A stretch of 63,785 nucleotides of DNA, counting the filler, from Octopus bimaculoides (Eukaryota), in assembly GCF_001194135.2 (NCBI RefSeq). It is 6 parts of 6 records of this genome, joined end to end, with 100 filler letters (N's around TTAATTAATTAA, not from the genome) between each part and the next. Parts side by side here need not be neighbours in the genome. Positions count along the whole stretch, not along the records: positions 54,571 to 61,464 come from NC_068988.1; 5 more parts are not named here. One strand, 5' to 3'. Shown here piece after piece: positions 1 to 63,785 of this stretch. The notes under the pieces were generated by a model that saw only the letters and a list, made by a program, of their open reading frames with translations, did not search any database and was not told where the DNA came from. The position numbers were made by a program, and so were the translations under genes. The first letter of the stretch is position 1. Each line of letters starts with the position of its first letter.

Positions 1-2904
1 AGTCCTAAAGAGAGCATTCCGGTTTTAACTGTCAATGTACATCATTCTTTTACTCAAGGATATCGTTATTATATGCATTTAACGCATGTGTATATGTGTA
101 CCGATATGTCTCTCTCTCTCTCTATATATATATATACATATATATATGTATATGTGTATACATATATATATATGTATATATATATATATACACATATATA
201 TATGGATGTGTGTTCGTATGCATGAGAGTATATATGCATCAATATAAAGTACGTATATGTCTATGAATACAAGTATACATTTATGTTTATATATGTATGT
301 TTGTAAATACACACACATAAACACACGCACACATAATATATATATCTATATACATATACGCGCATACGCGCACGTATAAAGAAATACACTAAGACACTCA
401 CACGCACGCACACACACATACACACACTTGCACATACTGACTCACACATATTTATTTATATAAGGAAATACAATTAATGCAAGTATGTAAAAATAAATGT
501 AAGAAACATAGAAATAAAAATGGAGGGGGAGACGTATAAAACAAATTCCGCGCAAATAGTGAACTAGGAGAAAAGGAACGAAAAACTGTGTGTTTGTATT
601 TCTTCGTCTTTTGCGGAAATAAATGCAAGTAAGAGAAATATTTGATCCCTTGCTTGAAATATGGATCAATACTTCTAGGCAGGCTCTCTTTGTTTTTGTA
701 TTTTCGTGTATTTCATAGAATGTCTAAGGAGCGAAAAAAAAAACCCCACTAAACAAACAAACACAAAACTTCCAAAAACCTAACCTACAGCTATTAAGCT
801 TAAATTGTGTCAAAGAATAATATATAAATAAAATAGATAAATACACTTAGAAATATCAAACCAAAACAAATTAGGTGAATATGTAATTCACTTGTTTGTT
901 TTGCTTCTTGTTTAGTTGTGTTTATAAGATATTTTCTGGTGTGTTGTATACACACACAAAAAAAAAAAATGGCAGAAGCTAGTTTGGGTTGCATGTATAT
1001 TCAATAATATATAAGGTGGTGGAGCTCTGGTACAAGCTGGTGCGAGCTGGATAACAGTTTCAGATTAAATACTTCCGCCTTTTACAGAATTTTGTCTTTC
1101 CAAGTTTTTGAATTCAATGACTTTTTCGTTCGCGAATAGTCAGCCATTAATAAAGAGAGAGAGTGTGTGTGTGTGTGTGTGTGTGTGTGNNNNNNNNNNN
1201 NNNNNNNNNNNNNNNNNNNNNNNNNNNNNNNNNNNNNNNNNNNNNNNNNNNNNNNNNNNNNNNNNNNNNNNNNNNNNNNNNNNNNNNNNNNNNNNNNNNN
1301 NNNNNNNNNNNNNNNNNNNNNNNNNNNNNNNNNNNNNNNNNNNNNNNNNNNNNNNNNNNNNNNNNNNNNNNNNNNNNNNNNNNNNNNNNNNNNNNNNNNN
1401 NNNNNNNNNNNNNNNNNNNNNNNNNNNNNNNNNNNNNNNNNNNNNNNNNNNNNNNNNNNNNNNNNNNNNNNNNNNNNNNNNNNNNNNNNNNNNNNNNNNN
1501 NNNNNNNNNNNNNNNNNNNNNNNNNNNNNNNNNNNNNNNNNNNNNNNNNNNNNNNNNNNNNNNNNNAAAAAAAAAAAAAAAAAAAAAAAAGAAATGATAG
1601 ACAAACTCAACCTCGGCGAGATTTCTACTCAGAACAGCAGAGAGCTGGAACAAATATCGCAGCGCTTTCTATTCAACTCTCTAACGACTCACTCAATCGT
1701 AACTGGAATAACCTCTTGGAATAGCATTATACATAACAACATGAATAACATTTAAAGAGCACACCGTTTAAAAATACTTTTTTAATTTTATTTTTCACGT
1801 TTCATATTTCCCGTGCACTTATTTTTCTAGAAAATATAAATGAAAGACATGATATCTTCTTTGTTCTTCATAATATTTGAACCGTATTTATTGTTGACAT
1901 CTTAAAGAAAAAAAAAATGATAAACACGGAATTAACTTTGATTTATATTTTGAGATATTTATTGAGCAGTTTATAATTAAAAATCCATATCCCAAACGTT
2001 TAGAAGCGTTTTTTTTTTCAGTTCTCTTTTATTTGCGTACGTCTTTGAACAAGTTCTCCAAATTACGGTGAAATGTACACAGTATATGTTAGTCTACGAT
2101 TAATAGAATGAAATCGATATTAAATCAGTTCACTAAATATTTAATACTTATATTTCAAGCATTGCCAAAAGGTCATAAAATATGCAAAAGAAAAGAGTCG
2201 ATAAATGCGAGGATTACAACTTATTTTCATTGACATCGGAAGAATTAAGAGGCTAAGCCAAACTCACTGGGATTCGAACTCGGAGGGTAAAGCGACGCAA
2301 ATCATTTTCTTCTTTCGTTTTCTGAGTCTCGCATTCACCCGCCCTCGTTTTACAGCATATTTGATATCGTACTGTGTAGAAGACTACTGCGCAGTAGTGG
2401 GACCTTCAGGAAAGAGCAGCCAACTCTCCCTCAAATTACTCCTTACTGTCTTATTAAAAAGCATGAAATGGATAGTATAGCACTAAATAGACTATGGCTA
2501 AAAATAAGAATGGTATGACCGAGAACGGGGCAACCCTAATTGAACATACAAGGACATGTTCCATTATCGTAGATAACTATAATCAATTCAATCAAGATTA
2601 ACCTGGAACTAAACAATGATATATATTCAGTATTAAAAAGATACATAACGATACACATCTTAACAAAAAAAAAAGAGAAACTAAAAGAATGGAGTAAGTG
2701 GAGCAAGAACACACACGAAAGCGAAAAGTGTCATTTAAGAGGTCACAGATGTGTGACTAAAGATTTCCGGACAATGGACACGACTTAAAATGATAAAATA
2801 AGAACAGTAACAAATGACTGAAGTAAAAGATATATATAGTGCACGTGTTTATTGGCAAAAGAAAAATTACTATCTCGAAATACAATAATATATATATATA
2901 TATA

Positions 2905-3355
2905 AAGGCAGCGAACTGACAGAATCGTTAGCGCGTGAAGTGGCATTTCGTTAGTCTCTTCGTTCTGCGTTCAAATTTCGCCGAGGTCGAAATTGCCTTT
3001 CAACCTGTCGGGGTAGATAAAATAAGTACCAAATGGGCACTAGGGTTGAGGTAATCGACTTACCCGACTCCCACCCGAAATTACTGACCTTGTACCAACA
3101 TTTGAAATCGATATTGAAATATATAAGGACGGTGAGTTGGCACAATGGTTAGCATGCCGAGTTAAATGCTTAGTGATAGTTTGCTATGTCTTTAGGGTCA
3201 GAGTTCAAATTCTATCGAAGTCGGCTTTGCTCTTCATCTCTTCGGAGTCACTAAAATAAATACCAGTTGAGCATCGGGGGAGGGGGGTTTCGATGCAATC
3301 GACTAGACCCCTCTTCTAAAATTCCAGTTCATGTGCCTAAATTTGAAACCAATAT
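2905..3355 (+). mobile_element. Two tandem copies of tRNA-derived SINE family B
   Basis: Both carry the head GGCAGCGAACTGACAGAATCGTTAG / GGTGAGTTGGCACAATGGTTAG, a B-box-like GTTCAAATT, and the body seen in the other family B copies in the window. Boundaries approximate. Confidence 0.75.
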
Positions 3356-4555
3356 AAACACAAAATTCTACCGCCTCGGAATCAAGGATTCGATTTAATA
3401 TTTAAGCTTCCACAGACTTTCAGAATTTCACTTAAAATCTCAGAAGAAAAAAAATGCTAAAGAATTATAATAACATTTCCATATGCGATATCTTACAATA
3501 ATATTTTCTTATAACATGTTCTCAAGGAATATGAACGTAGTCTGTGGATGAAATATGAATAGATATCTGAAAGAAAGAAGCGGATGGCATACTAGCTTTC
3601 AGTTTTATAATTTCATAAGTGATCTATAAAAAGGAAAAAATATGAGGCTTCTTTTTGTTAATGAAAAAGGGAAAAAAAGAGAGATTTAAAAAAATGTGAT
3701 TTGAAGATCGGAGTTTGAATACGTTGAATAGTTATTAGGATTTCATGTAGGAGATGTTCAAAGTGCTTTACATGTGATTGAGAAGATGAGGAAACGTTAG
3801 AAAGAATAACCCAAAAGTCGATCGAAGTTAAAGAAGAAACTGACAGTGGCATTCACTTTAATTGTGAGCTGCTTTGGCAATTTTACACAAAGGCGTTACA
3901 AACACTGATTGTAGCTGAAACGTGATTAAAAATGTGCATTCGGCTATGCAGGGATACAAAAAAAAAAAAAAACCAAAACAAAAAAAATCCAGCAAGAAAA
4001 AAATACAAAGAAGAATGAAATCCACTCAAAAGTGATTGATCTTATATTTTTGGAAATGAGACATAATACAAATCGACATGTAAAAATCTTCGATTCACAT
4101 CCAAGTGCTGGTTCAATAACCACCATCATTCCTTACGTCGTGTTCACTTTTCATACCGACTTCATTATAAGTCGTATATGATTTTTCGCACCCAACACAA
4201 CACCGCAACACTATTCTGAATAACTGGATGTTACCTTTTTCTATCATACATGTCATTTAAACTGAATTAACTGTCCATTTCAAATATTCCCCGATTGTAT
4301 TTCTTCTGCATTGAACAAAGTAAAGCCGACTCAGAATTAATTGTTGTAAGAATGTTTTTTATTATGCATCCATCAATTGTATTCTTATGCAATTGCGACA
4401 CATATCTGCAATCCATGATTTTCGACCAAAAATTAGATAAAAAAAAACACGTAAGACAAACGATAAAAAAACGAAAACGAATACAAAAAAAAGGGTGGCT
4501 AATTGAATGGAACATAAAAAAGCACACTACCACATGTATTTGTACATTAAATATC

Positions 4556-4586
<31 letters not shown>

Positions 4587-5158
4587 TGTATGTATGTATT
4601 ATCGGGTCGTCGGCGACTAAGATGGTAACTCCATCAATCTTGACGAGAAGGGTGATTGTTGTAAACTCTGCAGGACGAAAAATAAGACTTGCCTAAGGGC
4701 GGAAGATCTCATGAGCAGTCAGACCATACGTGTCCGTGTGTATGTATGCATGTATATATGTAAGCGCGGGGACGTGGAAATACCTGGATTGGTGTCCAGA
4801 CGTGCAGTTGGCCCACTGAGAGTGGGAGGATCCTCTGTTGTTGTCACATGTCTCTAGGAGAGGGAAACTCCGAGAAAAAAACTGCGACACTGACAATATT
4901 CGATAGTGTAGACTAGTTCTTCTTTTCGAGTTTACGTTGTCTATGTTTAGAGAATGGGATTGGATTCGTACAAATACTTTCCCCATTATAAAAGATCATC
5001 ATGCACAGGCATCGCTTGAAATAAAAGAACTGTCACAAAAATGGCTGGTCGTACCAGTCGCATATCTGAGACTTTCGATCAGACGATGGCAATACTCGAA
5101 CACGAGTTTGCGGCCATCATATATGTATGTGTGTATGGTATGTATGAATGTATGTATG

Positions 5159-5192
<34 letters not shown>

Positions 5193-5371
5193 TGTCATTA
5201 TTCAGTTTATTTGAAGATTTCATGCCAAGAGAGAAAGAACCGGTTTCTAACCTAGAGCTAACATTCTTTCATTGGAATTTCAACATCAACAGGCTATTTG
5301 TGTTTGTATGCATGTATGTATGTATGTATGTATGTATGTATGTATGTATGTATGTATGTACGTACGTAGGT

Positions 5372-5656
5372 GTGGAGGCGCAATGGCCCAGTGGTTAGGG
5401 CAGCGAACTCGCGGTCATAGGATCGCGGTTTCGATTCCCAGACCGGGCGTTGTGAGTGTTTCTGTTGTGCCTGTAATTCAAAGGGCAAGCCTTGTCACAC
5501 TCTGTGTCTCACTGAATCTCCCCGAGAACTACGTTAAGGGTACACGTGTCTGTGGAGTGCTCAGCCACTTGCACGTTAATTTCACGAGCAGGCTGTTCCG
5601 TTGATCGGATCAACTGGAACCCTCGTCGTCGTAAGCGACGGAGTGCCAACAACAAC
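5372..5656 (+). mobile_element. tRNA-derived SINE family A, internally deleted, (CAA)n tail
   Basis: Head GTGGAGGCGCAATGGCCCAGTGGTTAG (A box) and GTTTCGATTCCC (B box). 13-bp TSD ATGTACGTACGTA at 5356-5368 and 5659-5671. Near-identical to the copies at 15280 and 55811. Confidence 0.9.
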
Positions 5657-6351
5657 AAATGTACGTACGTATGTATGTATCTGGGTGTATACGGAAGTCT
5701 CTATCAATCTTTTTGTGTATATAAACGAATATGGCAAATATGAAACTCTACTGTAAAGTATTGAGGTAATCTTCAATTTAATATTCAACTGATTTTATGT
5801 GTATTTGGTTGTATCTCGGGAGGGTTAATATATCAATACTAAAAGCACGTTCTGGTTATATTTTGTTTCTTTATTTGTCAATTATCAATTAGTTAACTAA
5901 CAAATTAATTAATTGATTGTTTCATTAATTGTTCCTCATTAAATCGTTTAAATATATTAATGTCCTTTCATCTCCTTTTGGAGACCTCATCAATCATGAG
6001 TCTTCTGCACTCCAGAACTGTTTCAGTTCTATCTGGAGGAGAGGGCATATTCATGAGGTTTCGAATGACGACGAGAGGGCTTTGACAAACCAAGGTTATT
6101 GATTGAGTGACTGTCCGAACGATTAGTCACACAATCGATTAGTTAATTGCTTAAATAGTTAACAGTTGAAAAATAAAGAAGTGAAACAGAAACGGTGCGT
6201 GTGTTTATCATTGGCAGAATGATCCTCCCGAGACACTACAAAATACGTTGTATGAGTTCACATCAAGAGTTTTGCAAGCCAAATATAAAAACAAAATGTC
6301 TTTATATATATATAGCTTTACTTGAAATCAAACACACACGCACACACAAAC

Positions 6352-6353
6352 AT

Positions 6354-6425
<72 letters not shown>

Positions 6426-6485
6426 ACCCATTCACACACACAAACACACACATGTACACACGCACATACACACACGCTCACACAC
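6352..6485. repeat. (CA)n microsatellite with degenerate extension
   Basis: Direct reading of a long CA run. Representative of dozens of CA/TA/TATG/ATCT tracts in the window. Confidence 0.95.
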
Positions 6486-7135
6486 ATATGATCTCGATAT
6501 ATAAGTGGAGACATATCAATATAGCTTTTGATTTTTGCATGCCTGGTTAAACAAACGACTTGAAATTTAATGTAGCGCCGTTCACAATGTCTAGCAGGAT
6601 TTATGGGAATAATAAGCAATGTGTTTAAAACGCTACCGGGAAAGAAACGTTTAACTGATATTTCCGCCATGCATGTAACTGTCTTTGTATTAGATATATT
6701 AAAGCTGAGCTGAGGCCGGTGATTTAGCGAGCCACCCGGTACACATAAAAATAGGTAACGCCGTGAGAACTCTTTTTCACGTTTGTGGTTAGCATGAGAA
6801 GGAATACAACCGCAGTTACTCCTGTTGGTATCGAACCATTTCTTAATCACCTTACCACATTTATCTTAAAGTCACGCATTTAAAAGCAGTCACGGACTCA
6901 TAAGTTAATTCAGCTTATATTGAAACGTGTGCTATTCGAAATATCATTGTTAACATTAATTCAATATTTCATTTTTTTTTTTAAAGATGGCTAATTCCAC
7001 GGACAAAATCATAGCTACACTGCCTTTATTCTTCTCTTGACATATGAAACATATAATGGACTTCTCTATATTAAAGAAACGAGTCGTAAGTTAATGTAAT
7101 GATGTCTATATTAGATTGGTTAATATATTTTTACA

Positions 7136-7188
7136 GTGGAGGCGCAATGTCTCAGTGGTTAGAGCAGCGGACTCGCGGTCATAGGATC
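7136..7188 (+). mobile_element. SINE family A, head only
   Basis: GTGGAGGCGCAATGTCTCAGTGGTTAGAGCAGCGGACTCGCGGTCATAGGATC, then unrelated sequence. Confidence 0.8.
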
Positions 7189-7531
7189 TACCGTGTCCTT
7201 TCTTAACGAGCAACGATGTGCTGTTTTCGAGAACATCGGAAAAAAACATAATTACGAACAACAACAGAACCGTACCTCATACATACAGACACAAACTGAA
7301 ATAATATACAGCATTTAAAATTCTCACATAAGACATAGCAAAGAAAGCAAATCGACCCACGAATATATTTAGAAACATAGAGCAATTAAAATAGTCATAT
7401 ATCGCAGAGAGAAACAACATTGGTGTACAAACCATAAAATAAACCCATAAATAGGGTATATATACATATATATGTGTGTGCATTTATGTAAGCATAAATA
7501 CCTATATATATGTATGCACCCATATAGATTT

Positions 7532-7588
<57 letters not shown>

Positions 7589-7593
7589 CCTGA

Positions 7594-7640
<47 letters not shown>

Positions 7641-8114
7641 TTATGTTTGTATGCGTACACATCTGTGTATACGGATCATACTCGAATACATACATAAACA
7701 CTCATTTTCATAACAGAAGCGCGCACTCAAAACGCACATATAAATCCCAATATTTATAAAGTTTCAGTATTTAAAGATGTTTGTGAGATAGTGCTTTCTT
7801 CTAGACCCCGTGTACTTTAGGTTATGTTTGATATTTTACTTGAGTCAGCCATTTGACTCCTGCCATGCTAGGGTACCACCTTGAAGAGTTCAATTGAACA
7901 AATCAACCCACAGTATTAATTTTTACGTCAGGTATCTTTGCTATAGTTAATTTACGGAGACGTAAAGAAACCAACAGCGGTTGTGAAAACATACATACAT
8001 AAATACATGATGGTTGTCTACTTCTTTTGCAGAGTGTAGGCCACCTCTTACACTTACACCTTAGATCTATCATGGCGTCTGATGTTGCTTTCTAAACTGA
8101 CAATGTTTTGAAAA

Positions 8115-8428
8115 GAAATTAACGTGCAAGTGGCTGAGCGCTCCACAGACACGTGTACCCTTAACGTAGTTCTCGGGGATATTCAACGTGATACAGTGTA
8201 ACAAGGCTGACCCTTTGAATTACAGGCACAACAGAAACAGGAAAAAAGAGTGAGAGAAAGTTGTGGTGAAAGAGTACAGCAGGGTTCGCCACCATCCCCT
8301 GCCGGAGCCTCGTGGTGCTTTAGGTGTTTTCGCTCAATAAACACTCACAACGCCCGGTCTGGGAATCGAAACCGTGTTCCTATGACCGCGAGTCCGCTGC
8401 CCTAACCACTGGGCCATTGCGCCTCCAC
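8115..8428 (-). mobile_element. SINE family A, 3' end missing
   Basis: Reverse complement of the family A head and body. Confidence 0.9.
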
Positions 8429-8444
8429 TACATACATACATACA

Positions 8445-8477
<33 letters not shown>

Positions 8478-9391
8478 GAATAATATACCTCCAGACATAA
8501 ACATTCATACATACAAACAGATATACACACACACACTCACACACACATACACATATACCAAGCAGTTTTGGGTTCAGTCGCACTAATTGACACCTTCGGC
8601 AAGTGTCGGCTGGCTTCCACACAGTTTCCATCTACCGAATTCACTCGCATTGCACTGGTCGACTCGGTGCTATTGCATAAATCACATTCACAAAGCACCA
8701 CACGGTGAGATTGAACCTGTGAACAGATGACTGTAGAGCAAGCTTATGAACGACACAACCAGTCCTGTGCTTATAACACTTTACGTGCATGCGTGGGAGT
8801 TTTTCTCAGGTCCTAATGTGCTTAGATTTATAGAAAGGTCTCAGAAAAAATGGTTGACTTGTAAGAAGCTAATATTTCGTTTTGACCGCTTTCGGCGGAT
8901 GCTCGTTCAATCTTTCTTTCTTTAGCTTGTTATAAAATGTTTCAGACATATCAATCTTGTTAATGACGACGGCAAAACTGTCAAGGATATCAACAGATCT
9001 AAATAAAGATAGCAATCATAACCTACATCAGCAGCTCAATAATTACCAGCGTCGCATAGCAGGACAAATAGCAACACCATCTCCGTTAACAGCCATCGCC
9101 AAAATCACAACCACCACCACCACCACCACCACCACATCGCCCCGGCAACGCCGTCTACATCATCGCAAAACGAAAAACAACAGCAACCGCAGTAACAACA
9201 AGGTTAAACAGATGTATGAACAACAGCAGCGGTCGAATGAGCAACGTTAATGGCAGCAGATATATTGATAACAATATACATGTGTGTACGTATGTGTGTG
9301 CATGTGTGTGTGTGTACGTGCATATATATATATACAATATATATATATACATACATGCGCAAGTACAAGCATACATACATACACATATATG

Positions 9392-9428
<37 letters not shown>

Positions 9429-9438
9429 NNNNNNNNNN

Positions 9439-9472
<34 letters not shown>

Positions 9473-9562
9473 TGCATACACACACATACATGTTAATATG
9501 CATACATACATACACACATGTAGACATATACATGTAAATATGCTCATGCTTGAATTTTTGCG

Positions 9563-9617
<55 letters not shown>

Positions 9618-9696
9618 GTGCATATATATGTGTTTGTGTGTGTATATATATATATATATGCACACTCATATATATATGTACACACANNNNNNNNNN

Positions 9697-9731
<35 letters not shown>

Positions 9732-9791
9732 GTGCATATATATGTGTTTGTGTGTGTATATATATATATATATGCACACTCATATATATAT

Positions 9792-9829
<38 letters not shown>

Positions 9830-9830
9830 G

Positions 9831-9885
<55 letters not shown>

Positions 9886-10199
9886 ATGTATTTATATATA
9901 TATATATATACACATATACACATATATATACATTAATGTATGTATATGTATACTAATTTATATGTGAATATATATGGGTGTGTGTACATATTACATATAC
10001 ACGCATTTATGTTTGTATCCCTACATATGTATTATATTCGAATAGTACACACATGCGCACATGCTTGCACGCAACCAGACACATAGGCCCGCTCTCAGAC
10101 ACATATTCTCGCACTGAGACACGCACGCACACGGATACACATATAAATTTTAATATTTATAAATTACATAAACCATCAAATCACTTTACAGCCGCGCAC

Positions 10200-10249
<50 letters not shown>

Positions 10250-10362
10250 AGAAGCACATAAATATACACACCCATACACACACGCTTAATAGTATATATG
10301 CAATAATGAGTATACTTATGCATGCCCATAAACATCCATATATATATATATATATATATATA

Positions 10363-10462
10363 NNNNNNNNNNNNNNNNNNNNNNNNNNNNNNNNNNNNNN
10401 NNNNNNTTAATTAATTAANNNNNNNNNNNNNNNNNNNNNNNNNNNNNNNNNNNNNNNNNNNN
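10363..10462. other. Artificial scaffolding spacer
   Basis: 44 N + TTAATTAATTAA + 44 N. Identical spacers at 28286-28385, 38573-38672, 54471-54570 and 61465-61564. Confidence 0.95.
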
Positions 10463-12143
10463 TTGGTGTTTGCGGTGGAGAAGGTGTTGCTATTTGTTGT
10501 GAGTGTGTGTTGTTGTTGTTGCCGATGATGTTGGGAAGCTCACCTTTTTCGCGCCTCCCCTCTTTGTCAATTGTTTCTTTTGTCTTTCTTCTCCGTTTTT
10601 TCTTTGGTGGTACAGTGTGCCACTTCCCTTTCTCACTATCAGTGCTCGCACAATCCGAGCTGATCTGATCTAGAAAGGGAATGTTTGTCGGATCTGGCGA
10701 AAATTCTTTTGCAATTTCTGTTGTTGTTGTTGCTGGTTCTGTTGTTGTTGGTTCTGTTATCTTCTTTGGTGTGAAGGTTCTTGGGGTTGGTGTTGGTGTT
10801 GGTGTTGGTTTGGTGATGGCTGGAGATGGTGGTGTCGCTTTTCGTGGTGTTGGTGGTGATGGTGTTGGTGGTGTGGAGGCTTTTGGTTGTTGTTGTTCTT
10901 GTTGCTGCAATTTTCTATTTCTGTCTGCCTCCACTCTTTGCTTGTAGATGGGGCAGTCTTTTGTTAGGTGTTTTTCGCTGCTGCAAAGGTAGCACTTTGG
11001 TCTGCGCCCCTCTACAGCAATGTTTATCCTACTGCCATCCGGCAGGTTTATTGCGTCGGGTATGGTATTTATGCTATCTTGTTCAATTTGAACAAGGAGT
11101 TGCATTTCCATGCCCAACTAGTTTTTTTCTTTCACTCTGTGCACCTCCAGAATAGTGGCAGTCTCTTCAATGTCGAAGAGCACAGCTGCCACTAGCCAGG
11201 AGGTGTTCAGTTCTGGCCGCACTTGATTTATTTTTATTTTTGTCACGCGTCGACCAAGGTATGTCGGCACGAGTAATAAATCGTCCGCCTTTAATGGTGT
11301 TGTGGAGTGCCGGATGGCATCCTCTTCCGTTGGGAAGTGCACTTCCACTGTTCCAAAGCGCTTCCCTTTGGTTACGAAACTTTTCTGGCCCCATATGGGC
11401 TTTAGAGCTATCTCCAATCTCTGTGGGGTAGCACTCTCCATCTTTTGGTATTTTGTGTTGAACACCTTGTATACTATTGTTTTTCTCTTTGTTGCTTGTA
11501 TTAATGCTTGTGGAGTGTTAAGGAAGACATTATTGCCATCCCTTCTTAACAATTCCTTGGCATTCTTTATTTCTGCCATTGTCACTTTGACTTCTTCTGA
11601 GCTCTGCTTAGCTGCGGAAGCGAAACCGTTACAATGGCTACTGGTTGTGGTCTTGGTGCTGTTGCTGGTGTTGTTTTCTTTGTATGTTTGTTCTTTGTTC
11701 TATTTTCCTCCTCCTTCTCCGGTGTAGGAGCAATGGTAGAGGTGAGAGCTGGGAAGTCAGCGTCAGAAAGTCTGTTAAACAGACCTGAATCAGGAACGCT
11801 GTCCCCTATGGCGTCAACTGGGCGGGGTGAAATGTGACTTGACCCGTCATTCTTTTTGTCGGGGAGTGATGCAGAGAGAAGAGAACAGCTGGCTGCTCTT
11901 TTCAATGACATTTTGCCTTTTGTGGCATTAACTGGGCGGGGTGAAAAATGACTTGACCCGTCATTCTTTTTGTCGGGGAGTGATGCAGAGAGAAGAGAAC
12001 AGCTGGTTATTTTTTTTCCGACATTTTTCAGATATGATACGTGTGAAATGTGAAGATGGAAATGTTTCAAACGATGAATTCACCCCTAAATGGGGGAAAT
12101 CTCGCCTAACCGACTAGCTCCGCAAGAACCTAGTCGGCTTGGC
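10463..12143 (-). mobile_element. Non-LTR retrotransposon ORF1 (Tx1/L1-type gag-like protein) with 5' UTR, disrupted
   Basis: Three consecutive minus-strand ORFs join into one protein. It has a CCHC knuckle CYLCSSEKHLTKDC, a Pro/Thr-rich linker and a basic KKKRRRK patch. There is one frameshift near 11590 and one in-frame TAG at 11118-11120 (probably ex-TGG). It runs into the scaffold spacer at 10462. Clade assignment is inference. Confidence 0.8.
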
Positions 12144-12652
12144 TACAACAATATATAAAAATTAAAACAGATTTCAATAATAATTGCCGATAGATGTGTA
12201 ATAATTTAATGCTTCTGTGATGAGAAATTGAAAAAAGGACTTTGGTCTGTGTAATAGTTCAAAAAAATAATTGTTGATAGGTGTATATCGGAGAACTATG
12301 AAATAATTAATTTCTCTGTGATAGGAGATTGAAAAAAAAGATTTTGTTCTATGTGATAGATGGAGAAAAAAATAATGAAAAAATATACTGTGTGTAGAAA
12401 AAAATCTCAAGGTGGGGAGGTGTCGTGAAGGACACCCCCTAGCCAGAGAAGTGGGCTATTTCACTACAAATAAATAGTTAACAGACATAACGAGTGGGGC
12501 TGTCGGCGAGGCACACCATTCGGCTACTCATACATTCCGGGCCAGTCGGGACGACGACGATGTACGTCGTCATAATACCACACAGAGCAGTGTCGAGCAA
12601 GACACAACAGACATAATAGAGAACTGAAATACAGAAATATAAAATAAGTAAA

Positions 12653-14110
12653 CTAAAGTGAGTGAGATCCTTGTGCTTTATGCCTGCTACTGAGAGATTT
12701 TATATTAGGCACCAATTTACTCAGCTTTAGTCTTAAATCTCCTTGTTTAGTGATATCCAGTCGATTTCTTTTCTTCAATAACAAATCATTTACAGTATTA
12801 AAGCCACATTCAGCTAAATATGAAGATGGGAACGGTAACAACAATTTTCTTGCAAAGTTGGTTAAATTTGGGTATTTGGTTTCTGTCTCATCACAAAGCC
12901 ATGACAACAGTCCTTTTATATTGAATAAAGTTTTCACTGACTCATCATTTTGCCTTTTCGAGAGTTCCTCTTGGTACTGTATCGAAACGTCAGATATATC
13001 CACTAGCATTCGCTGCATCACCTATGTTGGAAAATCAATTTATTTTAAATCAAAAAATATTTCATTCAAATCAGAAGCCAATATTTTCTGATGATACACA
13101 ATGACAAGTACAGCAGAATCGGTCATCTCACATTTTTTTTTACCCAATGAAACTAGTCAAAACTTTTGTCAAAAATATTTTTTTGATATGCCTTAATGAA
13201 TGCAATAAAGCCAAATATCTCCTTTGCACCAATAAGAGTTTTATTTGATACTTGAAGTTGTTTATTTAGCATATTCAGTTTTTCAAAGATATCCGTTTAA
13301 TAACTCACAAATGCTTTACCATCAACGGTTAGCAGATGCTTCATTTCAGGCTCGTCGCTTAAAAAGTCACTAACAACATCAAATAGTTCCATAAATCTTT
13401 TCAAGCAATTCCCCTTTGAGAGCCACCGTACCTTAGTATGAGATAAAATCTCAATCTGCATTTTCCTTTTCACAAAACTGCTTGAAAAGACGCTCACATT
13501 TGGCATTACCTTTGATAGCATTAGTACATTTTATAACTGATTTTAGTACCTCATTGAGAACAGGAGAAATATTTTCGAATACTAAGTTCTCTCTATGTAT
13601 AACACAGTGCACAAGAAGTATTTCTGGGTTCTCATCTTTCATATATTTTGAGCAGCATTTTTCTTGCCCGTCATAACAGGAGCATCATCTGCAGCACAAG
13701 ATGTTATTTTCTCTCTTGGTATATTGTTGATATCCAAGTAATTTTTTAGCTTATCATATATGTCAGTGGCGGCAGTGGTGGATTCTAATGATTCGCAGAA
13801 TATGATTTCTTCAGCAAATTCACCTTTATCAATATATCTTGCATAGGTTAGCTATACGACCTCGCTGTCTCTTCGAGTTGATTCATCCATTTGCAATGAG
13901 AATTTTTGGGAATTCAGCTTTTCAACAAGTTGTGTTTCAATATCTTCACTCATTTCATCTATTCTTCTACCAACACTATTGTTACTGAGTGGCATGGCTT
14001 GAACTTTGTTATATTTTTCCAAGACTGTTTTAAAAAATGTTGATATTGATAGTTTAATTAAATTCTCTCCAATAGTATGATTTTTTCAACATTTAGCACC
14101 ACATTTTTCT
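12653..14110 (-). mobile_element. hAT transposase remnant, Buster/Charlie (ZBED5/SCAND3-like) type
   Basis: Motifs QMDEST, CAADDAPVM, HCVIHRENL (CxxH), VRWLSKG, FPSSYLAECGF and the C-terminal LRLKLS...AQGSH, in the expected order with several frameshifts and stops. TIRs not confidently located. Confidence 0.9.
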
Positions 14111-14973
14111 TTAAGATTTTTGTCGTCAGAGATAAAAGAGTGACTACTTTTAGACACAAGTCTGTCTCCAGTTTATTTCTCCATAGGGAATTAAGAGGGC
14201 ATTGCTTTCAGTACTGACCAACTGACCAGTTCTATAGTACAAACACGCACGTACGCACGCCCCCACCCACACACTTACACACAAACTCTCTCTCCCTCTC
14301 ATACACAAACATACGCTTTTGTAATTACCTACATGTAATTTACCTACCACTAAATCGAAGGAAATAATCTATTCCTTCTTTAGTGACATCAGATTTTTGA
14401 AGATGATGAAAACAACCTATTGTCTCTAAAGTGTCCAAAATTTCATAAAATTTTCCACAGAAGGAATGTAAAGAATTTTTTTTTAATAACCCATTCTCGA
14501 ATTGACTCTATTGGTATTGTAAACATTGTGTACAAAAGGTATATATTCAACATAAACCTAGACATGCCTCGCCAAATATTACCATGCTCCTCCAAAACAT
14601 AACCATGTCCCATCGGTGGAGCATGTGCCCGGAAACGTATTTTTATATATTTTTTGCGTCCATATAAATACATAGAATAAATTTGTTTTTTACTGCTAAT
14701 TTTCATATCGTCCAGTCATCCAACTTGTAACGAAAATTACACCGTTATATTTTGAAAATCAGACAGCCAATCAAATTTAAGTACCTATTCATTGAATTGA
14801 ATTATATTACATTATATTACATATACAATCCCAATTTTAATTCAGTATTTATCACAGCTGTCCGACGAATGGGAACGTAAAACTGAATAACAATTTTGTG
14901 AGAATTTTGCAGCTTTAATAAAAGTATGTATGTGTGTGTGTGTGTGTGTGTGTGTGCGTACACAGAGATGGAA

Positions 14974-15037
<64 letters not shown>

Positions 15038-15279
15038 AAATTTTGAGGCATTTTCAACTTTTTTGAATATTTTCCTTATATATGTACATATAGATTATTT
15101 GCAAACAACTTACAGGTGCAAGTGTTACCAGTTGAAAGCTCCGCATATTGGACTCTAGCAGGCTTATAGAGCCATCATGAAAGAATGCATGCCCTTTCGG
15201 GACCTTTCTGTCAATAGTATTATTGCGCACTGGCGCCCTCACTAAGCTAAGGTGCCGCTTGCTTGATCAACTGATTACT

Positions 15280-15664
15280 TGTTGTTGTTGGCACTCCGTC
15301 GCTTACGACGTCGAGGGTACCAGTTGATCCAATCAACGGAACAGCCTGCTCGTGAAATTAACGTGCAAGTGGCTGAGCACTCCACAGACACATGTACCCT
15401 TAACGTAGTTCTCGGGGATATTCAGCGTGACAGTGTGACAAGGCTGGCCCTTTGAAATACAGGTACAACAGAAACAGGAAGAAAGAGTGAGAGAAAGTTG
15501 TGGTGAAAGAGTACAGCGGGGTTCGCCCCCCCCCCTGCCGGAGCCTCGTGGAGCTTTAGGTGTTTTCGCTCAATAAACACTCACAACGCCCGGTCTGGGA
15601 ATCGAAACCGCGATCCTATGACCGCGAGTCCGCTGCCCTAACCACTGGGCCATTGCGCCTCCAC
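15280..15664 (-). mobile_element. Full-length SINE family A (about 385 bp)
   Basis: Complete head, body and (CAA)n tail. 12-bp TSD CAACTGATTACT at 15268-15279 and 15665-15676. Confidence 0.95.
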
Positions 15665-17270
15665 CAACTGATTACTAGACTTGAATCAATATTCGTTTAG
15701 CCATTGCTCATCGTTTCATTTTAACCAAATCCTTTGCCTTGCCTTCTCCACTGTAACGTTGAGAACACTCATGATGATAATTGCTTTACAATGACTTAGG
15801 CCTAGTCACAACAAATATTCCTACACTTTGTTTCCAATAAATCCTCTATTTTGGTATAAAAATTGAAATTTCTTAAGTTGATAAACCGCTGTCAAGTGTA
15901 GAATTCGACGTTTCCCCTTACTGTCCTGGTTTCTTGTGTACCGTTACTACCTCACAGTATATAATTGAAAGAGATAAGAACTGAAAGCTGTTCAGTAGAG
16001 CTCTCATGGAGAGAGTATTGATTTGCGGGGAAATAGTCTTACAAGAATTACTGTTACGATGAAGTATATAGAGAGCAGAAACAATAAAACAGGAACAAAC
16101 AGTGAATAAAGTCCGGAGAGAACAGTGGTGAGGAAGGTAAATATAATTGCGTGGTGTTAGATTCATATGAAAAATATTCTCATTTTGACAAATATTTCAG
16201 GTTATTGATTCTCATTTCGGTTCAGAAATGTATATATCATAAACATACACAGATATAATGCATTTGATTAATCGTGATCATATTTTACCTTGTTTCCTTT
16301 TATATNNNNNNNNNNNNNNNNNNNNNNNNNNNNNNNNNNNNNNNNNNNNNNNNNNNNNNNNNNNNNNNNNNNNNNNNNNNNNNNNNNNNNNNNNNNNNNN
16401 NNNNNNNNNNNNNNNNNNNNNNNNNNNNNNNNNNNNNNNNNNNNNNNNNNNNNNNNNNNNNNNNNNNTAGAGAGAGAGAGAGAGAGAGAGAGAGAATGTT
16501 ACTATTTCTGTAAAAACGTTTCCACAGTTTTAAGTCTCCGTTTCTTTATTTCAATGAATCTTGATTTCTTTTATTATACAGTCAGCTAACCTGAATATTG
16601 GCAGTAATATTGCTATTCTGCATGCATTTCACGATATTGTTTGATGCAAGAGGAAATCGCTGAGCCTGTTTATTATTTTATTCTTGCTTTTGCTTTGTTC
16701 ATTTTTTTTACATCAGATATGTTTTCCTCATTACCGAAGTATTTGTATCGTTATTGACTAGTATATAAAATATGAACATTTATTATGAAAAAATTTACTT
16801 TCCTTGCCACATGAAAATAGTTTATAATCATATCAAGGTGTTTCTTGGTTTCATTAATATTATTCACATTATATTTCCCTGCATGAATAAAGAAACTGTT
16901 GCTTTGATTGACTTACTTTACTGTTCTAAAGCTATGCATATGAAAATTCGATTTTTGCGATAGCAGTGAGAGTATTAGATGCCTTACCAGATAAGATCAA
17001 GGGAAGGCTAACTTATTGAATAGTTTATAGAAGTAGATTATGTTCGTTGCAGAGTATGTCACTGTACTCTTTGTGTTCAGTTGGCAAGACGATAAGGTTT
17101 ATCTCAATATATCAGTATTTCAATTACGGATATCGTGATTTTAAATGTAATCAACCAATCTTACAATTATGAAGTTTCTCTTGCGTTGCATGTGACACAA
17201 AGTACAGCTAATTTGCAACAAATTTTTTCTCTTTGCTATCAGTAATTATTTTGTTACATTGATAATGGTC

Positions 17271-17328
17271 CTGGATAAATTGCTTCCATACTTGAGATGC
17301 TGGACAAATTGCTTCCATACTTGGGATG
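17271..17328. repeat. 29-bp tandem duplication
   Basis: CTGGATAAATTGCTTCCATACTTGAGATG followed by CTGGACAAATTGCTTCCATACTTGGGATG. Confidence 0.85.
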
Positions 17329-17599
17329 CATAAATATGATCTCGGATACATAATAGGGTCTTCAGTTTATTTTGTTTTTACTAAAAGGTAAGAGAGGGAG
17401 AAGAAACATACTTCTTCATCCACATTAAAACACGCTTTCTAATCTGTCGCTGGACGAGAAAGAGCAGTTACAGCCGAATTCAGACGTGTTGAATGGTCGT
17501 TGTTTTTAAAATAAAGATAAAATAAAAACAAACGGATTTTTCTCCTTGGTACGAAAATGATGTAAGGCGAGCGAGATAGATGAAGTCTACTTTATTAGC

Positions 17600-18995
17600 T
17601 ACTGTGATCAATACAAAACAAGTGTTTTCCTCCCAGTCACCATCCACGCGGGGATTGTACCTTTCTGGACACACTCATTCAATTGGGCTGCTAGTCTTTC
17701 ATGTACCACGTGGAATCTCTTCAGCCAGAGCCATGAATCCTATCTGGTCTTGGGGCTTTCCAGTTAGACACTTTACCCACTTTCACATCATTCGTGCTTA
17801 TGACAATATTCCTTTGTTTCTTTCCCTCCTTGTAATTCTGTCTTGATAGTTCCTATCCACATTGCATCTCTTTTATATACCACATTGCTTCTCTATAATC
17901 CACTCCAGAACTCCTTGGCTTGATTTGCATTAGGAGCAACATTTTCCCCATTATCTCCTTCTAACGTTCGGAAGAATTGCTTTGGGTTATTTATGAACCA
18001 TCTGTTCTCCTCGAACTGCTTATTTCTGTTCACAAATTTCCTGATTTTCTGGCTTTTTGCCACGATCTTCTGTTTTAACTGCTCTATTACTGCATCAAAC
18101 CCGTTCTTCTGTAATTTATATTTCTTTAATATTTCTCGGCCGGTCTTTTTCCCATTTTTCCAGATCTAGGAAAAATTGAGTAATGGTTAAAAGGATCTCT
18201 TAACCATTGCCCATTTTTTCCTAGAAATTGCCTTGCCCGCATTTTGTCATTTCCAATGCGTCGTTTCCACCATGGTTCTTTCGCTCCGCCATTTTTTGTT
18301 CTCGTAAGTTGTAATTTCTCCTCAACAAGTAGTGCAATAGCGTGGAGAAGGTTCCTTGTTTGTGTTATATCCTCCTCTGGATGTATGGTATGACAGTATT
18401 TATCTTTTGTAAGGCGGTGAGCTGGCAGAAACGTTAACACGCCATGCGAAATGCTTAGCAGTACTTCGTCTGTCTTTACGTTCTGAGTTCTGAATTTAAT
18501 TTCCATCGAGGTCGACTTTGCCTTCCATCCTTTCGGGGTCAATAAATTAAGCGTACTGGGGTTGACTGGCACCCCGCTCCACGAAAATTTCAGGCCTTGT
18601 ACCTAGAGTAGAAAAGTATTTATCTTTTGTGTCACTTTATCTGTCATACTCTTATCTACCTTTCTCATATTCATAGTTTTTTTTCTTCTGGAGCATTCAT
18701 GAAGTCGGTGAGTTGTCTTTGAATTTCAAGCAGTTCATTGTCTAGTTGGTTCATTTCCCCAGCATAGCCACCCACCACAGTATCAGGGTTCACCGTATAA
18801 CGTTCCTGTTTCTCATCCTTAAAAGCCCCATCACCATTCCCTTGTTCCTCCTCTCTACTCTTCTCTCTGCTTTCAACTCCTACCTCTCTGTTTTCAACTC
18901 CGACCATACTTTATAGCCCTTCTTCAGGGACGCTCAGACTCTCACTAATCCGAGATAATTCTACTCCAGTTAAGTAACCCTTTCTTCTCAAGGGA
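17600..18995 (-). mobile_element. R4/Dong-like (RLE-type) non-LTR retrotransposon fragment, N-terminal region up to the start of RT
   Basis: Manual translation gives LRRKGYLTGVEL, EPWWKRRI, EQLKQKIVAKSQKIRKFVNRNKQFEENRWF and NWKAPRPDRIHG-WLKRFHVVHERLAAQLNECVQKGTIPAWMVTGR, motifs typical of R4-clade ORFs. Frameshifted. Confidence 0.8.
18411..18614 (+). mobile_element. SINE family B inserted in the R4/Dong fragment
   Basis: Family B head and body. 16-bp TSD AGTATTTATCTTTTGT at 18395-18410 and 18615-18630. Confidence 0.9.
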
Positions 18996-18999
18996 GTCG

Positions 19000-20830
19000 G
19001 AAAATCGCAAAACATGGATCAGTGTTCAAATGTTGCTTTCGCAGTTGCACCACTAGTAATTTCACCCGTTGCAGATAAGAGGTCGGGCAAAAGTTCACCT
19101 CGCTCTTGGTCTCAAACATAGTCGATAACACTGGTCAACAGTAGTCAACGTCACTTACTATATTTCAGGCTGTTACTCATACAATGCATTGCTCCAGGAG
19201 ATTACTCAACGCTGTGAGTCGTAGCGTTGTATTGCTGCTAAGGAGGGGCTCGATCAATGTGGCTAAATAAACAATTTTTGGCGCATAACTCTGCTGAACA
19301 CATATCATTATAAGATTTTGGCCAAGGTGTTAGCCAAGAAGTTGGTGATTGTCGTCAATAAGCTGGTCGGTGACGCGCCTACATGAGCTATCCCGAACAG
19401 ATCTATCCACAACAACTTCCACCTCACAAGCTACATCATAGTGAGGGTAGAGAAGGAACCTGGTATGTGTGGAGCCCTAATCAATTTTGATCAATCAAAA
19501 GCTTTTGATAGGGTTGACCACCAAACGTTGGAGACTATTCTCACAGTAGCCGGTTTCGGTCTGGCTTTTAGAGACTGGATCATTGCCATGTACAGAGACA
19601 TCTGCGTCAGAATCATTTAGCACTGCCCCTTCGGTCCGTCAAGGAAGCCCACTCCCGCCCCTTTGTATGCACTGGCTCGCGAGTCATTTCTACGGAGGCT
19701 GGATGAGGGGATGAATTAGGCTGCGGAAAGTTCGTGTCAGCTTATGCAGACGGCGTCACGGTAACTGTCAAACCTCTCGGAAATCGAGGTGATGGGCACT
19801 ATCCTAAGTGTGCACGAAGCGGTGAAAGGAACAAAGATTAACCAGCAGTAGTCGATGGGCCTGTAGTTCGGCACCTAGAGAGGCAAGTCCATGTCGTCCG
19901 ACAGCGTTGTAGGGCGCTAGAGGGAAATAATGGTTCAATTGCTCTGGCTGGTTTGGTCCGGACCTCCAGGTGGACAAGAACTGGGGGGTGGGTAACGAGC
20001 AAAGTGATCAGTCTCACCCAGAAATGGACAGGGAGGAACCTGTCCATGAAGGGTTGGGTGAAGGTGGTGAATGCGTACATCGCCTCTGTCATCTGCTACC
20101 ACCTGACCATCGTCCTTTACTCTGCTTCGTGGATGATCAAGCTGGAGCGCTCGCTCATCCACTTTCTGCAAAAAGCCGTGTTCTGCTCGTCAGAGGATCT
20201 ACCAGCAGCTGCTGAGTAGAGAACTGGGCACACTGTGGCTAATGATGTGCATACATGCGCTGAGGCTGTGACATCTTCAGCATTTCTCTTAAGGTCACCG
20301 TTTGTTAGACAAGATTTTTCGCAGTTCGTCTCACTGACTAAGCCACAACCCTGGATCAGATGTAAACCAAGAAGGGCCGCTTTGTACTTGAAGTGTCAGC
20401 TAGCGCTCATAGTTTTCTGCCAGTCGGGCAATGCAGCCGGTGGGAGTTTCACATTGGAGTTCTGTAAGGGATTAGTGGTGGGCAAGATCGAAGATGCCCT
20501 CGTGGAAATTCTGGATGTCAGAAGGGATAAATTAGCTTGTCTTTTTCGGAGGACTTATGGGCCGGGGCGAATAGATAATTTCCAGAAATCCCTGGGCTAG
20601 CAGTGTTACCAGGGAGCTCTGCTTATTCGAGACAAGCTCTAGAAGCATAAAAATGCTGTGAGACGTATACGTCCGTGATGTGCGCAGGACGACGAAAGCG
20701 TTCTGCATGCATTCGTTCAGTGTCCGGACATTGCTGACTTGTGGAGCTTTGTCGAAGAGCTGTTGACGCGTGTACCTTACATGAATCATCTGGTTCCACC
20801 GCTTCAGTGAAAAATAGATCTTGATAACGG
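19000..20830 (+). mobile_element. Tx1/L1-clade LINE ORF2 remnant (RT and C-terminal Zn-finger region)
   Basis: Translation gives ITLLN-YKILAKVLA, GALINFDQSKAFDRVDH, SAYADGVTV (YADD site), RTSRWTR, VVNAYIASVICYHL and ESVLHAFVQCP. Many stops and frameshifts. Confidence 0.9.
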
Positions 20831-21075
20831 TTATACTTGGATGCAAAAGTTAGTTCGTTTTGTTCGTCGTATTCAAAGGTAGGAAGCTTGTCGAACACTT
20901 TTGAGGGGGTTAGATTTGCCTGCATAAGCTTAGAAGCTAAAACTGTTAAAAGATTCAATTGCTGCTTGCCACATTGTTTTTATATTTCTAAGGACTGTTA
21001 TTGCATGAGCAACAGGTTAATGAGATCTGCATTAATTTCCAGTTTCACTCGTCACCAAAATTAATATTATTACGA

Positions 21076-21640
21076 AGGCGGCGAGCTGGCAGGGTCGTTA
21101 GCAAAATGCTGAGCGGCATTTCATCCGTTTGCGCGTTCTGAGTTCAATTTTAGTCGAGGTCGACTTTACCTTTCATCCTTTCGGGGTCAATAAAATAAGT
21201 ACCAGTTGTGTACTAGGATCGATGTAATCGACTATCTTCCTTCCCCAAAATTTCAGGCCTTGTGTCTATAGTAGAACGGATTATTATTGGGGTGGCGAGC
21301 TGGCAGTACTGTTAGAACGCCTGGCACAATACGTTGCGATATTTCGTCCGTCTTTACGGACCTAGTTTATATGCCCGAGGTGAATTTTGCCTTTCACTGC
21401 TGGATTGATAACATAATGTATCAGTCATTTAGTGAGGTCAGAATAATCATCCAGATTTTAGTTTATGCGTATAAAACAATTGCGTGCTGAATGTGCAGAA
21501 TTGTAAGAAAACAAAATGCATCACTGTATCTGGTTACAGTTCTTTATGCTCTGAGTTCAAATGCAGCCGAAGTCAACTTTTCTTTTCATCCTTTGGATTC
21601 TATAAAATACAAGTCATATAATCGCCTACGTCAATCCAAA
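21076..21640 (+). mobile_element. Cluster of SINE family B copies and fragments
   Basis: Repeated GGCGAGCTGGCAG heads and GAGGTCGACTTT..CCTTTCATCC bodies. Boundaries approximate. Confidence 0.75.
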
Positions 21641-22156
21641 ACGCGTCACAAATTTGAATCTCAACTTATTTTATTACCCTGCGTTCGTAAGCGAAAGCCG
21701 TGTATTGTAACCACTGGTCTTTGTCTGTCTGTGTGTTTTCCAAAATTACTGGGAAAAAATGGTGTACCTATTCGCGTAGACACGTGCGGGAGCATATATA
21801 CATAAAAACATAAATAGATATGCGACGGTGTGTGTGTTTCGTTTTTTTACGAATTGATTTCTTAATTTCACCGGAGTATAAATACCTATAGTGGTGATAC
21901 TTAAAAGAAATAAATGAATAAAAATCTAACTTACAAATTTCCCGATAAGCAGTGGTCATATTATTTGTGTCCTACAACGTACTACATACAGTACATTTGA
22001 TTCACCTGCCATTATTGAAAGTCGTTGAAAACACTTAAATTCTATGCAATGTTTTCTATAATTATTTCATTTTGTTCAATTCTTTTTTGATATGACTCGA
22101 CTCTCGCTTGCGTGTGTATAGATCATGGGATACCTATGCGTGTACACACGTATGGG

Positions 22157-22191
<35 letters not shown>

Positions 22192-22857
22192 GCGACTCTA
22201 ATTTGCGAACAAAATTATCCCCGCGCATCGCCTCCAGATGCTTTTTAAAAATTTCGTGTCTAAATGAGTTATTGGTTAGTCTTTAGCTTCGATTATCCAA
22301 TGATTTTAAAAAAATCAAAATGAGTTATTTCTTTCTTCACATGTATAATACCTGTTTACAAAACGGGTGTTATATTCAATTAATATTTTCTTCTTTAAAA
22401 ACAAAATGGAAGGAATTCTATTGAATATTATTTTCTTTTCGTTTGACGTCAGTATTACTGGATGTTAACACCTCCGTCAGCTAATATTTTACAACACATT
22501 GGATTGACATTTTTACGTGCAGAACTAGTCTACAACGTAAGTAAATTTCATTAAGTTACCTTTTAATAAAAATAAACAAAGCAAAATTATCTGAACATTA
22601 TGTCAACATTTTGAGCCATTACGTTGGTTCGACTTGATTCAAATTAACGTCAGTAAAATGAGTTCGCCACCCCTTAGAGAAAGAAAACAAAACAAGCAAG
22701 TAACACAAAACAGAAGGAAATGAAGCGACGTCCTTCACGCTAGATGTAAATTTCGCAGACCCGGAAGACATTGATTTAAAACAGGGCGGCAGCGGTAGTA
22801 TGGATGACGATAACAAACTGACACACGCGCATGCGCGCGCGCGAACAAACACACGCA

Positions 22858-22913
<56 letters not shown>

Positions 22914-22923
22914 NNNNNNNNNN

Positions 22924-22956
<33 letters not shown>

Positions 22957-23094
22957 CTCTCTCTCTCACTTTCTCTCCTTTCTCTCACACACACACATAC
23001 AAAGTTCGCCGAGTGCGAAATAGAAGCATTTCTTCAAATTCTGCCAGTTTTGCATGAGTTATCTTTAACAGTGACTATGGAATGGAAAAGGTGA

Positions 23095-23370
23095 TCAAAC
23101 GTAGATCACTTGGAATGGAAGATGGGAAGGTGATTTCTGGTGTGATTCGTAAGGCAGACCATCCAAACCGGGTGAATTGCACCTCGTGCAGCCCACAAGG
23201 GACAATGAATTTCGGCTGAAGTTATTGGACTACCGCAGCGCTCAACGTCTGCCGTCGAAAGGTGCGACAAGCCGTTGAGGTAGGGACTGAAGTCCGATAC
23301 CATCTCTGATCCGCCACTCTCCCCACAAAACAACCGAGCGAAGTGCTGGCAAAATGCCTCACACATCTGC
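23095..23370 (-). mobile_element. Tx1/L1-type ORF2 fragment (linker before RT)
   Basis: CEAFCQHFARLF...PITSAEI followed by a degenerate GKSPGxDGLP-like segment. Confidence 0.7.
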
Positions 23371-23374
23371 CTGG

Positions 23375-23585
23375 CAAGAAAAGCCCTTGCATAGCAAATA
23401 TTGGGTTAAACTAAATAGAAAAGAAACAGACAAAGCAAAATCCCAACAATGACTGAGAAGCCCAGGACTCAAAGCAGAGACAGAAGGATTTTTAATTGCA
23501 GCACAAGATCAAAGCCTTCCCGCCAGATATTACCAAAAACATGTAATAAAAAGTAATACAACTAGTAACTACAGAATTCGCGCAT
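23375..23585 (+). mobile_element. R4/Dong-like fragment (post-RT region)
   Basis: LRSPGLKAETEGFLIAAQDQSLPARYYQKHVIK matches the ETEGF-AAQDQ motif of R4-clade elements. Confidence 0.75.
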
Positions 23586-23599
23586 TTTGTTGTCAGCTG

Positions 23600-24000
23600 A
23601 GATAGATGTCTGTTAAGAGGCTCACAAACAAGTCTGGTATCGAAGTATAAAGCTCGTAGGGCAGACCATGCAAACCCGGTGGTCTGCCTCTCCTGCAGCT
23701 CTTCATCGTTTCCTCTATCTCCGTAGCTGTTATCGGCCTTTGGCAGCACTCCGCCTCGCTCGCTGAGAGTCGTGGCAGGCCGTCCAGCTACACACCGAAG
23801 TCTGCCATGCTATCCGTCCAACCATTCGTCCCGAACAGTTGTTGAAAAGCCGCACACATCTGTTTCGGTTCCAACACCTCGCATCCGTTCTGGTCCACCA
23901 AAGACCGAATGATGGTTTTATTGCTACGTTTTGTCTCCACAACTCGGGCTCATCATGACGCTTCCGTTGCCTCCCTGCTCAGATTCAGTGCCTTAGCTCT
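23600..24000 (-). mobile_element. Second Tx1/L1-type ORF2 fragment (same protein region)
   Basis: LVDQNGCEVLEPKQMCAAFQQLF...PITATEIEETMKSCRRGRPPGLHGLPYELY. Confidence 0.75.
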
Positions 24001-24059
24001 AACAACGCAACCTTCATATTTGGCCTTGAAATAGTGGTCGAAAGCCAGCATATGAAAAA

Positions 24060-24435
24060 TACCTTTTAAAGTAAAAATTATAATTATAATTATAAATAAG
24101 GGCAAAACAAAAAAATTTTCTTTGCTAATGTGGAAAATGTGCCAATATGGTTAGACGATTCAGTGTCTATTTATCAGCATATTGCCTAAGAAAATTTTTT
24201 TTACCCTTATTTATAATTTATATATATATAAATATGGGAGAATTTACGAAAAAAACAACAGACGAAGACAGGTGGTGTAAACAACAAATGGATGTTTTAG
24301 TTTAACGCTCGGGAATAGAGAAAGTCTTTGACGTTTCGAGCCTATGCTCTTCAAATGAAAGGAACACAGAAAGAAATAAGGAGAGAAACAAGGAGGAAAA
24401 AATATAAATGTAGTGGTCAGCGATCTATCATGGGG
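24060..24435 (-). mobile_element. Penelope-like element terminus with short inverted repeat and degenerate hammerhead motif
   Basis: Minus strand reads TGAAGAGC-ATAG-GCTC-GAAAC-GTC (24330-24356). About 40-bp inverted arms at 24089-24130 and 24178-24217. PLE assignment is inference. Confidence 0.55.
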
Positions 24436-25223
24436 AANNNNNNNNNNNNNNNNNNNNNNNNNNNNNNNNNNNNNNNNNNNNNNNNNNNNNNNNNNNNNNN
24501 NNNNNNNNNNNNNNNNNNNNNNNNNNNNNNNNNNNNNNNNNNNNNNNNNNNNNNNNNNNNNNNNNNNNNNNNNNNNNNNNNNNNNNNNNNNNNNNNNNNN
24601 NNNNNNNNNNNNNNNNNNNNNNNNNNNNNNNNNNNNNNNNNNNNNNNNNNNNNNNNNNNNNNNNNNNNNNNNNNNNNNNNNNNNNNNNNNNNNNNNNNNN
24701 NNNNNNNNNNNNNNNNNNNNNNNNNNNNNNNNNNNNNNNNNNNNNNNNNNNNNNNNNNNNNNNNNNNNNNNNNNNNNNNNNNNNNNNNNNNNNNNNNNNN
24801 NNNNNNNNNNNNNNNNNNNNNNNNNNNNNNNNNNNNNNNNNNNNNNNNNNNNNNNNNNNNNNNNNNNNNNNNNNNNNNNNNNNNNNNNNNNNNNNNNNNN
24901 NNNNNNNNNNNNNNNNNNNNNNNNNNNNNNNNNNNNNNNNNNNNNNNNNNNNNNNNNNNNNNNNNNNNNNNNNNNNNNNNNNNNNNNNNNNNNNNNNNNN
25001 NNNNNNNNNNNNNNNNNNNNNNNNNNNNNNNNNNNNNNNNNNNNNNNNNNNNNNNNNNNNNNNNNNNNNNNNNNNNNNNNNNNNNNNNNNNNNNNNNNNN
25101 NNNNNNNNNNNNNNNNNNNNNNNNNNNNNNNNNNNNNNNNNNNNNNNNNNNNNNNNNNNNNNNNNNNNNNNNNNNNNNNNNNNNNNNNNNNNNNNNNNNN
25201 NNNNNNNNNNNNNNNNNNNNNNN

Positions 25224-25260
<37 letters not shown>

Positions 25261-25261
25261 G

Positions 25262-25292
<31 letters not shown>

Positions 25293-26221
25293 TAAACAAA
25301 ATGAGTTGACAAAGCCAAGGCTGTGAGGAGTTTTCAGGACATTTATAAGGAAAAAGATATAGATATAGCCTTACAGCTGTTTCTTCCTCCATTCCTAAAA
25401 ATAATCTCCAAAATACACCCGCTGCTGTTCTGGGTCCATCTTCCCTCTAGAAACCCATTGTAGAAGATCTAATGTAATGTATAAATGCACCGTCATCAAC
25501 ACATTACACAATTCTACAGCTGTATATAAAAGGTCAACCATAAATTTTAAACTCATCTCAATTCTTTTAGATACGAGAAACACAGTAAATCCACAACACT
25601 CGCCAGTCACATACATCATCTCAAAAAGAAAAATATTCCCTATATTTTGGCATGGTCCATAATAGATTCAAGGCTTCCATACGAAGGTCAACTTATCCTA
25701 TAAGTTATGCCTAAAAGAGGCATTCCACATATTTAGGCACAACTCCTCGATACTGCTAAATAAATAAAATGAGACCCTAAGTACACGCAACCACCGCTTT
25801 TTTCATACCTTCAAAGTGTACCACAAATCTAAATGCAACCTAAATAACCACACAGCATATATCCACAACAAACCTTAAGTAAACTCCAACAACCTTACTT
25901 AATTTTGCTTTATCTCAATCTTAATTTTTAATCTTTAATTTTTTAACTCACCTATATTACTTTAAGGATCTCATTCGTTTAATACTTTATATGTGGACAT
26001 GCAAGCCGATACATGTGTGTGTGTAAGTGTGTGCAAGTATTTTTGTTTATGTATATGTATGTGGGTATATGTATGTATATATATATATATACATATATAT
26101 ATGTGCGTGTGTGTATGTATATGTACGTGCATATGTATATACAAATATGAGTGAGTGTGTGTATGTGGATATATGTATGCGTATGTATACATATATACAC
26201 ATACATATACACATACATATA

Positions 26222-27060
26222 GGCGTAGGAGTGACTGTGTGGTAAATAGCTTGCTTGCGAACCACATGGTCCCGGGTTAAGTCCCACTGCGTGGCACCTT
26301 GGTCAAGTGTCTTCTACTATAGCCTCGGGCCGACCAAAGACTTGTGAGTGGATTTGGTAGACGGAAACTGAAAGAAGCCCGTCGTATATATATGTGTGTT
26401 TGTGTGTGTATAATAATGATAATAATAGGGATAAAAATCCAAATTTACAGGTAAAAATTCAATTTAATTTAATTTATCAAAATTAAAATTAAATTAAATT
26501 TCACAATATATAATATATAACTATATAATTTAGAGAAAAGAACCACAATTCTTGAACTCATCCATGAAAATCCACACTCACATTAGAAAAATTTAATAAG
26601 TAAATACACTAAAAAGATCTATAATAAAAATAAAAAGTAAGAAATATTAAAATAATAAATATTAAAATAATAAAATGATATTTATTACTTTTTTATTTTT
26701 ATTATAAGTATTTTTAGTGTATTTACTGATTAAATTTTTCTAATGTGACTGTGGATTTTCATGGATGATTTCAGGAATTGTGGTTCTTTTCTCTAAATTA
26801 TATATTTATATATGTGTGTATATATATGTATGTGCGTATATGTTTATGTGTGTGTGTGTGTCCCCCAACATCACATGACAACCGATGCTGGTGTTTTTAT
26901 GTCACCGTAACTTAGCGGCTCGGCAAAAGACACCGATAGAATAAGTACTAGGCTTACAAAGAATAAGTCCTGGGGTCGATTTGCTCGACTAAAAGGCGGT
27001 GCTCCAGCATGGCCACAGTCAAAGGACTGAGACAAATAAAAGAGTAAAGAGTAAAAGAGT
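26222..27060 (+). mobile_element. Bipartite tRNA-derived SINE family C with internal microsatellite and foldback insertion
   Basis: Head GGCGTAGGAGTGACTGTGTGGTAA...CCGGGTTAAGTCCC (26222-26385), internal TA/TG tract, 3' half 26855-27060 ending in AAAGAGT repeats. Related pieces at about 7835-7990, 8540-8760, 50235-50520, 54571-54845, 61640-61865, 62460-62620 and 63600-63755. Confidence 0.85.
26522..26804. repeat. Long inverted repeat (about 120-bp arms, 44-bp spacer)
   Basis: 26522-26640 is the reverse complement of 26685-26804 with few mismatches. Confidence 0.9.
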
Positions 27061-27968
27061 ACACTCGTATACGAATACATATACAGATGCGCGTGAGCAT
27101 GCATGTGTGTATATGTATATATATTTATGTGTATGTATATGCGTATGTATATATATATATATGTATATATGCGTGTGTGTATATGTATGCATATGCGCAC
27201 ATATGTATGTGTATGCACGCGTACGTATGTTATTACACCTTGTTTCCTCCTCTCTGATTCCTAACTGTCACACTAACCTATGCAGGCACATACGTCTATT
27301 TACAGAAATTTGACATCCTTGTAGTCTTCCCTCCACTTTAAATTTTACTACTAAAACCCCACCCGAACCTTTTCTCTACACATCCCTTAATACAGCTGTA
27401 TCACATCACCTCTACTCACACCTATTCACTCCTTACCTTCTTATCTCTTCCTATCCTCCCCCACTCCTCTCCCATCCTCCCTCACATTATCTTGAGCACC
27501 AACTAACATTCCTTTTCTTACTTATTTCACCCTTCACTTTTTCATTCCTTTCACGTTTTTCTCCCTTTTTAAATCTTTTTTCTCTTTCTTCCTCTCATTT
27601 GTTCTTCCTGTTCTTATTTTGACCTATCCTCACATTCTAATCGTACACATATCTCTCCTCCATCTACCCACAAGTACCACCAAGAAATTCTCAAATTTTC
27701 ATTCACACCACAAGACCCTTTCGAATGAACAATACAGAATCCATAATTTGAAACGGCTAAACATAAACTACTATTGGAACTCACATACCATGTACAGGAA
27801 ACTTTTTTTTGCCACTTCTATATACCTACAATGCAACTACGATATCTTTATATATTTTATATACTTTCATTCTCTTATTTCTCTTTACATTCCCTATCTC
27901 CTCCTTTTCCATAATAATTCTTTATTTCGAACTCAAATATGTACCTCTATTTAACCATCTCACATCGA

Positions 27969-28042
27969 ATATAGATATAGTCTTACATCTGTTTCTGGGA
28001 TATTAATTTATCCCAGAAACAGCTGTAAGACTATATCTATAT
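27969..28042. repeat. Near-perfect palindrome (34-bp arms, 6-nt loop) at the Penelope terminus
   Basis: ATATAGATATAGTCTTACATCTGTTTCTGGGATA-TTAATT-TATCCCAGAAACAGCTGTAAGACTATATCTATAT, one mismatch. Confidence 0.9.
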
Positions 28043-29964
28043 CCCTTTTCCTTATAAATGTCCTGAAAACTCCTCACAGTCATGGCTTTGTTATCTCATT
28101 TCATCTAGTATATATATATATATGCATGCTAATACAAAACCCACAGTAGACTCCTCACTCGTATCACTATCGAACCAAGAGTTTACGGTCTGTCCGTAGC
28201 AGTTACTTAGCGCAACCTGCCACTCTTTGGGTCTACTACCAGATATATATATATGTGGGATAGATAGATAGATAGATAGATAGATNNNNNNNNNNNNNNN
28301 NNNNNNNNNNNNNNNNNNNNNNNNNNNNNTTAATTAATTAANNNNNNNNNNNNNNNNNNNNNNNNNNNNNNNNNNNNNNNNNNNNATATATATATGTATT
28401 ATACATATGCTAGGTACAATTGAATAGAATAAAAAATGTCTTTATATATGTATGTACTTATATATAATACATGTGTATGTGTGTGTGTGTGTGAATGTGT
28501 GTGTGTGAGTGCGTATGTGTGTGTGTGAGTGTGTGAGTGTGTGTGTGAGTGTGTGTGTGTGTGTGTTTGAGATTATTAGAGGGAGAGACAGAATAGCCTT
28601 TTGAGAAGAGTTGTTTTCTATGATAGACATAGTCTGTTTAAAAAGCTTCGCTTGTATCAGTTTGTACTCCCATGTTGTGCGTTCAAATCCTTCCTCAGAC
28701 TCAATACCCTTTGATAGAGTGAAATTTTATCACACCGGTATCTATTCTCTTCAGTGATGCATAGTCTTTTTCTTTTATCTACTATATTTATGTAATGATC
28801 GAACAGTTAACAACTGTAAAATAAGCTATTCTGAACACTTTATGTAGCAATAAAAAACAATTACAATCTCTTAACCAGAAATCATCGCAAAAATGTTTCA
28901 ACCTCGTGTTTAGTCATATTATTTCATTTTAACCACCGATGCTTGTAAGCGTCACGAATCTCAGTATCCAGTCTGTAACGTTTGGAACCTGTCGAACCTA
29001 ATTACAAAGATACAAACAGAGATAAAATGCCGTAAATCTAATCGTATTCTAGTGGTTATAGTCTGAAAGACATGAATGTGGATTAGGCCTGTAACATAAT
29101 CCTTTAAATTTACCCTATAACAAGGTCGTGTAGCTTTCACAAACATGATTTTCTTTTCAGTATTTTCCTATCTGCTGATCTTGATGATCTTCTGATCAAT
29201 ATAACCAGCCAAGCGAAACTGTTGACGGACGAAATAAATACTCGTCTATACCCCTACGTCAACTTATATTTAGTCTAGACAAAATTTAGCTGATCCGTGA
29301 CAATTTATTTACGAACGTTGTTGTGTCTACGTACAGTCAGTTATAGACTGGGAAAACAATTATGATTCTTGAAAGAGATTTAGGAGAGCTTTGCACCTAT
29401 CACAGAAATGTAACCAAACACTTATCAATGAAATCTGAGCTTGCACTCTCCTCCAAACTTAACTGATCAGTTAACATTGACGTAGAATGTATATCTCTTG
29501 GGATCTGCTAATTTGCCTCCTTTATGCTGAAAATTGATTCTTTTCTGAAAGACGCAAATAACGAATTAACATTAGAATGTTTTCGGTCGAATAAATAAAC
29601 AGTCACGTATTTATGTTACTCGTACTATGAGTTACGTCTAAGTTGCAATTCGATTTCAGCATCGCGTGGGTCGAAATTGAAATCGAAACTTGAAACAGAG
29701 GAATAAATCAGATTCAAACTATTTCGTATGTTTTTAAATTTCTCAAAGAAATATTGTTGTATATTGTCACATAGGTCGATTGACTGACAAATAGGTCGGT
29801 GAATTTAGCAGGTACTATGGAGTACTCCCACCTCACCCCATCCCATAAAAAACCATTGAATCGCGGTATTTGTTCTGGCTTTTCAATTGTAAGTTTAAAA
29901 TACGCCGCGGTCAACTTTGCCTTTCACTCCTCAGTGATCAATAAAATTAAGTATTGTTTATACT

Positions 29965-30289
29965 GTGGAGGCGCAATGGCCCAGTGGTTAGGGTCAGCGG
30001 ACTCGCGGTCGTGGGATCGCGGTTTCGATTCCCAGACCGGGCGTTGTGTGTGTTTATTTAACGAAAACACCTAAAGCTCCACGAGGCTCTGGCAGGAGGT
30101 GGTGGCGACCCCTGTTGTACTCTTTCGCCCCAACTTTGTCTCACTCTTTCTTCTTGCTTTTTCAGTAAAGCTGCGATGGACTGGCGTCCCGTCCAACTGG
30201 AGGGGGGTGCACATACGCCATAGAAACCGGGAAACCGGGCCCATGAGCCTGGCTAGGCTTTAAATTTGCGCATCAAATAAAATAAAAAC
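29965..30289 (+). mobile_element. SINE with family A head but a different 3' half, nested inside a family B SINE
   Basis: Matches family A to about 30157, then GCTGCGATGGACTGGCGTCCCGTCCA...AGAAACCGGGAAACCGGG and an (AAAT) tail. 11-bp TSD TGTTTATACTG at 29955-29965 and 30290-30300. The flanks rejoin into a family B body. Confidence 0.9.
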
Positions 30290-30452
30290 TGTTTATACTG
30301 AGGTTGATTTAAGCGACTAAACCTTCTACGCAAAATTTCTGTCCTAGTGTCTATGTCAGAAAAGAATTATTATATACAAACCCGTGCAATGGCTTGGCAA
30401 GATCCTTAGCGTGCCAGAGTAAATGGCTTGTATCAATTATTCTGATTCATTG

Positions 30453-30830
30453 GTGGCAAGCTGGTAGAATCGTTAGCACGCCGAGCAAAATGCTTCGTGG
30501 CATTACGTTCTGAGATCAAATTCCGCCGAGGTCGACTTTGCTTTTCATTCGTTCTGGGTATATTAAATAATACCACTAGAAATGATTATGAATTCTGTTT
30601 CAAGGGTGGTGAGCTGGCAAAATCTCCTGCATACGTCAAAATGCGCAGGGGGCCTATCTTCCAGGTCTCTACATTCTGAGTGCAAATCCCACCGAGGTTA
30701 AATTTTCCTGTCACCCCTCTAAAGTCGATAAAATATAGCATAGCACTGATTAAGTATTGAGATCAATGTAACCATGATTAACTATTCTCTAAAATTGCTG
30801 ACCTTGGGTCAAAATTTAAACCATTATTTA
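30453..30830 (+). mobile_element. Two consecutive SINE family B copies (degenerate)
   Basis: GGTGGCAAGCTGGTAGAATCGTTAGCACGCCG and GGTGGTGAGCTGGCAAAATC heads with family B bodies. Confidence 0.7.
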
Positions 30831-30941
30831 TTCTTGTTCGTCATGTTCCGAGTTCAAATCTGTGAATTTCTTGTTGCCTTTCATATTTTCAAGTTAAGTA
30901 AATGAAAATATCTAGTGATTACTTGGGACAATTTCATCGAT

Positions 30942-32243
30942 TACTAGCAGTATAGCCCGGCTTTACCCGGGATTAAGTTAGGATTATTAAGCTAATCAAG
31001 TTCTTTATTTCAAACCAAACTAAGTAACATCGACGTCAAATTTAGGCGAAATCCGTTGAAATTGGTAAACTTTTGGCTGAAAAGGAATTGCAGACAACTT
31101 GATGGGGTAAGCCTGTAAGGAATCGGTTTATCGATTTTTTCCACTCATCGATTTTGTTTTTTTTTTTTTTCATTTTTGGAGAACTTAAAGCCTTCAAAGA
31201 TCCCATGAACCCTAAGTAATGTTGGCATCAAGTTTGAACAAAATACATAAAAATTGGTAAATGTTATGGTTGAAAATGGGGTGTAGTCAATTTTATTCGG
31301 AAATCCTATAAGAAATCAGTTTATTGATTTNNNNNNNNNNNNNNNNNNNNNNNNNNNNNNNNNNNNNNNNNNNNNNNNNNNNNNNNNNNNNNNNNNNNNN
31401 NNNNNNNNNNNNNNNNNNNNNNNNNNNNNNNNNNNNNNNNNNNNNNNNNNNNNNNNNNNNNNNNNNNNNNNNNNNNNNNNNNNNNNNNNNNNNNNNNNNN
31501 NNNNNNNNNNNNNNNNNNNNNNNNNNNNNNNNNNNNNNNNNNNNNNNNNNNNNNNNNNNNNNNNNNNNNNNNNNNNNNNNNNNNNNNNNNNNNNNNNNNN
31601 NNNNNNNNNNNNNNNNNNNNNNNNNNNNNNNNNNNNNNNNNNNNNNNNNNNNNNNNNNNNNNNNNNNNNNNNNNNNNNNNNNNNNNNNNNNNNNNNNNNN
31701 NNNNNNNNNNNNNNNNNNNNNNNNNNNNNNNNNNNNNNNNNNNNNNNNNNNNNNNNNNNNNNNNNNNNNNNNNNNNNNNNNNNNNNNNNNNNNNNNNNNN
31801 NNNNNNNNNNNNNNNNNNNNNNNNNNNNNNNNNNNNNNNNNNNNNNNNNNNNNNNNNNNNNNNNNNNNNNNNNNNNNNNNNNNNNNNNNNNNNNNNNNNN
31901 NNNNNNNNNNNNNNNNNNNNNNNNNNNNNNNNNNNNNNNNNNNNNNNNNNNNNNNNNNNNNNTCTTAACATAAATTTACTCGTCGCTAGAAAGAGACTTA
32001 ACTCCAGTTTGTAAACAATGGTGATTTCTCCGACGTTAAAAGTTTTGGTTGAAAATTTATTTTTACTACTATTCGCTGGTACCTCTGGGGAAAATAAGTT
32101 GACGAAAATACAGCTGGGGTCATGACGAATGTCCTCCTAAAATTGGAGCGACGTGCGTGCTAATTTGTGGACGTACATGAATTACATTCACGTACACACA
32201 CACACGCACACACACACACATCCTGCCTTTTATATATAAAGAT
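30942..32243 (+). mobile_element. Helitron/Helentron-related non-autonomous element spanning an N gap
   Basis: Starts TACTAGCAGTATAG with hairpin CCCGG-CTTTAC-CCGGG, has internal degenerate subrepeats and a CA tract near the end, and ends TTTTATATATAAAGAT. This matches DINE-1/HINE-like architecture. Joining across the gap is inference. Confidence 0.6.
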
Positions 32244-32319
32244 TATACACCTAAATTCCTAGCTTTGACTCAATGTCATAAACAATTTTTATACACAAAT
32301 GTAAAATGCTGGTTTCAAA

Positions 32320-32525
32320 GTTTGGCACAAGATCGGGAATTTCGGAGAGGGGATTAGGTTGCTTACAGCGACTCCATTTCTCAACTCGTAATTATTTCAT
32401 CGACACCAAAATGATGAAAGGCAAAGTCGACATCGGCAGATGTTTAAATTCAGAACGTAAAGAAGGACGAAATGCCGCTAAGAATTTTGCCCGGCGTGGC
32501 AACTGTTCTGCCAGCTCGCCACCTT
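32320..32525 (-). mobile_element. SINE family B
   Basis: Reverse complement of the family B consensus, ending CTGCCAGCTCGCCACC. Confidence 0.75.
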
Positions 32526-32630
32526 ACGAAGGTAAAACTTTGATACCTAACTGAGCAATGCCACTGATCTTTTTCTTTTTTCTTTGTGGTGGGAATTTAG
32601 TCAGTTTGGTGAACTCCAGGAATTGATTCG

Positions 32631-33910
32631 TATCAGGTCATCCGATAAGTTCTGTCCGAATTTTGAATAATGAAAACAATTGATTAAATGTTATATCTAA
32701 TTGAAATTTAAGCATCAATATACTTTCCCTGATTATCTATGACTTCCTTCCATCTATTTGCAAGCTTTTTAAACCCATCAATGTGAAACTCTTTTGGTTT
32801 CAAAGCGAAGAACTCTGAAATGTCAATTTCGACCTCCTCCTGGCTTGCGAAAGTTATGTCCCACAAATCATTCTGTAAACTACGAAACAAATGGTAGTCT
32901 GAAGGAGCAAGGTCGGGAGAATAAGGTGGATGGTGAATTTTTTCCCAACCAAGCTCTTTGATCTTCTGTGATGTGATCTTTGCAGCGTGGTGTCGCTCAT
33001 TGTCCTGATGAAACATCACTCCTTTTCGATTCACTAATGCGGGTCTTTTTCCTTCAAAGCTTAGTTCAAACGCTCTAATTGCTGACAGTAGACTTGAGCA
33101 TTGATTGTTGCATTAGGTGGTCAGAATTCAAAGTGAATTACTCCTTTGCAATCCCATCAGATAGAGAGAAGAACCTTTTTTCCATGAAGTTCCATTCTCG
33201 GTTGTTGTTGAGCTTTTTTCCTTTTTACCAAGCCACTGTTTACGACGGTTAACATTTCGACAGAAGAACCATTTTTCGTCACCGGTCACAAATCTATCCA
33301 AAAAGGGTGAAATGAGTTCGCGAGAATAGGGAGAAAAGCAGATGTCAACTCGGGATTTGCGGTTGATTTCGGACAATTCATGAGGCACCCATTTTCCAAG
33401 TTTAAGAACCTTTCCAAGTTGTTGAAGATGACGATGAACAGTTGTATGGTTTGAACTAAGCTTTATTGTCAATTCTTCAATTGATAATGCAATATTTTCT
33501 ATAATGGTTCAAGGAGTTTATCATCAAACTCAACCTGTTCAAACTTCATATTCAGGCTGAAATCCCCAATTCTGAATTTTGCAAACCATCTTCTGTAAGT
33601 TCTTTCATTCAAGCATTCTCTCCCATAAATTGAGTGTATGTTTCGAGCCGCTTAGGCTGCAGAGTTTCTTTTGTTGTACTCATAAAGCATTATGTGCCTT
33701 AAATACTCTTTGGATACTTCCATGTTAGAAAGGGTTTGAATCAAAGAAATTTTAATTCTATTATTCTATAAGATATTATTTAATTTGTTTAAATGTACAC
33801 AAATGCATAAAAATAATTTTTAATTCCATTAGCCATTCTAAAATATTATTAAATTTCATTCAATTTTAAAAAGGGTAAAATCGGACAGAACTTATGGGAT
33901 GACCTGAATA
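32631..33910 (-). mobile_element. Full-length mariner (DD34D) transposon, decayed
   Basis: TIRs TA-TCAGGTCATCCGATAAGTTCTGTCCGA and TCGGACAGAACTTATGGGATGACCTGAA-TA with TA ends. Transposase from ATG 33723 (MEVSKEYLRHIMLYE) to TAA 32708, with VTGDEKW, HQDN and YSPDLAPSDYHLF (34 residues between the 2nd and 3rd D). Frameshifts and stops present. Confidence 0.95.
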
Positions 33911-33946
33911 TTAGTATTTGCAGATTGGTGGAACCAGATGGAAATT

Positions 33947-35250
33947 GTGAGAGCATACTATTAATTCATGAGTGAAGTGTGTTGTTTGGATGAATAAAGT
34001 ATATGCCAGAAAGTCAATCATAATAAAATGGGTAAGAGAGGGAGTGAAGAAGGAAGCACTGTGGCATTAATAGAGAGGGGCCGATTAGTAAAATGAAATA
34101 GAGAGAGTGGTGGAGAAAGTATGCTAATATTGGCAAATAATGAGTGAGAATGATTGAAGCGAGCAAAAAATTCCGCAAGATGAAAAAATAGAAAATTTTA
34201 AAATAATGGATTAATATTTCGTAATTTCCTTTACTCACATTCGAAGGAATAAAAATTTGTGTGACAATTTCTCAGAAATTTCGTTTACTTGTGTAATAGA
34301 TATGTGACACATATAACTACTACCTTTCTGTCTATTGATGTGTCACTTCGTCTCTAATTTTGACCAATAAATCTATCTCTATGTGTAGTATTGACTAGTG
34401 ACTGTCTCTCCAACCAGCCCACATTTTGGATGTCGTTTACAAAAAATCACTCAGCTTTAGAAACCATTTTTTCATACTCTCTGCACCTCAATTACAGACA
34501 AATTACATTGCGAGCCAACAAATGAATAACTACCTGGTCGAACTACTTCCAGAGACAGCAGCCAAACTTCTCTTAATTTACACAGTATTCACTTAAAAAA
34601 ATTAAAAAAATAAAAAACAGAGATCTACGACAATGTCGGATAATGAATTAGATACACAATATCACGGAAAATATTGATGCGATGGTCGTAGCAGCAACGC
34701 TTTAAACATAGAAATGTTCAATCATGGTGGACGTGGAGATAAGCAATTAGTTAGATCCACTAAATTGTTTGATGGTAAGCTAGAAAAGCTGAAATGCAAA
34801 TATGTGACGGAATGTACGAAAGAGTTAAAGAATAGGAAAGTGCAAGAAGGAATTATACAGAGAGGTAAAAGATTTGACTTAGGGAGATAAAATATCACAA
34901 CTATATTAGATATTGCATAAAGATATTGAGAATTCTGTTGAAAGACGGCTAATGAGGGAAGAAATATTGAAGTAAAATGAGAATTAAAACAAAAGTGCAA
35001 CACGTGAATGTGAGCATACTATTAATTCATTACTGAAGACTGATGAGTGAATGAATAGAGTATATGTCAGACAGTTAACCATAATAATGTGGGGAAGAGA
35101 GGGAGTGAAGAAGAAAGTATTGTGGCATTAAAAGAGAGGGGGTGATTATTAAAATGAGACAGGTAGAGAGAATGGTGGAAAAGGTGGGCTGATATTGGCA
35201 AATAATGCGTGAGGATGATTGAAGCGAATAAAAATTTCAGCGAGAAATTG
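33947..35250. repeat. Pair of diverged about 240-bp direct repeats about 1.06 kb apart
   Basis: GAGCATACTATTAATTCAT...GAGAGGGAGTGAAGAAG...GTGGCATTAA...ATATTGGCAAATAATG...GATTGAAGCGA occurs at 33951-34190 and 35012-35245. Confidence 0.85.
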
Positions 35251-36329
35251 TTACGAAGGTTGAGTAAGTAAACAACTGGGAAGGAGAAAGAAAAAATAGT
35301 GAAAATCAAAGACAGGAAATAACGTAGCAAGAAATGTGTGTATGTGTGTGTGNNNNNNNNNNNNNNNNNNNNNNNNNNNNNNNNNNNNNNNNNNNNNNNN
35401 NNNNNNNNNNNNNNNNNNNNNNNNNNNNNNNNNNNNNNNNNNNNNNNNNNNNNNNNNNNNNNNNNNNNNNNNNNNNNNNNNNNNNNNNNNNNNNNNNNNN
35501 NNNNNNNNNNNNNNNNNNNNNNNNNNNNNNNNNNNNNNNNNNNNNNNNNNNNNNNNNNNNNNNNNNNNNNNNNNNNNNNNNNNNNNNNNNNNNNNNNNNN
35601 NNNNNNNNNNNNNNNNNNNNNNNNNNNNNNNNNNNNNNNNNNNNNNNNNNNNNNNNNNNNNNNNNNNNNNNNNNNNNNNNNNNNNNNNNNNNNNNNNNNN
35701 NNNNNNNNNNNNNNNNNNNNNNNNNNNNNNNNNNNNNNNNNNNNNNNNNNNNNNNNNNNNNNNNNNNNNNNNNNNNNNNNNNNNNNNNNNNNNNNNNNNN
35801 NNNNNNNNNNNNNNNNNNNNNNNNNNNNNNNNNNNNNNNNNNNNNNNNNNNNNNNNNNNNNNNNNNNNNNNNNNNNNNNNNNNNNNNNNNNNNNNNNNNN
35901 NNNNNNNNNNNNNNNNNNNNNNNNNNNNNNNNNNNNNNNNNNNNNNNNNNNNNNNNNNNNNNNNNNNNNNNNNNNNNNNNNNNNNNNNNNNNNNNNNNNN
36001 NNNNNNNNNNNNNNNNNNNNNNNNNNNNNNNNNNNNNNNNNNNNNNNNNNNNNNNNNNNNNNNNNNNNNNNNNNNNNNNNNNNNNNNNNNNNNNNNNNNN
36101 NNNNNNNNNNNNNNNNNNNNNNNNNNNNNNNNNNNNNNNNNNNNNNNNNNNNNNNNNNNNNNNNNNNNNNNNNNNNNNNNNNNNNNNNNNNNNNNNNNNN
36201 NNNNNNNNNNNNNNNNNNNNNNNNNNNNNNNNNNNNNNNNNNNNNNNNNNNNNNNNNNNNNNNNNNNNNNNNNNNNNNNNNNNNNNNNNNNNNNNNNNNN
36301 NNNNNNNNNNNNNNNNNNNNNNNNNNNNN

Positions 36330-36403
36330 GGAGGAGGAGGAGAAGGAGGAGGAGGAGAATAAGAAGCACAAGAGAAGGAGGAGGAGGGGAGGAGGGGGAG
36401 AAG

Positions 36404-36434
<31 letters not shown>

Positions 36435-36462
36435 GGAGAAGGAGGAGAAGAAGAAGAAGAAG

Positions 36463-36494
<32 letters not shown>

Positions 36495-36525
36495 GAAGAA
36501 GAAGAGAAGAAGGAGGAGGAGGAGA
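36330..36525. repeat. Polypurine (GGA)n/(GAA)n compound microsatellite
   Basis: Direct reading. Confidence 0.95.
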
Positions 36526-37299
36526 GTTATTGACGGAGTGGATAGGAGGCAGGTCAAATCGGAAACATTGAAATAGAGTTTAAACGTAAGTGAGAGAAAG
36601 AGTAAGAACAATAAAGAGAAATCAGCAACGATCAGGAATAACATGGAGGGGAAACCAAGCAGACAAACATCGGGAAAAGTCATTCAACGGAACTAATTTA
36701 ATCTGCCGTCTGTTCTGCTTGTCAACTCCAATAATTTTTCATCCAATGGTTAAAATACCTGCCATAGAGACTATTGATACATATTCTCTCTTTAACTCTC
36801 TCTCTCTCCCTCCCCTTCTCTCAAGGCTCTTTGTCTCTCTGTCTCTCTCTCTCTCTCTCTNNNNNNNNNNNNNNNNNNNNNNNNNNNNNNNNNNNNNNNN
36901 NNNNNNNNNNNNNNNNNNNNNNNNNNNNNNNNNNNNNNNNNNNNNNNNNNNNNNNNNNNNNNNNNNNNNNNNNNNNNNNNNNNNNNNNNNNNNNNNNNNN
37001 NNNNNNNNNNNNNNNNNNNNNNNNNNNNNNNNNNNNNNNNNNNNNNNNNNNNNNNNNNNNNNNNNNNNNNNNNNNNNNNNNNNNNNNNNNNNNNNNNNNN
37101 NNNNNNNNNNNNNNNNNNNNNNNNNNNNNNNNNNNNNNNNNNNNNNNNNNNNNNNNNNNNNNNNNNNNNNNNNNNNNNNNNNNNNNNNNNNNNNNNNNNN
37201 NNNNNNNNNNNNNNNNNNNNNNNNNNNNNNNNNNNNNNNNNNNNNNTATATATATATATATATGTATGTATATGTATGTATGTGTGTATATATTGTGAT

Positions 37300-52663: not shown

Positions 52664-53794
52664 CACACATCTGTCTATCTGGAAAAAAGATAGGCAGACA
52701 GGCGGATAGATAGATAGGGAGATAGACAGACAGACACAGAAAGACAGATAGAGAGAGAGAGACAAATAGATAGATAGATTGATAGATAGATACTAGACAT
52801 AACATGTGCATCACATCGCAAATATTAATTCATCAAAAACAAGGCATTTATCAAGGGAAGAGCTAACAGGAAATTCAAAATATATTAAATTAGAATTATG
52901 ACAACGTCTACATAAAAAGCAAAATGAGATTCGATATATCTCGAATATACCACACTCCCATACAAAATAGTTAAGTGCAAATTTAACGCTATACATCTAC
53001 TCACATATACATATACACGCATATACGCATATCCACATACATACATACATAAATATATATTATATATGTACATACATATTTATATACATACATGCATATA
53101 TATATATACATACATGCATATATATATATACATACATACTTTCATACCTACGTACACACATACACATATTGGTTTCTAGATGGATAAATGGATACCTATA
53201 TATAGATACTTGTATAAACAGAGTAATTATTGTTTGATAATTTTAGCTCCCTAAACTAGAGCAATGCTAGGATTCGATTTTAAGCATTTACTACATACCC
53301 ATAGCTAGATAACTGGTTACGGAAGCAATATTATTGATATATATCAGAATACTATGCTAAACATAACTGACGTTACAGCAGCAAATCCGATAACGTAGAA
53401 CACTACTGATCTACAGTCAACTTCTGGGCAGAAAATTCTGTTTGAATATGACTTCTACCATTAAAAAAATATGTGTTTTTACAGGAGTCAGATATATTGG
53501 TAAGGATCATTACGAGGAGGAAGTTTGAAAAATTAAATACATATAAGTGAAAATAGCCACGCACGTATATTATACGATAAAGAGAAAAATCCACACCGCA
53601 ACAGCTTTTTTCCATTTTCTCACTTGTAGTGAAACGATAAAGGATAAAGTTGGCGCCATTCGGAGCATAGAAACTCGATGCGATCTCTTGGAAACTTTAA
53701 CGATTCTAAGATTTAGCTGTTTGATTTATTCATATATATACATTTATACATGCATATAGATACAAACACATACACTTACACATATTCATGCATG

Positions 53795-53846
<52 letters not shown>

Positions 53847-53847
53847 T

Positions 53848-53948
53848 GTTAGACAGAATGAGATAACAACGCGAAGGCTGCGGGGAGTTTTCAGGAAATA
53901 GTCTTACAGCTGTTTCTGGGATATCGTGGATATCCCTCCATCAGAAAC
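53848..53948 (-). mobile_element. Penelope-like pseudo-LTR fragment, same family as 25299 and 28016
   Basis: Shares GAGTTTTCAGGA...GTCTTACAGCTGTTTCTGGGATA with the other two copies. Confidence 0.75.
53901..53948 (-). ncRNA. Minimal type I hammerhead ribozyme motif (variant)
   Basis: GTTT-CTGATGG-A-GGGATAT-CCACG-ATATCCC-A-GAAAC-AGCT-GTA-AGAC: stem I GTTT/AGAC, 7-bp stem II, palindromic stem III ACAGCTGT, cleavage triplet GUA. The core is CUGAUGG rather than CUGAUGA. Confidence 0.7.
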
Positions 53949-54410
53949 GTTGTGAGAATGTTATATAGAGGAAAGATATGAGTTCGGATTGTTATGGAAA
54001 AGGAGGAGATAGGGAATATTTATATATATACGATGGACTCTCCTGTCGCCAGATGACGTATGAGTGTTCGGCAATTTCTTACCGAACAACCAAACATGAT
54101 TTGTTTATATTGATCAAATGTTTGTGTACACATAAGCTTGCTCCCGCCATCAGATCCACATAACCTGTGTAGGTACGAAGGGTGACACATGTGAGATGAA
54201 GAAATGATCGCAGCGCAACCTGAAAGGCAGTGCTTTGCTCAAGAACACAACGCAACGCCCGGTCTGGTTTGCACATATTTGGAAAAAGTATGATCATTTA
54301 GTGAAATTATTTTATATCTATACCAGAGTCTGTTGTTTTAACCTGCCATGAAATATTTTGAAATGTATTCTGTTCGTGTTCGTTATGTTACAGCACAATT
54401 ATGCATGTAC

Positions 54411-54470
<60 letters not shown>

Positions 54471-54849
54471 NNNNNNNNNNNNNNNNNNNNNNNNNNNNNN
54501 NNNNNNNNNNNNNNTTAATTAATTAANNNNNNNNNNNNNNNNNNNNNNNNNNNNNNNNNNNNNNNNNNNNTTGTCAGACTGCTAAATAATAGGAACATAA
54601 CCACACCAACACCAGTTGTCAACTGATGGTGGAGGACAAACACAGACACACAAACACACATGTATATATACATATACATATATACGACGGGCTTCTTTCA
54701 GTTTCCGTCTACCAAATCCACTTACAAGGCTTTGGGCGGCCCGAGGCTATAGTAGAAGACACTTGCCCAAGGTGTCACGCAGTGGGACTGAACCCGGAAC
54801 CATGTGGTTGGTAAGCAAGCTACTTACCACACAGCCACTCCTGCTGATT

Positions 54850-55055
54850 TCAAATTTTGGCACAGGGCCAGCGATTTTGGGGGAGGGGCTAAGTTAATTA
54901 CATCGACCCCCCCCCCGTGCTCATATCTGGTACTTATTTTATCAACCCTAAAAGGATGAAAACAAAGTTGTCCTCGGTGGAATTTGAACTCAGAACGTAA
55001 AGACAGACAAAATACTGCTGAGCATTTTGCCTAACAATTCAGGGCAGCTCGCTGA
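54850..55055 (-). mobile_element. SINE family B
   Basis: Reverse complement of the family B consensus. Confidence 0.75.
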
Positions 55056-55127
55056 CTTTATTCAGAAAATAGCCATCAGCAAAAACAAAATCAGATCTTA
55101 ATCCAATAGTATTTCTATTTATTTCAG

Positions 55128-55209
55128 TGTTGTAGAATACGCAAGTCATTTACATGAACATTTCTTGAATCCTGTTCAAGTAAAGAATGGTTACTACCAA
55201 GTTCCATTA
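55128..55209 (+). CDS. ENOSF1: ENOSF1 (L-fuconate dehydratase, rTS) penultimate exon
   Basis: TTTATTTCAG|T GTT GTA...CCA TTA|GTAAGT. 82 nt encoding VVEYASHLHEHFLNPVQVKNGYYQVPL, matching human VCEYVDHLHEHFKYPV...YMPPK as recalled. Confidence 0.93.
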
Positions 55210-55810
55210 GTAAGTTCGAAGAATTTGCTTTCATATGTCATACACACACATTCATATATAAAGTACAACAGACTATCTCCTCTCCCCTACCTGCCCTCCA
55301 ACTCATGTATTCTTGATTGACATTTAACCTTACCCAGTTTTTTTTACAGTTGTCACCTACTCTTCCCTCTTCCCAACTGCCCCTACTTATCATCCTTTGA
55401 CACATATCATTCTTTATCATCCCTTGACACCTAATATTCCCCTTCTCCCCTATTTGTTATCTCTAACCATCTCTTATTCTCCCAAGCACTCTTGTAACTT
55501 CAACCCACTCACACTTCCTGTTCTCCCGTCTGCTGTTACTTCAAATCATCTCATATCTTGAGCATTCACTCTGATTCCCTATCATCACAGTTTTTTATCT
55601 CTTTCCAGTTCCACCCAAGCCACTTTCACCCTCTCATCTATAATATGAGTAGCTGTGTAGTTACTCTGCAGCAAGAAACCTATTCTATTCTAGCCCCGTC
55701 TTTCACAGTTTAATCCTTTTGCCCCGTAGCATAAATCCACCTCTCTCTTTATTGCAGCCCACTCAGTCAAAGAGGATCTTCGTTTTGTAGGCTGTATGAT
55801 GACCCCACAA

Positions 55811-56185
55811 GTGGAGGCGCAATGACCCAGTGGTTAGGGCAGCGGACTCGCGGCTTCGATTCCCAGACCGGGCGTTGTGAGTGTTTATTGAGCGAAAACA
55901 CCTAAAGCTCCACTACGCTCTGGCAGGGAATGGTGGCAAACCCTGCTGTACTCTTTCACCACAACTTTCTCTCACTCTTACTTCCTGTTTCTGTTGTGCC
56001 TGTAATTCAAAGGGCCAGCCTTGTCACACTGTGTCACGCTGAATATCCCCGAGAACTACGTTAAGAGTACACGTGTCTGTGGAGTGCTCAGCCACTTGCA
56101 CGTTAATTTCACGAGCAGGCTGTTCCGTTGATCGGATCAACTGGAACCCTCGACATCGTAAGCGACGGAGTGCCAACAACAACGG
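55811..56185 (+). mobile_element. SINE family A in the last ENOSF1 intron
   Basis: Family A with (CAA)n tail. 14-bp TSD TGACCCCACAAGTG at 55800-55813 and 56186-56199. It interrupts an older repeat that continues to about 56400. Confidence 0.93.
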
Positions 56186-56998
56186 TGACCCCACAAGTGC
56201 TGGTGCCACAAAGAAAAAAAAAACAAGAGCAACCAGTACATTCTGTAAAGTGTTTGGCATTAGAAAGGGCAGCCAAGTGCGGAAGTCATGCCAAAGTAGA
56301 CATTGGTACATGATGCACACCTTGGATCCATCGGATCTCGTGAAACCATCCAACCCATGCCAAAAGGGAACGTGGATGTTCAATGATGATAATCACCATT
56401 GTCATCATCATTACTCATTCCCATCATCATCATCATCATTATCATCATTACTACTATCATTGCCATCTTTTTATTAAATCTAATGTCCCCCTTACTCTAA
56501 TTGTGCTGTGTGGGGGACCCAATGTTTCCTCTGCATCTCATAAAAGGTAACTAAAAGAGGTTCCGGTAGGATTTGTACTCTGACCTCGTAAAACCCTCAC
56601 CAACAACGACTGCTTATACAGACCCATGGGTTGCAGGGTTGTCCACCAGGAATAGTAGGGGTGTCACCTACAAATAGTGGATGCAGTGACACACTGTTAC
56701 AGCACATGTTACTACTACTTCTTCCACTACTACTACTACTACTATAACATGCTAAACAATTCCACAATACTACCACTCTTCATCCATTTCTTCCTCATCT
56801 GGCCACTTTTATGGATTTTCCCTATTTCAAATTTCCTCCGGTTGTCCAGGAATTCACCCTCTGCACTTCCTTTCTCTGTCTCTCTACTTCATGTTCTTTG
56901 TAATTCCAATGCTAAAAAAAGGGAAACAAATTGATAAAAATCTCTTTCATATTCCAGCAATGTTTTTATCATTAAAAAAATGGTACTCCGCCAGTTAT

Positions 56999-57285
56999 AA
57001 TGTCAATGGTTACAATGTCAATGCCAACATTTACAATGCCAATGTCAATTGACGATGTCAATGTCAATTGACAATGCTGATACCAATACTAATGCCAACA
57101 ATCAATGTCAATGTTAACAGCTACAATGTCAACTGACGATGCCAGTATCAGTAGCAATGTCAGCATGTGCAGTGTCAATTGGCAATGTTAATGTCAATTG
57201 TTACAATGTCAATTGGCAATGTCAATGTCGTTGCCGATGTCAACAGTCACAGCCAATGTCAACAGTTACAATGTCAATGTTAACA
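56999..57285. repeat. Degenerate AATGTC-based minisatellite
   Basis: Repeated CAATGTCAAT variants. Confidence 0.8.
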
Positions 57286-57889
57286 GAACAGCCTCCTCGT
57301 AAAATTAATGGGCAAATACCCTTAACATAGTTCACAGAGAGATTCAGTGTGGCACAGAAGGTGATTTAAAGGCTGGCCCCCTTTAAATTACGGGTACAAC
57401 TCAGTTTTGCCAGCTGAGTGGACTGGAGCAACATGAAAAAAAATGTCTTGCTCAAGGATACATGCATTGCTGGGATCGAACTCATGACCTTACAATCACA
57501 AGCTAAATACCTTAACCATTAAGCCGCACACCATCTTTTATTATAACATGTTTGTAAACAAACTAATTATTATGATAATATATTTATAACTAAGGAGAAA
57601 AACAACTAGTTTTAAATCTCTGAGTAAGAAATATGTAGTAACAGCACTGTACAGTAAACTGTATTTGCCAACGCAAAGTGGAAGTCGTACTAGAAAGTGG
57701 ACAGCAGACTCCCTTGCTTACAGTATACGCACTCAGATCATGTGTTGGTAGTCAGCTGGAAAAGATGTTTTCCTGGGGCTAAAATGTAGCAATATCGTTC
57801 TACATTTACTTTGGCAAATAGGTTTTAATCTTCGTAACTAATTTTCTGAAATGGAAGATGTTTCATTATTGTTGTCTTATGACTTTCAG

Positions 57890-57997
57890 AAACCAGGATT
57901 CAGTTCTGAGATGAAGGAATCTTCCCTGAAAGAATTTGAGTACCCCAATGGAAGTGAATGGCAAAAGCTATTTGTGGATGGCCTCTTTACCCCATGA
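57890..57997 (+). CDS. ENOSF1: ENOSF1 terminal coding exon
   Basis: GACTTTCAG|AAA CCA...CCA TGA encodes KPGFSSEMKESSLKEFEYPNGSEWQKLFVDGLFTP*, matching human DPGYSTEMKEESVKKHQYPDGEVWKKLL. Phase 0 agrees with the previous exon. Confidence 0.93.
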   Translation, partial: KPGFSSEMKESSLKEFEYPNGSEWQKLFVDGLFTP

Positions 57998-58138
57998 AAG
58001 AATTCACTCGTTATTAATTAATAATTGGAAGAAAGAAATAACTAAATTGACTCTGGTTCATTTTTTTTATTGTTGTTTTAATTGTTTATCAATATTTTGA
58101 GAATGTTAATTATATATGATTCTGGAAGATAATTACCA

Positions 58139-58144
58139 AATAAA
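58139..58144 (+). promoter_or_regulatory. Candidate polyadenylation signal of ENOSF1
   Basis: First AATAAA after the stop codon, followed by T-rich sequence. Confidence 0.4.
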
Positions 58145-58287
58145 TGCCATAATGGCATCTTCTCAGATTTGCCAAAAACTGACCAATAATTCTAAGTTTC
58201 AATATCTTTAATTGACAATTTTTTTTCTGTTTCCTGTACCATATTAAATCTTATAATAATAATGATGATGATGCTGATGATGATGAT

Positions 58288-58451
58288 TTCAAATTTTTGC
58301 CACAAGGGCAGCTTGGGGAGAAGGGATTAATTCGATTACATTGACCCCAGTGCATGACTGGTACTTATTTTATCAACCCCGAAAGGATGAAAGGCGAATA
58401 ATAATAATAATAATAGTAATAATAATAATAGTAATAATAATAGTAGTAGTA

Positions 58452-58500
<49 letters not shown>

Positions 58501-58697
58501 TAGTTTCTACTATAGGCACAGGACCTGAAATTGGGGGAGGGAGATAGTAAACTACATAATCCCCAGTACTTGAATGGTACTTTTTTCGTCAACCCTGACA
58601 GGGTGAAAAGCAAAATCAACCTCATCGAAATTTGAACTCAGAATGTGAAGATGGATAAATGCTGCTAAGCATTTTTGCTCCACGTGCTTGCCACCTT
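58288..58697 (-). mobile_element. Two SINE family B copies separated by an (AAT/AGT)n tail
   Basis: Partial copy 58288-58397, about 100 bp of AAT repeat, then a second copy 58503-58697. Confidence 0.75.
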
Positions 58698-59493
58698 AAC
58701 AATTATAGAAATATTGACAAATAAAGATAAAGAAGTGAAAGAAAACCAGTGGGTGTGTTTATTATTGGCATGATGACCCTCCCAGTACAGAACAAAATAT
58801 AGAAATACAATTTTGATGAATGTTTTTACAGTTTTAATTTGTTTTAGCTTTGTTAATAAACAACATCCTTCTCTCTATTTCCCTCTCTCTCCCTTTTATC
58901 TTTCTCTTTACAAGCTAAGCACAGTCATGTTAAACTATGGTACATGTGAATACAGGTGATGACACTATAAAGAAAAACTAAAGAAGAGACATATATGTGT
59001 AAACATAGACTTCTCAACAGCAGTTACCTTACATTAAACATTATTATAAAGTAAATATACGGATATAGAGACATGGCAAGATAACAGGAAGACACATATA
59101 GCCATAGCTTCTGTTGTAAGTTGGTAAAACATGTTGAAAAACTAACAACTACACTAGAAACAATTCATCTTTTAACAAAGCCACTGGTGGTCACCTCCAA
59201 ATGGAAAAAATATCAATGGCCTTCAACTTCAATAATTAACCAATCACAGCTAAGATCTTACCACCTTTTTCTTTTTCTTTTTTTTTTGTTATTAAAACTG
59301 TAACACATGACAAAGGATGAAAATTAACCTTTGGGTTATAAATGATAATGATATCCAAGATAATTATTCTCGTTTGTTAAATAATCTTTATAAAAATAGA
59401 ACCACAATTTAGGTCAAACACCGAATATTAGAGAATAAATTTGACAAGAAAACCATTCGAGACATTGTTTCTCTTAGTTTATATGAATGCAAA

Positions 59494-59574
59494 ATGGAAG
59501 CAACAATCACTGGATATTCTTTACATGTTGTTAGATTCCTCACGTCTCTTGGAATGCATGGTTCTGATGCAATG
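59494..59574 (+). CDS. ENOSF1: Second ENOSF1-type first coding exon (tandem paralogue or relic)
   Basis: AAAATGG Kozak. MEATITGYSLHVVRFLTSLGMHGSDAM|GTAAGT aligns to human MVRGRISRLSVRDVRFPTSLGGHGADAM and ends at the same DAM| phase-0 junction. Confidence 0.85.
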
Positions 59575-59789
59575 GTAAGTATTTTATTTGGTATTCCACC
59601 ACAGAAATATTTCATAATCTTCAGTTAAAATGTTATTTTGATAGAAATATCTTTTTAAACTGTCTCCTTGATTTGAAATTCAATGTAAGCTTCTGTTGTT
59701 CTGGAATTCAACAAGGAATCACAGAAATAACCAATATTATTTCTATATCTAAAAAAAGAATTCTTGTGATCACAGAATGTTAAGGTTAA

Positions 59790-60297
59790 TGAAATGCTGG
59801 TCAGTTTTGCCCACTGTGCTAACGTCTCTGCCAGGTCACTACCTTTATAATAATAATTCTTTCTATTATAGGCACAAGGCCTGAAATTTTGGGGTGAGGG
59901 GCATAGTCGATAACATCAACCCCACAATTTCACTGGTACTTAATCTATTAACCCCGAAAGGATGAAAGGCAAAGTTGACCTTGCCAGAATTTGAACTCAG
60001 AACATAGCGATCGGCAAAATACCTTTCATCCAATGCGCTAACGATTCTGCCAGCTTGCCATCTTAATAATTATAATAATAATGATTTCAAATTTTGGCAC
60101 GAGGCCAGTAATTTTTAGGGGAGAGGCTAAGGCAATTACATCAACCCCAGTGCTTAACTGGTACTTGTTTTACCAATCCTGGAAGGATGAAAGGCAAAGT
60201 TGCCTTCAGCGGAATTTGAACTCAGAACGTAAAGGTGGATGAAACGTCTCTAAGCATCCTGCCCAGCATACCAACACTTCTGCTAACTTGCCATGTC

Positions 60298-60331
<34 letters not shown>
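59790..60331 (-). mobile_element. Chain of three SINE family B copies with (AAT)n tails
   Basis: Partial head 59790-59845, copies 59862-60060 and 60083-60295, each bounded by TAA repeats. Confidence 0.8.
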
Positions 60332-60332
<1 letters not shown>

Positions 60333-60902
60333 GATAGCACCGGGCTGAATAACAACATGGATGTGCTACACCGGGCTTCCTATACAAAAACAAATCTAAT
60401 CCAATAACATCGATGGAATTAGGCAAAAGAACCGGTGGAAGATTTGAAGGAAGCGGTCTTTTAACGAAGATAATTTTTTTTTAAATATTTTTATTCTTAA
60501 AAAATGAAATTTTACTGCCATACAAAGCACAGGTCCTCTTATGCACGATGTCTCAGTGAAACACGTGCTATCACACACGCAAAACCAACACCGGAAAGTT
60601 TACAAACTATATAAAAAAATGGAACAAAATAGTAAGTACATATATTGAATAATTACGCATACACTCGAACGTGTACACAATGATATATACATTTTGATAC
60701 CCATAGAACTTCACATGCATCTTAATGTTTACACAACTACGTGAAATTTACAGGACACACTCACACATACGAAAACACATATCACAAACGAAGTAAAACC
60801 AAAACTTTTTTTCTTCTTTATTTATTTTCATTTTGTGAACAAACACAGACAGTGAACCATTCATAAGTTTAAAACGCCACACACAAACAAAAAAAATACA
60901 CT

Positions 60903-61464
60903 ATGCCCGGAGATAAACCTATCAACAAAAAAAATACAGATGAATACCGATCTGCTAGCCTTAAAAAACTACGCTACGAGCAATGTTTACATGCTGAGAA
61001 CTCGTTGACGGTGTTGTCTCAAAAAACTGACCCTAAACAGACAAATCCGTCTCCTAATGTCAACGCCAAAGCTCGTCAAGCCTCAATGATAACAAAGCAG
61101 ATCACAAACCACATTGGTCGTCGACCGAATCACAAAGGGTCACTTACTCGATATAGATCTGCTAGCCCTAAGAAGCTACGTCACGAGAGCTCGGAGACGG
61201 TGTTGTCTCAAAAAATTTACCCTAAACAGCCAGATCCGTCCCCTAGCGTCAACGTCGAAGCTTGTTATGTCTCACTGTTAATAAAACAAAATACAAACCG
61301 GAATGGTCATCGACCGGGTTATAAAGGACCACTTACTCGGATAATGGACCAGATCCGAGACGAGAAATCTGCTACTGGTTCAAATCTTCCCGACACACAG
61401 GAACTGGAAGTACCCCACAACCGGAATATTCCAACAGATGGCCATCCATGCTCGTCATCAAATA
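60903..61464 (+). CDS. Uncharacterised open frame (about 187 codons, truncated by spacer) with an internal 63-69-aa tandem repeat
   Basis: ATG at 60903, no stop before the contig end. Two copies of YRSASxKKLRxE...TVLSQK..PKQ..PSP.VN...KG.LTR. Could be the start of a retroelement ORF. Confidence 0.45.
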
Positions 61465-61947
61465 NNNNNNNNNNNNNNNNNNNNNNNNNNNNNNNNNNNN
61501 NNNNNNNNTTAATTAATTAANNNNNNNNNNNNNNNNNNNNNNNNNNNNNNNNNNNNNNNNNNNNTATATATATATATATACATACACACAGATACATATG
61601 TTTGTCTGTGTGTAAGTGTGTGTATATATAATGTGTGTGTGTATATCTATGTGTGTCTGTGCTTGTCTTTGCTCACCCCTCATTTTGAAAATCAGTGCTG
61701 GTATGTTTACGTTCGCGTGACTTAGCGGATTGGCAAAAAGAAACCGAAGAATGAATAAATACCATACTTTAAAAAATAAGTACTGAGATTGATTTACATG
61801 CTTAAATCCTTCAAGGTGCTACTCCATCATAGCCGCAGACAAATGAGTGAAACAAGTAAAGCACAAAAAATAAAACATACTTATTAAACGAATCACGCTT
61901 TCATTCTCGATTATGCAAATATTTATACTTTTCGTTTTTACTTTTAG

Positions 61948-62048
61948 GAAGTAAATGGAAAACAAGGGAGTTAACTTACAAAATTCTTCGAGCACCTACC
62001 GGACTTACGCATTACGAAGTAGAAAGGGAAATAAGACGAGCTTTTAAG
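61948..62048 (+). CDS. MMP: Matrix metalloproteinase (M10A) exon, start of catalytic domain
   Basis: TTTTTACTTTTAG|GA AGT AAA TGG...GCT TTT AAG|GTAAGT. 101 nt, (G)SKWKTRELTYKILRAPTGLTHYEVEREIRRAFK, fits the MMP pattern KW-x3-LTY-x-I...V-x3-I-x-RAF. Confidence 0.92.
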
Positions 62049-62857
62049 GTAAGTGAATACAAATATCTATGATTCTACTTTCTAATNNNNNNNNNNNNNN
62101 NNNNNNNNNNNNNNNNNNNNNNNNNNNNNNNNNNNNNNNNNNNNNNNNNNNNNNNNNNNNNNNNNNNNNNNNNNNNNNNNNNNNNNNNNNNNNNNNNNNN
62201 NNNNNNNNNNNNNNNNNNNNNNNNNNNNNNNNNNNNNNNNNNNNNNNNNNNNNNNNNNNNNNNNNNNNNNNNNNNNNNNNNNNNNNNNNNNNNNNNNNNN
62301 NNNNNNNNNNNNNNNNNNNNNNNNNNNNNNNNNNNNNNNNNNNNNNNNNNNNNNNNNNNNNNNNNNNNNNNNNNNNNNNNNNNNNNNNNNNNNNNNNNNN
62401 NNNNNNNNNNNNNNNNNNNNNNNNNNNNNNNNNNNNNNGTTAATAATATAGCCTAAACAGGATAAGCTACCCCTCCCGTAACCTAGCAGTTCGGTAAAAG
62501 CGGGTGATAGAATGGGTAAGCAGTTTTAAAAGATAAGCTGAAATTCTGACATGGTCTACTAAGCCATTTAAAACTTTGCCCTAGAATGGCCGCACTGAAA
62601 CAAATAAAAGAAAAGTAATGCAATGAGAATAATAAAACACCGTTGCAGACAAGAGACAAAGGAGTAAAGCAATGGACACTATAAAGAGCTCTGGTCATTT
62701 TACCTCTCTATGCAGACTCTTCGGTCGTTCCTGTTTATGTCGAACCGAAGTCTTTGGGCATCATTAACTTTGCAACATACATTGACACCTTTCGTAAATA
62801 TTCGCGAAGCCAACCCAAGATGTGTGTGCGTGTGTGTCTAGTATTATTTATTGTCTA

Positions 62858-63280
62858 AGGTGACGAGCTGGCAGAAACGTTAGCACGCCAGGCGAAATGC
62901 CTAATAGTATTTCGTCTGCCGCTACGTTCTGAGTTCAAATTTCGCCGAGGTCGACTTTGCCTTTCATCCTTTCAGAGTCGATTAAATAAGTCCCAGTTAC
63001 GCTCTGGGGTCGATATAATCGACTTAATCCATTTGTCTGTCCTTGTTTGCCCTTTCTGTGTGTAGCCCCTTGTGGGCAGTAAAAAAGAAGAAACGTTACC
63101 GCTCTGGGGAAAATGCTTAGCTGCATTTCGTTCGTCTTTAAATTCTGAGTTCAAATTCCGCTGTTGTCAAATTTCGGGGTCGACAAAATAAGTGCCCGTT
63201 GAGCACTGATGTCGATGTAACTGACTTACCCCTCCGTCGAAATTGCAAAACTTGTGACACAATTTGAAACCAATATTATG
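62858..63280 (+). mobile_element. Two consecutive SINE family B copies, the first with an alternative 3' tail
   Basis: First copy ends AATCCATTTGTCTGTCCTTG...AGCCCCTTGTGGGCAG instead of the usual AAATTTCAGGCCTTGTGCC tail. Confidence 0.8.
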
Positions 63281-63785
63281 TATTATCTAATTATTGTTGA
63301 GGTACAATTTTAATGCATGCATTACCATTAAATGAGCTGTTCATGATGACGATGATAAGTACACAAGTATACCATAAGATATATAATAATCTTTTTTTTT
63401 AAATTAATGGAATTTATGACGATAATGCCAATAAAATCGCGCACGCAAGCACTTATACACACGTACTCAGTTGTATCAACAACCATAAATTTAATCTCAT
63501 GACAGACAAAATAGCATATAAAACATAATATAAATAAACATGAATTCACGTGCATTCCTAATTTACACAAAAACATTAAATTATGCGCATACATAGATTC
63601 ACTCCAACGCTTGCGTCGAAACCACTTGCCTCCCAACCAAATGACTCTGGGTTCATTCCCAAAACTGATACCTTATGCAAGTTGATTATCTCTAACTCCG
63701 CGTAGACCAAGACCTTTGCAGTTGATCCGGTAGACGGAAACTGAAACAAGCCTGTTGTTTACATGGGTATGTATATATATATATA

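What the first reader, a model, noticed from the sequence alone, without database searches (positions are those of the whole stretch)
59413..59580. A second ENOSF1 first exon right behind the end of ENOSF1, with the conserved DVRFPTS motif altered
Seen: in one gap-free contig (54571-61464) the ENOSF1 stop (57997) is followed 1.5 kb later by an exon encoding an ENOSF1 N-terminus with a good Kozak context and a GTAAGT donor. Its motif reads VVRFLTS, and each change is a single base from the expected codon (GAT>GTT, CCC>CTC). The frame is also open 27 codons upstream to an acceptor at 59412 (VKHRILENKF...), with a second acceptor at 59477. Known: DVRFPTS is conserved from bacterial FucD to human ENOSF1, and this segment is the N-terminal extension that distinguishes human rTS-gamma from rTS-beta. 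Inference: a head-to-tail tandem duplication, with the second copy either decaying or diverging in substrate or function. Read-through transcripts joining copy 1 to copy 2 are possible.
Basis: partly seen in the sequence, partly recalled or inferred. Interest (0 to 1): 0.7.

Follow-up and report, generated by a model that had tools for sequence, protein, structure and literature searches.

The report
Second ENOSF1 first exon after ENOSF1
Right behind the end of an octopus-type ENOSF1 (L-fuconate dehydratase) gene sits an intact first exon of another ENOSF1 copy in the same direction, most likely the start of an ordinary tandem gene duplicate, with two residues changed that are almost never changed in this family.

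Summary
On the + strand the piece holds the last two coding exons of an ENOSF1 gene (55128-55209 and 57890-57997, stop at 57995-57997). An ATG-initiated 27-codon exon follows 1.5 kb later (59494-59574, MEATITGYSLHVVRFLTSLGMHGSDAM) and ends at a GTAAGT donor.

A 181-sequence family profile places this exon at the protein's N-terminus (12.1 bits; 0 of 300 shuffles reach it; p about 8e-5). Its length, junction and phase match exon 1 of fish and sawfly ENOSF1 exactly.

The motif VVRFLTS is really aberrant. Among 242 family N-termini, D is kept in 240 and P in 238. None has V or L, and none has both positions changed.

The best reading is exon 1 of a head-to-tail tandem ENOSF1 paralogue under relaxed or shifted constraint (confidence 0.6). 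No exon 2 lies in the 1.9 kb available downstream. No cephalopod or mollusc ENOSF1 could be retrieved, so I could not test whether copy 2 is complete, whether it is expressed, or whether the assembly is correct.

The read-through idea is weak. The in-frame acceptor (59412) is poor, and the good acceptor (59477) is out of frame with the upstream donor.

This is an ordinary kind of event and of low interest.

The parts
55128..55209 (+). Penultimate coding exon of the upstream ENOSF1 gene (copy 1): (x)VVEYASHLHEHFLNPVQVKNGYYQVPL. Acceptor AG at 55126-55127, donor GTAAGT at 55210-55215.
   Evidence: 25.9-31.7 bits against the family profile. Pfam MR_MLE_C C-terminal match. Both boundaries match the fish gene's exon for residues 366-393.
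57890..57997 (+). Last coding exon of copy 1, KPGFSSEMKESSLKEFEYPNGSEWQKLFVDGLFTP, with TGA stop at 57995-57997.
   Evidence: 26.4-28.7 bits. The junction is at the same place as in the fish last exon.
58139..58144 (+). AATAAA, the likely polyadenylation signal of copy 1, 142 nt after the stop codon.
   Evidence: Motif only, so this is inferred.
59389..59396 (+). TATAAAAA, a candidate TATA box 105 nt upstream of the ATG. It would place a transcription start near 59420.
   Evidence: one of only two such octamers in the piece. The sequence is AT-rich, so this is a weak inference.
59413..59493 (+). In-frame open stretch upstream of the ATG (VKHRILENKFDKKTIRDIVSLSLYECK). Most likely 5' UTR or promoter-proximal sequence rather than coding.
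   Evidence: chance P = 0.07-0.17, and no family similarity (the profile alignment starts at the Met region).
59494..59574 (+). ENOSF1 exon-1 homologue: 27 codons, MEATITGYSLHVVRFLTSLGMHGSDAM, with the motif VVRFLTS in place of D[VIL]RFPTS.
   Evidence: 12.1 bits, p about 8e-5. Same length, junction and phase as fish and sawfly exon 1.
59575..59580 (+). GTAAGT splice donor, phase 0, directly after the Met codon of ...DAM.
   Evidence: There are four GTAAGT sites on the + strand of the piece, and two of them close ENOSF1 exons.
58102..58185 (-). Side observation: a minus-strand stretch (Y)WSVFGKSEKMPLWHLFGNYLPESYI that resembles family residues about 119-146 (WDLWAK..KPLWKLL.DM.PE). It lies inside the 3' UTR of copy 1.
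   Evidence: 10.2-10.5 bits, 0 of 300 shuffles, Gumbel p about 3e-4. Its origin is unresolved.

Best explanation
The exon at 59494-59574 is the first coding exon of a second ENOSF1-like gene lying head-to-tail directly downstream of a first ENOSF1 gene. This is a tandem duplication of the L-fuconate dehydratase gene in an octopus-type genome. Copy 1 ends at the stop at 57997 and probably polyadenylates shortly after 58139. Copy 2 starts about 1.3 kb further on, probably from its own promoter just upstream of 59494, and its intron 1 is longer than the 1.9 kb that remain in the piece. Copy 2 keeps the start codon, the Kozak context, the splice donor, the exon length and the TSLG-HGSDAM part of the active-site lid. 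It has replaced two residues that are almost invariant in the family (D>V and P>L). It is therefore no longer under the usual constraint: either it is drifting towards a pseudogene, or it has shifted in function. Shown here: the homology, the orientation, the intact exon signals, the conserved junction, and the rarity of the two substitutions. Inferred: that a complete second gene follows, that it has its own promoter, and which of decay or divergence applies.
For: - The peptide's only PDB match is the exact N-terminus of human ENOSF1.
- The family profile places the exon at positions 2-28 with 12.1 bits; 0 of 300 shuffles reach that, p about 8e-5.
- Exon 1 in Oryzias javanicus is also 27 codons ending ...GSDAM|gtagga. 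In Athalia rosae it is 28 codons ending ...GAT GCT ATG|GTAGGA, and exon 2 starts HTDPNYS. Liang 2005 reports the same first junction in human and Anopheles.
- The upstream exons are unambiguous ENOSF1 C-terminal exons with fish-like boundaries.
- The exon is 14/23 identical to human and to fish (hand count on the sequences). That is no more diverged than copy 1's C-terminal exons are from fish (13/27 and 15/27, same kind of count).
- D is kept in 240 of 242 family N-termini and P in 238 of 242. None has V or L, and none has both changed.
- The exon lies in unique sequence between SINE copies, not inside a repeat.
Against: - Only one exon of the putative copy 2 is visible. No exon 2 (HTDPDYS) lies in 59575-61464.
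- No cephalopod or mollusc ENOSF1, transcript or longer contig could be retrieved. Copy number, expression and assembly correctness are therefore untested.
- ENOSF1 is single-copy in the three other animal loci examined: amphioxus, sawfly and fish.
- The stretch between the two units contains SINE fragments and an (AAT)n tract (58290-58700), a typical place for a false join.
Confidence: 0.6

Rival explanations
1. A lone duplicated fragment: only the 5' end (promoter region plus exon 1) of ENOSF1 was copied behind the gene, or the rest of a second copy has since been deleted. The exon would then be a non-functional relic that happens still to be intact.
For: - Two near-invariant residues are changed within 21 nt, as expected once constraint is lost.
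- No further + strand ENOSF1 exon appears downstream.
- A second, degenerate ENOSF1-like fragment lies in inverted orientation at 58102-58185, which suggests the locus has a history of fragmentary rearrangement.
Against: - The start codon, Kozak context, reading frame and consensus GTAAGT donor are all intact.
- Apart from the two sites, the exon is as conserved against vertebrates as copy 1's exons are.
- 1.9 kb is shorter than the one intron that can be measured here (2.7 kb, 55210-57889), so the absence of exon 2 says nothing.
Confidence: 0.22
2. An assembly artefact: there is one ENOSF1 gene, and the contig falsely joins its 3' flank to its 5' flank through shared SINE or microsatellite sequence. 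Alternatively two haplotypes or collapsed reads were mis-joined. The exon would then be the gene's real exon 1, and VVRFLTS the normal sequence of this lineage.
For: - SINE fragments and an (AAT)n run lie exactly between the two units at 58290-58700.
- The piece is short.
- ENOSF1 is single-copy in the three other animals examined.
Against: - A random false join through a SINE would link the gene's end to any of a huge number of SINE copies in the genome. Landing on the same gene's own start in the right orientation is very unlikely unless the copies really are adjacent (inference).
- About 800 bp of unique sequence separates the SINE from the exon.
Confidence: 0.13
3. Chance resemblance: an AT-rich open frame that merely looks like an ENOSF1 N-terminus.
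For: The peptide alone is weak against PDB (E = 0.32), and the first 5-sequence profile gave only 7.1 bits, reached by 2 of 300 shuffles.
Against: - The larger profile gives 12.1 bits with 0 of 300 shuffles, p about 8e-5, counted over any position and any frame.
- The match also starts at an ATG, aligns to the profile's N-terminus, has the exact length of fish exon 1, ends at the conserved phase-0 junction on a GTAAGT, and sits next to an ENOSF1 gene on the same strand.
Confidence: 0.01

Closest known systems
Exon 1 of animal ENOSF1 (human rTS-gamma N-terminal extension; fish and insect ENOSF1 exon 1)
   Same: It encodes the 27-28 residue N-terminal segment ...xVRFxTSLGxHGSDAM. It has the same exon length as the fish exon (27 codons), the same phase-0 junction after ...DAM, and it keeps the GSD of the lid.
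   Different: It has V for the near-invariant D and L for the near-invariant P. It lies downstream of another ENOSF1 gene rather than at the head of a single-copy locus.
Xanthomonas campestris L-fuconate dehydratase FucD (PDB 1YEY, 2HXT, 2HXU, 2HNE) and human ENOSF1 (PDB 4A35)
   Same: Same family: the relatives used for the profile match these structures at E of 1e-163 to 1e-220. The octopus upstream exons match the family C-terminus.
   Different: Only 27 + 63 residues of octopus sequence are visible. The catalytic Lys/His and the Mg ligands lie outside the piece, so the activity of either copy cannot be judged.
Vertebrate YES1-ENOSF1-TYMS arrangement (ENOSF1 tail-to-tail with thymidylate synthase; the rTS antisense overlap)
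   Same: The sequence of interest lies immediately 3' of the ENOSF1 stop codon. The fish locus shows TYMS on the opposite strand 280 bp after ENOSF1.
   Different: In the octopus piece the 3.5 kb after the stop codon show no TYMS-like sequence on either strand (tblastx). The neighbour is another ENOSF1 5' end on the same strand.
Ordinary head-to-tail tandem gene duplicates, including unprocessed pseudogenes
   Same: Two homologous units in the same orientation, a short intergenic spacer, introns retained, and one copy carrying substitutions at conserved sites.
   Different: Only the boundary between the units is seen. The completeness of both copies is unknown.

Membership tests
ENOSF1 / L-fuconate dehydratase family (enolase superfamily, mandelate racemase subgroup) | N-terminal segment homologous to the family N-terminus | tested here: met
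   Profile of 181 members: 12.1 bits at profile positions 2-28, 0 of 300 shuffles. The only PDB hit is human ENOSF1 residues 7-29.
ENOSF1 / L-fuconate dehydratase family (enolase superfamily, mandelate racemase subgroup) | Animal gene structure: exon 1 ends after ...DAM in phase 0 | tested here: met
   The junction is identical in Athalia rosae and Oryzias javanicus. Amphioxus has no intron there, so the feature is common but not universal.
ENOSF1 / L-fuconate dehydratase family (enolase superfamily, mandelate racemase subgroup) | Near-invariant Asp and Pro of D[VILM]R[FW]PT[SA] | tested here: not met
   The exon reads VVRFLTS. In 242 family N-termini D is kept in 240 and P in 238, none has V or L, and none has both changed.
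ENOSF1 / L-fuconate dehydratase family (enolase superfamily, mandelate racemase subgroup) | Lid residues G-S-D-A-M that follow the motif | tested here: met
   HGSDAM is present and matches animal sequences. That GSD contacts the substrate is recalled from database annotation and was not tested here.
ENOSF1 / L-fuconate dehydratase family (enolase superfamily, mandelate racemase subgroup) | Catalytic Lys and His and the three Mg2+ ligands of the barrel domain | not testable with these tools
   These residues would lie in exons beyond the edge of the piece. No longer contig or transcript could be retrieved.
ENOSF1 / L-fuconate dehydratase family (enolase superfamily, mandelate racemase subgroup) | Exon 2 (HTDPDYS...) and later exons downstream on the same strand | tested here: inconclusive
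   None in 59575-61464. Only 1.9 kb is available, while the one measurable intron here is 2.7 kb.
Head-to-tail tandem gene duplication | Two homologous units adjacent in the same orientation | tested here: met
   The 3' exons of one unit (55128-57997) and the 5' exon of another (59494-59574) are both on the + strand.
Head-to-tail tandem gene duplication | Both units complete, and the join real in the genome | not testable with these tools
   This needs the full assembly or long reads. Nothing from this species or its relatives was found in any collection.
Unprocessed pseudogene | Disabling lesion (stop codon, frameshift, lost ATG or lost splice site) | tested here: not met
   The ATG, the frame and the GTAAGT donor are intact in the one visible exon.
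Unprocessed pseudogene | Loss of constraint at family-invariant positions | tested here: met
   Two near-invariant residues are replaced. This is also compatible with functional divergence.

The most novel reading that the evidence does not exclude
Copy 2 is a complete, expressed ENOSF1 paralogue of octopods. Two otherwise invariant residues at the base of the active-site lid (D>V, P>L) have been replaced under selection, giving an animal member of the L-fuconate dehydratase family with altered substrate preference or a non-catalytic role. A-to-I RNA editing cannot restore the canonical residues, because GTT and CTC contain no A at the relevant positions.
Probability: 0.2. Interest if true: 0.4.

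Novelty: new member of a known kind. Interest (0 to 1): 0.2.

Why it matters
If a full second copy exists, it would be a lineage-specific tandem duplicate of the animal L-fuconate dehydratase gene, which was single-copy in the three other animal loci examined here. It would also be a natural variant at two positions that are otherwise almost never changed, which makes it a modest but usable probe of what the conserved DVRFPTS segment does. For genome annotation, the practical point is to avoid fusing the two units into one gene model, and to avoid dropping the short 81-nt first exon. It bears on no long-standing question.

Tried and rejected
- A homology search with the composite of the window's N- and C-terminal exon peptides found no protein sharing three 5-residue words. 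This animal's ENOSF1 is not in the 5.8-billion-protein collection.
- An exhaustive HMMER search returned family members, mostly anonymous fragments, with the best only 52-57% identical.
- A search with the best full-length hit returned only arthropods, because the query turned out to be hymenopteran.
- A synthetic probe (the window's termini joined by invariant family motifs) ranked short vertebrate isoforms and bacteria first. No mollusc appeared.
- Exact look-ups of two window ORFs and two metagenome DNA scans found nothing, so the locus could not be extended.
- Literature: no paper links ENOSF1 and octopus. Wichelecki 2014 (PMC4010280) is not held, so the structural roles of the D and P could not be documented.
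- No tRNA and no Rfam family in the piece. No Pfam domain in the ORF at 60903 onwards. No TYMS-like sequence.
- Rejected: that the 27 open codons upstream are coding (chance P = 0.07-0.17, no homology). Also rejected: an in-frame read-through via the good acceptor at 59477, which is out of frame.

Full report
**What is in the sequence**

The piece 54571-61464 is AT-rich animal DNA full of SINE copies and (AAT)n tracts.

On the + strand it holds two clear ENOSF1 coding exons:
- 55128-55209 encodes (x)VVEYASHLHEHFLNPVQVKNGYYQVPL, with donor GTAAGT at 55210.
- 57890-57997 encodes KPGFSSEMKESSLKEFEYPNGSEWQKLFVDGLFTP and the stop.
- An AATAAA lies at 58139.

These exons score 26-32 bits against family profiles. 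They match the end of Pfam MR_MLE_C.

An ATG in the context caaaATGG lies 1,497 nt after the stop. It opens 27 codons, MEATITGYSLHVVRFLTSLGMHGSDAM (59494-59574), which run straight into GTAAGT.

**Is the exon more than chance?**

- The 27-aa peptide alone is weak: it has a single PDB hit at E = 0.32. That hit is residues 7-29 of human ENOSF1, the very N-terminus.
- A crude 5-sequence profile gave 7.1 bits, and 2 of 300 dinucleotide shuffles of the whole piece reached that.
- A profile of 181 full-length family members gave 12.1 bits, aligned to profile positions 2-28. None of 300 shuffles reached it, and a Gumbel fit gives p about 8e-5, counted over any frame and any part of the profile.
- Gene structure adds independent evidence. 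In the fish Oryzias javanicus, exon 1 is also exactly 27 codons (MSPKIVDVSVRDVRFPTSLEQHGSDAM) followed by gtagga.
- In the sawfly Athalia rosae, exon 1 is 28 codons ending GAT GCT ATG|GTAGGA, and exon 2 starts HTDPNYS.
- Liang et al. 2005 report the same first junction in human and Anopheles, and show that this 27-residue extension is what separates rTS-gamma from rTS-beta.
- Amphioxus lacks this intron, so it is widespread but not universal.
- The boundaries of the two upstream octopus exons also coincide with those of the last two fish exons.

The exon is therefore a true ENOSF1 exon-1 homologue.

**The altered motif**

I collected 242 family N-termini: 17 cluster representatives, 116 arthropods, and 109 vertebrates, other animals and bacteria.
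- The first motif position is D in 240. The exceptions are G and Y.
- The fifth position is P in 238. The exceptions are T once and Q twice (the two Q sequences have identical N-termini and are both from Seriola).
- None has V or L at these positions, and none has both changed.

VVRFLTS is therefore really aberrant for the family.

The rest of the exon is well kept. It is 14/23 identical to human and to fish, by hand count on the sequences. For comparison, copy 1's two C-terminal exons are 13/27 and 15/27 identical to fish, by the same kind of count.

The remark that each change is one base from the canonical codon is true but uninformative. A-to-I editing, which is frequent in cephalopods (established knowledge), could not restore D or P from GTT or CTC.

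I could not document the structural role of these two residues. The key paper is not held, and the papers I could read discuss only the catalytic and metal-binding residues.

**Surroundings of the exon**

- The exon sits in about 1.1 kb of unique sequence between SINE copies at roughly 58500-58700 and 59845-60290.
- A TATAAAAA lies at 59389, 105 nt upstream of the ATG. It is one of two such octamers in the piece. This hints weakly at an own promoter with a start near 59420.
- The 27 open codons upstream are expected by chance (P = 0.07-0.17) and show no family similarity.
- The acceptor at 59412, the only one in frame with the phase-0 donor at 55209, has a poor pyrimidine tract: 0.40, against 0.70 at both real acceptors.
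- The acceptor at 59477 is as good as the real ones. Joined to donor 55209, however, it reads TTA|TTT ATA TGA. An in-frame copy1-copy2 fusion is therefore unlikely. If 59477 is used at all, it more plausibly marks a 5'-UTR intron.
- No exon 2 (HTDPDYS) or any other + strand ENOSF1 exon occurs in 59575-61464. That is only 1.9 kb, and the one intron measurable here is 2.7 kb.

**Interpretation**

An ENOSF1 3' end followed on the same strand by an ENOSF1 5' exon is what the junction of a head-to-tail tandem duplicate looks like. I consider this the best explanation (0.6).

The intact start, frame and donor, together with two hits on near-invariant residues, mean the copy is under relaxed or shifted constraint. 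With 81 nt, I cannot distinguish early decay from functional divergence.

The rivals are:
- A lone duplicated 5' fragment (0.22).
- A false assembly join through the SINE/(AAT)n block at 58290-58700 (0.13). A random false join would very rarely link a gene's tail to its own head.
- Chance (0.01).

ENOSF1 was single-copy in the three other animal loci I could inspect. In the fish it lies tail-to-tail with TYMS. The octopus piece shows no TYMS-like sequence.

**What could not be done**

No cephalopod or mollusc ENOSF1, transcript or longer contig could be obtained from any collection. No paper connects ENOSF1 with octopus.

The following remain untested: copy number, completeness of copy 2, expression, assembly correctness, and whether VVRFLTS is shared by other octopods.

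**Verdict**

The kind of event is ordinary: a tandem duplicate of a known enzyme gene, possibly a young pseudogene. Interest is 0.2.

Noticed in passing
window 58102-58185, minus strand: Inside the 3' UTR of copy 1, overlapping its AATAAA, the minus strand reads (Y)WSVFGKSEKMPLWHLFGNYLPESYI. This resembles the internal ENOSF1 segment WDLWAK..KPLWKLL.DM.PE (family positions about 119-146). It scores 10.2-10.5 bits, 0 of 300 shuffles reach that, and the Gumbel p is about 3e-4. In the fish gene this segment is split over three exons, so it is not a simple exon relic unless octopus lacks those introns. It may be an old inverted fragment of the gene, or a rare chance match. The DNA also contains the palindrome ATGCCAT-A-ATGGCAT.
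   Followed up: partly
window 60903-61464, + strand (runs off the piece): An open frame of at least 187 codons (MPGDKPINKK...) with no Pfam match. It contains an internal direct repeat of 155 nt at 189-nt (63-codon) spacing, 79% identical (60996-61150 and 61185-61339). It lies where intron 1 of the putative copy 2 would be, and may be part of a lineage-specific repeat or mobile element.
   Followed up: partly
window 54850-55040, 58290-58700, 59845-60290: At least five copies or fragments of one SINE-like element (...GGTACTTATTTTATCAACCC.GAAAGGATGAAAGGCAAAGT...GAATTTGAACTCAGAAC...). They are often paired 216-225 nt apart and separated by (AAT)n tracts. ARAGORN finds no tRNA gene and Rfam finds no family.
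   Followed up: partly
window 57000-57280, + strand: A degenerate tandem array built on the unit CAATGTCAA(T/C)(T/A)G within the last intron of copy 1. Three 74-nt copies are 61-76% identical to the reference copy.
   Followed up: no
proteins P0002, P0023, P0097, P0100 and others: Several database 'proteins' of 75-125 aa join a FucD N-terminus (MKITS..DVRFPTS..DGSDAM) directly to a FucD C-terminus (..EYVDHLHEHF..), with the whole barrel domain missing. They come from anonymous public contigs. They may be internally deleted bacterial gene remnants or assembly artefacts.
   Followed up: no
proteins P0302 and P0313 (Seriola lalandi dorsalis): Two ENOSF1 entries from this fish read DVRFQTS, the only vertebrate departures from the conserved Pro in the sample.
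   Followed up: no
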